From NCBI GenBank assembly GCA_044226015.1, contig JBGAHS010000001.1, positions 800,001 through 864,000 of the forward strand: a DNA stretch of 64,000 nt. The letters are read 5' to 3'. Shown piece by piece: positions 1 to 64,000 of this stretch. The stretch comes from Candidatus Obscuribacteraceae bacterium (GTDB lineage: Bacteria > Cyanobacteriota > Vampirovibrionia > Obscuribacterales > Obscuribacteraceae). The notes under the pieces were generated by a model. The model did not search any database and was not told the origin of the DNA. It saw nothing but the letters and a program-made list of their open reading frames with translations. The position numbers and the translations under genes are program-made. The first letter of the stretch is position 1; the number at the start of each line of letters is the position of its first letter.

Positions 1-929
1 ATATAGCCATTCTCAAAGTCAAGTCAGGCGAAGTCAAAAATGGGAAACCTCTTGAAGTAGGCAGCGTTGAGTCGTTGAATCCCGATGATAAAGTTGTAGC
101 ACTGTCATATCCTGCTGAGCTTGACTCGAAAAATCCTTATCTCTCAACTGGTTATGTTAGAGGTGTAGAGGTTCCGATGGAATTGCTCACCCACATTGAC
201 CCTTCGGTTCCAGAAGTCATTGGGAAGAACATGCAGAGCATACATAATCGAGAAATTCTTGAGGAGGCAAGATCATTCTTCATGCAGCCTCTGCTGGCTA
301 CCAAGCTTCACATTGAAGCTGGCGGTGGGGGTGCGCCGGTTCTAGACAAGGATGGCAAAGCCGTTGGCTTTGTTGCTATGAGCGATGTAAGTCACGCTGT
401 AAGCGGAGAGACGCTGGTAGCTCCAGCCGAGTACATAAAAGGTCTTAAATCAGATAGTTCGAAATTTGAATTCAAATATTCCGCGCATGCTGCGCCCTGG
501 GCAGAAAGATATCTTTCTGATTGGCGAGATGATAAAACTGCAGCGTTGACAAACACTGCTATGGTAGCGGGCGCCGGCTTCTTGGGCTACTATGCTGGAA
601 TGCGCTACCCAACGGTAGCTACCGCTTTGCTGGGTGGCTATGGAATTACTAGATTAGGTGCGGATCTTAGCCGTTTGATGCAAGCTACCGATTCAGCAGA
701 TACGACAAAATACGGCTTGGCCGCAGCTAGCGACCTCGGCACCATTGGCGGTGCTGCGATGACTCTGGTTCCTCGTCTCAAGCCTTATGGGCTGGCGCTG
801 GCTGGAGCAAGTTTACTTGGACATGCTGCTACAGATTTCGTGCAGAATCGCTGGGTGCTTGATTCAACTACAAGGTTGCAGGGCGATCCAAAAAGACCTC
901 CATTCATGATGGATAATTTCTTGCGCTAA
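1..929 (+). CDS. 5'-truncated trypsin-like (S1) peptidase-domain protein with C-terminal hydrophobic helices; probably catalytically inactive
   Basis: Frame is open from position 3 (IAILKVKSG...), resembling the D-I/L-A-I/L-L-K motif. IEAGGGGAPVLDKDGKAVG sits where GxSGGP is expected. C-terminus has Gly/Ala-rich hydrophobic segments. Confidence 0.6.
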   Translation, partial: IAILKVKSGEVKNGKPLEVGSVESLNPDDKVVALSYPAELDSKNPYLSTGYVRGVEVPMELLTHIDPSVPEVIGKNMQSIHNREILEEARSFFMQPLLATKLHIEAGGGGAPVLDKDGKAVGFVAMSDVSHAVSGETLVAPAEYIKGLKSDSSKFEFKYSAHAAPWAERYLSDWRDDKTAALTNTAMVAGAGFLGYYAGMRYPTVATALLGGYGITRLGADLSRLMQATDSADTTKYGLAAASDLGTIGGAAMTLVPRLKPYGLALAGASLLGHAATDFVQNRWVLDSTTRLQGDPKRPPFMMDNFLR

Positions 930-1658
930 CTATTTCACTTTTCGTGATTGCATGGAATCGAGCGTTTTGGCTATGTCCCCATAGCCAGACCATGATTTTT
1001 GAATGCCCATGAGCCCTTTTTCGTACATGGTGGATGAAGCAGTTCCGGCTTCTGGATTGCTAAAGGAAGGGAATTGCGATGCCGCATCCTTTGCTGAGCT
1101 GATGCCGCCCGCCGCGAGTCCTGCAAGCCACGACTCGCCTTGTTGAATTGTTTCTGCACCTTCTGCCTGAATCTTGTTCAAAGTCAATTGCGCTTCATAT
1201 GCACCATGCTTTACAGCACTTTGAAGAAGCGTGACGCCTTTTTCCACGTTTTTCTCAATGCCGTCACCGGTGATATGCATGAGACCTAATCGGTGTTCTG
1301 CATCGTTGAACCCCTGCGAAGCTGATTTCTCCAGCCAAAATTTAGCACGCTTTGAGTCTTTTTTTGTTCCAATTCCCTTTTGATGCATTATTCCAACAAT
1401 GCACTGTGAGTAAGGACAGCCTTTTTTTGCTAACTTTTTGAATTGCTTATAGGCTCTTTTGTAGTCAGCGTTCTTTACGTGCTGATGCCCAAGGTTTAGC
1501 TCTTCCTCGCTAGATTGAGTCGAAAGAGAATTCACATTCTTAGTAGAGCTGCTTTCTTTGCTAATTTCTCCATCAGCCAACGCGACGGGTGCGGTGATGC
1601 TAGAGAGGAACAGTGCAAGCGAAACAAATAGAGAATTTCTATTGCGCATCATCGTCAA
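930..1658 (-). CDS. Secreted Sel1-like repeat protein
   Basis: Signal peptide; SLR motifs (SQCIVGIMHQKGIGTKKD, AEHRLGLMHITGDGIEKN). Confidence 0.85.
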   Translation of the reverse strand: MTMMRNRNSLFVSLALFLSSITAPVALADGEISKESSSTKNVNSLSTQSSEEELNLGHQHVKNADYKRAYKQFKKLAKKGCPYSQCIVGIMHQKGIGTKKDSKRAKFWLEKSASQGFNDAEHRLGLMHITGDGIEKNVEKGVTLLQSAVKHGAYEAQLTLNKIQAEGAETIQQGESWLAGLAAGGISSAKDAASQFPSFSNPEAGTASSTMYEKGLMGIQKSWSGYGDIAKTLDSMQSRKVK

Positions 1659-2728
1659 TCTTTCCCCAACACACGATTTGATATGTCTTCTTGCAGTTTT
1701 TCCAGCTCAGCGCGAATTAGAGTTTCTTGTCGCAGTGATATCCGTCCTGTTTTCGACATCATCACGTGCAGGTTCTTTTTCTGAGCCAATAGTCTTGAGG
1801 TAAAGGAGTCCATATCGAAGGAACCGATCTGATTTTTCTCGTGGTATTCCAGGAGATCGTTCTCAATCTTTTCCATTACTTTTATGACCGGCGTTGGAGC
1901 GGGTTTCTTGGGGTGATGCACTGCCGGTGCAAATTTTGTGTGTTCAAATTCAGGTTTTTTGAGGCCGCCATGTTCTTTCTCTGAACTTGAACCCAGTTCT
2001 CGACTCTTTGTATTTCCCGATTCGGGGCGTCTGATCCGATTATCTGTTTTGCTCAAATCGTCTCGTAAGTGAACCTTGTCACCAAAGTCTCTGTCAGTGG
2101 AGATCGAGGTATTCTTTCGATTTTTGAAGAGTACTCTGTCCACCATATCAAGGTGGACCTGTCTGATTCGTGCAAGAATGCTATCAATTTGATTATCGCC
2201 AAGCGCCAGAAACTCCTTATTAGTTTCTTCTTTAATAGCCTCTATTCTCCCGGCAATTTCAATCTTATCGTCAAAGTTAAGCGAAGATTCTTTGTTTTTG
2301 AAATCTGCATTAAGGCTGTTAACCGCAGTTTCTAGCTGCGCACGTTTTCCTAGCCCTTTCAGATTTGATTGAATTTCGCTTTCTAATTTCAAGGCAGCTT
2401 GATTGACGGTTGATGCATCTTCGCCACGAGAAAGTTCTAGTAAGGCACTCTGACGAAGGCTATATAGGCGGCTTTGAAAGTCATAGTATTCGGGCTTGCT
2501 TAGATTGTGTCCTGCTGAATTTAGCAAGTCGTCGATGCGTTGAAGAGTACCACTTGCTATTCCGTAGTTTCGGCTACTACTGACCACATTCTCTTTTGAG
2601 AAGTTATTTGATTCACTTGCCAATGCTGATTGAGCAATAAACGACAGCACAAATATTTGCAGCACAATTAAATGCTGTGCCATGATTCTTGTTTGGTAAA
2701 GGCTTTGATCCTGTCGGCTAAATTTCAA
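1655..2728 (-). CDS. Hypothetical secreted alpha-helical protein
   Basis: 357-aa ORF, AAGGAG RBS before TTG, N-terminal hydrophobic segment ending ALA; 4-bp overlap with the Sel1 gene. Confidence 0.7.
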   Translation of the reverse strand: MKFSRQDQSLYQTRIMAQHLIVLQIFVLSFIAQSALASESNNFSKENVVSSSRNYGIASGTLQRIDDLLNSAGHNLSKPEYYDFQSRLYSLRQSALLELSRGEDASTVNQAALKLESEIQSNLKGLGKRAQLETAVNSLNADFKNKESSLNFDDKIEIAGRIEAIKEETNKEFLALGDNQIDSILARIRQVHLDMVDRVLFKNRKNTSISTDRDFGDKVHLRDDLSKTDNRIRRPESGNTKSRELGSSSEKEHGGLKKPEFEHTKFAPAVHHPKKPAPTPVIKVMEKIENDLLEYHEKNQIGSFDMDSFTSRLLAQKKNLHVMMSKTGRISLRQETLIRAELEKLQEDISNRVLGKD

Positions 2729-2783
2729 TATACAAACTCCTTAGCTCTTATTCTAGAGCAGAGTTGCAAGATTTGTAAGCGCT

Positions 2784-5700
2784 TCAATTCTTGCGTCTGG
2801 TCGGAGCCAGGTCAGCACCGAATAACTTGAGCATAGCCGGTATCATAACCAGCGTCAGGGTTGTAGAGCTAACCATGCCGCCCAGTATCACGATTGCCAG
2901 AGGTTGCTCAAGTTCTCGACCTGCCCCTCCCAGGACTGCAATAGGTAATACCCCAAGAGCTGCTGTCAAAGCTGTCATCAATACAGGGCTCAGTCTATCC
3001 AGAGCACTTGCCATAATGATGCCATCGTAGTCTGCCGCGGCTCCGCTGAGAAGGTCATTGAAGTGGGTCACTAGCATGATGCCGTTTCTGGTCGATATAC
3101 CAAATAAGGTGATGAACCCGACCATTGAACCAACGCTGATGACTGCACCCGAGAATAGAACTGCCCAGATTCCTCCAATTAGCGCAAACGGTAAGTTTGC
3201 CATGATGAGCACTGCAGCGCGCGCAGATTTGAAAGCTAGCGTTAAGAGCAAAAGCATGCCTATTAATGAAATGACCGCCAGGATGGAAAGTTGTTTTGTA
3301 GCAGCTTCTTGAGCTTCGAATTGACCGCCATAAACCACATAGTTGCCCACGGGGAGCTTTACTTGAGTTGCTATCTTTGTTCTGGCTTCATCGATTACAC
3401 TGCCGAGGTCTCGTCCTGAGACATTAGCCTGAATCACTACTCGCCTTGAAATGTTTTCGTGGCTGATTGTGTTGGGGCTGCTGCCTTCAGAAATTTTTGC
3501 CAGTGATGAAAGGGGGACTCTGGCACCGGTTGGCGTGTCAATGAGAAGTGATTGCATCACTTCTATTCTGTTTCTATATTCGGGTTTTAGCCAGACGTAA
3601 ATATCGAAAGTCTTCTGCCCCTCGATGACCTGGGCAACCGCGACGCCTTTGAAAGCTGCTTCTATAGATGTGGACAGGTCCTTCACCGTGATACCATATC
3701 TGGCGGCATTTGCCCTGTTCATTTTGATTGAAATTTGTGGAACCGGAATAATTGGCTCGACGTGGACGTCGACAGCACCTGATACGGATGAGAGAACCTT
3801 TTCGATTTCCAGTGCCTTGGAATGTAACTCTTCCAGGTCTGTTCCAAACAGCTTAATTGCTATAGCAGCATTAATGCCTGAGAGTGCGTGGTCCATTCGG
3901 TGCTGAAGATATGAGCCTGAGTCTGTAATCAGCCCGGGAACATGCGCAAACTCATGTCTTACGTGATAAAGAACATCCTTTTTTAGTTTGCTTTCGGGTT
4001 TGAGTCGAATGTCGTACTCACTAAAATTACTTGCACCATAGTCCTCTCCACCTTCAGCCCTTCCCGCTCTCTGGCTTGCAGCCAGTACGTCATGTCGTTT
4101 CAAAAAGTGTGAGAGCAGTTCCCTTCCAATGCTTGTAGTTGTGGATAAGCTGGTGCCAGGCATCGAGGTGCTTACGACTATCAAATTGTTTTCATCGAAT
4201 TGAGGCAAAAACTCGCTTCCTAGAACAAATAGGGGCACGAGTGAGCAAATAAACAAGCCCGCCCCGCAGGCAAGTATGCTCTTTGGATGTTCGAGGCTGA
4301 GTTTGACTACGGGTTTGTACGCGGACTTCAGAAGCTCTACGAGTTTACTTTCTTTGTCAGCAATCTGGCGCGGATACCTGAGCAAGAAATAGCAAAGTGC
4401 AGGTGTCACGGTGAGCGCCACCGCTAGTGATGACATTAAAGCAAGTAAGTAGGCAACTGCCAGAGGTCCGAAAATTTTTCCTTCAAGCCCACCCAGCGAA
4501 AGCACTGGCAAGAAGACTAGCGCTACTATGAATGTCGCGTAAACCACTGCGCTGCGCACTTCTATGCATGCATTAAGTACTACTCGAAACACTGTCTCCG
4601 GTTGAGCAGACAATTTATTTTCCCGTAATCTTCGATAGACATTTTCGACATCCACGATGGCGTCGTCAACCACTTCTCCTATCGCAATAGCAAGCCCGCC
4701 CAGTGTCATCGTGTTGATGCTTAGCCCCATAATTTTGAGCAAGATGATAGCTGATAAAAGAGACAGCGGTATGGCTGTAAGCGATATGAAAGCGGTGCGC
4801 CAGTTTTGCAAGAACGCAAAGAGAATAATCACAACTAGCACGCCCCCTAGTGCTACTGCCTCAGTGACATTTCGAATTGCAACTTCAATAAAATCTGCTT
4901 GTCTGAAAGTAAGTACTTGGGCTAGATCTGGAGAGTATGTGGTCTTAAGTTCGTTCAGAACCTTTTCGAGATTCTTACTTGTCTCAAGGGTATTCGCCCA
5001 GGGCTGCTTAAACACGGTCAAGACGACTCCGGGTCTTCCATCTACAATTGCATCGCCGATTTTGAACTCCGGACCTATGTTTACGTTTGCGACGTTCTTT
5101 AGTAAAACTGGCAGCCCTTTTCGTGTAGCGATTACCGTGTCGGCGATTTCTTCCGGTGACGAGACTCTGCCGAGTCCTCGAATCAGCTCCTCTTTTTCTG
5201 TGCCCCGAAGCAATCCCCCTGCAGCATTAACGCTGCTGCCCTGAGATGCTTGCAGAACCTGGGCCAGGGATATGTCGTATTCTCTGAGTTTATCCGGGTC
5301 AACGAGCACCTGGTATTGTTTGACTTCTCCTCCAATGATGACTACGTTGGAGACACCTTGCACAGCCATGAGGCGCAATCGAAGTGTCCAATCTGCAAGT
5401 GTGCGCAAATCCATCATGCTTGTTTTGCCTGACTTGCTGTAAAGTCCAATTTTAAGAACATCGCCTGTGGCACTGGTAATCGGAGCCAGTACAGGGTTGC
5501 TCACGCCAGCCGGTAATTTATTGTTGCCTGAATGCATTACCTTTTCAGCGACTAGCTGTCGAGCTGTAAAAATGTTGGTGTCATCCTGAAAAATAATTGT
5601 TATTACGGAGAGCCCAATTGTCGAAATTGATCTGACTGTTTTTATATTTGCAGTTCCGTTCAAACTTATTTCGAGCGGGCGAGTGACGAGACTTTCAACT

Positions 5701-5879
5701 TCCTCGGGAGCGAAACCGGCTGCCTCCGTTAGCACTACAACTTGAATTGGCGCAAAGTCTGGAAAGACGTCGACTGGCATCAATGCTGCCGTGTAAATGC
5801 CATAAAACAACAGCAGTAAGGAGAGGATGTTAACAATCCATCTATTTGCTAGTGACCACTTTATGATTCCGTTGAGCAT
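2784..5879 (-). CDS. czcA: Heavy-metal efflux RND permease, CzcA/CusA family
   Basis: 1031 aa; VDVFPD, GLAIAIGEVVDDAIVDVEN (TM4), RLSPVLMTA and PLAIVILGG motifs. Confidence 0.93.
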   Translation of the reverse strand: MLNGIIKWSLANRWIVNILSLLLLFYGIYTAALMPVDVFPDFAPIQVVVLTEAAGFAPEEVESLVTRPLEISLNGTANIKTVRSISTIGLSVITIIFQDDTNIFTARQLVAEKVMHSGNNKLPAGVSNPVLAPITSATGDVLKIGLYSKSGKTSMMDLRTLADWTLRLRLMAVQGVSNVVIIGGEVKQYQVLVDPDKLREYDISLAQVLQASQGSSVNAAGGLLRGTEKEELIRGLGRVSSPEEIADTVIATRKGLPVLLKNVANVNIGPEFKIGDAIVDGRPGVVLTVFKQPWANTLETSKNLEKVLNELKTTYSPDLAQVLTFRQADFIEVAIRNVTEAVALGGVLVVIILFAFLQNWRTAFISLTAIPLSLLSAIILLKIMGLSINTMTLGGLAIAIGEVVDDAIVDVENVYRRLRENKLSAQPETVFRVVLNACIEVRSAVVYATFIVALVFLPVLSLGGLEGKIFGPLAVAYLLALMSSLAVALTVTPALCYFLLRYPRQIADKESKLVELLKSAYKPVVKLSLEHPKSILACGAGLFICSLVPLFVLGSEFLPQFDENNLIVVSTSMPGTSLSTTTSIGRELLSHFLKRHDVLAASQRAGRAEGGEDYGASNFSEYDIRLKPESKLKKDVLYHVRHEFAHVPGLITDSGSYLQHRMDHALSGINAAIAIKLFGTDLEELHSKALEIEKVLSSVSGAVDVHVEPIIPVPQISIKMNRANAARYGITVKDLSTSIEAAFKGVAVAQVIEGQKTFDIYVWLKPEYRNRIEVMQSLLIDTPTGARVPLSSLAKISEGSSPNTISHENISRRVVIQANVSGRDLGSVIDEARTKIATQVKLPVGNYVVYGGQFEAQEAATKQLSILAVISLIGMLLLLTLAFKSARAAVLIMANLPFALIGGIWAVLFSGAVISVGSMVGFITLFGISTRNGIMLVTHFNDLLSGAAADYDGIIMASALDRLSPVLMTALTAALGVLPIAVLGGAGRELEQPLAIVILGGMVSSTTLTLVMIPAMLKLFGADLAPTRRKN

Positions 5880-7396
5880 TATTTACCTTCAGGCTTTTTG
5901 CTAACGCGAATCATGATGATGGCGAATATTGCGATTATGATAGCTGCACCCAGCCCGAGACCGAAGCCCATCACTAATTCCGCTTTGGAGCTGACTGGCG
6001 CGCTTTCTTCGTGTTCATGCTGCACATGGGCATCATGCTTTTCGCCTTCGTGTTCTTCTTCCTCACCTGCCTTTAAAATCGATTGTGCCATCAATTGTGT
6101 TCCGCCAGATGACACCACAAGCTGCCCCGGCTTCATTCCTGCTATCACTTGAACCTGCCCGCCGGCTTTGTTTCCCAGGGTAAGTTCGCAAGGGATAAAA
6201 TCACTTTCGGACTTTTCATAAATGTATGCAAAAGGACGCTCTTTGTAATAAACAACGGCTGATTCTGGAATCAGCATTCCCGATTCTTTACTTTCGCCAA
6301 GAATAATTTCTGCCGTGACGAACATTCCAGGACGCAGCGTCTCGTGCTCGTTGTTTGTGATTATTCTTACGTCGAGAGTCTTGGTAATTGAATCTACAAT
6401 GGTACCAATTGAGGAAATCGATCCCTGTAATTTCTCTTTGGAGGGTGTTTCTAGCAACACTGGCTGCCCGGTTTTTATGCGCGGAATTTGCTCCTGATAT
6501 ATATCCACCAGCACCCAGATTGGTGAGAGGTTGACTATGGAAAAAATGCTTTTGCTGGGATCTACTCGTTCTCCCAGGGTTATCTGTCTGCTGACGACGC
6601 ATCCACTTACAGGCGCTCTAATTGAAAGATTTGGATCGACCGTACCTTTGTCCATTGCAGCTTCGATATCATCGTTGGCAACTCCGACTATTTTAAGTTG
6701 TCCTCTAGCGGTCTCTGTTGTAACTGCTAGTTGCTTCGAGAGTAAGATGTTTTCCTGTTCTGCCCTCTGTTTCAGCGAAGCTAATTTCACAGATGCTGTA
6801 TCGAATGCATTTTTTGTTTCCTGGAAAGTCTTACGAGCTGTGATGCCTAATTTCAACAATGACTCATCGCGCTCTAATGTTGTTTTTGCAAGGGCAGCCT
6901 GATTCTCTTGAATTGCAATATCTGCTGCGTATTGAGTTTTGACACGGGCCATTTCTGCTGCAATTTTGGTGCGCTCACTGAGCAATTGCGTCAAGCTGTT
7001 TGCTACTTCTACGCTCTGAATGACAGCGAGTTCTTGCCCTTCGTGTACGATGTCTCCTTGCTTCACAAGAACTTGTTTTACCACTCCGCTAATAGTCGGT
7101 GTTACATTGAAAGCCCTTGTCTGGTCAGCCTGAACATCTCCCGTTGCCCTTAGCGATTCTTTCAGTTTGGCTAAAACAACTGGCACTGTGTGGATATTGA
7201 GAGCCCTGATTCCTTGCTCATCAACTTTCAAAGTTTGAGGGCCCGCACTGTTGTTATCAACGAATTTCTCGTTGTCACCGCTGTGTGCCCATGTGCATAA
7301 CGGTAGTCCGAAGCTCATGCAGAGGAGCAGGCTTGAAACAATCTTATTCAATTGCAACTTAGAAAAACGCAAAGCAATAATCCTTATTCGAATCAA
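5879..7396 (-). CDS. RND efflux periplasmic adaptor (CzcB/CusB-like) with His-rich tail and C-terminal TM segment
   Basis: Lipoyl-like halves (SGVVKQVLVKQGDIV; IRAPVSG), LRPGMFV, directly upstream of the RND permease. Confidence 0.9.
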   Translation of the reverse strand: MIRIRIIALRFSKLQLNKIVSSLLLCMSFGLPLCTWAHSGDNEKFVDNNSAGPQTLKVDEQGIRALNIHTVPVVLAKLKESLRATGDVQADQTRAFNVTPTISGVVKQVLVKQGDIVHEGQELAVIQSVEVANSLTQLLSERTKIAAEMARVKTQYAADIAIQENQAALAKTTLERDESLLKLGITARKTFQETKNAFDTASVKLASLKQRAEQENILLSKQLAVTTETARGQLKIVGVANDDIEAAMDKGTVDPNLSIRAPVSGCVVSRQITLGERVDPSKSIFSIVNLSPIWVLVDIYQEQIPRIKTGQPVLLETPSKEKLQGSISSIGTIVDSITKTLDVRIITNNEHETLRPGMFVTAEIILGESKESGMLIPESAVVYYKERPFAYIYEKSESDFIPCELTLGNKAGGQVQVIAGMKPGQLVVSSGGTQLMAQSILKAGEEEEHEGEKHDAHVQHEHEESAPVSSKAELVMGFGLGLGAAIIIAIFAIIMIRVSKKPEGK

Positions 7397-7418
7397 ACGT
7401 CGACCCTACGACGCAAGT

Positions 7419-7868
7419 TCAAATAAGAAGTGTTCGTTTTGCTAGATAAGTCTTTGTGCCAGGCTGTGTTTCTGGCGGTGGAGCGCGCGATGAATTGACA
7501 GAAATCGGTTTCTTGTCCTTGAATTCTGAAAGAAAATCGAACGTCTGTTTTGCTGCCGCATCGAACAAATTCTCATTTGCATCGACTGTGTTGATTGTGA
7601 CCAGGTCAGGTGAGTTGAAACAGTCAGCGCAACAATCATCTTTGCAAATACTCATGGATTGGCTCGCAGAAGAAACCGATTGCTCGTTGCTGAGTTCTGA
7701 TAACAGGTTTTGTTTTTCAAACTCAGCGTGTATTTGCGTCAATTTTTTCTGTAGCAGAGGATTGGCGAGACCCTGGCATTCGTCATTTTCAGAGCACATG
7801 CAGCTTGCTTGTCCAGCGCCGAAGCTAAACAAGAAAATGATATTCAAAACTATTGTCAGAAATCTCAA
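7419..7868 (-). CDS. Cys-rich exported leader protein with CxxC and RAPP motif (DUF2946/CruR- or CzcI-like)
   Basis: N-terminal hydrophobic segment, CMC, CKDDCCADC, SSRAPPP near the C-terminus; first gene of the efflux operon. Confidence 0.7.
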   Translation of the reverse strand: MRFLTIVLNIIFLFSFGAGQASCMCSENDECQGLANPLLQKKLTQIHAEFEKQNLLSELSNEQSVSSASQSMSICKDDCCADCFNSPDLVTINTVDANENLFDAAAKQTFDFLSEFKDKKPISVNSSRAPPPETQPGTKTYLAKRTLLI

Positions 7869-7994
7869 AATCAGCTCGTACTCAGTTTTTGCCCTATGAC
7901 CTAATCATATCTTCTTCCCAACCCAATTGGAAATGAATCAGGCGAACAGCTGATAATTGCGTCAGCTTCGCAGTAATTAGGGTGCAAAAAAGCA

Positions 7995-9224
7995 CTATTT
8001 CGATTGACTGTCAGAGCCAGCCACTTGATTGTCTTTTGTTTTCTGGGCTTCGGTGCTGGCATCAGTTGCTGGCTCAGATGCACTCGCTTCTTTTGCTGGC
8101 TTTGGTCCATCCGTAGTTATATCGGTGCTGGCCGGAGCTTCGCTTGCTGCTGTAGAACTGGAATTGACCGTTGCCGGTAGTTCGACGTCTTTTACTGCTG
8201 CGCTCTTTCCACCGTCTGTGTTTACGGGATTTTCTGTGTTTTCGCTTTTGCCATTTGCTGTGCCTGAGTTGCTCGATTCGCTCTGGCTTGCTTGAGCCGT
8301 ACTATCTGTCTTGCTGGACTTATCTTTGCTGCTTTCGCCTTCTTTTTCCGCCGTGTCAGTGCTTGCTGTCGCTGGCTGTGGTTTGCCGCTAGCAGCCGCA
8401 AGAACTGACTCCATGTAAGGTTTGAATTCAGCTTCTTTTGCAATCTTTTCGCAAATTTCTTTCACACGAGGGTGTTGCTTGATGTTGCTGATGATCGACC
8501 AGCGAGCGCTGCTAGCAATCATCATTTTTGCAAGATCTTTTGAACCTTGTTTCGACCAGGTCAGAGTGCTGGCAAGTCGTCGTACGTACTTTTCATCACC
8601 GGTAGCGCAGAAACAAGCCCAGAGCATGTCTAGCAAATCTGGAGATTCTATCTCCATTTTGTCAATTTCCTGTGCTGAAGAGTCGATTTGTTTGTGAAAT
8701 TCAGCTTTAGCCTTGTCGGGCAAATTTGCTGCTATGGCATCGAGGACTTCTTTTGACTCCTTAGTGTTTGACCACCACATCGCAGTCAAAACAAGAGTTT
8801 TACTGCTGTTACTTATTGGAGCCAGTTGCAGGTACCAATCGCGGACTTTGCTTGGATTTTGGGCCATCACGCGACTAGCAAAAGCTTGCATCGGTGGTGC
8901 GGCATCGCCCTGAAGAAGACCCTGCTTATCGGCTAAAAGAAGTGCTGCCACTAGTAGGTCTGGTTGAGGGTGCAGATAGTAATAGGTCATCCACCTGTTC
9001 AGTGCGTCGACATTCACCATGTCTTTGAGGTCAACTGGCTTGCTTGCCTCTTTCAAATCAATGCTGTTAGTTGACGTGCTAGTAGCTTTGCTGCCAGCAT
9101 CATCGCTTGCTTTTGAATCATTCTTGCTCTTTTTTGCTAGCGCATCCGGTGCAACGAAAACATTGCCAAAAAGACTCAGAACTACTGCGCCGATGGTTAG
9201 TGAATTAGCTAGTTTCATTTTCAA
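7995..9224 (-). CDS. Secreted hypothetical protein with helical core and low-complexity Ser/Thr/Ala/Lys/Glu tail
   Basis: 409-aa ORF with signal peptide. Confidence 0.75.
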   Translation of the reverse strand: MKMKLANSLTIGAVVLSLFGNVFVAPDALAKKSKNDSKASDDAGSKATSTSTNSIDLKEASKPVDLKDMVNVDALNRWMTYYYLHPQPDLLVAALLLADKQGLLQGDAAPPMQAFASRVMAQNPSKVRDWYLQLAPISNSSKTLVLTAMWWSNTKESKEVLDAIAANLPDKAKAEFHKQIDSSAQEIDKMEIESPDLLDMLWACFCATGDEKYVRRLASTLTWSKQGSKDLAKMMIASSARWSIISNIKQHPRVKEICEKIAKEAEFKPYMESVLAAASGKPQPATASTDTAEKEGESSKDKSSKTDSTAQASQSESSNSGTANGKSENTENPVNTDGGKSAAVKDVELPATVNSSSTAASEAPASTDITTDGPKPAKEASASEPATDASTEAQKTKDNQVAGSDSQSK

Positions 9225-9252
9225 CCTTCTGTTTTGCCGAATTAAATACGCG

Positions 9253-10638
9253 TTACGCCTTGGAGGATACCGAAGAATTCATTGCCTCCATTTTCTCTAA
9301 GTCTCTGTCTGGATGCTGGAAAAGGAAAACCAGTAGAGCGGAGCCAAAACTAAATGCAGCCAGCAACAAAATTCCAGAATTGAAGTTTCCAGTTGTTTGC
9401 GAGAGCCACCCTGTCAGTGCTGGAGCTGCGATGCCCGCTATTGCAAGATACGAATCCATGAGCCCCAGGCTGGTTGCGGCGCGGTCTTTTGCCAGGTCTG
9501 AGTTTAGAGCGTAGTATGCAGCATTTGGTGATAGCCCAAAGCCCAGTCCTAGCGACATAAACAAAATGACCATCTCCAGCGATCGCATCTGAGTGACAAC
9601 TATGAAGCAAACGGCAGAAAGCATTTGTGTTACCCAGATGATGTGTGTTCTGGATTTACGAATGCTCTTTGTTGTTCTGTATAAGTGATCTGAAACCGCG
9701 CCGGAAATTGCGACGAAGATCGCTGCAGTGAGCCATGGTGCGATGAGATAAATGCCTACTTCCTTTACCTTCATATGATAGGTTTGCTCAAGGAAACCTG
9801 GCAGCCAAATGGTTGCAAAAAACAGCAGATAACCGAAAGCAAAGAAAGAAAAATTGTTGGTCACCAGTGATGGGTTGAACAACAAAAACTTCCAGGTGGT
9901 GGCACCTACCGACAGGCTGTGCTTCCTGATTTCAGCATCGCTTCCATGCACCATTGGTGCCTGTCCGTCGTGAATGAAATCCAGTTCTTGCTGGGAAACA
10001 TGTTTACTATTTTGTGGATAATCTCTAAACATCATCCACCAGAAAACTGACCAGACCACGCCGAACGAGGCGAGTACAACAAACATTGCTCTCCAACCGA
10101 GCGAGACTATCAAATTCGAAATCAGCGGCGCGCCAATTACTGAAGCAAGTGGAACCGCCGCCAGGCATATCGCAGACGAACGTGCTCGTTCTGTTATCGG
10201 CAACCAGTCGGTCACTGCCCGAGTCATGGCTGGAAAACAAGGTCCCTCTGTTATTCCCAGCATTACCCGCAGTGCAATTAGATGACCATAGCCTGTCACT
10301 GCTGCAAGCAGTCCGGTGCAAATTGACCAGGTTAATGCTGCACCTGTCCAACATTTTCTAGCGCCCCAGGCATCTACCATCATGCCGCCACCCAGCGTCA
10401 TCACTGCGTAGCCGATTGCGAATGCAGAGCCAAGCAGTCCGAAATCAGTGTTTGATAAATGGAAAGTTTCTTTCAGTGGTGTCACAGCGTAAGAAATCGC
10501 TGTTCTATCCATGTAGTTGATAACGATAATAATGAAACTTAGTGCCACCACTGTCCATCTGTAGCTGGTCATTCCATTCGGGCGTACTGCTGCTGGTTTC
10601 GGCTCGATTGCCTGCTCTTCAGGCTTAATTGTGTCCAT
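9253..10638 (-). CDS. MFS transporter, anion:cation symporter (ACS) family
   Basis: INYMDRTAIS, LRVMLGITEGPCFP, W-P-ERA motifs, about 12 TM segments; start placed at MDTIKPEE. Confidence 0.9.
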   Translation of the reverse strand: MDTIKPEEQAIEPKPAAVRPNGMTSYRWTVVALSFIIIVINYMDRTAISYAVTPLKETFHLSNTDFGLLGSAFAIGYAVMTLGGGMMVDAWGARKCWTGAALTWSICTGLLAAVTGYGHLIALRVMLGITEGPCFPAMTRAVTDWLPITERARSSAICLAAVPLASVIGAPLISNLIVSLGWRAMFVVLASFGVVWSVFWWMMFRDYPQNSKHVSQQELDFIHDGQAPMVHGSDAEIRKHSLSVGATTWKFLLFNPSLVTNNFSFFAFGYLLFFATIWLPGFLEQTYHMKVKEVGIYLIAPWLTAAIFVAISGAVSDHLYRTTKSIRKSRTHIIWVTQMLSAVCFIVVTQMRSLEMVILFMSLGLGFGLSPNAAYYALNSDLAKDRAATSLGLMDSYLAIAGIAAPALTGWLSQTTGNFNSGILLLAAFSFGSALLVFLFQHPDRDLEKMEAMNSSVSSKA

Positions 10639-10794
10639 CGTAATTAAATGACCTTTTGTCGCGCGAGAATGGCGGCTCTTTACAAGTGCGCCGGCGGCTT
10701 TCGTTGCCCCGCAAGTAATTGTAGAGAAGTTTGGGAGGCACAAAAATGGGGAACTACTAATTTAGAGATAACTACTTTGTCAAGAGATTTGCAT

Positions 10795-10947
10795 ATGGAC
10801 ATCAAGGATCTGAAAAGAGCCGGTTTACTGGTCATGCTCGCTATGCTCATAGGCAGCGCGCCTCAGTGGTTAAATCCTGCAAATCAGCATGCTTCTAACT
10901 ACGATGCCCCCTGGGTCTACCCAGCGTTAGAACCACAAAGTCACTAG
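10795..10947 (+). CDS. Small (50 aa) putative membrane or secreted protein
   Basis: MDIKDLKRAGLLVMLAMLIGSAPQW...: basic N-terminus plus hydrophobic stretch; fills the intergenic gap. Confidence 0.4.
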   Translation: MDIKDLKRAGLLVMLAMLIGSAPQWLNPANQHASNYDAPWVYPALEPQSH

Positions 10948-11012
10948 CAACAGCTTCTAGAATTTGAGTTCGAACATTGTTATCATGCGCTTTCGTCACG
11001 CGGAGAAAGCCC

Positions 11013-12110
11013 ATGGTTGGTTCAACGTCCAGCAGTATCGACCCAATCAATCTATTTGAATTTGAAGAACGTGCGCGCGAAGTTATCGCGAAAATGGCGT
11101 ACGACTATTACTCTTCAGGCGCCAATGACGAAATTACTCTGCGCGAAAATCGCCAGGCTTATGAACGTATTGTCATTTATCCCAGAATGTTGCGCGATGT
11201 AAGTGGACGCAGCATCGTAGGGGCGGCTCTGGGGCAGCAGATTCAAATGCCAATTATGATCGCTCCCATGGCATTCCATAAGTTGGCTCATCCAGATGGA
11301 GAATTGGCAAGCGTAAGAGCTGCATCCAGAGCCGGAACCATTATGGTACTCAGTACGCTTTCGACTTGTTCGATTGAAGAAGTTGCTGCCGAGGCAAATG
11401 GCAATCTCTGGTTTCAGCTCTATGTATACAAAGATAGAGAATTGACTGCTTCGCTTGTTCAGCGGGCAGAAGCTGCTGGCTGTAAGGCTCTGGTTTTCAC
11501 GGTGGACTCGCCGCTTCTTGGGCGGAGAGAACGAGACATCAGGAATGCCTTGCACTTGCCTGAGGGTATTAGCGCTGCCAATCTTTTGTCGGCGGGTGCT
11601 GGCACGGTTCCAGGACGCAGCGGTGAGTCAGGGCTAGCCGCTTACATTCATTCTCTCTACGATCAAAGTCTGAGTTGGAAAGATGTTGAATGGTTGCGAA
11701 GTATAAGCAAGCTACCGGTTCTGGTGAAAGGTATTCTACGAGCTGATGATGCGGAACTTGCTGTGCAGCATGGGGCTTCAGGAGTCATTGTCTCAAATCA
11801 CGGTGGGCGGCAGCTTGATACCGCTCCTGCTACCATTTCGGTTCTGGAAAAAGTTGCTAATGCTGTTGCTGGTCGGGTTGAAGTTTTTGTTGATGGCGGT
11901 ATAAGACGGGGCACCGATGTGCTGAAAGCGATAGCTTTAGGTGCTCAAGGTGTATTTGTGGGGCGCCCTGTTCTGTGGGGACTTGGCTCAGCAGGAGAAG
12001 CTGGAGTGCTATCTGTGCTGAACCTCTTAAAAGAGGAATTTGATCTCGCCATGGCTTTGAGTGGCTGCAAAAGCCTCGATGAAGTAAACGCAAGTTTATT
12101 GTCACCCTGA
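11013..12110 (+). CDS. FMN-dependent alpha-hydroxy-acid oxidase (glycolate/L-lactate oxidase family)
   Basis: SNHGGRQLD, DGGIRRGTDV, WFQLY; GGAG RBS before ATG 11013. Confidence 0.95.
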   Translation: MVGSTSSSIDPINLFEFEERAREVIAKMAYDYYSSGANDEITLRENRQAYERIVIYPRMLRDVSGRSIVGAALGQQIQMPIMIAPMAFHKLAHPDGELASVRAASRAGTIMVLSTLSTCSIEEVAAEANGNLWFQLYVYKDRELTASLVQRAEAAGCKALVFTVDSPLLGRRERDIRNALHLPEGISAANLLSAGAGTVPGRSGESGLAAYIHSLYDQSLSWKDVEWLRSISKLPVLVKGILRADDAELAVQHGASGVIVSNHGGRQLDTAPATISVLEKVANAVAGRVEVFVDGGIRRGTDVLKAIALGAQGVFVGRPVLWGLGSAGEAGVLSVLNLLKEEFDLAMALSGCKSLDEVNASLLSP

Positions 12111-12160
12111 GGGATGCTCAATTCGCTGCTCAAAATTACTCGATGCTGTTGCCCGCTTGC

Positions 12161-13303
12161 CTATGATTTGCTGAAGCTTATGCCAGGATAGTAAGTGCTC
12201 AGTATTTTTTTGTATGTGAACTTGGCTTTGGACATACCGCTGGCGCCCCATTGGCAAAGCCCTACACCATGCCCTGCGCCGCGCGAGCTGATGCTGACTT
12301 CTGGTCCCTTTCTTTTTACTACAAATCTGGTGCCTGGTGCCTTATCCCATCCAAGTTTTTGTCCGAGTCGAAGCCAGTAAGCGTAGGCGCGTTCTTCTCT
12401 GCCATCTTGATAGCGCAAAATCAATGGACGACCAAACGCATCACGTGCCGAGATCTCTGGAATTTCCCTGCCCATTGCCTTGCTGAAAACTGTGTTGGGC
12501 ACATGTGAAACGGTTTCTCTCCAGAAGCTAGATGCTCGGCAAAATTGACAGGGGACGCCTTTGTCATACTCTGCGGGGGGGGCTTTTCCTGTGAAATAGG
12601 CACTGCTAGTGGTGCCACCAGCGCAAGAGGAATGAAAGAACAACGTTGGTACTTTGCCCTTATAACGTATGGTTTCGCCCCAGGTTGATTCAACTGCGGT
12701 TTTAACTGTAGGTCTAACAAAGTCTTTGCCAAGGTACGCCTGTTTTTCGGTACTGTCGTTGAGTTGGTCGCCTAACTTATAGCGCAGCATTGCTGTTTGA
12801 ACAATGACAGATTGTGCTTTCAGCGCTTCAAGTGGAGCCTCCGGAAGCGTTTCGCTGCCTACAACTGATTCTACATAATCTCTCATTGACACAAGGTTGT
12901 AGCACGATAGCTCACCTGCATTTCTTCTTATTATGATTTTTCCATGGTATCGTCTCATGGCATTTTTTGATGCACCCATGGACAGGGAATTGCCTTGTGC
13001 AATCAATGTAATCTTGTCTGCATTTAGCAGCCGTTTGGCTGAGCCTTGCATAGAATTGCAAATGACAAATACGCTTTTGTCTGAAGCTATTGAGTTCAGT
13101 CCTGGTGCAAGCCTTTCCTTTGTTCCGCCAAATTCTAGAAAGCATGGTCCTGCTACAAGAAGCTCTTTGTAGCCATGATGCGAGTAGAAGAGTTCAACGA
13201 GAACTTCCTTCTCTTTTGAATGAGCAGGCAAAGAGCAGCAAAAAAATGTCAATGTGACAGGAAGAATTAGAGCCAGTGGCTTTGATGACAAAACTTGGCG
13301 CAT
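12161..13303 (-). CDS. SpoIID/LytB domain protein
   Basis: YVESVVGSE, EALKAQSV, GHGVGLCQWGA, IL..YYPG. Confidence 0.9.
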   Translation of the reverse strand: MRQVLSSKPLALILPVTLTFFCCSLPAHSKEKEVLVELFYSHHGYKELLVAGPCFLEFGGTKERLAPGLNSIASDKSVFVICNSMQGSAKRLLNADKITLIAQGNSLSMGASKNAMRRYHGKIIIRRNAGELSCYNLVSMRDYVESVVGSETLPEAPLEALKAQSVIVQTAMLRYKLGDQLNDSTEKQAYLGKDFVRPTVKTAVESTWGETIRYKGKVPTLFFHSSCAGGTTSSAYFTGKAPPAEYDKGVPCQFCRASSFWRETVSHVPNTVFSKAMGREIPEISARDAFGRPLILRYQDGREERAYAYWLRLGQKLGWDKAPGTRFVVKRKGPEVSISSRGAGHGVGLCQWGASGMSKAKFTYKKILSTYYPGISFSKS

Positions 13304-13344
13304 GCTCTATACTCAGCTCGCTTAAGCTTTTGCAGGAAAGTGCT

Positions 13345-14184
13345 GTGACGGAACTGTCCTTGAGTATAACACTCCTGCTAACTTCGTTTCTTGTAGGAAT
13401 ATTAGGTGCGATGTCAGGCTTGGGTGGGGGCTCCATTTTGACTCCCATTCTCTTCCTCTTTCTGGGAGTTGATTTGCGTTATGCGATGGGAACGTCGCTC
13501 GTAGCGGCGATTGCGACTTCCTCCGGTGCAGCAGCAGCCTATGTAAGGGAAGGATTTACCAATTTGCGAATTGGAATGTTCCTCGAGGTTGCCACTAGCG
13601 GTGGTGCTATCTTGGGGGCGTTTGCCGCTCCGTTCGTTCCAAAATCCTGGCTTTGTTTCATATTCTCCCTGGTCTTGTTTCAATCTGCCTGGTCAGCTCT
13701 AAGTGCTCGAGCTGAGCGATCTGACGATAATGCAAAGCCTGATGCGCTAGCCGCGAAGTTAAATCTGGATGGACACTATCCTGTTGCGGGAAAAATGGTC
13801 AACTACAAAGTTCATCGCGTCTTGCCCGGGTTCTTTGTCATGTTGCTGGCCGGCGTAAGCTCTGGTCTCTTGGGAATTGGCTCTGGACCCTTGAAGGTGC
13901 TTGCGATGGATCAACTCATGCGTTTGCCTTTTAAAGTTTCCACTACGACTAGTAATTTCATGATTGGAGTAACCGCGGCTGCAAGTGCCGGCGTTTATCT
14001 AAACCGGGGGTATGTCGACCCGGTTCTTTCCGCGCCTGTGATGATAGGCATGGTAGCAGGTTCTATGTTCGGAGCGCGAATCTTGCCGAAAATGAAGACC
14101 GAAAGTTTGCGCAAAATTTTTGCTGTTTTGATCATTCTTATTGGCGTTCAGATGTTATACAAAGGTCTGGGTGGAACCTTATGA
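13345..14184 (+). CDS. TauE/SafE family (TSUP) transporter
   Basis: GLGGGSILTP, GLLGIGSG, TTTSNFMIGVTAAAS. Confidence 0.9.
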   Translation: MTELSLSITLLLTSFLVGILGAMSGLGGGSILTPILFLFLGVDLRYAMGTSLVAAIATSSGAAAAYVREGFTNLRIGMFLEVATSGGAILGAFAAPFVPKSWLCFIFSLVLFQSAWSALSARAERSDDNAKPDALAAKLNLDGHYPVAGKMVNYKVHRVLPGFFVMLLAGVSSGLLGIGSGPLKVLAMDQLMRLPFKVSTTTSNFMIGVTAAASAGVYLNRGYVDPVLSAPVMIGMVAGSMFGARILPKMKTESLRKIFAVLIILIGVQMLYKGLGGTL

Positions 14185-14576
14185 AAAACGAGAAGCTAAC
14201 TGGAAACTCAGGAAATTCTGCCAGCAAATTGAATTTGTATATCTCTACGCTTTTGTTTGCAGGGTTGATTCTGTCTTTAGTTGTGGTGTTTGGCGGCGAA
14301 GTGCTTTCTCTGCTGAAACATGCTTCTGACCCAGTTCACTATCACATTTTTAGTGGTGAGCCGAAGAGCATGGAGAGTATCAGTGCAATAGTAAGAGACA
14401 GCTTGTCGGGAGACGCAAAAGGAATAATGCAATTAGGCGTTATTATTTTGATGGGAACTCCAATAGCTCGGGTGCTGGCGTCTCTCCTGGCTTTTGCCTA
14501 TGAGCGTGACGGGCAATATGTCGCGATAAGTGCGCTAGTGCTAGCCTCGCTTTTTTATTCCTTGTTTTTGTCGTAA
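14181..14576 (+). CDS. DUF1634 membrane protein
   Basis: IMQLGVIILMGTPIARV motif; ATGA overlap with the TauE gene. Confidence 0.85.
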   Translation: MKNEKLTGNSGNSASKLNLYISTLLFAGLILSLVVVFGGEVLSLLKHASDPVHYHIFSGEPKSMESISAIVRDSLSGDAKGIMQLGVIILMGTPIARVLASLLAFAYERDGQYVAISALVLASLFYSLFLS

Positions 14577-14627
14577 GGCGACAACAGGTCGGACCATCAC
14601 ACAAGCGCTGCTGCTATAGTATTAGCC

Positions 14628-16382
14628 GTGAAACAGATGCGATTAGCAAACATCATTTCGTTCGACCCAGCCGAGTCGCATAAAACTGCGATGCTTCGGG
14701 CGGCATTTATTGGCATGGTGGCAGGTATTTCCGGGTTGTCATTGGAGTGGGGTGCTTTTTATCTGAGTCAGTGGCGCTTGTCTGCCTGTAACATTTACCC
14801 AGCGTGGATTGTGCTGCCAGCCGCCGGGCTTATCGGCGGACTGACATCGGGTTATCTAGTTCAACGTTATTCGCCGACCGCCTATGGAAGTGGCATTCCG
14901 CAGGTACGCGCGTATTTACTCGGCGCAAATCAACCACTGGCTTTGCGCCTTGCTGTGGTGAAATTAATTGCGGGCAGCATCGCTCTGGGTTCAGGACTTG
15001 TTCTGGGTCGAGAGGGTCCAACGGTTCACGTGGGCGCTGCGATGGCAGCAGAAGTAAATAAATGGTTCCCTGCAAACAAGATTCATCAAAAACAGCTCGT
15101 TGCAGCCGGGGCTGGGGCTGGACTTGCTGCCGCATTCAATGCACCAATGGCTGGAGTGTTGTTTGTTGCTGAGGAATTGTTGAAGGACGTTTCTAACTCA
15201 ACGATAGGAACTGCCATTCTTGCCTGTTTCGTGGCATCAGCCTTCACACATATTCTTAATGCGCCTCACACGAGCACAGCAGAACAGATTCGAGCGCTCG
15301 ATATGCAATTCAACTGGATAGATTGCGTTTTCTGGGTCGTTCTCGGCATCTTCGCTGGGGGCGCCGGCACATTATTCAATTATGGAGTCTTGTTTTTTCT
15401 AAAACAATATCGACGCTTGCCGAAAATTCCTGTGGCACTGCGAGTTGGTTTTGCAGGACTGATCTCCGGCGCTATACTCGCGGCGATGCCGCGTCCAGAC
15501 CATTTTCGTAGTTATTCGACGTTAACAGACTTGATAATAACCGGTCATACAGACTGGACTACTGCCCTTGCTGCTTTCGTTGCGTTCTTCTTTCTTTCAT
15601 TGCTGGCGTATGGATCTGGAGCCCCTGGTGGGCTTTTCGCTCCATCATTACTTCTGGGAGCTTCTCTTGGCTCACTGGTCTCTTACCTGGAGGGCTGGTT
15701 AGTTGGTTCGAGTTCTGAGCCGACAATGGCGATGATAGGCATGGGTGCGTTTTTTGCAGCTGTGGCTCGAGTGCCTATAACTGCAGTGGTAATTATTTCG
15801 GAGATAACGCATCACTATAATTTAGTGCCACCACTTATGGTAGTAACCGCTGTGGCTAGTTTTGTGGGGTCGAGGATTGAAAAGGGCTCTGTATATGACA
15901 TGTTGCGGGAATATAGCGGTCTTGATGAAGAAGTACGCAAGTTAAGGGAAGTGGAAAAGCAGCCAACTGCTGCAATGTTGATGAAGCCTGTTTTGACCAG
16001 TCTGGCACTAGATAGTTCGCATGATGATTTGCTGCTTGCCGTGAGAAACCTCAAGCTATCTGGTTTACCCATCGTTGAGAATGGAAAGTTTATTGGTTTC
16101 GTAGAAACGACTCTTTTGATGAAGAATGCACACATAGCTCTTCCCTCTGATGTTAATTTGAAAGACCTGTTAGCCTCTGAGAACTTCTCTGTGCTTCCAT
16201 CCACACGCCTGGAAGAAGTGCAGGCAATTTTTGAAAAGTCGCCTTGTAACACCATTGCAGTGATTGAAAACGAGCAGCTAATTGGGTTGATACATCGCGA
16301 AGATCTCGAATATGCTCTTTCTAGCTTGCTAGAGCGTACTGAGATGAACCTTGAGCCGATAGCTCTTCCGCCTGAAAGTTAA
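14628..16382 (+). CDS. clcA: ClC H+/Cl- transporter with C-terminal CBS pair
   Basis: GSGIP, GREGP, AAFNAP and GGLFAP motifs; CBS-like tail. Confidence 0.92.
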   Translation: MKQMRLANIISFDPAESHKTAMLRAAFIGMVAGISGLSLEWGAFYLSQWRLSACNIYPAWIVLPAAGLIGGLTSGYLVQRYSPTAYGSGIPQVRAYLLGANQPLALRLAVVKLIAGSIALGSGLVLGREGPTVHVGAAMAAEVNKWFPANKIHQKQLVAAGAGAGLAAAFNAPMAGVLFVAEELLKDVSNSTIGTAILACFVASAFTHILNAPHTSTAEQIRALDMQFNWIDCVFWVVLGIFAGGAGTLFNYGVLFFLKQYRRLPKIPVALRVGFAGLISGAILAAMPRPDHFRSYSTLTDLIITGHTDWTTALAAFVAFFFLSLLAYGSGAPGGLFAPSLLLGASLGSLVSYLEGWLVGSSSEPTMAMIGMGAFFAAVARVPITAVVIISEITHHYNLVPPLMVVTAVASFVGSRIEKGSVYDMLREYSGLDEEVRKLREVEKQPTAAMLMKPVLTSLALDSSHDDLLLAVRNLKLSGLPIVENGKFIGFVETTLLMKNAHIALPSDVNLKDLLASENFSVLPSTRLEEVQAIFEKSPCNTIAVIENEQLIGLIHREDLEYALSSLLERTEMNLEPIALPPES

Positions 16383-16466
16383 AAGGATGCTAAGCTTTTC
16401 TGTGCTGTTTTGTCGCTTAAAGTAGCCCTCGGATGGGCATAAACAGATGCGTAAGGAGCATCGCCC

Positions 16467-17087
16467 ATGTCACATTTTAAGGATTTTCGGCCCAGTCGTA
16501 GTGCCTCAGAACCCGATTTGTCCGCCACTGTGCCGGATATTTTAGCTCCTGCAATGAGTAACCGTGCAGTTCCATCAGAGTGCACTGAGATATTCCTGTT
16601 TCCTTCTGGACTCCTGAATTTTCCAGGCTCCTGGGAAAAAATTGAGCACGGTGAAGGGTCAATGCTCCTGAAATACGCCGATAATTCTGCTGTGTGTTAT
16701 CGCGAAAAATATGGGCTGACGGCTTTGTTAGAAGTCGGTGGCAAAATTCCTGGTGAACGCGCTTCCATAATGTTGAAGAGGCATGCCGCTGCAGGACCAC
16801 GCATTCTCAAAGATTTTGAAATATCTGCATTGGATGCTTCGCTTAGTGCCTCCAATCCCGCAGTGGCTCAAGAACCGCTTACGGGTAGCTTCGAGGAGTT
16901 GAGCGGCAGGCTCATTCTTGTGTTGCAGCGTGAATTGAGCCAAATTCGAATGATAGAAGCCCAAATCGTTTACCCGCTGGAGAACGGAGATGACTTCGCG
17001 CAGTTTCGATTGCGTGCGGTTAAACCCGAGTTTCCCTTTTATTTCGATTTGCTGCGCTCTGCCCTAAGAACTATTGTTTGGTCCTAG
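16467..17087 (+). CDS. Hypothetical protein
   Basis: 206-aa ORF with AAGGAG RBS. Confidence 0.65.
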   Translation: MSHFKDFRPSRSASEPDLSATVPDILAPAMSNRAVPSECTEIFLFPSGLLNFPGSWEKIEHGEGSMLLKYADNSAVCYREKYGLTALLEVGGKIPGERASIMLKRHAAAGPRILKDFEISALDASLSASNPAVAQEPLTGSFEELSGRLILVLQRELSQIRMIEAQIVYPLENGDDFAQFRLRAVKPEFPFYFDLLRSALRTIVWS

Positions 17088-17283
17088 CTTGAGCTAAGCT
17101 TACTCGTTGCTTGAATGAGGTTTCGTTAGTAGGTGATATTGTGGTATCAAATCTGGTGCAAATCGCCTTCTTGCAGAGTATGAGTATTTTTTCCAGTGAA
17201 CTTGGAGTCGAGCAAAGCATAGTGATCGACAACAACCCACTTATAATGTAATTTGTTCTTGTAACTGCTTGTCATCGGGCGCC

Positions 17284-17412
17284 TTGGAAACAACTTCTAT
17301 TGATTTTATTTGGGAACTCGCCGTGGTGCTACTAGCCACGGGACTTCTCCTCTGGTTTATTCTGGTTTTTGTTCCGCAACACATTGAAGAAATTCGGCGC
17401 CCAAAAGACTAG
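17284..17412 (+). CDS. Small (42 aa) single-pass membrane protein, not in the ORF track
   Basis: TTG...TAG gives METTSIDFIWELAVVLLATGLLLWFILVFVPQHIEEIRRPKD: one clean TM helix followed by a charged tail. Confidence 0.5.
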   Translation: METTSIDFIWELAVVLLATGLLLWFILVFVPQHIEEIRRPKD

Positions 17413-17489
17413 CTTTGCTGCTCGTGTTAATGCTAAGTCTGTCTGATCGAGTATGATCTCCCTCACTAATCCTATTGCAGGGGGTTTTC

Positions 17490-18692
17490 ATGAGCATCGC
17501 GCCAGAGCTAAAAAAGATTGTTTCAACCAAAGCAAGCACTTTTACTGAATCTGTTATTCGAGAAATGTCTAGAATGGCAGCAAAGTATCAATCAGTGAAT
17601 CTGGCTCAGGGCATGCCTGACTTTCCCAGCCCGCCTGAGCTGAAGGAAGCTGCTTGCCGGGCGATAAATGACGACATTAATCAATACGCAATAACCTGGG
17701 GCGATAAGCCTTTTCGCGACGCTATCAGCGCAAAGAACAAAAACTACATTGGTGTTGAATACGAACCTGAGACTGAGATTACAGTCACGTGTGGCGCAAC
17801 CGAAGGCATGATCGCGACGATGCTTGCGCTGGTCGACCCTGATGACGAAGTTATTGCATTTGAACCTTATTACGAAAACTATGGTCCAGACGCAATTCTT
17901 GCTGGTGCGAAACCGCGTTATGTTTCATTGCACCCACCACACTGGTCATTCGATGAAGCCGAGTTGGAGAGCGCATTCAATGCCAAAACAAGGGCGATTG
18001 TTTTGAATACTCCACATAATCCTACGGGCAAAGTTTTCTCTCGCCAGGAACTTGAAGTGATTGCGCGTCTTTGCCAGAAATGGGGAGTTTATTGTTTTAC
18101 AGATGAACCATACGAACATATTCTTTATGATGGCGCGAAGCACGTGGCAATGGCGTCATTGCCTGGAATGAAGGATTTGACCGTTACTGTCAATTCTCTT
18201 TCGAAAACCTATAGTGTCACAGGATGGCGCCTTGGAACTGTCTGCGCCGCAGAAAAGGTCAGCACTGCTATTAGAAAAGTACACGACTTTCTGACTGTTG
18301 GTGCTGCAGCACCGCTACAAAGGGCAGGAGCTTTCGCGATGAGTCTTCCCGAAAGCTATTATGTGGACTTAGCCACTGCTTACCAGAAGCGTCGTGATAC
18401 CATGCTTGAGATTCTCGACGAAGTTGGAATTCCTTATTTCAAGCCATCAGGCGCTTATTACACCTACTGTGATATTTCCAAATTTGCTTTTGAAAACGAT
18501 GTTAAGTTCACCGAGTTCTTAGTGAAACAGGTCGGTGTTGCTGTTGTTCCAGGTTCCAGCTTTTTCAGACCAGGCGACCGTGGCAAGAATTATATTCGTT
18601 TCTGTTTTGCGAAAAAGCCGGAAACACTAGCTCTGGCAAAAGAAAAGTTGCTCATGCTGCCAGAAAAGCTAGAGGCTTTCAGAAAGGGCTAA
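17490..18692 (+). CDS. Class I/II PLP-dependent aminotransferase
   Basis: NLAQGMPD, NTPHNPTG, DEPY, SLSKTYSVTGWRLG. Confidence 0.95.
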   Translation: MSIAPELKKIVSTKASTFTESVIREMSRMAAKYQSVNLAQGMPDFPSPPELKEAACRAINDDINQYAITWGDKPFRDAISAKNKNYIGVEYEPETEITVTCGATEGMIATMLALVDPDDEVIAFEPYYENYGPDAILAGAKPRYVSLHPPHWSFDEAELESAFNAKTRAIVLNTPHNPTGKVFSRQELEVIARLCQKWGVYCFTDEPYEHILYDGAKHVAMASLPGMKDLTVTVNSLSKTYSVTGWRLGTVCAAEKVSTAIRKVHDFLTVGAAAPLQRAGAFAMSLPESYYVDLATAYQKRRDTMLEILDEVGIPYFKPSGAYYTYCDISKFAFENDVKFTEFLVKQVGVAVVPGSSFFRPGDRGKNYIRFCFAKKPETLALAKEKLLMLPEKLEAFRKG

Positions 18693-18763
18693 GTATTGGT
18701 GAGCTGCTGGATAGTATAATTACTTAAGCAGTTACCTGAACGTTTTTCGTGGGGTGCATTTGC

Positions 18764-19129
18764 ATGTACATTTGTCCGGCGTGTTCTGCTGAAAATCGCG
18801 AGAATGCAAATTTTTGTCGCCAGTGTGGTGAACGGCGCAGCGCTACAAACCCTCTGAATGAAGAGGACAGTCGAGACCGTTGTCCTTGCTGCTCGAGGCG
18901 CGTTCGGCACGCTGACCGATATTGCATGAGTTGCGGTGAGAAATTGCAAGTTAAGCCTGCTCCGCCAAGTAAGATGTGTCTGACTTGCAAGGTTGTATTG
19001 CCTGATAAGGCTACTTTTTGCACCGCCTGCGGCGAGTATGTCGCTGAGAAATCGACCAGGAAAGTGCAAATTCCAGCCGAATTGTTTGGTGATGATAATC
19101 CCGATTTCAGCCCACGCTACGAAGCATAG
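18764..19129 (+). CDS. Multi zinc-ribbon (DZR) protein
   Basis: Six CxxC motifs (CPAC, CRQC, CPCC, CMSC, CLTC, CTAC). Confidence 0.85.
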   Translation: MYICPACSAENRENANFCRQCGERRSATNPLNEEDSRDRCPCCSRRVRHADRYCMSCGEKLQVKPAPPSKMCLTCKVVLPDKATFCTACGEYVAEKSTRKVQIPAELFGDDNPDFSPRYEA

Positions 19130-19163
19130 AGCATAGCAATTAGATTCTTGTGGAGGTCTTCGT

Positions 19164-20150
19164 TTGGCTACGTCTCTCGTTGTGTTTTTGCTTGCTCAGG
19201 CGCTTTGGCAGGTTCAAACTTTTGCTGATTTTGAAAGAGTAAAAAATGAACCTGTACTGAGTCCACGTGCTGGATTATTTGATTCAGCTGGTGCTTTTAA
19301 CCCTGCTGTGGCTGAGTACAAGGGCAAAGTGATTATGCTATATCGTGCCCAAGACAAGGATGGCGTGTCGAGAATCGGGTTTGCTGAAAGCGATGATGGA
19401 ATCAATTTCAAAGCCGACCAAAAAGCTCTGCTTGATCCCAAAGAAGCTTATGAAAAAGATGGTGGATTGGAAGACCCTCGTTTAGTGAAGATCGATAGGT
19501 TCTATTATTTGACCTATACCGGATACAACAAGAAAGATGCACAGCTCTGTCTGGCTGTTTCAACAGACTTACGCAAGTGGAACCGTATGGGAGTTATAAT
19601 GCCCGCCGGAAAAGGCATCTGGAACGTTCGCTGGACTAAATCTGGTGCGATTATCCCGAAAAAAATAGATGGCAAATATTGGATGTTCTACATGGGTGAT
19701 GCCGCCAATGGTGGCAATGATCAGACGGGTATTGCTTGGTCGAAAGACCCAAGCAATACATGGCTTGATGCAAGCAAGGAACCTATTCTACCTCGTCGCC
19801 CCGGCATGTTTGACTCGCGAGTTGTTGAGCCAGGACCAGCGCCTATTTTTACAAAAGATGGAATACTGCTGATATATAACGGGGCTGACGACAATCTGGT
19901 GTATCGCACAGGCTGGGCGTTATTCGATAAGACTGATCCTCGAAAACTTATCGCAAGATGCAGCAAGCCGATCTTTGTTCCAGAGAAAAAATGGGAAAAA
20001 GAAGGACAGGTTCCGAATGTTGTTTTCGTGGAAGGTGCGCTGAAAAAGGGTGATAAATGGCTCTTCTATTATGGCGCTGCTGATACTCACGTTGGTGTGG
20101 CAGAATCAAAACTGCATGATTTGATTCTGCATGACGAAGCAAAAAAGTAA
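19164..20150 (+). CDS. Glycoside hydrolase family 130 protein, likely secreted beta-mannosidase type
   Basis: FNPAV, MLYRA, GLEDPR, VPNVVF, YYGAAD; N-terminal signal-like segment. Confidence 0.9.
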   Translation: MATSLVVFLLAQALWQVQTFADFERVKNEPVLSPRAGLFDSAGAFNPAVAEYKGKVIMLYRAQDKDGVSRIGFAESDDGINFKADQKALLDPKEAYEKDGGLEDPRLVKIDRFYYLTYTGYNKKDAQLCLAVSTDLRKWNRMGVIMPAGKGIWNVRWTKSGAIIPKKIDGKYWMFYMGDAANGGNDQTGIAWSKDPSNTWLDASKEPILPRRPGMFDSRVVEPGPAPIFTKDGILLIYNGADDNLVYRTGWALFDKTDPRKLIARCSKPIFVPEKKWEKEGQVPNVVFVEGALKKGDKWLFYYGAADTHVGVAESKLHDLILHDEAKK

Positions 20151-20205
20151 ACTGCTGGACTAAGTCAGGCTATGAAGCAAGCAAATAGTCGTGAGTTTTT
20201 CCTGT

Positions 20206-20850
20206 TCAAATTTCAAATACTATGGGTGGATTTATGGGCACGTAGTCTTCATCACAGCTAGATGCATTTATCATTTTTATGATTTTTCCATCAGAGCGTT
20301 TGTGCTCAGCAATGCCGTAACCCAAATGGATATGACCAAATACCATATATTGTGGCGGATAACTCAATTGATTTGAAACCACTTCAAGCAAGTCTGCGCA
20401 TCCAACATGTTCGCCGCGCGGCACATAGTCCAGATAGCCGTAGGGTGGTCCATGCGTCATCAAAATGTCGACGCCTTCTGGAATCATTCTCCAGTGGCGT
20501 AGAATGTCTTCTCCGCGCTGGCGATTGAAAGCCCAGTCAAAGAACCAGGGAGTGATGGGCGAGCCCCAGATGCTTATTCCATCGAGTTCTATGCCCGAAT
20601 TTTCCAGATAGACAGTACCCGTTCTCTCGGCAATATCGTAGGCTGCCTGCGGGTTTTGCTCAATGCCGAATTCGTGATTTCCAGCAATCCAGACTTTGTG
20701 TTTCTGGGGCTGTTTTTGCAGCCAATCTTCAAACCAGGCCAACTCATGACGTTTGCCCTTAAACGTCATGTCTCCCGCCACAAGAAGCAAGTCTGCCTCT
20801 GGCGTGACAACATCACGCATATGGATGTCACTGACTGCCACGCATTTCAT
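20206..20850 (-). CDS. Calcineurin-like metallophosphoesterase (MPPED/239FB-like)
   Basis: SDIH, AGD, GNHE, THGPP, FGHIH. Confidence 0.92.
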   Translation of the reverse strand: MKCVAVSDIHMRDVVTPEADLLLVAGDMTFKGKRHELAWFEDWLQKQPQKHKVWIAGNHEFGIEQNPQAAYDIAERTGTVYLENSGIELDGISIWGSPITPWFFDWAFNRQRGEDILRHWRMIPEGVDILMTHGPPYGYLDYVPRGEHVGCADLLEVVSNQLSYPPQYMVFGHIHLGYGIAEHKRSDGKIIKMINASSCDEDYVPINPPIVFEI

Positions 20851-20892
20851 TTAGGCTTGCAACGCCCTGGGGCATTCCTTCCAATAAAAAAA

Positions 20893-20965
<73 letters not shown>

Positions 20966-21070
20966 ACAGGCTGTTATCGCACTCATCGAGTGCAACGCGG
21001 TTCAATATACCACAGAAAAACACCCTTTGCTTCTAAGGCAGAGTGCTTTATTAAGCCAAGAAAACAAGTT

Positions 21071-23644
21071 CTATAAAGCCATGCTGGTGGCGAGTTTCTT
21101 CAATTGAATCATGTCGTTTTGAACCATCAATGCGGCTCCGCGCCAGACCGTATGCGTTGGCAGAACATCCAATTTTTCGAAGATTACCTTGAGCTGAATT
21201 TTTCCATTTGCAAGTGCAATAATCTCTTTCATCGCCTTCTCTTCGTCAGGCGACGGTGGGTCTTTCATAGCTTTCATCTTGGCGAAACCCTCGCCATTTT
21301 TTGCGCTGGGCTGGGGCCATACATAGAGAGAGGTTTCTCTAATTACCTCTAATGCTGAGGTGTAATGGTCTCGTGCCAGGGCACCGTCCATCAAAGCTCG
21401 TTCCAGGCTGCCCGGAACATCGAACGCTTTCGGCAGTTTGCCAATGTCATCTAAGGTTTGTCTATCGATTGCTGTCAAATCGCTAAATGCAAACTCTCCA
21501 GATTCAAATAAGACGAGAAATTCGATGATTGATGCTGTTCCAGTAAACTTTCCTAATCTGGCTTTGGTCGGCTTTCCATTCTCCAGGAAGCACCAGAACA
21601 TTTTGCCTTCTGGGTGAGTTACTGTGAGAATGCCGCTCTTTCTACTTATTGAGAGTGATTGCATCAACGCTGCAGGGTCGAAGACATCTAGAGACCCACC
21701 AAGGTTGCTTGCCAGTTTTGCTGAACGAAAAGCTTTTGGAACAGAATTGATGTGGGCAATCTTGTTTCTTTCTGATTGACCACGAGCGTATGACAGCGCT
21801 GTCTCGACATTGATGATCAGCTCATCCATGCTTGTGGAATCTTCGGGGTAGCTAGTTATACCGATGCTCATGCCCCAGCGTCCGACACCACATGGATAAT
21901 CTTCGCCCTCGAGCACCTGTCTCAATCGTTGTGCAAAAATCGTTGCTTTTTTCGAATCTACCTGACGCAAAATAAGTAAGAACTGTGCGCCTTGATAGCG
22001 AATTAAATGATCGCCCCAGCTGCCCATGGTTTCTGTACGTCGTTGCTGCAAAAGTTTGTCTATGCGTCGTCCGAGTTCCTGAATGACGGTATCACCCGCG
22101 GGGCGTCCGAATTTTTCATTGATGGAAAGTACGTCGTGTCCTTCTACAAGAAAGACAGAGAAGGGACGCTTTTCTCCACTAGCTGATTCAGAAGAAGCAA
22201 GCAGTTGCTGAAACAAGTGAGGAACGTAAGCTTTGTTTGGCAAACCAGTGAGTTCATCTGTTCTGGTAGCTTCAACCTGCTCTTCATATATGACGATGTG
22301 ATGAAGAGCTTTAGCCGCAACGTTGGAAGCGCGATTCATTACTCTTGCAATATGCTCAAGGCTTTGATCTTGCCCTCTGAAGAACAAGACCAGAAGTGCA
22401 AGTCGACGTCCCTGAAAACGCAAAGGCGATTGAATAACATAGCGGGCGCCGGTAAGCTGTGCGATTTCTCTGAACTGTGATTCAGCTATATTGCTTGGTT
22501 CCATCACAGTGCACAGATCAGTGTCAGAGTCTTGCAGTCCCTTCATCACGCCGAGACCTTTGTACACTTCTAGAGGATTATTTTGAAATCCAATATGTGC
22601 TACTAGATTTGCTTCTTGCTTTTTGTTTATCGTGAAAAACAGCGCAAACTCAAACGAGTTCGGAAACTCACTATGAAACATTTCAAGCAAGGTATCGCTG
22701 ATTCCAGAAATTGTTGTGTGATCATCAAACGCGTGACCGAGACGATCGACGAACTGGTTTTCTGCTTCTTTCAAATAGAGTACTGTTTTTTCTTTCTTCG
22801 CCTGTGTGAGTTCTTGTTCAAAGCGAGAATTCAACTTCTTAATTGTGGTGTCGCGCTCACGTAGGGTTTCGTCTCGCTCTTCAATGATTTTGTATTTGGA
22901 ATCAATAAATAAGCGAGTATCGAGTACTTCCTTAGCTGCCCCGGCAAGGTTCAAGTTTGGTATAGCCATGCCGCCTGATGCTGCTTCTTTCTTGCGATAA
23001 AACGCGAACATTCGTCCAAGAGGAACGGTGACTGAAAGTGCATACGCTAAAGCTGTCAGAAAGAGCGTGCCCCCAGTCATACTGAGTGCTAAAGCTAGCG
23101 GTACATTCGTGTCTAGCATATCGCCCGACAATGACACATCGCTTGCGCGGAAACCGGCGTGGAGATTGAAACCTGGCGCGATTGTAGCTACTGACTCGTA
23201 GTAATTTTTGTCTTTGAGCGTTACGTTTCGCGAGCTTTCTTCGTATGTTGGAAGTGTTGGCGCATAGTCACGGGTTTGAGGAAGCACCTTGCCTTGCTGG
23301 TCTGTGATGTAATACCAGGCAAGGTTGTTCTCGGCCATAAGTCCCAGAATTGAGGGCAGTTCTTTTGGAAGAGTGGCTTTTGGCTCGGGCTTGTCTTGTT
23401 TTGGCGTGTCGGCGTTCTGATTCTTGTTTTTCTTGCCTTTTTTCTTTGGCGGTGGATTGTCTGGCTGTTTATCCGGCTGTGCTGGGGGCTGAACCATCTG
23501 TTGGCTTAGTTCAGCGGCTAGCTTTGCGCTGACAGCATCTCTGTGTCCGGCTAGCATTCCTGGCAGCAAAAGATTTGCCAAACCGGTGATTCCGAAGATA
23601 CCGATTAAAGCCACAATCAAAAGGCGTATGAAAAAATTACTCAA
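21071..23644 (-). CDS. Membrane sensor with GAF-like, degenerate GGDEF and DUF4388 (PatA-N-like) domains
   Basis: Two TM segments; TDELTGLPN, INEKFGRPAGD, RYQGAQF; LGGSLDVFDPAALMQSLSISRKSGIL...GEFAF. Confidence 0.85.
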   Translation of the reverse strand: MSNFFIRLLIVALIGIFGITGLANLLLPGMLAGHRDAVSAKLAAELSQQMVQPPAQPDKQPDNPPPKKKGKKNKNQNADTPKQDKPEPKATLPKELPSILGLMAENNLAWYYITDQQGKVLPQTRDYAPTLPTYEESSRNVTLKDKNYYESVATIAPGFNLHAGFRASDVSLSGDMLDTNVPLALALSMTGGTLFLTALAYALSVTVPLGRMFAFYRKKEAASGGMAIPNLNLAGAAKEVLDTRLFIDSKYKIIEERDETLRERDTTIKKLNSRFEQELTQAKKEKTVLYLKEAENQFVDRLGHAFDDHTTISGISDTLLEMFHSEFPNSFEFALFFTINKKQEANLVAHIGFQNNPLEVYKGLGVMKGLQDSDTDLCTVMEPSNIAESQFREIAQLTGARYVIQSPLRFQGRRLALLVLFFRGQDQSLEHIARVMNRASNVAAKALHHIVIYEEQVEATRTDELTGLPNKAYVPHLFQQLLASSESASGEKRPFSVFLVEGHDVLSINEKFGRPAGDTVIQELGRRIDKLLQQRRTETMGSWGDHLIRYQGAQFLLILRQVDSKKATIFAQRLRQVLEGEDYPCGVGRWGMSIGITSYPEDSTSMDELIINVETALSYARGQSERNKIAHINSVPKAFRSAKLASNLGGSLDVFDPAALMQSLSISRKSGILTVTHPEGKMFWCFLENGKPTKARLGKFTGTASIIEFLVLFESGEFAFSDLTAIDRQTLDDIGKLPKAFDVPGSLERALMDGALARDHYTSALEVIRETSLYVWPQPSAKNGEGFAKMKAMKDPPSPDEEKAMKEIIALANGKIQLKVIFEKLDVLPTHTVWRGAALMVQNDMIQLKKLATSMAL

Positions 23645-23848
23645 CCAGCGCGCTCAGTTCTAATTAGAATCAACTTTTCGCAAGACGACCCGATCATTAT
23701 AACCAGCTGTGAAAATCTACGCAAAGTTTGACTTTGCTCGACTTGCGGATTCTTTATATTCAAAATGCCGCGAAATCGACATAACTTGCATGCTTACTAG
23801 CGGTATGGCTAGATTAAATGTATTGCAATTCCTACAATCGTTTTTCTA

Positions 23849-24553
23849 TTAGTAGACACTGTTTCCGGGAACGGCAGATGCCCGGTTGAAAAGTCCTCCG
23901 ATTCGGAGTCCTCCAGAGTCGCGTTTGACAAGATAGTCAGTACTTAGATTTTGCACTGATGGGCGAGGACCCTGTTGCAACATGAGCTGTCCGGTGACGT
24001 TTACAACTACACTGCCGTCTGGGTTTGCGGCGATTGGGGTCACTGAAGTCGGAGTAAAGGTGCCTCGAATTCGACCGGTCAAAATTGCGTCGGACATTTC
24101 GGGAGTCCAGAAAGCTTGGGTATAAGAGGGCTGAACCTGAGGGACCACCCACTGAACAGCTTCTTGTCTGTTTTGGGCAGCCGTTTGGGGGTTGAAGTCC
24201 ATGGCTTTACCAATCCACCAGGTTACGAAGTCGTTAGCTAATTTTGGAGAAAGGGGCTCTGTCGCTGGCGCTGCTGCCGCCGCCTTGTTTTGAGCAGCTT
24301 TTTGCTGAGGAGCTTGACTTTGAGGGCGATGCTCTGGGCCTTGCTTCGCTTGATTATCTTCAGCCTCGTCGTCCTTGCTCTCGCCGGTGCTTGCTTTTCG
24401 GGAATCGCGCGGTCCCGTGGCAATGCGGTCGCCACCGTGCCCACCGCCGAAGCCGCCTACAAAAATCGATAGAACGCCAACAATAACAAGGCCCGCAAGG
24501 ATCTTGTCTTGAAAAATCTTCTGAACAAATGCTCTGGCTAACTCGTAAAACAT
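23849..24553 (-). CDS. Bitopic protein with VirB8/DotI(IcmL)-like periplasmic domain
   Basis: Start reassigned to MFYELARAF (24553); one TM, low-complexity linker, then NDFVTWWIGKAMDFNPQTAAQNRQEAVQW and a beta-rich C-terminus. Confidence 0.6.
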   Translation of the reverse strand: MFYELARAFVQKIFQDKILAGLVIVGVLSIFVGGFGGGHGGDRIATGPRDSRKASTGESKDDEAEDNQAKQGPEHRPQSQAPQQKAAQNKAAAAAPATEPLSPKLANDFVTWWIGKAMDFNPQTAAQNRQEAVQWVVPQVQPSYTQAFWTPEMSDAILTGRIRGTFTPTSVTPIAANPDGSVVVNVTGQLMLQQGPRPSVQNLSTDYLVKRDSGGLRIGGLFNRASAVPGNSVY

Positions 24554-24744
24554 GTGACGGGGAAACCAATGATCAACTTTATAGTTATCCTCTATTTTGT
24601 TAAAAAAGCCACAAAAATCAATCGTGAAGTTCCCATAATGCGGACAAATCAGCATGTTAAGCAGATTCTGGTTGTAGAATTTGAAGCGTCTGTGTAATGT
24701 CTTACTGACAAGGCACAATTCACAGCCTGACATGGTGGACGGAA

Positions 24745-25113
24745 ATGAGTGGCGAAAATCCGGACAAGGACACTCAATTGGTGAAGGATGAAGAGCTGGC
24801 AGAGGATGATGCTGCTGGTGATGATGCTTTCCCCTTTCCATTTTCTGCTGAAGATGCGCTGGCTGGAAGCAGGAAGTATGTGGCTTACACAGTGAAACTG
24901 CCATCAGAGCAGCTCGCTGCCTTACAAAGTATTTGGCTTGAACTGAAGCGCATGTATGGCACGCACTCTCCAGACAAGAGCGGAATAATTCAGCAAGCGA
25001 TTACTGAATGGCTCAAAAGATGGGACAGTGAAGGTCCAGAGAAAGCGCAGCTTCTGCGGCAACTTTTGGAAATTCGGCAAAACACAAGAAAACGTCAGTA
25101 TCGCAAGCAATAA
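24745..25113 (+). CDS. Hypothetical protein, acidic N-terminus plus possible ribbon-helix-helix domain
   Basis: YVAYTVKLPSEQLAALQSI...DKSGIIQQAITEWL pattern. Confidence 0.6.
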   Translation: MSGENPDKDTQLVKDEELAEDDAAGDDAFPFPFSAEDALAGSRKYVAYTVKLPSEQLAALQSIWLELKRMYGTHSPDKSGIIQQAITEWLKRWDSEGPEKAQLLRQLLEIRQNTRKRQYRKQ

Positions 25114-25255
25114 TCAGTTGATTGACATTGCTAAGAAATAGCTTTGATTGAAGTGATACCACATACGGTGATTTCGTGGGTCCTTCACCATGCATTCTCA
25201 CGATTGCTTTTCTGCTGATGCACTCTGAAGAACTGCGAGCGCTTAATTTAAAGGC

Positions 25256-25294
25256 AAACGGCAACGGACAAAGAAGTCCGCTGCCGTTTTGTTT
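25256..25294. terminator. Probable bidirectional intrinsic terminator
   Basis: aaacggcaacggac-aaagaa-gtccgctgccgtttt between convergent genes. Confidence 0.7.
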
Positions 25295-25321
25295 CTCAAT
25301 CAGAGCTGGCTTGTGAGAGGC

Positions 25322-25876
25322 TTAAGCTTTGTCGTCATGAGAAGGACCACCTGGGCCGCCGGGTCCACCATGACCACCTTTGAAGTGGCCATGGTGACCA
25401 AAGCCGTGATGACCATGGCGACTACCGAAGCCCCCTTCGAGCATACGGTGTCTCATGCCATCACGTTGTTCTGGGGTTAACACAGAGAGCATGTCCAATT
25501 TAAAGTTCAGTCTTGCTTTGTCGAGGTCGGCTTTGACCGCTGAAATTCTCGATTCCAGATCATTTGCTTTATTGCGATCAATGTCCTTCGCTGTAAAAAC
25601 GTCTTTCATCTGGCGTCCCAGAGAATCCAATTCTGCGCGTTTGGAAGCCGTGCTATCAAGGAATTGATTCTTTAGTGAGCTCATCTTCTGCAACTGCTCA
25701 TCGGAGAATTTTGCACGATGTCCTCGCTCACAAGCGCCGTCCTTGCAGCCATCGATTTTCTTTGCAAAGCTCGGCTTTGCCTCATCTTTGCTGTCTGTGT
25801 CGGCTGCAAGAACTGGAGTTGCGACTGCCAGACTCGCAAGGACAATGTTGAAGATTTTTGTTTTCGTATCGGCCAT
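25322..25876 (-). CDS. Spy/CpxP-family periplasmic chaperone
   Basis: Signal peptide; FSDEQ and VLTPEQR (LTxxQ) motifs; His/Gly tail. Confidence 0.88.
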   Translation of the reverse strand: MADTKTKIFNIVLASLAVATPVLAADTDSKDEAKPSFAKKIDGCKDGACERGHRAKFSDEQLQKMSSLKNQFLDSTASKRAELDSLGRQMKDVFTAKDIDRNKANDLESRISAVKADLDKARLNFKLDMLSVLTPEQRDGMRHRMLEGGFGSRHGHHGFGHHGHFKGGHGGPGGPGGPSHDDKA

Positions 25877-26166
25877 GATTTTTTCTCCTTTTCAAAATCA
25901 TCTTTCGAAACTTCATTCCAGGTCAAAGCAAGCTGCAAGGAACGGGAACCCAGTGCCCCTTACAATCAAAATTGTTATATGCCTGAAGCTTTTAGAGATT
26001 CAAAATTCGTTTTCGTTTTGGTCGCTCGTCTTTTTTGAACCTTACTCTTTCACTGACGCCGTGCTCACCAAAATGTTCGATAAAATAGATTAACTTGGAT
26101 TAATCTGTATCTGGAAAGTATTTGTCCATCAGGTGGCGGATGTGAATTGGTTTGTGTAGCTGATCA

Positions 26167-26196
26167 AATGAAAAGCGAGACCTCCTGGTCTCGCTT
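26167..26196 (-). terminator. Intrinsic terminator after dedA
   Basis: aagcgagacc-tcct-ggtctcgctt stem, U-rich tail on the minus strand. Confidence 0.8.
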
Positions 26197-26199
26197 CTA

Positions 26200-26233
<34 letters not shown>

Positions 26234-26245
26234 TTCGGACGGAGC

Positions 26246-26857
26246 TTAGTCGTGCTTCAAGTGATGATAGAGGTAGAATCCAAATCCACCCAGCACCACG
26301 AGGACAATAGCTATATCGAATTTATGCCAGAGATCACTGAACACTTCCATGTTCTCACCGAATTTGATACCAACCCAGGTGAGGAAGTAACACCAGATTA
26401 GCGAACCGACAAAAGTAAATAAGGTAAACATCCAGAAATGCGCTTTTAACATTCCTGCTGGGAATGAGATGAACGTGCGCACTACTGGAAGCATCCTACA
26501 AATAAAGAACGCCCAATCGCCCCACCGGTCAACCCACTTATCTGCATGTTCCAGGTCTTTTTCTTTCAGCAACAGCCATTTGCCGTGCTTTTCCACGAGA
26601 GGGCGTCCACCCCACATACCGAGGAAGTAAGAAGGTATAGAACCGAGCACGCAACCAATGGCTCCAGCAAGCGCTGCAAGGTGAATATTCATTTTTCCTT
26701 GCTGAACCAGAAGTCCTGCCGTGGGCATTATTGCTTCGCTAGGTAATGGAATATTGGCTGATTCAATAGCCATCATTATGATAATTCCTGTATATCCCCA
26801 AGATGCAACAGCATCTCTTATCATATGAAGAATAGGATCAATGAACTGGTGTAACAC
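26246..26857 (-). CDS. dedA: DedA family protein
   Basis: ESANIPLPSE, RMLPVVRTFISFPAG. Confidence 0.95.
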   Translation of the reverse strand: MLHQFIDPILHMIRDAVASWGYTGIIIMMAIESANIPLPSEAIMPTAGLLVQQGKMNIHLAALAGAIGCVLGSIPSYFLGMWGGRPLVEKHGKWLLLKEKDLEHADKWVDRWGDWAFFICRMLPVVRTFISFPAGMLKAHFWMFTLFTFVGSLIWCYFLTWVGIKFGENMEVFSDLWHKFDIAIVLVVLGGFGFYLYHHLKHD

Positions 26858-27021
26858 GGCAGACCTCTGCGTTAGGATATTGTTGGCATTCTATACGTTT
26901 GGCTTCGGTCTTACTGGAAACCAAGTTCAGAAAGGGATTTCAAGCGGAGCCTTTTGCGTGAAATCACGGGAATACTAAAAGAAATCGCTCTAATCTAAGC
27001 AATCGATAATTTAGGTGGGAA

Positions 27022-28980
27022 ATGACAGCAACTCAAGTACAGTTCAATGCCTCCACTCGCTTCTTTACTATAGCCACCGCGGGTCATGTCGATCATGGCA
27101 AAACTAGCTTGTTGCGCAGGCTTACTGGTATTGACCCTGACCGCCTCAAAGAGGAAAAAGAGCGGCAGATGACCACTGATCTTGGCTTTGCTTATCTACC
27201 CTTAGATTCCAATCTGGTACTCGGTTTCGTGGACGTTCCTGGCCACGGCAAGTTTTTGAAGAACATGTTAGCTGGAGTCGGGGGAATTGACCTTGCACTG
27301 CTGGTGGTGGCGGCAGATGAGGGTCCTATGCCTCAAACTCGCCAGCACGTGAGAATTCTTAGTATGCTCGGAGTGAGCAGAGCCCTTGTTGCTGTAACGA
27401 AAATAGATCTTCTGCAAGACCGAGAAGAAATAGAGCTGGTCATTGATGATACTCGTGAGATGCTGGAAGCGCATGGAATTAAGGCACTCGACTTCATCCC
27501 GATATCTTCAAGCAGTGGTGAAGGCTTTGATGTTCTGCAACTTGCATTAAAAAATGTTTTGTCGGAGCTGCCAGAGCGAGACCTTCGTTCGACATTGTTT
27601 TTGCCGGTCGACAGAGTTTTTAGCAAAGCGGGCTTCGGGACTGTAATCACTGGTACTGTTGTCTCTGGAAAAATTGCCGTCGGGGATCAATTGTTCATTG
27701 AACCGGGTGATATTTCAGCTCGTGTCAGACGATTGGAAACGCATGGTCAAACTGTAAATGAGGCTCATCCCGGACAACGTGTTGCTTGCAATCTCGTGAT
27801 TAAGGAAGGAGAGAAGCTCAGTCGTGGGTTCGTGTTGACTGGTGCTGCGATCAGTCCATCGCGCTCGCTGATTGTCAGTTTGTCTGATCGCCCCCGTCTT
27901 TTGACTCAGCCGCTTAGCGAGCGACTCTCCGACCAACCTATTCGTCTCTACCATGGCACAGCCGAATACCAGGGCTACCTGCGTTGGGTGGAAGATGAAG
28001 AACTTGATGCGGCAGAAAATTCTAAATATCAGCAGGGCTTGGGCTTTGTTGCATTGCAAGATGACGGAGTACTTTCTGCTCAGGATAAGTTTGTGATTCG
28101 CTTGACGGATGACACCATATATGGTGGCTCAATCCTTTTGCGGGATAGACCCAAATGGCTAAGTAAAGGCGAGATTCTTCAACTCGCAAGAATGCTCGAT
28201 AAGGAACAGTTTGCAGAGTCGCTGAAGCTATTTCTAGATGAGGCTCCGGCAATGATGCTTCGAGAAGCGCAGCTCTCGATGATAATTCCTGAGTCAATAT
28301 TAAAAATACAAATTGAGCAAGGACTAAAAGACGGTTCTCTGCTTCGCTTGAGCGAGTTCATACTAAGTAAAGACGCTCGCAAAACACTCAAGGAAAGGTT
28401 ATTACACGCTCTCACCGAGTTACTTGCGCTTCCTGAAAATGAGGAGGGTGCAAACATCGAAGTCTTGCGTCAGAAACTTCAACCGAAAATTGAGAGAATT
28501 GCATATCAAGCTTTAATCGAAGAAGAAAGCACCCAGAATTCTATCGTTCGCAAAGGCGAGTTTGTGCTTCTACCTGGAACCACTTCCAGCAAGGCGGCTT
28601 CTCCGGCGTTGGCAGAGGCTGAGCAAAAAGTGCTTGCTGTGTTGGACAATTGCTGGTGCCTTGAACTTGATGAAATCGCTCAACAATCTGGTTTGGATCT
28701 CAAGACAGTTAAGTCTGTTGTGAATAAGCTGACAAAGGCGGAAGAGCTTGTTGTTGCTAGCTTCGATTTTATTGCGCGAAAATCGAAAATCGACGAGGCA
28801 CACCAGGTGCTGGCAGACTTGTGGACAGCAAAACGAAGTATCGCACCGACTGACTTCAAAGAGAAAATTGGGGTGACACGCAAATATGCGATGGCATTGT
28901 TGCAATACTTCGACGATAACAAGATTACTCGCAGGCTTGAATCAGGAAGGGTTTTGCTAAAGGGCCCAACCCGCCGTTAA
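27022..28980 (+). CDS. selB: Selenocysteine-specific elongation factor SelB
   Basis: [37 protein letters not shown]-terminal winged helices with [13 protein letters not shown]. Confidence 0.95.
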
Positions 28981-29135
28981 GCGCTCCCTCCAAATTTAAT
29001 CAGCGCCACGTTAATTCTGATCTTTGGACTTCAAATTTAATCGATTATTCCAAGCGAATAATTACGTTCAGTGTTTTAATGGCATTGGGTTGGCTTGATT
29101 TATTTTGGTCCTAACACTTGTTCAGGAGATAGCAA

Positions 29136-30506
29136 ATGAATCGTCCCGGTTCCAACCTTTGTCGCGCTTCTTTCGTTTCAGCCAGACCAAAGCATCTGAT
29201 GTTAGCAGCTCTAATATCACTGGCTTCAGCGATGCAGCTATCTGACGCAAGTTTTGCTGCTAAAGAAAACGTTCCGCAGAAACCGAGCATCGCAGCGTCT
29301 GCAGATGTGGATTTTGGACCGTACATGGCTGATTTGCAGAAAAAGATAAAAAAAGCTTGGATGCCGCCGCGGCAACAAAGCTCAAAACGAGTCACAACTT
29401 GCTTCAAGGTACACCGCGACGGTAGCGTTAGTGATGTGAGAGTTGACTCTTCTTCAGGTGATTCTGCCACCGATGAGGCCGGGCTGAATGCTGTAAGAGA
29501 CGCATCTCCTTTTCAGAAGCTACCAGAAGGAAGTCCCGACCTGGTAGACATTCAATTTACCTTTGATTACAACGTCATGGGCAAGCACGCAGGCTCAAGC
29601 GGTGCTGCTGCTGCCAGTGCTGATGCCTTTGATGGAGGCATCTCTAACACTGAAGCGAAGTCCCACGAGTCAAACATAAAAATGCAAGCCGAATCTCTTG
29701 CTAGAGACGGAATGAAGCTGTTTAATTCTGAACACCAGGAAGATGCTCTTCCAGAGCTGGAAGAGCTTTATAGTTTGGTTAGCAAAAACAATTTGTCAGA
29801 TTACACAGAAGAGTTGAGTAGTCTTGGTGATATTTACTACAACAATGATGATTATGAAAAGGCATTGCCAGTTTATCGAAAGGTCGATGAGCTCCTGGCC
29901 AAAAAACGCTCACAAGATTACTACGCTCAAGCGTCAAACAAGCGAGATATCGCATACACTTTGTTGTATTCAGATTTAAGCAAGATTGACGAGTGCCAAA
30001 AATATTTCCACAGCGCGCAAGAATTGAGTAAGAAAGTAGATGATCTTGATTTGAGCAGTGATATTGCATGTGGTGTCGGGCATTGTCTCTGGCAGAAACA
30101 TCAGTACAACGAGGCTAAGCTTCAATATGAGCAGTCCGCTGAGCTTGCCTTGAAAAGTAGTGGGCAAGAGAATCTGGACTATGCGCAAAAGCTCAAAAAT
30201 GTTGCAGACTGCCAATACAAACTTCATGACGATAGCGCTGCATTTGATACCTATTCAAAAGTTGAAAGAATAGATCGAGAGTTCGGTCATTTGGCTGCCG
30301 ATGATGAGGACAAGGAGTTGCATGCAAACCTGAAGGCACTTAGTGCATCAGTAAAACCATCAATCACTCATGAACTGGGCAAGAAAGAAAACAATTGGTG
30401 GTACTACGCCTTTGGCGGCATAATCACTGCGATTGTTTTGCTTTATTTGGTTGGCAGACCGCAAGGAAGCGTCTTTGGCAACTTGAGCGCTAAGAATTTC
30501 AAGTGA
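29136..30506 (+). CDS. TonB C-terminal domain + TPR protein with C-terminal TM
   Basis: VDFGPYMADLQKKIKKAW..P...SSG...D...VDIQFTFDYNV; TPR-like helices; WWYYAFGGIITAIVLLYLV. Confidence 0.85.
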   Translation: MNRPGSNLCRASFVSARPKHLMLAALISLASAMQLSDASFAAKENVPQKPSIAASADVDFGPYMADLQKKIKKAWMPPRQQSSKRVTTCFKVHRDGSVSDVRVDSSSGDSATDEAGLNAVRDASPFQKLPEGSPDLVDIQFTFDYNVMGKHAGSSGAAAASADAFDGGISNTEAKSHESNIKMQAESLARDGMKLFNSEHQEDALPELEELYSLVSKNNLSDYTEELSSLGDIYYNNDDYEKALPVYRKVDELLAKKRSQDYYAQASNKRDIAYTLLYSDLSKIDECQKYFHSAQELSKKVDDLDLSSDIACGVGHCLWQKHQYNEAKLQYEQSAELALKSSGQENLDYAQKLKNVADCQYKLHDDSAAFDTYSKVERIDREFGHLAADDEDKELHANLKALSASVKPSITHELGKKENNWWYYAFGGIITAIVLLYLVGRPQGSVFGNLSAKNFK

Positions 30507-30551
30507 AACATTTCCTGATATACTGAACCCCTTCAGTAGATATATAGGAAT

Positions 30552-32513
30552 GTGAGTATGACTAGTCGCAAGACAGCCTCTTTTGGCGCCTGGCAGTCCC
30601 CAATCAGCGCAGAAATGCTGAGTTCCTCAGCTCTGAAAGTAGGACAGACTTTTATTGACTCAAACCGGGCTTACTGGATTGAAACCAGAGCTGCTGAGAA
30701 AGGTCGTAGTGTAGTCGTTTCTGCAAGATTTGATGGCTCTGATGTCGCTGACTTTAGCGCACCTGACTTCAATGTTCGAAACGCTGTTCATGAGTACGGC
30801 GGTGGTGCGGCAATAGTTGAAAATGGAGATTTGTACTTCAGCCATTTTGCCGATCATAAAGTCTATGTTCAGAAAGCCGGCAGCAAGAGCGCTAGTGCTC
30901 TGTGTAAAGAATCAAGCTCACGTTATGCTGATTTTTGTTTGGATTCGAAACGCAATCGTTTGATAGTGGTTCGCGAAGAACATTATGGTCCTGGAGAAGA
31001 ACCACTCAACTTCCTGGATGTTTTGAACCTGGATGGCAGCAGTGAACCTGGAATGTTACTTGCTGGAAGTGATTTCTTTTCTTCTCCAAGAGTCAGCGAA
31101 GACGGACGTTTGTTGGCCTGGTTAAGTTGGAACCATCCCAACATGCCCTGGGACGAAACGAAATTGTGGACGGGCAATCTTGGAAATGATGGCTCTTTGT
31201 CAAATATCCAGTTAGTCGCAGGCGGAAATGGAGAATCAGTCACGCAACCGGAGTGGGGACCAGACGGTACGCTCTACTTTGTTTCTGACAAGAATGGTTG
31301 GTGGAATTTGTGTGCATCTTACAGTGGTCTGGTTGAGCCACTTATCGAGATGGAAGCTGAGTTCGCATATCCTCAATGGGTCTTTGGATTATCGAATTAC
31401 GCTGTGCATAAGACAAGCAATAACATCATTTGCTCTTACAATAAGCATGGTGTATGGAGTCTGGCTGAGTTTAACTCCGAAACGAGAACTCTTTCAGAGA
31501 TAGCAACGCCCTATCAGGACATAAGTTATGTCCGCTGTTCTGAGGACAAAGTTGTGTTTCGAGCTGGCGCATCAGACCGCTTTGCTGAGATAGTTTGTCT
31601 CGATTTGAATAGCAGAGAAACGCAGGTCTTACGACGCTCAAATGTCTGTGATATTGATGCAAAGTATTTTTCTACGGCCGAACCAATCGAGTTTGCTGCA
31701 AAAGATGGTGGCAAAGCCTACGCATTTTACTATCCAGCAAAAAATCCTGACTTTGAAGGTCCTGCTGGCAGCTTGCCGCCGCTGATAGTGAAGAGCCATG
31801 GAGGACCAACCTCTGCGTGCAGTAGCACGCTGGAATTGTCAATTCAGTATTGGACTACACGCGGATTTTCTGTTGTGGACGTGAACTATGGTGGCAGCAC
31901 TGGGTTTGGCCGTCCGTACAGGGAAAGATTGAAAGACAACTGGGGCATAGTGGACATTGATGATTGTGTTAGCGCTGTCGAATATTTGAGCAAAGCTGGA
32001 AAGGTTGATACCTCAAAGATTGCAATCACCGGTGGTAGCGCAGGTGGCTACACTACTTTGTGTGCTCTTACATTTAGACCTTCTGTCTTCTCTGTTGGCG
32101 CCTGCTATTACGGCGTAAGTGATTTGAGCGCTCTTGCAACTGATACACATAAGTTCGAGTCTCGCTATCTAGATAAGCTTGTCGGACCATATCCTGCGCG
32201 CAAAGACATTTATGATCAACGCTCTCCAGCTTTACATGCTGACAAAATTACCTGTCCTGTAATATTTTTTCAGGGGTTGGAAGATAAGGTAGTTCCTCCT
32301 TCTCAATCTGAAGTGATGGTGAACGCTCTGAAAAAGAAGGGGCTTCCTGTAGCATATTTGACATTTGAAGGTGAGCAACACGGATTTAGAAAGGCAGATA
32401 CTATCAAGACCTGCTTGCAGTCGGAATTGACGTTTTACTGCAATATCTTTGGTATCAAGCGCGATGATCTCAGCCAACAACTTGTAATCGAAAATTTCGC
32501 GGCAGCGAAGTAA
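30552..32513 (+). CDS. S9 family prolyl oligopeptidase / acylaminoacyl peptidase
   Basis: SHGGPT, GGSAGG nucleophile, QGLEDKVV, EQHGFR. Confidence 0.95.
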   Translation: MSMTSRKTASFGAWQSPISAEMLSSSALKVGQTFIDSNRAYWIETRAAEKGRSVVVSARFDGSDVADFSAPDFNVRNAVHEYGGGAAIVENGDLYFSHFADHKVYVQKAGSKSASALCKESSSRYADFCLDSKRNRLIVVREEHYGPGEEPLNFLDVLNLDGSSEPGMLLAGSDFFSSPRVSEDGRLLAWLSWNHPNMPWDETKLWTGNLGNDGSLSNIQLVAGGNGESVTQPEWGPDGTLYFVSDKNGWWNLCASYSGLVEPLIEMEAEFAYPQWVFGLSNYAVHKTSNNIICSYNKHGVWSLAEFNSETRTLSEIATPYQDISYVRCSEDKVVFRAGASDRFAEIVCLDLNSRETQVLRRSNVCDIDAKYFSTAEPIEFAAKDGGKAYAFYYPAKNPDFEGPAGSLPPLIVKSHGGPTSACSSTLELSIQYWTTRGFSVVDVNYGGSTGFGRPYRERLKDNWGIVDIDDCVSAVEYLSKAGKVDTSKIAITGGSAGGYTTLCALTFRPSVFSVGACYYGVSDLSALATDTHKFESRYLDKLVGPYPARKDIYDQRSPALHADKITCPVIFFQGLEDKVVPPSQSEVMVNALKKKGLPVAYLTFEGEQHGFRKADTIKTCLQSELTFYCNIFGIKRDDLSQQLVIENFAAAK

Positions 32514-32515
32514 GC

Positions 32516-35092
32516 TCAGCTTTCCTTTTCTGCGGACTCTTGCGTTTCTGCTATTTCGTTTTTTCTACGAAGGCAGAGCAAAGCGAGTGCGGTGTAGCTT
32601 GCTAGAACAATTCCAACCGCAAGGGCACCAGCATACAAGCAATCAGGTCTGAAATAAAAGTCAACTTTGTGTGCACCTGCAGGCAGCTTAACCGCTCTGT
32701 TTATAAGGTTTGCTTGATATATTTCGCTGGATTTTCCATCTATGTATGCTTTCCAGCCGGGGTAGTAAGAGTCTTGTAGAACTAGATACGAATCACTCTT
32801 CGAAATTGTGTCTATAGAAACATGCTCGGGCTCATCCAGGCTGATGTTCGCTCTATCTCCATTTGAGTTGAGTGTCGTGGGACTGTTCGAATCGCTAAGG
32901 TTCTTCGCTTCTCTTAACCTTACAGTAGAAAGAGGATCTAAGTTCAATTCTTGCGAGCTTGAAAGCTCGGACAAAAAATCAGCTTCTTCATTTTGAACTG
33001 ATGTGGTCAGGTACACTCTTTTACTGTTTTCGCGAATTCTGTAAAGCAGAAGATTCATGTTGTCGTCTCTAAGGACTGGCTCAAAGAGTTCAGGGTCAAG
33101 AATCGGCAGATAGGATTTTGGATCGCCCTCAACGTTGAGTGTTGCGATCTGTGCTGTTAAATATTTTGTTGCCGTGATGCGGCAAAATCTGTAGAGCGGA
33201 ACATCGTGATATTTCGAGCTGATTTCAGCTTGCCTGCTAAGCCTTGAACTCGCCATCGACCCCATGGCCAATTTGCTGTGTAAACCAGTTATTGCCATGT
33301 CGTAGCCGAACGAACTTTTGAGGTCGCAATCCATATTTGTGTTAGGAAATAAGGTTTGTCTGTTGTATTGAATGACTGCTTGGGTTGGTGTGATACCACC
33401 AGCGGTGAGTCGCTCCAGGTAATGTTTGCTAGACATTGCATCACTGTAACTGCGTAGAACTCTTGCTGTAGCTGGTTTAGGGTCTATTTTTTTCAAGAGT
33501 TCCAGGCAATATCGAGGTTTCGCGAAAAATCCAGGCGGAGCTGTTGCTCGAACGTAGTTGATAGCCGGATAGAGTAAACTGGCGCTTACAGTGACGCCGG
33601 TCAGAATGAAAAATAATGGTTTCGCTATTTTTCCATACTCTAGCAAGAGGCAAAGGAAACAAAATACAAGAGCAGTTCCCGAAGCTTGGATGACTGAGTT
33701 TGCGATCAATTGTTGTGCTGCCGTGGCAATTGACGAGTCTGCCTCAGGAAAAAAAACTCGGACTTGAAGTGCATAAAAACCGAAAAGCAAAAGTCCTGCC
33801 CATAAGGCTTGAGTTACAAATATTGTTTTCTTTGCCAGTCCCCCGGCGCTTAGAAGAAAAATGCCACGAGCCGCAAGCAAAATGAGGGCAATATCCACAA
33901 AGAAAAGCATTTTGACTGGATAGCGCATGAGGCTGAGAGAAGGCAACAATTGCAAAGCAAGCGGGGCAAATGGCGTGTTTTTTCCAAGTGCCAGCAATAG
34001 AAAGATGCTGAGGGCGACAATAAGTAAGTATCGCGATTTCCAGGTTCTATCAAGCAATCCCCAGAAGGACAGCGTGAGAATCACCGGGCCTATTAAGGCG
34101 GATTGTAAATAAGCCCGGTGATTTGCGTATGAGCTGACAAGTTTTAGGAAGGGAGATTCAAGTTGGGTGAGGTCTCCTAGCGGTTGTGCACAAACAATGC
34201 AAAGTAAATCGTACCAGTTTGCACTCCAGCGAAAAACTTCGTCTGCGCTGAGTCCTTCAGCGCGTGGAGACAGTCTCAACCATTCGAACTGTGCAAGTAG
34301 GAAGGCTGTACTTAGCCCCAGTCCAAGCAGAATGCTCAGAGTTTGCCAAGCAAACCTTCGTTTTGCAAAGTCGAAATTGCCTTTTGCAGAATTCAACTGT
34401 AAAAGCATATAGATTGCTACGGACAAGAAAATGGGGACGTATATTTCGAAGCGTCCACTGCTCAAGACCATGTAGCACGCAAATGAGCCTAAAAATAAAT
34501 CAAAAACAGCACGAACTGAGGAAGCGTCTCGGATTCTGCAAATTGTCCAGAAAAATAAAGGTCCCCAGGCACAGGTTGTGACTATGCTGTATTGCGATTG
34601 AATAGAGAAAATGTAGCCACAAAAAGCAAAAGACAGTCCCGAAATCCATGCGGCAAATTCACCCAGGTTCCATCTGCGTACCAATAAAAACACACTGGCA
34701 CCAGCTAACAACTGATGTGTGAGTAGAACCAGTGCCATAGCGGCACTGAATGGAAGTAGTGCAAAAATATAATTTGGAAAAAAGAATATTGACGGTTGCG
34801 GATTTGCCAACATGGATACGCCACAATCAGAAAGGTTATTCCAAAGTGGGAAGTGCCCCGCACGAAGTGATTCTCCAATGAACCGGCATTGAGGTTCAAA
34901 GTAGTAGGTGGTATCACCTGCGCAAAAATCCTTGCCTTCAAACAAATATGGAAAATAGTAAATAGTCAAAATAAGGACGACAGAGATGCAAAATGCTGCT
35001 TGAGTTTTAAGAAACTGGATTCCGCAATTCAAAAAGCTCACCCTGTGTTTGACTAAAGCATTATAACTGACCTCGTTGCGATCTACTTCCAT
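32516..35092 (-). CDS. YfhO-family membrane protein (GT-C-like)
   Basis: GHFPLWN...G, multiple TM segments, C-terminal DSYYPGWKAYIDG...AGAHKVDFYFRP. Confidence 0.88.
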   Translation of the reverse strand: MEVDRNEVSYNALVKHRVSFLNCGIQFLKTQAAFCISVVLILTIYYFPYLFEGKDFCAGDTTYYFEPQCRFIGESLRAGHFPLWNNLSDCGVSMLANPQPSIFFFPNYIFALLPFSAAMALVLLTHQLLAGASVFLLVRRWNLGEFAAWISGLSFAFCGYIFSIQSQYSIVTTCAWGPLFFWTICRIRDASSVRAVFDLFLGSFACYMVLSSGRFEIYVPIFLSVAIYMLLQLNSAKGNFDFAKRRFAWQTLSILLGLGLSTAFLLAQFEWLRLSPRAEGLSADEVFRWSANWYDLLCIVCAQPLGDLTQLESPFLKLVSSYANHRAYLQSALIGPVILTLSFWGLLDRTWKSRYLLIVALSIFLLLALGKNTPFAPLALQLLPSLSLMRYPVKMLFFVDIALILLAARGIFLLSAGGLAKKTIFVTQALWAGLLLFGFYALQVRVFFPEADSSIATAAQQLIANSVIQASGTALVFCFLCLLLEYGKIAKPLFFILTGVTVSASLLYPAINYVRATAPPGFFAKPRYCLELLKKIDPKPATARVLRSYSDAMSSKHYLERLTAGGITPTQAVIQYNRQTLFPNTNMDCDLKSSFGYDMAITGLHSKLAMGSMASSRLSRQAEISSKYHDVPLYRFCRITATKYLTAQIATLNVEGDPKSYLPILDPELFEPVLRDDNMNLLLYRIRENSKRVYLTTSVQNEEADFLSELSSSQELNLDPLSTVRLREAKNLSDSNSPTTLNSNGDRANISLDEPEHVSIDTISKSDSYLVLQDSYYPGWKAYIDGKSSEIYQANLINRAVKLPAGAHKVDFYFRPDCLYAGALAVGIVLASYTALALLCLRRKNEIAETQESAEKES

Positions 35093-35134
35093 TGAAGAAT
35101 GGAACTGCAGTTACACGGTTAGTTGGCGTGTTTT

Positions 35135-36364
35135 CTAAAAGCTTGGAATCTCGGGACGCTCGCCTTCCTGGAAGTTTTTCCACGATGCAATCACTTCTGC
35201 AGGTGCTTTGTATTTGCTGTCGTAAACCACTAACACATTGGTTAAGCCTCGGCCGGGCTTCATAACTACGGTGTTGTCGTGGGCTAAAGCCTTTGATGCG
35301 CCACCATCTAGATTCATCGCTTCATAGCAGCCTATTGCCTTCATCAATTTAGCTTCTTGATTGAGCGAAAGTCCCTGTAGGAATGTAATGAGGATCAACC
35401 TATCTCTGCTTTTGTTAAATCCTATCGCTGAGCGTGGTCCACAACCTAATACATGCGGGTCGGCAAATCCCTCCAACTCCGGATTCAGCCAGACCTCACC
35501 TTCCTTGAGTAAGCGGGGCCCACAGGTGAGGGAAAAATAGTGGTCTTTCCAGTTAGGCTTGCCCTCTGCGCGCGCCGTTATCATCTCTGGATAATCACTT
35601 TCCCTCAGTGCCAGGGTGGTTCCATAATTTTCCCAGGGGCTATACTTCAGGTTTTTGCCATCGGAGACAAGATTTCCCATCACTCTTTCTTGCTCATCTT
35701 TGCTGAAGAAAGTCCCGTTGACCATTGCTGCCGCCGGGTAGCGCTTTACGAACGTTTCGAAATTGTCGTGCCCTGCACTATAGGTGGTGCTGTTAGCTTC
35801 TTTTGCATTTTTTGGAAGCCGCACAGCAATATATGTTTCAGGGTCGTTCAGGTCGATTGTCAGTTGATAGAATGGCACTCCCTGAAGCTTTCTTTTTTCA
35901 AACTTAATCGGTTTACCGTGACCTGTTCGCACCTTCTTCGCTTTGCTTATTGGCGGAGGAGAGTAGAACAGATTTGCCAGGTTGGGATCTTCTTTTATAC
36001 TTCTTGCTTCTGGCGGAATGCAGTCACCAGGAACCTCCGAAGCCAGCTCCTCCTCCGTTGGAGGGGGTGGTGGCACAAATGCTGGCGGCGGTGGTTCGTC
36101 AGCTGAATCTTCCGTCTGTGCATTTTCAGTTTCTTTTGTCTTTTCAGGTACAGGTTTCTTCTCCCAGGCGCGGGAGACCGTGTTTACGGATATCGCAACT
36201 GTCTTGTTGAACCAGGACCCAATAGTCGCCCAGAAACTGGCTTGGTTTTGTTGATTTGAGAAATACCAGATAAGAAGCACAACAATTCCTATGTCGAAAA
36301 TCCAGCTGAGGGCTGTTTTCAACGTTGAAACTTTTGACTTTTTGGGAGGAGGTGTTTTGCTCAT
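35135..36364 (-). CDS. Phosphodiester glycosidase (NAGPA) family protein
   Basis: VNGTFF, GPRLL, PRSAIG, AMNLDGGAS; N-terminal TM. Confidence 0.9.
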   Translation of the reverse strand: MSKTPPPKKSKVSTLKTALSWIFDIGIVVLLIWYFSNQQNQASFWATIGSWFNKTVAISVNTVSRAWEKKPVPEKTKETENAQTEDSADEPPPPAFVPPPPPTEEELASEVPGDCIPPEARSIKEDPNLANLFYSPPPISKAKKVRTGHGKPIKFEKRKLQGVPFYQLTIDLNDPETYIAVRLPKNAKEANSTTYSAGHDNFETFVKRYPAAAMVNGTFFSKDEQERVMGNLVSDGKNLKYSPWENYGTTLALRESDYPEMITARAEGKPNWKDHYFSLTCGPRLLKEGEVWLNPELEGFADPHVLGCGPRSAIGFNKSRDRLILITFLQGLSLNQEAKLMKAIGCYEAMNLDGGASKALAHDNTVVMKPGRGLTNVLVVYDSKYKAPAEVIASWKNFQEGERPEIPSF

Positions 36365-36522
36365 CGGAAGATAGGACTAGTAATGCTAATCATTCTAGAG
36401 CAATCTGGAAATTATAGCTTCTGTCCTTTTTCCTGAATCTGCCTGACAAAAGTCATCCTGGCTTTATGGATCTAGCCGAATGCAAGGTTATTTCAGTAAA
36501 CCTGGTTTGCTATTGATTGATA

Positions 36523-38985
36523 CTATTTGGGGTCGACTGAGATTGCCAAATGATCTGAGCCTGAACCGCAAATATTGCCAGCTGAATCCAACGGGAAGAA
36601 TCGAATCTCATACAGCCCTGGTGCCTTGAACTCAGTGAACTTCGACAGTTCCAAAATAAACTGTCCGGACTTTTTGTCTGTGACATGCCAGCCATCAGCG
36701 ACTTTGCTGCGCACCTGCGGATTTTGTTCTTCGAACAATAGATTCGTTCGCGTTATCTCGGCGGCATACTGAGAAGCTCCAGGAATGGCGCTTACATCGA
36801 CATTTATTGTGCATGGTTTTCCCTGTGCCGATAAGTGTATAAAACCTTTGCTTCCGAAGTACCCTGAGTTTTCGAAAGAGACCAGAGGCATTACCTGTTC
36901 TTTTGTCAAAATTGAAATTGATTGAATTGTGGCATCGGTTCCCGAAGGCAGCATCAAGCGGAATGGGTGGGTGTTACCACCGAGTGACCATTCCGGCAAA
37001 CCTCGAAGGGCAAACAAAATTCTCTGTTCTTTTTTTCCAGGAGCAAATTGCGCTCGGGTGCGTCTACGCAGTTCGAAATCAGGAAACAAATCATTCGTAT
37101 ACAAAATGTCTGCACCGGTTTCAGCCGCCGCTTCCTGCGCCAGTGTTAGTTTGACCTCGACGAAATCACAGTTAAAGCATGAGCGTGAGCCGAGGTCGAG
37201 TTGAATGAACTGCGGCTGTGCAGATCTATAAATCACGTGCAGACTGCCGTCCTGGTTAGAGCTCATCTCTGGCTTGGTTTTTTGTTCTGGTAGGCTAGCG
37301 ATTGTGGAAAGGTCTTTGCCTTGCCAGATTTGGCTAGCACTCTTTTGCTTCTCCGGGCTTACGTCTACTGCTGCAAAGTGCTTGGAGTCAGTATCCCAGC
37401 GATAGATATGTAGCTTGTCGCTTGATTCTGAAATTGACTCCTTAAGATAACCAAACGGGAAAATTGGGTCGAACCCATTTACCATCAAACACTTGTAAAT
37501 GTCTTTGTTGAGCTGTGGTTTCTTCGTCATTCCATCTAGTGAATTGCGACAGGTGTACGCTCCATTGATTTGATCCGGCAATCCTAAGAGCATTACTTCA
37601 GGGTCGCCATCAAGGTTTGAATAGAGCTTCTGCAATTCTGCTCTAATTGCATTGTTCTCTTCTCCGGCTGCCTTCCATGGCAAATTATTTGTCCAAAGCA
37701 CAATAGTTGCCAGCACCAACAACAATGATGAAACAGCCACGGGAGCAAGCGATGCAAGTTTGTTTTTGATTAGCTTGCCTGTTTCAAGCACTCCGAAGGT
37801 CAGCAACATGCTGAGGGGCACCGTTGCAAGATAAGCAAGGCGACTGCCTTGTAGGTCGCTTCCGATGTTGAAAAGTTTGTATACAGGAACGAGGCAGAGC
37901 ACCAGCCATCCAGCTAAAAACACAAAAGCTCGGCGGTGTTTGACTGGAATCAATCCATTAAGGCTGGCAAAAATGATGCTGGCTACAACCGCTGCCGGAT
38001 AGATCTTGCTGAGGATATTGTGCGACCCGATTAGCATTTTGTTTAGTGGAATGATGAACATAAGGATGGCATGCAGCCAGCCTATGATGAATGCTTTGGG
38101 GTTGGAGATAAATAAGAGGGAGTCGTCGTATCCACCCACCACTGTGCCCAGAGATAATACTCTCACGACAAAATATGCAGCAAGTAAAATCCAGAAAGGA
38201 ATAGTCGAAAAGATTGGCTTTAGACTAGCAACAAAGGAGACGCGCTCAGCTTCCTGTGATGAGGACGCCTGTGCTTTCGTTTGAAAAAGCACATTGAAAA
38301 TGAGTTCGTAAGCGACGAAGACCGCGGGCAATGTTATCGCCATCTCTTTTGAGAGAAGACCCAGGATTGCTGCCACCATGCTTAATGTCATATCGCTGAT
38401 GCGTTTGCTTTCACTGAACCGCATGTAAAAGTAAACTGAAGCCAGGCAAAATGGTGTGACTACAGAGTCAACGCGACCAGTAATCCATGAAACAGCTTCC
38501 GGATGCAGAGGATAGAGCGCAAACAGAGCAGCTGCAAAGAATGGCCAGGTTAATGAATTCGCGAGCCTGGACTTTAATTGAAGCTGTTTACCAAGCAGGA
38601 AGATGAAGACTGTGCTTGCTAAATGGAAAAGAATGTTGGTTATGCGAAAACCAAGTCCGTTCAGTCCGTACATCGCATAGTCGCTGACCATGAAAACTGA
38701 AATCAGAGGGCGGTAAAACTTTGTGGTAGTGCCATCTAGCCAGGACGTATGGAAGTTGCGCCATACAAGCTCTGGTTCATGAATTGCTCTACTCAACCAG
38801 GTCAGATGAACAAAATCATCGCCGTTGAAGAAATTGAAAAATACAGGAGAGTAAGCCCAGAGTGTTAGAGCTGAAATTCCAATCAAGAGTAGAATTTGTA
38901 AGCCAGCTTTTGCTTTCTGACCATTGCTGTGTTCGGCGCCCGAAGCTAGCTCTGGCGATTTTGCATTCACCTGCTGAAGCTCCAT
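36523..38985 (-). CDS. GT-C fold membrane glycosyltransferase-like protein
   Basis: GDDF, FYRPL, LFALYPLHPEAVSWITGR, LLSKEMA, RLAYL motifs (TMTC/PMT-like). Confidence 0.82.
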   Translation of the reverse strand: MELQQVNAKSPELASGAEHSNGQKAKAGLQILLLIGISALTLWAYSPVFFNFFNGDDFVHLTWLSRAIHEPELVWRNFHTSWLDGTTTKFYRPLISVFMVSDYAMYGLNGLGFRITNILFHLASTVFIFLLGKQLQLKSRLANSLTWPFFAAALFALYPLHPEAVSWITGRVDSVVTPFCLASVYFYMRFSESKRISDMTLSMVAAILGLLSKEMAITLPAVFVAYELIFNVLFQTKAQASSSQEAERVSFVASLKPIFSTIPFWILLAAYFVVRVLSLGTVVGGYDDSLLFISNPKAFIIGWLHAILMFIIPLNKMLIGSHNILSKIYPAAVVASIIFASLNGLIPVKHRRAFVFLAGWLVLCLVPVYKLFNIGSDLQGSRLAYLATVPLSMLLTFGVLETGKLIKNKLASLAPVAVSSLLLVLATIVLWTNNLPWKAAGEENNAIRAELQKLYSNLDGDPEVMLLGLPDQINGAYTCRNSLDGMTKKPQLNKDIYKCLMVNGFDPIFPFGYLKESISESSDKLHIYRWDTDSKHFAAVDVSPEKQKSASQIWQGKDLSTIASLPEQKTKPEMSSNQDGSLHVIYRSAQPQFIQLDLGSRSCFNCDFVEVKLTLAQEAAAETGADILYTNDLFPDFELRRRTRAQFAPGKKEQRILFALRGLPEWSLGGNTHPFRLMLPSGTDATIQSISILTKEQVMPLVSFENSGYFGSKGFIHLSAQGKPCTINVDVSAIPGASQYAAEITRTNLLFEEQNPQVRSKVADGWHVTDKKSGQFILELSKFTEFKAPGLYEIRFFPLDSAGNICGSGSDHLAISVDPK

Positions 38986-38998
38986 GCCACTAACTCAC

Positions 38999-39784
38999 CT
39001 ACTGTCCGCTAGATTTCACTGACTCAAACGCAACTTCGTAGGCTGGTCGGTCTTCAATGTGACAGCGTACTTCGTCTCTTTTCTTGATTGCTTTGGCAGG
39101 AACTCCTGCCATGACCATATTCGGCTGAACGTTGTGAGTGACTACGGATGCGCCTGCTATTACGGCTCCGGTGCCAACTCTAACACGAGGAAGAATAAGT
39201 ACTTTTGCACCAACTGTCACGTTGGCTTCAAGATATGGACCTTCACGCCCTTTCTGGCAAGGCGGATGCATGCTATCCACGGTGCAAGACATCGGGTAAA
39301 AATGGACATTGTCTTCAGTCTTAGTGAATGTAGCGATAAACACATTGTTGTGGAAGCGGCAATTGTTGCCGACTTCGATGTGTCCATCTGACTGTGACAT
39401 TGTGCCGAAACTGCAGCCGTCTCCGAAAACACTATTCTCTCTTATGCAAGCCCGGTGTCCGGTTTGAAACCCTTTTCCGAATTTGCAGCTGGCGTAAATA
39501 ATTGTGCCACTGCGTATAGTGCTATGCTCAGAGATAATAGTCTCTGGGTTGTTGTAGTTAGGGTCACGAAACCCAGCTAGCCTCTCACCCAGAATGCACT
39601 GAGCGCCGACAAAGCAGTTTGGTCCAATCTTGACGTTTTCGTAGATGACCACGCCTGGCTCGATGATGCAGTTGTCGCCAATTTCTGCACCATCCATGAT
39701 GATTGCATCGTCGTAAATTCTACAGTTTTGTCCAATTTTGGCTTTGCTGGAGATGCGACTACAAGACGATTGGCTCTCAGGCAT
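38999..39784 (-). CDS. Hexapeptide-repeat (left-handed beta-helix) sugar N-acyltransferase
   Basis: IGQNCRI/IGDNCII/IGPNCFV repeats; GVPAK. Confidence 0.9.
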   Translation of the reverse strand: MPESQSSCSRISSKAKIGQNCRIYDDAIIMDGAEIGDNCIIEPGVVIYENVKIGPNCFVGAQCILGERLAGFRDPNYNNPETIISEHSTIRSGTIIYASCKFGKGFQTGHRACIRENSVFGDGCSFGTMSQSDGHIEVGNNCRFHNNVFIATFTKTEDNVHFYPMSCTVDSMHPPCQKGREGPYLEANVTVGAKVLILPRVRVGTGAVIAGASVVTHNVQPNMVMAGVPAKAIKKRDEVRCHIEDRPAYEVAFESVKSSGQ

Positions 39785-39802
39785 AAATTATTCTCTTTAG
39801 TT

Positions 39803-41023
39803 TTAGAAGCCGACGAACGGTGTTGCCACTGCTGCCGGTGTGGCGGCACCAAGCTTGCTCACCATGATTTCGGTAATGGCTTTGGATACTCTCTTAACTT
39901 GTTCTTGCTTAAGTTCAGGATACATCGGCAAGGACAATACTTGAGCTGCGAGTTTTTCTGAAATCGGGAAGTCGCCTTTGCTATATCCGAATTCTGCAAA
40001 AGCATCTTGCATATGCAGAGGTACAGGGTAATAGCACATGCTGCTGATTCCACGCTTATTGAGTTCTGCTCCCAATGCGTCACGCAGAGCTGCATCGTCA
40101 GCATGGTTGCTGCTGCCGCTGGAGACTTTTATCGTGTATTGGTGCCATACGTGAGTGTTGCCACTCATCACTGTTGGCAGAGTCACACCAGGACAGTGTT
40201 TTAGTTCTTCCTGATACCACTTCGCTACTTGATTGCGTTGAGTGTTCCAATCTGCCAGAAATGGCAGTTTGGCAAGCAATACTGCAGCTTGAATTTCATC
40301 TAAACGGCTGTTTCTACCAATTTCATCATGGTAGTAGCGTTTGCGCATGCCGTGAGCACGAATTGCGCGCAGCTTGTCTGCTAGCTCATCATCATTAGTA
40401 GTGATCATGCCAGCGTCACCTGCAGCTCCCAAGTTTTTTGTTGGATAGAAACTTATGCAAGCCATATCGCCTAAGCTGCCTGTTCGTTGCCCATTTTGAG
40501 TGGCACCGATCGCTTGCGCGTTGTCTTCAATAACTCTTACTCCATAACGAGTTGCGAGTTCGAGTATCTTTGCCATCGGGGCTGGCTGCCCATATAAGTG
40601 AACTGGCAATATTGCTTTCGTTTTCTTATTGAAGAGCTTTTCGATGTTATCCGGGTTCATGTTGAATGTGTTCGGATCTACATCAGTAAAAACTGGTTTT
40701 GCACCGCGGGTCGCAATCGCTTCTGCTGTAGCTGCAAAAGTGAATGGAGGTGTGATTACTTCATCTCCAGGACCAACTCCTGCTGCCCATAGTGCTAGCT
40801 CGAGAGCGTCAGTACCATTGGCCACCGCTATTGCGTGCTTAGCGCCGCAGAATTTGGCGATATCTTTCTCTAGCTGACTTACATATTGACCAAGAATATA
40901 GTGTCCGCTGCGCAATATATTGATGACTGTTTCTTCGAGCTGCGGACCGAACTGTTTATATTGTTCTTTGAGGTCGAGGATTTGAATTGGTTGGTTTGCA
41001 GTTTCTTCTACCAAGGTTTCCAC
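39803..41023 (-). CDS. DegT/DnrJ/EryC1/StrS sugar aminotransferase
   Basis: VHLYGQ, EDNAQ, SFYPTKNLG, NSRLDEIQAA. Confidence 0.95.
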   Translation of the reverse strand: METLVEETANQPIQILDLKEQYKQFGPQLEETVINILRSGHYILGQYVSQLEKDIAKFCGAKHAIAVANGTDALELALWAAGVGPGDEVITPPFTFAATAEAIATRGAKPVFTDVDPNTFNMNPDNIEKLFNKKTKAILPVHLYGQPAPMAKILELATRYGVRVIEDNAQAIGATQNGQRTGSLGDMACISFYPTKNLGAAGDAGMITTNDDELADKLRAIRAHGMRKRYYHDEIGRNSRLDEIQAAVLLAKLPFLADWNTQRNQVAKWYQEELKHCPGVTLPTVMSGNTHVWHQYTIKVSSGSSNHADDAALRDALGAELNKRGISSMCYYPVPLHMQDAFAEFGYSKGDFPISEKLAAQVLSLPMYPELKQEQVKRVSKAITEIMVSKLGAATPAAVATPFVGF

Positions 41024-41353
41024 TCCTGCCGGTCTTACTTGTCTCCTGACTCGAGGTTTCAGAGACGCTGCAAGTCTAGTACGGCAGTTGGCATGTCTCC
41101 AAGTAGCAGCTTATAAGGTTGGCAACTCCTAAGAATGTAAACAAGAACTTCATAGCGCTGCTGTCGCTTGACATGGTTGGCTGTTGCTTAAAGGGTGAGG
41201 GTTTGAGATTGCGGGTGTTGTCAGTGGAAAGAAATTGCTGTCGCACCTAAAAATAAACTTACAGCAGTTTGATGAAACAGTTTTTTATCAGTATCTCTTT
41301 GAAAGTATATCTGTATTATAGGCTTAAGATGGTCTTTGTTTAATCCTGGCTAC

Positions 41354-41743
41354 AAGTGATTCCGGCTTCGTCTACTTGCCACTTTATGACGGCAATGGCA
41401 GATGCGCTGTTCGGTTTTCTTCTAAGTTTACAGCGAACTATGGTGGCGTATTTGGTGGCAGGACTATGTGGGAAAGCAGCTGCAAAACTCAGTCTCTTTC
41501 TCTACAGTTTCAATCCTGCTTCAGTTTCGCTAAGACCTTCGCGCAGAGCCTAGCGCGAGAATCCTGAATTTCGCCGGCCGGATATCAAAGACCTGCTCTT
41601 CTAGCGGACCTTTGGAAAACGAGGGGGGGCTGCCATCCCCGACATGATTCGCCATTGGCGGTCACATCGGCCCTCGTTTCCAGATCCGCACTATTGGCCT
41701 GATCCAGAGATGACTGCATCAGCTTCGCTGACTGCAATCACTT
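41354..41743 (-). ncRNA. Candidate ~390-nt structured non-coding RNA or long leader of unknown class
   Basis: Begins just downstream of a TTGACA-17-CATACT promoter. Successive helices contain G-U pairs on the minus strand (gcggatct/aggtccgc, ggaaacgaggg/ccctcgttttcc, ccgatgtga/tcatgtcgg, gcaggatt/agtcctgc, ctgtagag/ttttgcag). No convincing ORF. Confidence 0.55.
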
Positions 41744-41745
41744 AA

Positions 41746-41774
41746 AGTATGCCATACAAATGTATGTTTGTCAA
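41746..41774 (-). promoter_or_regulatory. Sigma70-type promoter with palindromic operator in the spacer
   Basis: Minus strand TTGACA-aacatacatttgtatgg(17 nt)-CATACT, extended TG; CATACA-tt-TGTATG inverted repeat between -35 and -10. Confidence 0.75.
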
Positions 41775-41787
41775 TCAATTTATATAT

Positions 41788-41978
41788 TGGGTGGGGCGGC
41801 AGGGGGCCAGAACCGGAACCATGGGCGGGGCGGCACCGGATTCGAAACCGGAACCATGGGCGGGGCGGCACCGGATTCAGAACCGGAACCATGGGTGGGG
41901 CGGCACCAGATTCAGAACCGGAACCATGGGCGGGGCGGCACCAGATTCGAGACCGGAACCATGGGTGGGGCGGCACCG
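41788..41978. repeat. Tandem array of about 5.5 copies of a 35-bp G-rich unit
   Basis: Units start at 41811, 41846, 41881, 41916 and 41951 (last partial), plus a partial copy from 41788; consensus AACCGGAACCATGGGYGGGGCGGCACCRGATTCRR; no spacers. Confidence 0.95.
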
Positions 41979-42033
41979 CCTCCTTCATGGCAAGGGGGCA
42001 AAGTCAGAAACCCTTGCTATGTAATGTTTTAGC

Positions 42034-42064
42034 AAAAGAAAAAGCCCCTCCGAAGAGGGGCTTT
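42034..42064 (-). terminator. Intrinsic terminator after the RHH gene
   Basis: aaagcccctc-ttcg-gaggggcttt followed by a U-tract on the minus strand. Confidence 0.9.
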
Positions 42065-42087
42065 GAACATCCTTGCCGTTGCTTTAA

Positions 42088-42384
42088 TTACTTTCTCTTG
42101 CCGCCAGGAACAGCAACTGTTCTCGACAGAGCGTTCGTAACGAACAGATTGAGGCTGACGCCTTCTTTTTCAGCTCTGTCAACGAGTGCTTGGTGTAGAG
42201 AGCGGGGAAGACGAACTGTGAACTTACCGCTGTAATCAAGGTATTGTTCGTCCGAGCGTGGTGCGCGAGCTGGTGCTTTAGCCGGCTTTGGAGCTGGCTT
42301 ACGAGCTGGAACTGACTTTTTGAGAGCTGATTTGAGTTTTGCCGCTTTGCTAGCTGGCTTTTTTGCTTTAGCTTTTGTAGCCAT
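42088..42384 (-). CDS. HicB-type ribbon-helix-helix protein with histone-H1-like Lys/Ala/Pro N-terminal tail
   Basis: YSGKFTVRLPRSLHQALVDRAEKEGVSLNLFV is the HicB C-terminal RHH motif; AAGGAG RBS; own terminator. Confidence 0.88.
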   Translation of the reverse strand: MATKAKAKKPASKAAKLKSALKKSVPARKPAPKPAKAPARAPRSDEQYLDYSGKFTVRLPRSLHQALVDRAEKEGVSLNLFVTNALSRTVAVPGGKRK

Positions 42385-42399
42385 GTTGTTCTCCTTATC

Positions 42400-42584
42400 C
42401 GAACCTACTTGTATTAATTCCGGTTACCTGGTGCCTACTAGCTGCCTGGCAGCCGGGCTCGTGCACTGGACCCTCAGGTTTTGCCGAAGGGCAAAACCAC
42501 CTCCGAAAGCACCAAGGTGCCTTCTGGAGAAATTATGTGATCTTGCCACCTAATACCACCTTAGGTGGCATGATCATTCTAACA
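42400..42584 (-). promoter_or_regulatory. Extended -10 promoter and multi-hairpin 5' leader of the RHH gene
   Basis: TGtTAGAAT at 42576-42584; hairpins at 42538-42576, 42501-42529, 42477-42498 and 42441-42453. Confidence 0.55.
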
Positions 42585-42761
42585 GAACTTATACCCTAGA
42601 GATCTTTTGGATATGCATTAATATCTTTCCTGGTGCACCTCGAGAATGCTAAGCTGTCTAGGGTTTCGAAACCGGCACCAGCAGTGGGGCGCACCGGTTT
42701 TGATGGCTGGTATCACGGGCGACACTTAGCATTAATTTAGAAAATTAAGGCGGAAATTCTT

Positions 42762-43868
42762 TTGAAAGTATTGATTATCAGGCTCAGCGCTATGGGAGAT
42801 ATAGTCCACGGACTACCTGCTGCTGCTTTGCTGAAAGAAAGACTGCCTGGGCTTGAGCTGAGCTGGCTTGTAGAACCCGCTGGAGTGCCTTTGCTGGAGG
42901 GAAACCCAGCTGTGGATAGGGTAATCGTTTTTCCCAAAAAGAAGTGGTTGCAGCAACTACGTACGGTGTCAAGGCTCTATGCCACCGCCGCTGAGGCTAA
43001 GACTTGGGCTTCCGAACTGAAGACCCTTCAATTTGATGCAGCTATTGACTTTCAAGGATTGTTGAAAAGTTCTGTCCTTGGCCTCGTATCTGGTGCCAGA
43101 AAGAGATTCGGATTTCAAGGCACCAGGGAAGGTGCGGATAAGTTCTTGACGCATCGGCTTGATGTTGGCGATTACTTTAGCCCTGAAACCCATGTGGTAG
43201 AGCACAATTTGCGTCTTGCCGATTTCGCAGCTCGTGTCTTACTTGGGCAAACTGAAAGCTCAGCTGATCAATCCTATATATATGAAGCAAAGTTCCCCCT
43301 ACCGGCACCATCGGCGACGTCGTTAGAAACGCTTAAACTGAATGCGGGGCAGTCTTTTGAAGCATTTCTTTCCCGACCAGGGCAGCGGCGCTTTGCCTTT
43401 ATCCCTGGTACCACTTGGACAACAAAAATTTGGGACTGGCAAAAGTGGGCCGAGCTTGCGGAAATGTGTTCGGAGACGACTCGTTTGCCCTTACTACTCT
43501 TGGGCGGTCCATCTGAATTGGAAATGAATCAGCATATCGCTGATAGGCTCGGAAGCAGAGTTCTCAATTTGACCGGAAAAACCGATATTCCGATGTTGCT
43601 TGAACTTTTCCGGCATGTTGATACCGTTATTGGTGCAGATACAGGACCTTTGCACCTGGCTGCTGCTGTTGGCATGCCTCAGGTGCTGGCAGTCTTTGGA
43701 AGCACTCCGTATAAAAGGAATGGACCCTACGGAGCTCACTGTTGTTCTGTTGCATTGAATCTGGAGTGCCAGCCCTGTTTCAAAAAGGTCTGTCCCTTGG
43801 GAACGCTAGCGTGCTTAAAAGAGCTAAGTGCCAAGCAGGTCTTTGCTGCAATACCTGAAGAGTCTTGA
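42762..43868 (+). CDS. GT9 LPS heptosyltransferase (WaaC-like)
   Basis: MKVLIIRLSAMGDIVH, IDFQGLLKS, DTGPLHLAAA. Confidence 0.92.
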   Translation: MKVLIIRLSAMGDIVHGLPAAALLKERLPGLELSWLVEPAGVPLLEGNPAVDRVIVFPKKKWLQQLRTVSRLYATAAEAKTWASELKTLQFDAAIDFQGLLKSSVLGLVSGARKRFGFQGTREGADKFLTHRLDVGDYFSPETHVVEHNLRLADFAARVLLGQTESSADQSYIYEAKFPLPAPSATSLETLKLNAGQSFEAFLSRPGQRRFAFIPGTTWTTKIWDWQKWAELAEMCSETTRLPLLLLGGPSELEMNQHIADRLGSRVLNLTGKTDIPMLLELFRHVDTVIGADTGPLHLAAAVGMPQVLAVFGSTPYKRNGPYGAHCCSVALNLECQPCFKKVCPLGTLACLKELSAKQVFAAIPEES

Positions 43869-44269
43869 ACCGTCTGAGAATATTCTTATCTTTGCCGCGC
43901 CCGGGATATTGCTTCAATCGACATTGCCTTAAGTTCGTAGAGTCTGGCAGATTCAAATTATTCTCCACTCCAGGACTTCGAGCTCCGTCCGATAAAGCGT
44001 AAATTACAGCACTGACTCTATTTGCACACGCAAAATAGTGACTGATATTGCTACTTGCAGATTTGGATCACTTAGTTTGATCAAGGTACGTCTCATTTCT
44101 ATCTCTTCAATTAATTCACCATTTCAGATAGCACAGCACTTTCTTTTTTTTAATGATGGTATCGTATACGGTATCGATGATTCAGATCAGAGCAAATCAA
44201 GCTGTTGGGCTTAAGTCTGGAGTGCAAAAAGCGAGAAAATCCCTTTGGCGAAAATCGCCTTGAGCACAA

Positions 44270-44299
44270 AGAAAAAGCGCTTGCATTCGCAAGCGCTTT
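44270..44299 (-). terminator. Intrinsic terminator after ndk
   Basis: aaagcgcttgc-attc-gcaagcgcttt stem with U-tract on the minus strand. Confidence 0.85.
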
Positions 44300-44325
44300 A
44301 TTCAAGAATGCAAACTATGGGTTAC

Positions 44326-44784
44326 TTATTCAGAAACCCAACATTGTAATGTTCTGTTCCAATCAACGAGTTCTTTATCGCCGAAGAAGATACCGAGCTC
44401 GCGCTTAGCACTTTCCGGACCATCAGAACCGTGAACGATATTTCTTCCGATTTCTAGAGCCAGATCACCACGGATGGTGCCCATGGCAGATTGAGCAGGA
44501 TTGGTGGCACCAATGATATTGCGGCAAATGGTAATTGCGTCCTTACCTTCAAACGCCATAGCAACAATTGGTCCTGAGGTGATAAAGTCAACCAAGCCAG
44601 CAAAGAATGGTTTTCCTTTATGCTCACCATAGTGGTTTTCCGCTAGTTCACGGCTTACTTGCATGAACTTCATACCAACCATCTTCAATCCTTTTCTCTC
44701 GAATCGGGAAACAATCTCGCCAATCAAACCTCTTTGTACGCCATCTGGCTTGATTGCTACGAATGTTCTTTGAACTTCAGCCAC
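44326..44784 (-). CDS. ndk: Nucleoside diphosphate kinase
   Basis: [26 protein letters not shown]. Confidence 0.99.
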
Positions 44785-44815
44785 GGTAATTAATCCTCCA
44801 ATTGTGTTTTACTTT

Positions 44816-47767
44816 TTAGTCCATTTTTACAAGCTTTGCAAAGCGTGGGTCGAGAATTCTCTTTCCAGCGCTATCGAATTTAACAGCATATAGTTCTTTG
44901 TTGCCTTCGCCGATTACTTCGACTACTGACCCAACTCCGAACTTGCTGTGCATCACCTTATCGCCAACAACAAGTTTTTCAAATTCAGCTGACGGAGTGA
45001 TGTGGTCTTTGTCTGAACCCCACTTTGTTGATTCTTCCTTGGCAGAACCTGGTCCTGGAAGTCTTCCAAGAACTCTTGGTTTAGCAGGTGGTTGTGATGG
45101 TGAGGGACGAGATGGAGAACCTGAAGAACTTGAACTGCTGCGGTTGCCGTATGGAGAAGAACTTCCTGAAGATCTGTTTTGTCCGTAGGAGTTGCTGCCA
45201 CCACCCTTAGAGCCATAGGACGAAGACGAAGCTCCTTTACTCGAGGAAGATGAACCGCCATACCCAGAGGACCTGTTTTGTCCGTAAGAGTTGCTTGAAG
45301 ATCCTGAACCATAGCCACCCGAAGATCGCCCCTGGGACGGGCTGGAAGAACCTGACCCGTAAGAACTTGAACGATTGGAATTTCCGCCATAGCCGCTGCC
45401 GCTTGATCCGCTACTGCGATTTTGTCCGTATGAACCGGACGAGCCACTGCCATAGCTACCCGAACCACTGCGTCCCTGACCATAGCCGCCGGTAGAACCG
45501 CCGCCATATCCACCAGAGCGGTTCTTGTTCTTAAAGCTCGAGTTCCCGTCATCGTAATCTGGGTCGAAATCTTCGTATTCAGATTGGCGGCGTCCAAATG
45601 AATTTGAGCCAGCATAACCGCCACGGTTTCCGCCACCATATCCGCCACCACCACCATAGCTTGGCTCTGGTGGAAGTTCTTTCATTGATTCCAATCCCAT
45701 CAACATCTCAGGGTTGATTTCTTGCAAGAAGCGACTCGGTAGCGAGTAATTGGTATTGAAACCACCACCCTGGGCAAAAGATGAGCGCTTGCGAGCATAC
45801 GTCAAGTAGAGACGCTCTTCTGCTCGAGTAACCGCCACATACATCAGTCGGCGTTCTTCCTCAAGTTCTTTATCAGAGTTACGCGAACGTGAGTGTGGGA
45901 AAAGTCCCTCTTCCAGTCCAATTACAAAAACGTTTTCGAATTCGAGACCTTTTGAGGCGTGAATGGTCATGAGTTTAACTGCATCCTGACCGGCTTTGAT
46001 AGCGTCGAGATCGCTTACCAACGAGATATATGTCAGGAATGATTCCAACGTAGGTTCGTCTGCTGTGTCTTGAAACGCAGCTGCGACATTCACAAATTCC
46101 TCAATGTTCTCAACTCGTCCAACTGCAAGTTCGTCCTTCGAAGAAGCTGCATCCTCTTTTAGCTTAGTGATGTAGCCAGATTGAACAAGGATAAGACTTA
46201 CCAGTTCTGCAACCGGTATCTGGCTTGACTTGTTGTGCCAGTCTTGCACAAGTAAGCCAAACTCTTTGAGTCCCTTTGATGCTTTAGGTGTGAGGCTTCC
46301 GCATTGCTCGGCTAGAAGGCATGCTTCCAATGCACCGAAATTTTGCTTTTCGGCAAAGTCTTTCAAATGGTCAAGGCTTGTATTGCCAATGCCTCGTTTG
46401 GGCACATTGACACAACGCAAAAACGCTTGCATATCTTGTGGGTTAAAGATGAACTTTAGATAGCCGATGATATCTTTGATTTCAGCGCGTTCGTAGAATC
46501 GCGTTCCACCTACCATGATATATGGAATATTGCTTCGAACCAGAACTTCTTCTATTGCGCGGCTGAGTGAGTTCGTTCTGTACAGTACGCAGGTGTCTGA
46601 CAACGATATGCCGCGAATCTGCAATCGTTTTACTTCTTCTGCAACAAAGTACGCTTCATCGATTTCGTCCGTTCCTGCATTGACTCTGACCTTGCCTCCC
46701 TTGCCTTTATTGCAACGAAGTACTTTGTCAATTCTCTCGGAGTTGTTTTTGATGATGTCGTTGGCGACATCAAGTATGGTGGCATTAGAGCGGTAATTCT
46801 CTTCTAGCTTGATCATCAAACAACTCTTGTAGTCATTTTGAAATCCTAGAATGATTCTAAAATCGGCCTGACGCCATGAATAAATAGATTGGTCTACGTC
46901 ACCAACAACCATCAGTGTGCGTTGGTGCCAGAGCTGCTCGAGGTCCGCTGCGGTGGCATCCTTTGGCTCTGCTGGTGCGAGCATTCGCACAAGTTTGTAC
47001 TGAGATTGATTTGTGTCCTGAAACTCATCAACGAGGACATGCTTAAATCGTTCTTGCATTCTTTGTCTGACTTCAAGATTTTGTTCAAGCAACTGACTGA
47101 ATGTAAGAATCAAATCATCAAAGTCGAAGGCATTATTACGTGCTAGCGAGGCTTGATATGCGGTGAATATCTCTGAGAACTTCTGATCGGCATATGCCTT
47201 TGCGTTCTTTGAATATTCGTAAGATGTGACTCCGTCGTTTTTGAAGGAAGATATACGACTGCGCATCTCTTTTGGCGGATACATTTTGTCGTCCAAGTTC
47301 AATTTCGAAATGGCATCTTTGACGAGGCTCAGGCTGTCGGTCTCATCGTATATAACAAAGTTAGTCTTCCACTTATATCCTTCTGGCGTTGAATAGTTTT
47401 CAATCTCAGTTCTCAGCAATCTTGCGCATACGCTGTGGAAGGTTCCAATCGTCAATTGCTTGGCTGTTCGGGTTCCTACAAGTGCCTCGAGACGATCTCG
47501 CATCTCGCCTGCAGCCTTATTAGTGAATGTGACTGCAAGAACTGAGTGGGCTGGTGCTTTCAGTGCACTAAGCAAATAAGCTACACGGCGCGTCAGAACT
47601 GTTGTCTTACCGCTTCCGGCTCCAGCGATAACAAGAGATGGTCCCCATTTGAGACTAACTGCCTGCTGCTGCTCTTTATTTAGTCGGGCAAATAGATCTT
47701 CGATATTCACGATAGTTACGACATGGGCATTGGTGGTTGTGCTTTGCATGGAGTTACCTGTAGTCAA
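44816..47767 (-). CDS. pcrA: PcrA/UvrD helicase with long Gly/Ser/Tyr low-complexity linker before the C-terminal Tudor-like domain
   Basis: AGAGSGKT, VDEFQDTN, GDVDQSIY, TIHASKGLEF, EERRLMYVAVTRA; C-terminal VGDKVMHSKFGVGSV; alternative ATG at 47749. Confidence 0.95.
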   Translation of the reverse strand: MTTGNSMQSTTTNAHVVTIVNIEDLFARLNKEQQQAVSLKWGPSLVIAGAGSGKTTVLTRRVAYLLSALKAPAHSVLAVTFTNKAAGEMRDRLEALVGTRTAKQLTIGTFHSVCARLLRTEIENYSTPEGYKWKTNFVIYDETDSLSLVKDAISKLNLDDKMYPPKEMRSRISSFKNDGVTSYEYSKNAKAYADQKFSEIFTAYQASLARNNAFDFDDLILTFSQLLEQNLEVRQRMQERFKHVLVDEFQDTNQSQYKLVRMLAPAEPKDATAADLEQLWHQRTLMVVGDVDQSIYSWRQADFRIILGFQNDYKSCLMIKLEENYRSNATILDVANDIIKNNSERIDKVLRCNKGKGGKVRVNAGTDEIDEAYFVAEEVKRLQIRGISLSDTCVLYRTNSLSRAIEEVLVRSNIPYIMVGGTRFYERAEIKDIIGYLKFIFNPQDMQAFLRCVNVPKRGIGNTSLDHLKDFAEKQNFGALEACLLAEQCGSLTPKASKGLKEFGLLVQDWHNKSSQIPVAELVSLILVQSGYITKLKEDAASSKDELAVGRVENIEEFVNVAAAFQDTADEPTLESFLTYISLVSDLDAIKAGQDAVKLMTIHASKGLEFENVFVIGLEEGLFPHSRSRNSDKELEEERRLMYVAVTRAEERLYLTYARKRSSFAQGGGFNTNYSLPSRFLQEINPEMLMGLESMKELPPEPSYGGGGGYGGGNRGGYAGSNSFGRRQSEYEDFDPDYDDGNSSFKNKNRSGGYGGGSTGGYGQGRSGSGSYGSGSSGSYGQNRSSGSSGSGYGGNSNRSSSYGSGSSSPSQGRSSGGYGSGSSSNSYGQNRSSGYGGSSSSSKGASSSSYGSKGGGSNSYGQNRSSGSSSPYGNRSSSSSSGSPSRPSPSQPPAKPRVLGRLPGPGSAKEESTKWGSDKDHITPSAEFEKLVVGDKVMHSKFGVGSVVEVIGEGNKELYAVKFDSAGKRILDPRFAKLVKMD

Positions 47768-48108
47768 GTTTGCATCGAATAACCAAGAACCTGCAAAGTT
47801 GCAGATTCACTTTACAAGCGATTTCCGGACACCGAGATCGGCGCTCGACGCTTGAGGGACATACACCTTGAAGCTTTGCTTTCGTAAGACTAAATTTGTC
47901 GTCCATTCAGTATTGAAGAAAAACTATTTTACGACTTGTAAACTGAGACTGTGAAGGCTTCCTAACGGAGACGACAGAAGGTACTCTTAATGGCGATAGC
48001 AATTGCTGGTGGGAGAGGCCAGAATAATACCAGAGGCCAACAGCTCTCACCCTAAGAATCAATTCCACTTGAATTGGCTTACTTCTTACTTAAGTAGATG
48101 GTGACTAG

Positions 48109-48630
48109 ATGACTTCACAAGGTCCAGCACAATCAGCAACGGTACCAACCGTCGATGAACTCGCTCAAGAGCTGCTCCTAATTCAACAGTCGGGACCAAG
48201 ACGTGTAGCCATTATTGGCTCGCGAAATCTCCCTCTGACGCATCAGCAACTCGTTGAGATGCTTGCATATGCTCTGGTGCTTTCGGGCAACCAGGTTGTA
48301 ACCAGCGGTGGTGCCAATGGTACCAACATGGCTGCAATCCGCGGCGCTCAAAGAGCCAACCCAGATCGTCTGGAGATAATTCTTCCTCAGACAATCGGGC
48401 AGCAGCCGCCAGAAGTTCAAGACTTGCTGATTGGCGTTCGCAACATAATTGAATATCCTGATAGAAGAAACATGACCCTGGCAGATGCCAGTAAGTTGTG
48501 CAACCATGAAATTGTTGACCGCAGCCAGCAAATAATTTGTTTCCTCTGGCACACAAGCTATACACTGTTAGAGTCGGTCAATTATGCTAAGGATCACAGA
48601 AAGATAGTTACTAACTTCTATCTGGACTAG
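48109..48630 (+). CDS. Small SLOG/DprA-like protein (cyanobacterial/plastid 'DNA recombination-mediator A' type)
   Basis: LAQELLLIQQSG.RRVAIIGSR, TSGGANGTN.AAIRGA, EIV.R.QQIICF. Confidence 0.8.
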   Translation: MTSQGPAQSATVPTVDELAQELLLIQQSGPRRVAIIGSRNLPLTHQQLVEMLAYALVLSGNQVVTSGGANGTNMAAIRGAQRANPDRLEIILPQTIGQQPPEVQDLLIGVRNIIEYPDRRNMTLADASKLCNHEIVDRSQQIICFLWHTSYTLLESVNYAKDHRKIVTNFYLD

Positions 48631-48652
48631 GCTGAATCTTCAGGATTAGTGC

Positions 48653-49798
48653 TTGAACCTTTCAACGTTGAATGAGAATCCGTTTTTGCCGCTTGTTTTG
48701 ACGGCTTTTGCGGCGATGTTTTTGTGTCTTGGTTTATATCCACTGTATATAAAGTGGCTAAAAGCCAAACAGATCTCTCAGTATATTCGTGAAGAAGGTC
48801 CCAAGAGTCACGCCGCTAAAGCGAAGACTCCCACGATGGGCGGTCTTTGCTTTATCTTTTCTATCGTGCTTGTTGCCGGCACATTCCTTCTAATAAACAA
48901 TCTGGTCTCGGTTGAGTATAGAAGCCGTGCTTTGATTGCACTTCTAACCCCAGTATTTTGTGGGCTAATCGGTTTTGCTGACGACTACGGAAAAATCACA
49001 AGCAAGTCAAATGCCGGACTTTCTGCCAGGCTGAGACTCATACTTGAGTTCGCACTTGGCGCAGTACTCGGTGTGGCTATCTACTATTGGAACCTGGTAC
49101 CTGATTTTGTCTACGCGATAGATATTGGGCCCGAGGGCATCAGCACAAAAACATTTCCTCATTTTACTGGGCTGCTAGAAATGGCTTACGTAGTTCTGTT
49201 TGTGCCATTTCTTATGGCGGCGACCAGCAACGCGCTCAACCTTCACGATGGCATGGACGGACTGGCTGCTGGTACCTCCTGCATCGTTTTTATTACACTG
49301 GCTTTGATGCTGCTTGCATCTGGCCAGTGGACACTTTCCTGGGTTGCATCTACTGCCGCCGGTGCGCTTTTGGGATTTCTCTTTTTCAATAAAAATCCGG
49401 CTAAGGTTTTCATGGGCGACACAGGCAGTCTCTTCCTGGGGGCATTGATGGCCAGTCTGGTCGTCTGCGGCGGTCTTGTCATTTGGTTTGTGCCACTGTC
49501 TCTCATTTATATCGTCGAGGCAGTTTCTGTGATGGCTCAGGTCTCTTATTTCAAGCTGACGAAACCTTACACGCCAGCAAAGCCGATGGATTCAATATCT
49601 CTAGCCATTTACAAGCTAACCCACAGACTTCCTGGCGACGGAAAACGTTTGCTGCGCATGGCGCCAATGCACCATCACTTCGAAGCGCTTGCTGCTGAAA
49701 AGGGGATAAAGGAGAAGGAAGTAGTAGTCTATTTTTGGTTGCTTCAGATTGCTATCAGCTCAATTTGCATCTTGTTTTTCAGACATGTACATTCTTAG
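48653..49798 (+). CDS. mraY: Phospho-N-acetylmuramoyl-pentapeptide transferase
   Basis: K..TPTMGG, GFADD, NALNLHDGMDGLA, FMGDTGS, APMHHHFE. Confidence 0.96.
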   Translation: MNLSTLNENPFLPLVLTAFAAMFLCLGLYPLYIKWLKAKQISQYIREEGPKSHAAKAKTPTMGGLCFIFSIVLVAGTFLLINNLVSVEYRSRALIALLTPVFCGLIGFADDYGKITSKSNAGLSARLRLILEFALGAVLGVAIYYWNLVPDFVYAIDIGPEGISTKTFPHFTGLLEMAYVVLFVPFLMAATSNALNLHDGMDGLAAGTSCIVFITLALMLLASGQWTLSWVASTAAGALLGFLFFNKNPAKVFMGDTGSLFLGALMASLVVCGGLVIWFVPLSLIYIVEAVSVMAQVSYFKLTKPYTPAKPMDSISLAIYKLTHRLPGDGKRLLRMAPMHHHFEALAAEKGIKEKEVVVYFWLLQIAISSICILFFRHVHS

Positions 49799-49832
49799 CT
49801 ATACTCTTTAGGTCCACGTCCCTAAGGTCCCC

Positions 49833-51680
49833 GTGACTGCAAAGATCAATCAGCTTGTAAACGAACTTTTGTCCCAGGGACGCTGGGATGAAGCCTATTC
49901 TGTGCTTGCCAGTCATGTTTCCAAGAATCCCGATGATCTAGAAATGGTTTACCAGCTTGGCAGCTTTTGCTACACCTCAGGGCGTTTTCCTGAAGCTGAA
50001 AAAGCATTGCGCCAATGTTTGACCGGTCCATTTGGTGCTGAGGCGCAATATGTTTTGGGGCTGACTTTTCTGAAATTGCGAAGACCCACTGATGCTGTTG
50101 GTGCTTTTCGTGAAGCGTGTGAGAAGAAGGAAAATTTCTCACTTGGACATTTGCACTGGGGCATTGCTCTGGCTTCGATGGGAAGCTGGAAAGGTGCTCT
50201 TGGGCAGTTCAAGCAGGCTATCAAAATAAATCCTCAACTTCTCGTGGGCTACTATCAGGCTGGTGTTGCTTCCTACAAACTACAGAATTACGACGAAGCA
50301 AAACAGTTCTTCGTAGAATCGTGCAAAATCGACCCCGAATTTTCGGAGTCATGGACAGCCCTTGCGATGACTCAAGCAGCAGCTCAAGACTATCCTGCAG
50401 CTGTTGCAAGTTTTGAACGAGCCTGGCAGGCTGACCCTAATCAAGCTGCTACCAAGCGTGCCTGGGCAGCTTTATTGATGCGTCTCGGTCGTTTCGATGA
50501 AGCTTCAAAGCAATACCAGGATGCGCTGAACATAAACACACAGATGTTGGACGCACGGGACAGAAGTCTGATTTACAACGACTGGGGTGTAAATCTGTTT
50601 CAGCAGGGAAGGCTTGAAGAAGCCGCCGATAAGCTCTTTCAAGCAGAGGGCGTTGACCCGACTTTGATTGAGGCTCGAATAAATCATGGGCTTGTGAAAA
50701 TAGCCATGCAAGAATTTGAGCACGCACAAGAGGAATTCGAGAAGATTCTCGAAATTGACCCTGAGTGCGCAGAAGCAATGATGCAGCTAGGCATCAATAA
50801 TTTCCTGATGAAACGTTATGCAGAAGCCCAACAGTTTTTGCAGCATGCCTTGAGCAAAGGTTTGGATGTTCCCAACCTGCGATTGTGGCTTGGTTTCTCG
50901 TTTATGTCATTGCGAGAGTTCGAGAAAGCGGAAGATTGTTTCCACAAAATATTGAACGATTATCCTGACAGCGCGATTGCACTCGATGCTCTTGGTGCCA
51001 GTCTTGCGTTTCAAGACAGGCATATTGAAGCTGTACAGAAGTTTCAAACTTGTATCGCCAAGAAACCGGATTATGCTCTGGCACATTTGCATTTGGCACG
51101 TAGTTACGAAGCCTCTGGTCGTGGAACTGAAGCCATGCAAGAATACAAATTGGCTGTGGCAAAAGACCCTGAGTGCTTCTCTCCAGAAAAAGAACTGGTG
51201 GAAGAACTGTTGAAGCAATCTCAGTACGATCTTGTTCAGAACAAATCGAAACGCCTGCTTGAGCTGCTTCCTTCAGATATTGAATCGTACCTGGCTCTTG
51301 CCAGAGCATACAAAGGTCAGGGAAAAATGGAAGAAGCGATGGCTGTCTTGAACTCGCTTACTTCGCTCGATCCTAATTATGGTGCTGCTTATGTTATGCA
51401 AGGGCAGCTGTATCTTTCGCAGGGATTGTTGCTCGATGCAGATGAGAAATTTCGTGTTGCATCGCAATTATATGAAGGCGATGTGATTCTATATTATGGC
51501 TGGGGAAAGACTCTTGGTCTTCTGGGCTTGCATGAGCTTGCGCTGGAAAAATTCGAAAAGGCAAATGAAATAGATCCTTTTGACGCCGATACATACGAAG
51601 CCTGGGGCGCAACACTGAAGATTCTCGGCCGCTATCAGGAGGCGGCTGAGATTTACAGAAAAGCTTCCGAATACATTTAG
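49833..51680 (+). CDS. TPR-repeat protein
   Basis: Repeated 34-aa TPR patterns throughout. Confidence 0.9.
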   Translation: MTAKINQLVNELLSQGRWDEAYSVLASHVSKNPDDLEMVYQLGSFCYTSGRFPEAEKALRQCLTGPFGAEAQYVLGLTFLKLRRPTDAVGAFREACEKKENFSLGHLHWGIALASMGSWKGALGQFKQAIKINPQLLVGYYQAGVASYKLQNYDEAKQFFVESCKIDPEFSESWTALAMTQAAAQDYPAAVASFERAWQADPNQAATKRAWAALLMRLGRFDEASKQYQDALNINTQMLDARDRSLIYNDWGVNLFQQGRLEEAADKLFQAEGVDPTLIEARINHGLVKIAMQEFEHAQEEFEKILEIDPECAEAMMQLGINNFLMKRYAEAQQFLQHALSKGLDVPNLRLWLGFSFMSLREFEKAEDCFHKILNDYPDSAIALDALGASLAFQDRHIEAVQKFQTCIAKKPDYALAHLHLARSYEASGRGTEAMQEYKLAVAKDPECFSPEKELVEELLKQSQYDLVQNKSKRLLELLPSDIESYLALARAYKGQGKMEEAMAVLNSLTSLDPNYGAAYVMQGQLYLSQGLLLDADEKFRVASQLYEGDVILYYGWGKTLGLLGLHELALEKFEKANEIDPFDADTYEAWGATLKILGRYQEAAEIYRKASEYI

Positions 51681-51691
51681 GTGCTGCTGCG

Positions 51692-53803
51692 ATGCATCCC
51701 CTTCTTTTAGATCGCCTGGTTAAGTCTCGCAACCTGACTTACTTTCGTCTGGCTTTTGCGCTTGTCGTGCTTGTTTCTGCTCTCGTTATTCAGCGTTTTG
51801 GTGTGCAAGATACTAACCCGGTAGGACTGATTGCAGCTGGCTTTGCTGTATTAGCCTCAAATCTTCTTGCGCTTGCGACTCTTTCAAGTGCAAAGCAGTT
51901 GAATAAGTTTAAAATCGATATGCTCAATGCCGCTTTGCTGGCAGTGGATATCGGTGCACTTTCCTACGTGGTGCATTTCACTGAAGGCGTTGAGTCTGAT
52001 TTCTTTTTTCTATATTTGCTGCCAATTCTCCTTGCTAGCAATGTTTATGAACGAATGGGCATCTTCCTCACTGCCTTTGCAGTCTCTTGTGCATACCTCT
52101 TCACGGTTGTTGCCGAGAATGCTAGCTTCATTCCTTATTTGAATCCTAGTTCAAATCAAGATGGGCTTACTGCGGCTTACGCGCAGCGACTCTGGTTGCA
52201 GATTTCTTCACGCAGTACGATTCTTTTTCTTGTCTCTATGATATGGGCGGTTTTCTGTCACCGCATGATGGGAGTCGTGCAAGAGAGTACTCGGAGGTTA
52301 TCAGAACAATTATCAGCAAACACTCTGCTTCTTGAACAACTTAAGTCCAAAGCCAAAAGAGAGCAGCTTAGCAATGCAATAAGTCTGGCCTTAAGAAGAA
52401 CGCTTGAACCAGAGACAATCTTGAGCACCACCTGTAGTGAACTGAGCGAAGCGCTGAGTGCAAACCATTGTTTGCTTGTGACTTCGAACAGAGATGATGG
52501 CGAGCCTTTAGTCTGGGACTCACGAGTTATAGCTCATGAAGCGATTGATCCATCTCTTCCTCAATCAGTTTGCAAGTTTTTCTTGCAGCACAATTGGTTG
52601 CGCAAATCGGAAGAAACTCCAGTCGGCAAAATGATTATTAGTGATGCTCCTTTTCTTGACCCTGATCTGGCGCCTGTCAAAGACCGGCTTCTTGAAATTG
52701 GTGTGTCCAGCATGCTTGTTCGACCAATTAAATACGGAAGTTCTCTGAAAGGGGTTCTGAGCATTTTGACGTTTGGGTCTCCCAGGCAATGGCTGTCCTC
52801 CGAACTTGAGCTGATAGATTCTGTTGCTGGGCAAGTCGCCATCGCGATCGAACATGCAGAGTTAGTTGGAAAGCTTTCCAATACCAATCAAGATCTTTTG
52901 CACAAAAACGAAAATCTGGACAGCAAAAATCTTGAGTTGAGAGAAATGCAGTCTCAGATGATTCATCATGAGAAAATGGCTTCATTGGGGCGAATTGTGG
53001 CAGGCATTGCTCATGAATTGAATAATCCTATCAATTTCGTTCACGGTAATTTGCCTTATTTAACTCAGTACTTTGACGAGTTAAAGCAAGTAATTTCTTG
53101 CCTGGATGAGCTTCCGGAAGAGTATCAAAAGGTGGTTCAAGAAGCCAAGAAAAAAATAAATTACGATTTCGTGGTTACAGACTTAGACAACATAATCGCA
53201 GACCTTGTTGAAGGCACTGAGCGTATTCGCCAAATAATACGAAACTTGCGCAGTTTTAGCCGCCTGGATGAAGCTGAATTGAAAGAGGCTTCAATTGAAG
53301 AAGGAATTGAGTCAACAATAAAAATTCTCAGCCAATACTATGGACGAGACAAAGTTGCGCTCGAACTCGACTTTTGTGGACTACCGCCGTTGCTTTGCTT
53401 CCCGGGTAAGTTAAATCAGGTTTGGATGAATTTGCTTTCTAATGCAGCCCAGGCACTCGAGGGCAAGCCCGACCCGCGGGTCTTTGTGAAAACTCAAATT
53501 GAGCCCGATACTGATACTTTCATCGTTTCGGTGGAAGACAATGGGCCTGGCATTATGAGTCCAGATCAGAGTAAAATCTTTGAGCCCTTTTTCACGACCA
53601 AGCCGGTCGGTCAGGGGACGGGTCTCGGTCTTTCGATTTCACATTCCATTGTGGAAAGACACGGAGGTCGTATCTGGTTTGAATCTGAAGCAGGCAAGGG
53701 AACAAAGTTTTTGGTAAGACTCCCATTGCATGCACCCCCCGCAGAGTTGCAAGATTTGGAAGATCAGTCGGTTTCTGATGTAAATTCCATAGTGTCCAGA
53801 TGA
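51692..53803 (+). CDS. Membrane GAF-domain sensor histidine kinase
   Basis: N-terminal TM segments, GAF, H-box GIAHELNNP, NLLSNA, DNGPG, GTGLGL. Confidence 0.95.
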   Translation: MHPLLLDRLVKSRNLTYFRLAFALVVLVSALVIQRFGVQDTNPVGLIAAGFAVLASNLLALATLSSAKQLNKFKIDMLNAALLAVDIGALSYVVHFTEGVESDFFFLYLLPILLASNVYERMGIFLTAFAVSCAYLFTVVAENASFIPYLNPSSNQDGLTAAYAQRLWLQISSRSTILFLVSMIWAVFCHRMMGVVQESTRRLSEQLSANTLLLEQLKSKAKREQLSNAISLALRRTLEPETILSTTCSELSEALSANHCLLVTSNRDDGEPLVWDSRVIAHEAIDPSLPQSVCKFFLQHNWLRKSEETPVGKMIISDAPFLDPDLAPVKDRLLEIGVSSMLVRPIKYGSSLKGVLSILTFGSPRQWLSSELELIDSVAGQVAIAIEHAELVGKLSNTNQDLLHKNENLDSKNLELREMQSQMIHHEKMASLGRIVAGIAHELNNPINFVHGNLPYLTQYFDELKQVISCLDELPEEYQKVVQEAKKKINYDFVVTDLDNIIADLVEGTERIRQIIRNLRSFSRLDEAELKEASIEEGIESTIKILSQYYGRDKVALELDFCGLPPLLCFPGKLNQVWMNLLSNAAQALEGKPDPRVFVKTQIEPDTDTFIVSVEDNGPGIMSPDQSKIFEPFFTTKPVGQGTGLGLSISHSIVERHGGRIWFESEAGKGTKFLVRLPLHAPPAELQDLEDQSVSDVNSIVSR

Positions 53804-54927
53804 GGTCAGTCCAAGACATGAAGCACAGCGTACTGCTAATAGATGACGAACCCGCCAATCTCAGGTTGCTCCGCCGCGTGCTTGGGGCTGAGTATGAAAC
53901 CAAGCTTGCAGAAAATGGAGCGGATGGTCTGAAAATTCTCGAGTCAGAGAAGATTAGTTTGATAATCTCTGACCAACGCATGCCTGGAATGACGGGTGTA
54001 CAAGTTCTGGAGGCCTCACAAAAGATTCAGCCAGAAGCGATTCGAATTCTATTAACAGGTTATACCGACATTCAGGCGCTAATAGATGCAATTAACTCTG
54101 GCCGAATTTATAAGTATGTCCAAAAACCCTGGGATGCTGAAGACTTAAAGCTTACTGTCAAAAGAGCTATTGAAAGTCTTGAGCTAAAGCAGGCTAACGA
54201 CAGTTTGGTTCTTGAGTTGCAGGCCGCATTGAAGCAGTTGGAGAACATCTCAATTGGAACAATTGTTGCCCTTGCAAACGCCCTTGATGCAAAATGCGAT
54301 TACACATCAGGGCATAGTTTAAGGGTGAGTCGGTTTGCTCTGGGCATCGCCAGGCAACTGGGTTTTAGCGCTGACGAATTGCGTGATATTGAGCTTGCCG
54401 GAATCTTGCACGACATCGGGAAGATTGGTGTCCCCGAATCGATTCTCTGGAAGCCTGAGCGATTGAATCCGGAAGAGCAAAAAATAATGGCTATTCATCC
54501 AGTTCGATCAGCTGAGATGATTCAAGAGATTGAACACTTCGAAAGAGTGCGCTTGTGGGTGAAGCATCATCATGAGCACCTCGATGGAAGTGGGTACCCT
54601 GATGGACTAGTTGGAAACGCTATTCCCATTGGAGCGAGAATTGTTCTGGTGGCAGATGCCTTTGATGCTATGACAAGCGATCGACCTTATCGCAAATCAA
54701 TCGGATTTGAAAAAGCTAGTGCAGAATTACAAAAATATTCTGGTCGTCAATTTGACCCTGACCTCGTTCAGGCACTATTGAATTGCAAGTGCGAAGATGA
54801 CAGCCCACTCAGCGAAGGTGGAATTCCAGCAAGTCATTTAGGTCTTAAGTTAGGCGCAATAGATCCGCGGCAGTCTGGTAAACAGTATCTAGCGGAATCC
54901 GAACGGCAGGCTCGGAATCAGGTGTGA
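53800..54927 (+). CDS. Response regulator with HD-GYP cyclic-dinucleotide phosphodiesterase domain
   Basis: REC (IDDE, SDQRMP, KPW); HDIGK, HHEHLDGSGYP. Confidence 0.95.
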   Translation: MRSVQDMKHSVLLIDDEPANLRLLRRVLGAEYETKLAENGADGLKILESEKISLIISDQRMPGMTGVQVLEASQKIQPEAIRILLTGYTDIQALIDAINSGRIYKYVQKPWDAEDLKLTVKRAIESLELKQANDSLVLELQAALKQLENISIGTIVALANALDAKCDYTSGHSLRVSRFALGIARQLGFSADELRDIELAGILHDIGKIGVPESILWKPERLNPEEQKIMAIHPVRSAEMIQEIEHFERVRLWVKHHHEHLDGSGYPDGLVGNAIPIGARIVLVADAFDAMTSDRPYRKSIGFEKASAELQKYSGRQFDPDLVQALLNCKCEDDSPLSEGGIPASHLGLKLGAIDPRQSGKQYLAESERQARNQV

Positions 54928-55891
54928 TCGACGCCGCCTCTGCCGGATGCTCTTTTATAGCAATCACGCGATTATTTTGCAGCAATAGTTTGTCTGGATC
55001 TGTGGGACCAAACAAGGCAACAATGCTTTTTTGCAATGCCGATGCAATATGCATCGGAGCCGAGTCGACACAAATCACAAGCTCTGAAAGTTCCATCAAT
55101 GCTGCCAGTTCCTGAATGGAAGAAGTCTTCCCATAAGCATCTATGAACAAACCACCCTGAGCATCAGGCATGTCGCCGAGCTGCTTTTTGATATCAGATA
55201 CGGTGGCTTCATCATCTGGACCACCACAAAGCATTACTTCCAAATTGTGAGCAAGAAGTTTGCGCGTCAATTCAGCCCAGTTGCGTGACGACCAGGTCTT
55301 AATAATGCCTTTTTTGAGAGCCATTTGGCTCATTCCAGGATGAATAATTATCAGCTTTCCACTGGTTATGCAGGCAGCCTTCTTGCGTTCGTCCTGCACA
55401 AATCCACGCATCTTGTTGAGAGCTTGATGGTCCAGGTCCACCCGCGGTGCGGATGAGGGGAGCTTTATATTCAGCCCGCGCACCAGGTCATGATACATTT
55501 CGCCAGCGTACTGTTCTTTGTTCAGTGGCACGGCACTTGTCAGAAGCATTCGAGAAAGCGAACCTGAATCGTAGCCCACCCTCGTTTTGATACCACTTAG
55601 AAACAACAAGATACAGACCTTGCTGGATGATCCGGAGGAAAGGACGATGTCATATTTTCCTTTTCGAATCAGGCTGACAAGATCTAAATAATCGCCGACC
55701 TGCAGGTCTTTTTTGATGTCAAATACGATGTTCTGATCTATCAAGCGAGACAGCTGGGCGATAGCCTTTGATCGCGGTTCCGTGAGCAAAGTTATTTCCC
55801 AGTCAGGGTTTGCAGCTTTTACACTTTTCAACGTGGGTAGAAATAAAACCTCATCGCCAAGACCACCGAAGTTGATTGCTAAGAATTTCAT
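54845..55891 (-). CDS. GT9 glycosyltransferase
   Basis: GGLGDEVLFLP, IHPG, DSAPMHIA, ALFGPTDP; start at MKFLAINF. Confidence 0.9.
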   Translation of the reverse strand: MKFLAINFGGLGDEVLFLPTLKSVKAANPDWEITLLTEPRSKAIAQLSRLIDQNIVFDIKKDLQVGDYLDLVSLIRKGKYDIVLSSGSSSKVCILLFLSGIKTRVGYDSGSLSRMLLTSAVPLNKEQYAGEMYHDLVRGLNIKLPSSAPRVDLDHQALNKMRGFVQDERKKAACITSGKLIIIHPGMSQMALKKGIIKTWSSRNWAELTRKLLAHNLEVMLCGGPDDEATVSDIKKQLGDMPDAQGGLFIDAYGKTSSIQELAALMELSELVICVDSAPMHIASALQKSIVALFGPTDPDKLLLQNNRVIAIKEHPAEAASITPDSEPAVRIPLDTVYQTAADLLRLT

Positions 55892-55970
55892 TTGACCTTC
55901 CCTGGGTGCCTTAACGGACAAGCAATTTGAGCTTCGCTTATAATAAGCCAGTTCGGTTTGAGATAAAAGA

Positions 55971-57218
55971 TTGAGAACTCAATCAAATTGGTTTCTGATG
56001 ATTGTAGGCTGCGCTCTTCTGGGCGTAGGGCTCGGCTACATCGTCACTCTTTTGATTCGTCCGCAGATGCTTCCGCCGTCGCTCAGGCTGGGAGGCTTGG
56101 CAAGACCGAGCACCGTTTTACTTTTGGGCGTTGATATCGTCTATGGTGGTGACCGTCGCCATCTTAAAGCAGACCCTGCTTCCTTTCAGGGGCGCTCAGA
56201 TACCATAATGCTGGCTAGATTTGATCCTCCCAGAAACTCATTCTATGTGCTTTCTATACCACGCGATACCAATGCGAGTATTCCTGGACATGGAAGACAA
56301 AAGATAAATGGTGCCAATGCAATCGGTGGTGAGCAGCTTGCCATGGAAGCTGTCGAAGAACTCACAGGAATGCATATTGATCATTTCGTCATTTTGAATG
56401 TGCACGGACTCGTTGAAATGGTTGATGCTCTTGGTGGTGTCACTATCCAGATTCCGAAGAAAATGAAGTATCGAGACCGTTCAGCAAAGCTCAATATCAA
56501 TCTTGATGCGGGTCCCCATACTCTCACCGGAAGCGAAGCTATGGGGTTTGTGCGTTTTCGGCATGATGCCTTGGGTGATATTGGAAGAGTTCAAAGGCAA
56601 GAACTCTTTATTCAAGCCGTTATGGATAAAGCGATGAGTCCTGCTTCATGGGCCAAGGTTCCAGAATTGCTAGCAATTGCACAGAAGCATGTGAAAACCG
56701 ACATGAAGATTCCTCAAATCATGCAAGTTCTCTCATTTGTCAGAGCTGTGCCAAAACCCAATCAACACATGATCATGCTGCCTGGAAATTTTTCAGGTAC
56801 GGGTGATTGGGCTGCAGATGATAGCGCTCTTAAAAATGTTGTTGCCACCATGACTGGTTCAGCCGTGACAGTTTGTGATCGAAGTGAAATGCGTATCAGT
56901 ATTGAGAATGCCAGTTCTAGCCCTGGTCTTGGGCGAAAAGTCTCAAGATATTTAGGCAATCTTGGTTATCCTGTGATTTCGGTGTCCGGTAAATCTGAGA
57001 TTTTTTCAAGCCCGCAGGCGTTGACTAAAATCATTGCCATGAGAGGAAACTTCAGCGAAGCTTCTTTACTGAAGGGAGACCTGGGCAAAAATGGGGAAAT
57101 AATTAGTGCGTCAATTGGTGATATTCAGAGTACACTTACTTTAGTGGCTGGTGATGACCTGATACCGCTGGTGGAGTCATCTGCATCTACTGCTGACACA
57201 AAAAGACGTCGTCGCTGA
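55971..57218 (+). CDS. LytR-CpsA-Psr (LCP) protein with LytR C-terminal domain
   Basis: RSDTIM, SIPRDT, KINGA, RFRHDALGDIGRVQRQ; IENASSSPGLG. Confidence 0.93.
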   Translation: MRTQSNWFLMIVGCALLGVGLGYIVTLLIRPQMLPPSLRLGGLARPSTVLLLGVDIVYGGDRRHLKADPASFQGRSDTIMLARFDPPRNSFYVLSIPRDTNASIPGHGRQKINGANAIGGEQLAMEAVEELTGMHIDHFVILNVHGLVEMVDALGGVTIQIPKKMKYRDRSAKLNINLDAGPHTLTGSEAMGFVRFRHDALGDIGRVQRQELFIQAVMDKAMSPASWAKVPELLAIAQKHVKTDMKIPQIMQVLSFVRAVPKPNQHMIMLPGNFSGTGDWAADDSALKNVVATMTGSAVTVCDRSEMRISIENASSSPGLGRKVSRYLGNLGYPVISVSGKSEIFSSPQALTKIIAMRGNFSEASLLKGDLGKNGEIISASIGDIQSTLTLVAGDDLIPLVESSASTADTKRRRR

Positions 57219-57379
57219 CCCTTAGAGTTCTCAAGTTAAGGTGTGTAACCGAAATTTACGCCATTTTCGAGGAATTCTATAGTAATTATTACGATTCGGT
57301 GGCATGATGAACGCGTCGATTATGTTTGAATAGCTCTTGGCGAGCGCGGCGGCGGTCTGAAACAAAAGGTGGCAAATTT

Positions 57380-57604
57380 ATGATTCATTATCTATATGCA
57401 ACACGTGGTGGTTACTTGTACATGGTTGGACGCTACAATTCCCAACCCAAAGCAGAAAACGAAGGCGAATTCGTGCTTTCAGTTCCAGACAAAACTCCAC
57501 AAGCTGCAATAGATAGTCAAGCTCACCGTCGTTTCATGGAGCATTTGAGACGCCCACGCAGAGCAAACCACCACCACCACCATCGCGAAACCGCCAACGT
57601 GTAA
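57380..57604 (+). CDS. Small (74 aa) protein with basic/poly-His C-terminus
   Basis: AAGGTGG RBS-like site, ATG 57380, followed by a terminator. Confidence 0.6.
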   Translation: MIHYLYATRGGYLYMVGRYNSQPKAENEGEFVLSVPDKTPQAAIDSQAHRRFMEHLRRPRRANHHHHHRETANV

Positions 57605-57627
57605 TCGCATTAGCCAATGAATTCTTG

Positions 57628-57660
57628 AAAGACTCGGTAAATACCGGGTCTTTTGCTTTT
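57628..57660 (+). terminator. Intrinsic terminator
   Basis: aaagactcggt-aaat-accgggtcttttgctttt. Confidence 0.8.
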
Positions 57661-58155
57661 GAATTGAATTTTCGCTCAGGCAAAAAACGCTTATGGAGAT
57701 GTGTAGAAGCTAATAAATGGAATCGTATTTCAAATATGACTTTCGCAATTCAAATAAGAGTTCGGATTATCTTTTTCCTGTTTTTTTTTCCGAACTGTTA
57801 TTTGATTCCCCAAATGAATCGTTCATATATAGATGGCGTCCCTTATCGATATTCAATCTGCTTTTTCTGCTTGCTGGCTGTATTCATCAGCCTTTAGCCT
57901 CTATGAGGCGCGGATTTGACTACCGGGTATCTTTCCCACTTGTCAAATAAAAAGTGCAAAAATACCGCGCAAAATAGGGTTTGTGAGATACGTTTAATTT
58001 TTCTGGGGCGTTATGCCGTTATTCCAAGAATTTTCACGGGCATTTCCTTTGTAGGAGAAGCGAGTTGTGTTCACTCCATTGAAGGTTGAAACATTTTGCT
58101 TTTGAGATTTCGCGATCTTGTTTAGGAAGTGTGTGTGTTGAGAGGAAATGAGTTA

Positions 58156-58659
58156 ATGAGAAAGATAAAAGGGTTTACTCTAGTCGAGCTTCTGGTCGTC
58201 GTTGTAATTATCGGTATTCTTGCCGCTATCGCTTTGCCTAACTTCATTGGAGCTCAGAAAAAGGCGAAAGCTGCTGCTGTTAAAGGCAACTGCCGTACAG
58301 TACAAATTGCTGCTGAGTCCTATGCTACAGACAGCGGCGGTGCATACGCAGCTGACGCAACGGGTGCTCTCTTGAATTACCTACCTGGTGGTTCGAACAC
58401 CATGACTGGAACAGCTGGAACCATGCCAGTCAATCCCGTTACTGGTGCTGTTGGCGCTATCGCTAAGGGAACTTTGGTAACATCCGCTGCAATTACAGCT
58501 CAACGTGCCAAAGCAGTGGGCGCTGGTACTGCTGCTGCTGGATCACAAGATTACGTTGCTGCTGACAGCGGTAACTCTTATGCCATCACAGGAAGTGACC
58601 CAGATGGAAATTACCTGTCAGGTGTAGGCGGTAAATGTTTGGTTCTTTCGAACCAATAA
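58156..58659 (+). CDS. Type IV pilin-like protein 1
   Basis: MRKIKG|FTLVELLVVVVIIGILAAIALP prepilin motif; GAGG RBS. Confidence 0.93.
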   Translation: MRKIKGFTLVELLVVVVIIGILAAIALPNFIGAQKKAKAAAVKGNCRTVQIAAESYATDSGGAYAADATGALLNYLPGGSNTMTGTAGTMPVNPVTGAVGAIAKGTLVTSAAITAQRAKAVGAGTAAAGSQDYVAADSGNSYAITGSDPDGNYLSGVGGKCLVLSNQ

Positions 58660-58760
58660 TCTAGTCTAGTCTAGTCTGGTTGTAAAAGCTCTCAAGGAGT
58701 GGACCGATTCAGGTCGTGTCTGCTCCTTTTGGCGCGTTCTTGTTCATGGGGGATTCTGCG

Positions 58761-59261
58761 GTGAGAAACAAAGGGTTCACTCTGGTCGAATTGCTAGTAG
58801 TTGTTATTATCATTGGTATTCTCGCTGCAATTTCTCTGGCCAATTATGTTTCCGCGAGCAAGAAAGCGAAGAATGCATCTATACGTTCTTGCATGCGGAC
58901 AATACAGATAACCTCCGAAAACTATGCCACTGATAGTGGTGGCAGATATTCGACGACAGCAGCAGGACCTTTCTTGAATTATCTGCCGGGGGGCAGTAAT
59001 AATCCATTTGGATCCGCTGGTATAATGCCTGCTAATCCATTGACTGGGCAAGCAGGGTCTATATCTGATGCTGGAATCGCGACATCGAAAGCTCTGGTGA
59101 CCTTGCGTTCTAAAGCTCCGACTGGTGCGACAGCATCAGCAGGCAACACTTCATACAGTCAGGTTGACTCGGGTGACTCTTACGCTGTAACAGGCAGTGA
59201 TGTCGACGGTACCTATATATCTAACTCCGGAGGTGGGACTCTGGTATTATCGAATCAGTAA
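58761..59261 (+). CDS. Type IV pilin-like protein 2 (divergent paralogue)
   Basis: MRNKG|FTLVELLVVVIIIGILAAISL; same C-terminal LVLSNQ. Confidence 0.9.
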   Translation: MRNKGFTLVELLVVVIIIGILAAISLANYVSASKKAKNASIRSCMRTIQITSENYATDSGGRYSTTAAGPFLNYLPGGSNNPFGSAGIMPANPLTGQAGSISDAGIATSKALVTLRSKAPTGATASAGNTSYSQVDSGDSYAVTGSDVDGTYISNSGGGTLVLSNQ

Positions 59262-59291
59262 GTATTGTGATTACTAAAGGGGGGCTAAGAA

Positions 59292-59801
59292 ATGCTCAAT
59301 AAAAAGCGCAGCGGTTTTACGCTCGTTGAACTTTTGGTGGTGGTTGTTATTATCGGTATTCTTGCTGCGATAGCTTTACCGAATTTTATTGGTGCTCAAA
59401 AGAAAGCCAAGGCTGCTGCAGTCAAAGGCAACTGTAGGACAGTTCAGATTGCTGCAGAGTCCTATGCGACAGATTCCGGCGGTGCTTATGCTGCCGATGC
59501 AACTGGAAGTTTGAGAAACTATTTGCCAGGTGGTTCGAACACCATGACCGGAACTGCTGGCACGATGGCTGTTAATCCGGTGACCGGGGCTGTTGGTGCG
59601 ATTGCAAAGGGAACTTTGGTGACTTCTGCTGCCATCACCGCTCAACGTGCCAAAGCCGTTGGTGCTGGAACTGCTGCTGCTGGTTCGCAGGATTATGTGG
59701 CTGCTGACAGCGGCAACTCGTATGCCATCACAGGAAGTGACCCAGATGGAAACTACCTGGCAGGTGTAGGTGGAAAATGTTTGGTGCTCTCAAACCAATA
59801 G
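59292..59801 (+). CDS. Type IV pilin-like protein 3 (near-identical to pilin 1)
   Basis: MLNKKRSG|FTLVE...; 4 substitutions versus pilin 1 in the mature protein. Confidence 0.93.
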   Translation: MLNKKRSGFTLVELLVVVVIIGILAAIALPNFIGAQKKAKAAAVKGNCRTVQIAAESYATDSGGAYAADATGSLRNYLPGGSNTMTGTAGTMAVNPVTGAVGAIAKGTLVTSAAITAQRAKAVGAGTAAAGSQDYVAADSGNSYAITGSDPDGNYLAGVGGKCLVLSNQ

Positions 59802-59835
59802 GTATCTAGGCACTGTACTAAGCAAGCGAACTTCG

Positions 59836-59869
59836 GAGCAGGATCTATAATGGTCCTGCTCTCCTTTTT
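59836..59869 (+). terminator. Terminator or attenuating hairpin after the pilin cluster
   Basis: gagcaggatc-tataat-ggtcctgctc followed by a pyrimidine/T run. Confidence 0.65.
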
Positions 59870-59890
59870 ACCCTAAACGGTTTTCACTTT

Positions 59891-60742
59891 TTGCAAATGA
59901 CAAAATCTGCCTGCTCGAGTAACACACTGAAGGCCCTGCTGGTGCTTATTCCAGCTTGCATTGTCATGCAACTTAGTCATGTTCAATTGATAAAGGCGAT
60001 TCCGTTTCAGTTTAAGTTTGAACGAACAAGAATGATCTTAAAAGCCGAAAACGCAAGAGCCGCTTCTCTTGGCTTCACTCGTGTTTTGGCGGATCTCAAT
60101 TGGCTCGGTTTCGTTCAATATTATGGCGATAAGAGAGTTGTTCCTGAAGGATTTAAGTTTGCCTCGGATTTTCTAAATCTGATTATTGAGTTAGATCCAC
60201 ACTTCAAGGCTCCATACTGGTTCGCTTCTTTCATACTCGCTGGTGAATTACACGACAACGAGGCCGCCACAAAGATTCTCGACAAGGGAATAAAGTTGAA
60301 CCCCACAAACTGGGAGCTCTGCTACATTGCAGGGTTCAATCAGTACATGTATGGATATGACAAAAAAGCCGTTCGCCGACAAGACCCGGCTGCTATTCGG
60401 CAGCGCAATTTAAGCTTGGACAAAGCCGCTGACTACTATGAACAGGCGGCTAAGATTGCGGGAGCCCCTTCCTGGTTGAAGGGCTTTGCGAAAATTATGC
60501 GTTCTCATGCTCTAGATATAGTGTCTGAGATCAGGCAGTGGGAGAAAACATTCAATACTAGTGACAGCCTGGTAGTTCGTCAGCACGCTGTTGAACAATT
60601 ACAAGAGCTGTATTCGATTCTCTACTACATCTCACCCAATGATGCCTATCGTAATCGTGCAACAAGCGGTCTGCATCAGCTCGACGTTCCGTTACTTGAG
60701 AAGTCCAAGCTGCCAACGAATTGGCAGGATAATAAATTGTAG
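59891..60742 (+). CDS. Pilin-locus TPR-like accessory protein (XapA/PilG-like)
   Basis: SLGFTRVLADLNWLGFVQYYG, LDPHF..PY, ILDKGIKLNP.NWEL, YYEQAA....AP; directly follows the pilins. Confidence 0.65.
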   Translation: MQMTKSACSSNTLKALLVLIPACIVMQLSHVQLIKAIPFQFKFERTRMILKAENARAASLGFTRVLADLNWLGFVQYYGDKRVVPEGFKFASDFLNLIIELDPHFKAPYWFASFILAGELHDNEAATKILDKGIKLNPTNWELCYIAGFNQYMYGYDKKAVRRQDPAAIRQRNLSLDKAADYYEQAAKIAGAPSWLKGFAKIMRSHALDIVSEIRQWEKTFNTSDSLVVRQHAVEQLQELYSILYYISPNDAYRNRATSGLHQLDVPLLEKSKLPTNWQDNKL

Positions 60743-60806
60743 TGAGAAATCGATAAGCATCTGGGATAATCGTCTTGCGTTTCTATAAAGTACAACTGGA
60801 GCTTCT

Positions 60807-63800
60807 GTGCAAAATTTCAAGGGGAAGTTTGACACCCGGTTTTTGATTACTGCTGGGCTTTTTCTGTTCTCAGGATTAAGCAGCTTAATTTATCAAGTAA
60901 TCTGGACCCGCTTACTTGTATTTGTTTTTGGCTCAACGACATTTGCAACTTCTACAGTACTTTCAGTCTTCATGGGCGGTTTGGCGCTTGGTTCTTATCT
61001 GGCAGGAAACCGGGCTGATCGCATAAAGAAACCTCTTTTAGCTTATGGAATTTTGGAATTCGCAATTGGTGTCTGGGCTCTGCTGACGCCTGTACTCTTC
61101 TCTGCGGCAATACCAATTTACAAAGCCTTCTTTGAATCGTTGCATTTGCAACCGATCGTTTTTGGAATGCTTCGTTACGCGATTGCTTCTGTAATCTTGC
61201 TTTTACCGACTGCCTGTATGGGCGCAACGCTACCACTGTTGTCTAGATATGTGACCGAAAGTTTGGAGCAGGTCGGTGACAGGGTTGGCACCTTGTATGG
61301 CATAAACACGCTTGGCGCCGTTTTAGGATCTATACTCGGCGGCTTTGTGCTAATTCCTAATTTGGGGCTGAGCATGACTACCAATATTGCTGCGGCAATA
61401 AACGTGCTGTTGATGCTAGCTGTTCTTGGAATTTCAAAATTGCCTTCTTTTGCAGCAAGAAACGCAAGCATCGCGGAATCCATCGAAGCTGCTCCGAAGT
61501 CGGAGGGTGAAAAACTTTCACCGCTTGTAAAAGCGACGATGATCAGCTTTGGCATTTCTGGCGCCCTGGCTATGATTTATGAAGTGGCGTGGACTCGTGC
61601 CCTTTTGATGGTTATAGGCTCTACCACGTATGCGTTCACTGTTATGTTGTCGGCATTCCTTGTCGGAATTTTTGCAGGAAGTTTAATAGCTGCGCGTTTT
61701 GTAGACAAAATGAAAGCTCCGGTTATTGGTTTTGCAATAGCTGAGATCGTTTTGAGTTTTTTCGGTTTAGTAGCGCTTTTCACGTTCAATCATCTTCCTT
61801 ATATAAACTTGATTGCCGGAATTCAATTAAAAGAAAGTCCTGATCTGACATTGTGTTTCCGATTCTTTGCGGCTGGGCTGGTACTTCTACCGATCTCACT
61901 CTGTCTGGGAATGATCTTTCCTCTTGCAGTAAAAGTTTGTGCGCAAGATCTCGCCAGAATCGGAAAGTCTCTAGGGCAACTCTATTCAATTAACACGGTG
62001 GGCGCCATCATTGGTGCCTTCCTGGCGGGCTTCGTTGTGATACCAGTTTTTGGTACAGAGCAAGCGCTCGTGCTTACTTCCCTTGTTAATTTGTTGCTTG
62101 GCGCAGTGCTCTTGTTCATGTTCTCACAGCTCAAGTACTCGATTAAGTTGTTGACTGTCGCCACGTCTATCATTTCCATCGTCGTTGTATCCGTAAACCC
62201 GCCTCGCTTCTTTGACATTAATCAGATTGTTGGTGCGCAAAGCTTCCGTCGTTTCTTGATCAACCAACCAAACGTTACGACAGAAAATGCTGCCAGCATA
62301 TTTAATGATCTACTTGCTGACGGTAGCATTGAATACTATAAAGAAGGCAAGTCAGCTAACGTCGCAATCAGAAAGAGTGGATCGCAAGGCTTTCACTCGC
62401 TTATTACCAATGGGCACATTGATGCTTCTGATGAGTTTGATATGAGCAATCAAGCAATGCTAGCTGCTCTTCCTTTGCTTTCCAAGCCAAATAACAACGA
62501 CGAAGTATGCGTCATCGGTTGGGGCAGCGGCGTGACTACTGGTTATGCACTTCGCTTTCCCATAAAAGAAATGGTTTGCTCTGAACTAGAGCCTGTGGTT
62601 ATTGAAACCAGTCCTTTTTTCCATGCCGTAAATTTCAAGCCTGAAGAGGATAAACGATGCGTCATCGAGCCTTCAGATGGAAGAAACTATTTGCTTGGAA
62701 CTTCGAAAAAATTCGACGCAATAATTTCGGAGCCCTCTAATCCATGGCAAGCTGGTGTTTGTAATCTCTTTACGAAAGAGTATTTCCAAATTTGTAAGGA
62801 TGGATTAAAGCCTGGTGGTGTTTTCACAATGTGGTCTCAGGTTAGTGAGATTCCGACGAAAGATTTGCGCAACGTTTTTTCTGCTCTGCACTCCGCTTTT
62901 CCAGAAGTGTTTATTTTCGACAGTGGAAATGGTTGCGACGTAGTTGCTCTTGCTTATCCTGAAAAGCATAAGTTCAATTTTGAGCAAGTAAAGAAGAATA
63001 TTGAGTTGCCCGGAGTTCGCGACTCACTAAGGCGTTTTCAATTGTTGTCTGCTGAAGATTTCTTTGCGCGTCTTGTAGCCACACCAAATAAGGTGGATGG
63101 TGAAATCGCTGGAATTGAGCCAAACTCAGATGAGCGAAATTATTTGGAATATGACATTGCAAAGACTTACGAAAACAAGTCTTTCAATTTGAACAATCAA
63201 GATTGGCTTCGTTCGATGCATGGTGCCGTCTGGGACTATGTTGATTGGGGGCAAATGTCCGATGAGGACAAGGCGAAGGAGTTTTTGAATATCGCAAGGT
63301 CGTGTGTTAGCTATCCTGCTCTTGCCAGGAGTACTCGTGCATTAGATTGGGCTCAAGAGTCAATGAAGCTAAAGCCGAGTGCTGATGCACTTGCTTTTAT
63401 TGCCGACATGCATGTTTCGGACAGACAGTTTAAAAACGCTGAAGAGGTGCTTGCGCAGGGGCGAAAATTGTATCCGACTGATGCGCGTTTCTTCGGGCTT
63501 GAAGGGGTGATGGCTCTCAAGAATTGCGACTATAACAAGGCGCTGTCGTTTCTTTCTGATGCGGTTAAGATTGCTCCAGACAATTTCAATTTCCGCTATT
63601 ACCTGGCGCTTTGTTATTCGAATTTGAATCTGCAGCAAGCGTACAAACTTTATGTTCCGCCGACAAAGACTGACCCTGCCAAAGTAATTGAACTGTGTCT
63701 CAAGCCAGCCGACGACCAGGCTTTTGTCAAAGGCAAACCACAAATCCTTGCACTTATTGCTGACTCCTATCTGAAGATTGGTAAGCCAGCGCAAGCCATT

Positions 63801-64000
63801 TCTTATTTGCAAAGACTGCTTGCTATCAGTCCGAATGGTTACTTGACCTGGCGCTTGCTCGGTCGAGCTTATGATGCACAGAATGATTGGAATCGGGCGG
63901 CTGTCTCGTACTCGAAATCAATGTCGATTGCAGCAAAAGAAGCTCCTGCGTTTACCAAGCGAATTCAAGGATTTATGGATCGCAAAGTCTATGATCTCGC
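60807..64000 (+). CDS. Fused membrane domain / spermidine-synthase-like / TPR protein, 3'-truncated by the window and absent from the ORF track
   Basis: GGAG then GTG 60807; SGLSSLIYQVIWTRLL..VFGST, LYGINTLGA, VIGWGSGVT, DGRNYL, FDAIISEPSNPW, all in one frame that is open at the window end. Confidence 0.9.
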   Translation, partial: MQNFKGKFDTRFLITAGLFLFSGLSSLIYQVIWTRLLVFVFGSTTFATSTVLSVFMGGLALGSYLAGNRADRIKKPLLAYGILEFAIGVWALLTPVLFSAAIPIYKAFFESLHLQPIVFGMLRYAIASVILLLPTACMGATLPLLSRYVTESLEQVGDRVGTLYGINTLGAVLGSILGGFVLIPNLGLSMTTNIAAAINVLLMLAVLGISKLPSFAARNASIAESIEAAPKSEGEKLSPLVKATMISFGISGALAMIYEVAWTRALLMVIGSTTYAFTVMLSAFLVGIFAGSLIAARFVDKMKAPVIGFAIAEIVLSFFGLVALFTFNHLPYINLIAGIQLKESPDLTLCFRFFAAGLVLLPISLCLGMIFPLAVKVCAQDLARIGKSLGQLYSINTVGAIIGAFLAGFVVIPVFGTEQALVLTSLVNLLLGAVLLFMFSQLKYSIKLLTVATSIISIVVVSVNPPRFFDINQIVGAQSFRRFLINQPNVTTENAASIFNDLLADGSIEYYKEGKSANVAIRKSGSQGFHSLITNGHIDASDEFDMSNQAMLAALPLLSKPNNNDEVCVIGWGSGVTTGYALRFPIKEMVCSELEPVVIETSPFFHAVNFKPEEDKRCVIEPSDGRNYLLGTSKKFDAIISEPSNPWQAGVCNLFTKEYFQICKDGLKPGGVFTMWSQVSEIPTKDLRNVFSALHSAFPEVFIFDSGNGCDVVALAYPEKHKFNFEQVKKNIELPGVRDSLRRFQLLSAEDFFARLVATPNKVDGEIAGIEPNSDERNYLEYDIAKTYENKSFNLNNQDWLRSMHGAVWDYVDWGQMSDEDKAKEFLNIARSCVSYPALARSTRALDWAQESMKLKPSADALAFIADMHVSDRQFKNAEEVLAQGRKLYPTDARFFGLEGVMALKNCDYNKALSFLSDAVKIAPDNFNFRYYLALCYSNLNLQQAYKLYVPPTKTDPAKVIELCLKPADDQAFVKGKPQILALIADSYLKIGKPAQAISYLQRLLAISPNGYLTWRLLGRAYDAQNDWNRAAVSYSKSMSIAAKEAPAFTKRIQGFMDRKVYDL

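Follow-up and report, generated by a model that had tools for sequence, protein, structure and literature searches.

A dispersed family of structured RNAs behind a putative LexA-controlled promoter in Obscuribacteraceae

The window analyzed here is a 64,000-nucleotide stretch of the genome of a Candidatus Obscuribacteraceae bacterium, a non-photosynthetic relative of cyanobacteria. In the interval between two genes of the minus strand, a hicB-like gene and a gene for a DegT-family aminotransferase, it carries a promoter followed by a structured element. The hicB-like gene, which encodes a HicB-family DNA-binding domain and a lysine/alanine-rich N-terminus, also precedes degT in five congeners, and no HicA was seen. 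The features of the locus are listed below (copy counts refer to the ten copies of this genome and to the 20 copies of the genus, both described further on).

42088-42384, minus strand: hicB-like gene, upstream
42041..42064, minus strand: terminator-like hairpin of the hicB-like gene, predicted to insulate the element
41811..41978, no strand: 35-bp tandem repeat (4.8 copies), upstream of the element, outside the conserved unit and not found at the other nine copies
41769..41774, minus strand: -35 hexamer TTGACA (TTGAC in 10/10 copies of this genome and 19/20 genus copies)
41753..41766, no strand: palindromic operator CATAC-N4-GTATG in the promoter spacer, a putative LexA (SOS) box
41746..41754, minus strand: extended -10 element TG-n-CATACT (hexamer positions A2 and T6 nearly constant over the 20 copies, its other positions variable)
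Near 41740, minus strand: predicted start site
41711..41740, minus strand: 5' hairpin (sequence and length differ among copies, pairing kept)
41682..41689, minus strand: GCGGAUC followed by U-G-G, the 5' strand of the invariant core helix (whose first four pairs are the same in 20/20)
41614..41681, minus strand: upper rod with a three-way junction (in other genera, one hairpin takes the place of the junction)
41639-41670, minus strand: covarying apical arm, part of the upper rod and junction
41626-41640, minus strand: GGGG/CCCC hairpin, part of the upper rod and junction
41602..41611, minus strand: 3' strand of the invariant helix, then a pyrimidine (41603) and A (41602), an end resembling a tRNA-Gly acceptor
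41574..41581, no strand: self-complementary CCGGCCGG, 3' edge of the conserved unit (17/20 genus copies)
41354..41573, minus strand: non-conserved 3' stretch, probably outside the family unit
39803..41023, minus strand: DegT-family aminotransferase, a downstream neighbor only, with its own promoter-like stretch at ~41073-41102

A sequence-only reading of this interval had proposed a single structured RNA of ~390 nt behind a near-consensus minus-strand promoter. The promoter was confirmed (TTGACA at 41774-41769, N17, and CATACT at 41751-41746 with an extended -10 TG; score 10/12). Such a match alone is not significant, because three such promoter sites are present in a 3-kb stretch where 3.2 would be expected; what makes it significant is its conservation across copies. 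The helix arms that had been named lie where they were placed; all were looked up but the last hairpin, which is present in the minimum free energy fold. The 392-nt stretch folds better than shuffled sequences on the minus strand (z -3.57, 0/100), and an excess was seen on the plus strand too (z -2.96). The proposed length did not hold: the folding excess is confined to positions 41567-41742 (z -3.2, 0/100), and the remainder, 41354-41566, behaves like shuffled sequence (z -1.1, 14/100) and corresponds to nothing in the other nine copies. Neither did the pairing suggested between the 5' and 3' ends as a switch or closing helix, whose pair probability is at most 0.11 and whose forced conformer lies 3.6 kcal/mol above the minimum. 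The sequencing run of a second study spans the stretch, with three substitutions inside the element, which is therefore not an assembly artifact. The palindromic operator and the nine further copies were absent from the earlier account. GC-rich tandem repeats with unrelated units were also seen in intergenic regions, namely at 41811-41978 of the window, upstream at loci L032 and L267, and in the orthologous interval of the genome G006.

By using BLAST and nhmmer, we identified ten copies of the promoter and of the first ~170 nt of the element in this genome (G000), nine of them on six other contigs. The count was stable over four nhmmer rounds, and the same ten were recovered by a covariance model. 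The copies are 59-95% identical (mean 69%), and their neighbor genes are unrelated to one another. Among 104 family genomes, a model built from these ten copies (R1) found four copies in the genome G002 and six in G007, which together with the ten make up the 20 genus copies. A core model (R2) added short-apex forms in G025, G028, and G091, and a model built only from those three short forms (R3) added three copies in G087, one in G088, and two in G027; the weakest R3 matches (E 0.01-0.05) were accepted for their shared 3' motif and upstream box. Homology is reciprocal, as R3 recovers three of the six long G007 copies. The total stands at 29 copies in 9 of the 104 family genomes, in five genera; an R2 match in G120 was dropped, as it lies inside a gene. 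Because the model searches scored just 25-150 candidates per genome, their empty results mean "not found" rather than absence: in this sense, no copy was found by R2 in 120 genomes of the class from outside this family or by R1 in five other congeners. None was found in viral, phage, and plasmid collections. Exact-pattern scans returned 69 GTDB, 12 viral, and 56 metagenome loci, only four of which passed R1; these belong to one uncultured Ca. Obscuribacterales record that may repeat a counted genome, and they were left out of the counts.

Rfam 15 gave no gathering-level match at the window, at a set of 15 loci, or at one of nine loci; 18 matches with E up to 10 were returned for the element, none covering it as a family member. 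In agreement with the earlier reading, the element is not RNase P RNA, tmRNA, or SRP RNA, none of whose models matches at the locus and each of which was found elsewhere in the genome. No description of the family or of its box was found in the mainly open-access literature searched; an entry in a large motif table may exist.

The conserved unit consists, in order, of the 5' hairpin, a short closing helix, an internal loop, the invariant 7-bp helix (starting with base pairs G-C, C-G, G-C, and G-C), the upper rod, the apex, here a three-way junction, and a short conserved 3' flank; in this genus, it ends with CCGGCCGG. Pairs that change on both sides number 18 of 47 among the ten paralogs (reached in 0-1 of 500 shuffles) and 29 of 47 among the 20 genus copies (0/500), where 91% of cells are paired against 44-50% in slid controls, although kinship and the fitting of the 20-copy alignment to the model inflate such counts. 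In the 5' hairpin, all eight pairs change on both sides and 80% of cells are paired. Among the ten copies that took no part in building R1, pairing persists in 98 of 107 cells of the apical arm, and in 47 of these both sides have changed. In 18 of the 20 copies, the sense strand gives a better fold than its complement; this advantage and the frequent G-U pairs point to an RNA made from the promoter strand. Conserved bases fall mostly within helices. No ORF is common to the 20 copies, and the few hydrophobic ORFs occupy differing places, mostly without a ribosome site. Thus a real, uncatalogued RNA family is present. What stands of the undescribed structured RNA that had been proposed is its novelty with respect to Rfam, its covarying fold in related genomes, its strand bias, and its conserved promoter; instead of a single 390-nt RNA, it is a multicopy unit of ~170 nt.

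Several other likenesses were considered and rejected. A resemblance of the 3' part, noticed by eye, to what we take to be group I intron motifs has no Rfam support and is not conserved. A GGCC-loop kissing hairpin is not a general feature (P above 0.7 in no more than 5 of 19 copies), a CsrA-type GGA loop occurs in some copies and is missing in most copies of this genome and in the short forms, and a 3' guide after CCGGCCGG is contradicted by tails that, by eye, are alike among copies rather than suited to independent targets. A retron msr-msd was not indicated either, given two reverse transcriptase matches far from all copies and a 5'/3' pairing probability no higher than 0.11. Separately, a retron-like reverse transcriptase of 292 aa is encoded at L023:1046-3280, on C4 of this genome. 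Its gene has a gap of 320 nt upstream, directly follows an ORF resembling a LigD polymerase, and converges with a gene for an ADP-ribosylglycohydrolase; ku, preceded by the palindrome, lies ~4 kb upstream.

All 20 genus copies share one promoter layout, with the palindrome between the -35 and -10 elements. It is perfect in 7 of the 10 copies of this genome and in only one of the six G007 copies, where the boxes are mostly imperfect on the left. In this genome, whose only lexA gene lies at C1:697528-698214, the palindrome is also found 40 nt upstream of that gene and ahead of imuA-imuB-dnaE2, ssb, dinG, ku, and nrdB. Of the 104 family genomes, 56 contain the promoter pattern, against three control matches overall, and at the inspected loci of relatives the pattern lies mostly before imuA-imuB or dnaE2 and twice before umuD. 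Cassettes of imuA-imuB, dnaE2, and umuD are hallmark targets of LexA. A box matrix derived from 23 boxes of other genomes, itself seeded by a pattern from the RNA copies, ranked RNA copies first to third in this genome, and 7 of the 13 sites scoring at least 17 were RNA copies, beside ssb, imuA, and nrdB. The other intergenic matches lie at ssb, imuA-imuB-dnaE2, nrdB, dinG, ku, xseA, a radical-SAM gene, sbcC, and lexA, whose own box scores only 13.0; one RNA copy scores below 10.5. No clear box was seen at recA, which is apparently outside the candidate regulon.

Because CATAC-N4-GTATG precedes lexA as well as DNA-repair and mutagenesis genes, it is very likely the LexA box of this lineage, and the RNA family is likely under SOS control in this genus. 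Two observations bound this assignment. Phage contigs carry the same spacer palindrome before unrelated genes, so other repressors can use it. The LexA-type promoter is present in 22 of the 29 copies, and the seven that have no such box, all in the genera g51 and g21, indicate that SOS control is not universal: they (L343-L345, L347, L348, L350, and L352) carry TGCR-N7-YGCA instead, at a similar distance, 110-200 nt upstream of the 3' end of the core, a motif with one match in G000.

The copies of G000 form one clade (support 0.99), and none of the ten copies of G002 and G007 has flanks near a G000 copy. Orthologous gene pairs lie 620, 393, and 508 bp apart where the element is present and 48, 50, and ~50 bp apart, respectively, where it is missing; these three pairs are 340-570 bp closer in G000, which has no element there. 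The lack of synteny and these filled and empty sites indicate that copies are gained or lost at positions that differ from lineage to lineage. By rough count, the downstream gene is antisense to the element in about 20 of the 29 copies, and some copies leave less than 70 nt before the oncoming gene. By eye, we saw no terminal repeats, target duplication, sharp ends, or adjacent recombinase, transposase, or reverse transcriptase, and the empty sites are too diverged to align. In the genome G003, four copies (L220, L223, L224, and L326) of a second structured non-coding stretch lie behind the same LexA-type promoter. This stretch comprises a 5' hairpin and a long rod with a GGCC-loop hairpin as its cap, its copies are 85% alike (three aligned), and the three tested were unscored by R1 or R2; L220 shares an intergenic region with a G000 copy, in the opposite orientation. 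Together with the regulator swap in other genera, this second RNA suggests repeated recruitment.

The family might also be read as a selfish, non-autonomous mobile element with an SOS promoter, mobilized in trans, whose folded RNA or single-stranded DNA serves its own spread. The single clade, the unshared flanks, the filled and empty intervals, the patchy distribution over 9 of 104 genomes, and the frequent antisense placement, typical of tolerated insertion sites, all fit such an element. However, it would lack any visible mark of a transposition mechanism, its copies are old judging from their mean identity of 69%, its promoter lies upstream of the predicted start and would be lost by an RNA route, its LexA box is replaced by a different box in other genera, and viral, phage, and plasmid collections yielded no copy. 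We consider this explanation unlikely, although it survives better than the other alternatives.

The reading that we favor, with moderate confidence and from sequence evidence, is that of an SOS-induced, protein-binding non-coding RNA encoded in ten dispersed copies behind a promoter likely repressed by LexA and acting via its invariant helix. In this model, DNA damage would relieve LexA repression and lead to the synthesis of a ~170-nt RNA, which would bind a protein through the invariant 7-bp helix and the conserved 3' flank. The 5' hairpin and the apex, variable yet paired, would form a stabilizing scaffold for this protein handle, and the number of copies would raise the dose of RNA. Transcript ends, LexA binding, induction, and action through a protein are all inferred steps. 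Binding of a protein is favored because it is a helix and its flank that are fixed, rather than a loop, and because no sensible common mRNA target emerged.

The partner of such a protein-binding RNA may be a protein that reads tRNA-Gly acceptor ends, for which the RNA would serve as a decoy; this step is speculative and, taken alone, rather improbable. Among the 72 tRNAs of the comparison, GCGG together with U73 marks the four tRNA-Gly entries. tRNA-Gly was the best match for 25 of the 26 copies scored, with a median of 14/18 positions, three of the 29 being omitted for variant helices and three of those scored having been read from a mis-picked 5' strand. Random helices reach at least 14/18 in 4.6% of trials, in a test that is post hoc and applied to copies sharing one ancestor. 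According to a study of glycyl-tRNA synthetase (GlyRS), its determinants include G1-C72, C2-G71, U73, and a purine-pyrimidine pair 4-69, and the Lactiplantibacillus plantarum enzyme requires the whole L-shape (PMC10464925). The invariant helix has G1-C72, C2-G71, and a purine-pyrimidine 4-69. The base that follows it, at the position of 41603, is U in 18 of the 29 copies (all ten of this genome) and C in 11. Neither CCA after the helix nor an anticodon arm (C35/C36) was found, and no tRNA or tmRNA model scored. For all these reasons, namely the post hoc test, the kinship of the copies, the C found in place of U in 11 of them, and the missing CCA and anticodon, we regard the resemblance as a weak lead only. 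Expanded into a full scenario, it would make the family an SOS-induced mimic of the tRNA-Gly acceptor stem that titrates or baits proteins binding tRNA-Gly ends and so links DNA damage to translation. RNase P and RNase Z would release the helix, unless it is presented uncut, and the gene would also relocate between lineages and have swapped its regulator; we deem this scenario improbable as a whole. At C10:356412-356485, this genome encodes an unusual tRNA-Gly(UCC), possibly non-ribosomal, in which the D and T arms are altered; its first ten bases nearly equal the 5' strand of the RNA core.

Somewhat less probable still is a redundant family of base-pairing sRNAs that, through CCGGCCGG or a loop, would repress a shared mRNA, for example that of a division gene, during SOS. 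A precedent is DinR, which is LexA-controlled and represses ftsZ (PMC10907235). CCGGCCGG is moreover retained despite strong avoidance of GGCC, the most depleted 4-mer of this genome (O/E 0.29; GATC is less avoided, 0.68), and 12 of its 36 genomic occurrences fall in the ten copies; avoidance of GGCC and GATC suggests restriction or methylation pressure. However, a scan of duplexes between the exposed segments of the ten copies and 5,503 start regions gave only trivial CCGG-containing matches, and the mean ranks of ftsZ, lexA, and recA were 0.18, 0.30, and 0.55 in this crude scan, which ignores target accessibility. The 8-mer CCGGCCGG is also not kept in the short forms.

A structured mRNA of a type I toxin, like the LexA-controlled tisB or dinQ, would account for the multiple copies, the SOS box, and the long structured 5' region, all of which fit such loci. 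Against it, the copies have no shared small ORF, and the space before the oncoming gene is under 70 nt at several of them; we hold this explanation to be very unlikely. A promoter scan of the focal locus showed none facing the element within 800 nt. Least credible of all are the two identities suggested by the sequence-only reading, a cis-acting leader or riboswitch of the glycan operon and a divergent 6S RNA, which have in their favor the shared orientation with degT and the long irregular rod: the orthologous hicB-like/degT interval contains neither element nor box in 5/5 congeners, which rules out a conserved leader, 7 of the 10 copies run toward the 3' end of a convergent gene, the rod has no large central bubble, and the 6S ortholog sits elsewhere in the genome.

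These data suggest RNA as a main SOS output in this lineage, since an uncatalogued RNA holds 7 of the 13 best-scoring boxes of the genome. They also provide a candidate LexA box and regulon for Obscuribacterales, for which we found none in the earlier literature. The promoter, the fold, and the idea of a glycine mimic can each be tested in vitro, without culture of the host.

Structured RNAs of other kinds share single traits with the family. Like 6S RNA (RF00013), it has a long irregular duplex and a sigma70-type promoter; unlike it, it lacks the central bubble, carries a LexA box, and is multicopy. Rfam detects no 6S RNA in this genome, and in 27 of 41 family genomes it gives one weak match, a single one being above the Rfam cut-off; a profile of six weak matches (L129-L134) located the ortholog at C6:800541-800774 (minus strand; E 6e-33), and the 6S RNA of this family is, judging from the weak Rfam matches, divergent. 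Bacterial Y RNAs, which act with Ro60, likewise combine a conserved handle with a variable module. A Ro60-like gene missed by Pfam is present at C1:815103 (locus C1:812075-816860) and has its own small RNAs with a different handle; a Y RNA identity was rejected, as this locus has no box and its small RNAs are dissimilar to the family. The Pfam TROVE domain was found in 19 of the 104 genomes, and these 19 include just one of the nine positives. tmRNA and YrlA are examples of tRNA-like RNAs. With the tRNA-Gly acceptor stem itself, the family shares G1-C72, C2-G71, G3-C70, and G4-C69 in a 7-bp helix followed by U-G-G on its 5' strand and by a pyrimidine on its 3' strand, whereas its helix is internal and has neither CCA nor D, T, or anticodon arms.

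To our knowledge, the few RNAs known as direct LexA targets are toxin-antitoxin RNAs or single-copy pairing sRNAs. The type I toxin loci tisB/istR and dinQ/agrB have an SOS box and a structured transcript, as does this family, which differs by having no conserved peptide. 6C RNA carries two C-rich loops, which are missing here, and no Rfam match to 6C was obtained. The 6C RNA of Actinobacteria is likewise a stand-alone structured RNA tied to SOS; in the study cited, it is a single gene whose RNA rises about threefold without LexA (PMC5014011). Two RNAs of Mycobacterium tuberculosis are reported to lie at LexA peaks (PMC3381160). DinR of Klebsiella pneumoniae is also a non-coding RNA under a LexA box, described as a single-copy 3' fragment of the dinI mRNA that pairs with ftsZ via Hfq (PMC10907235). 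In contrast to DinR, the present RNA has its own promoter, up to ten copies, a covarying rod, and no predicted target. As far as these sources describe them, dispersal in up to ten covarying copies, each with its own boxed promoter, sets the family apart from the LexA-linked RNAs compared here.
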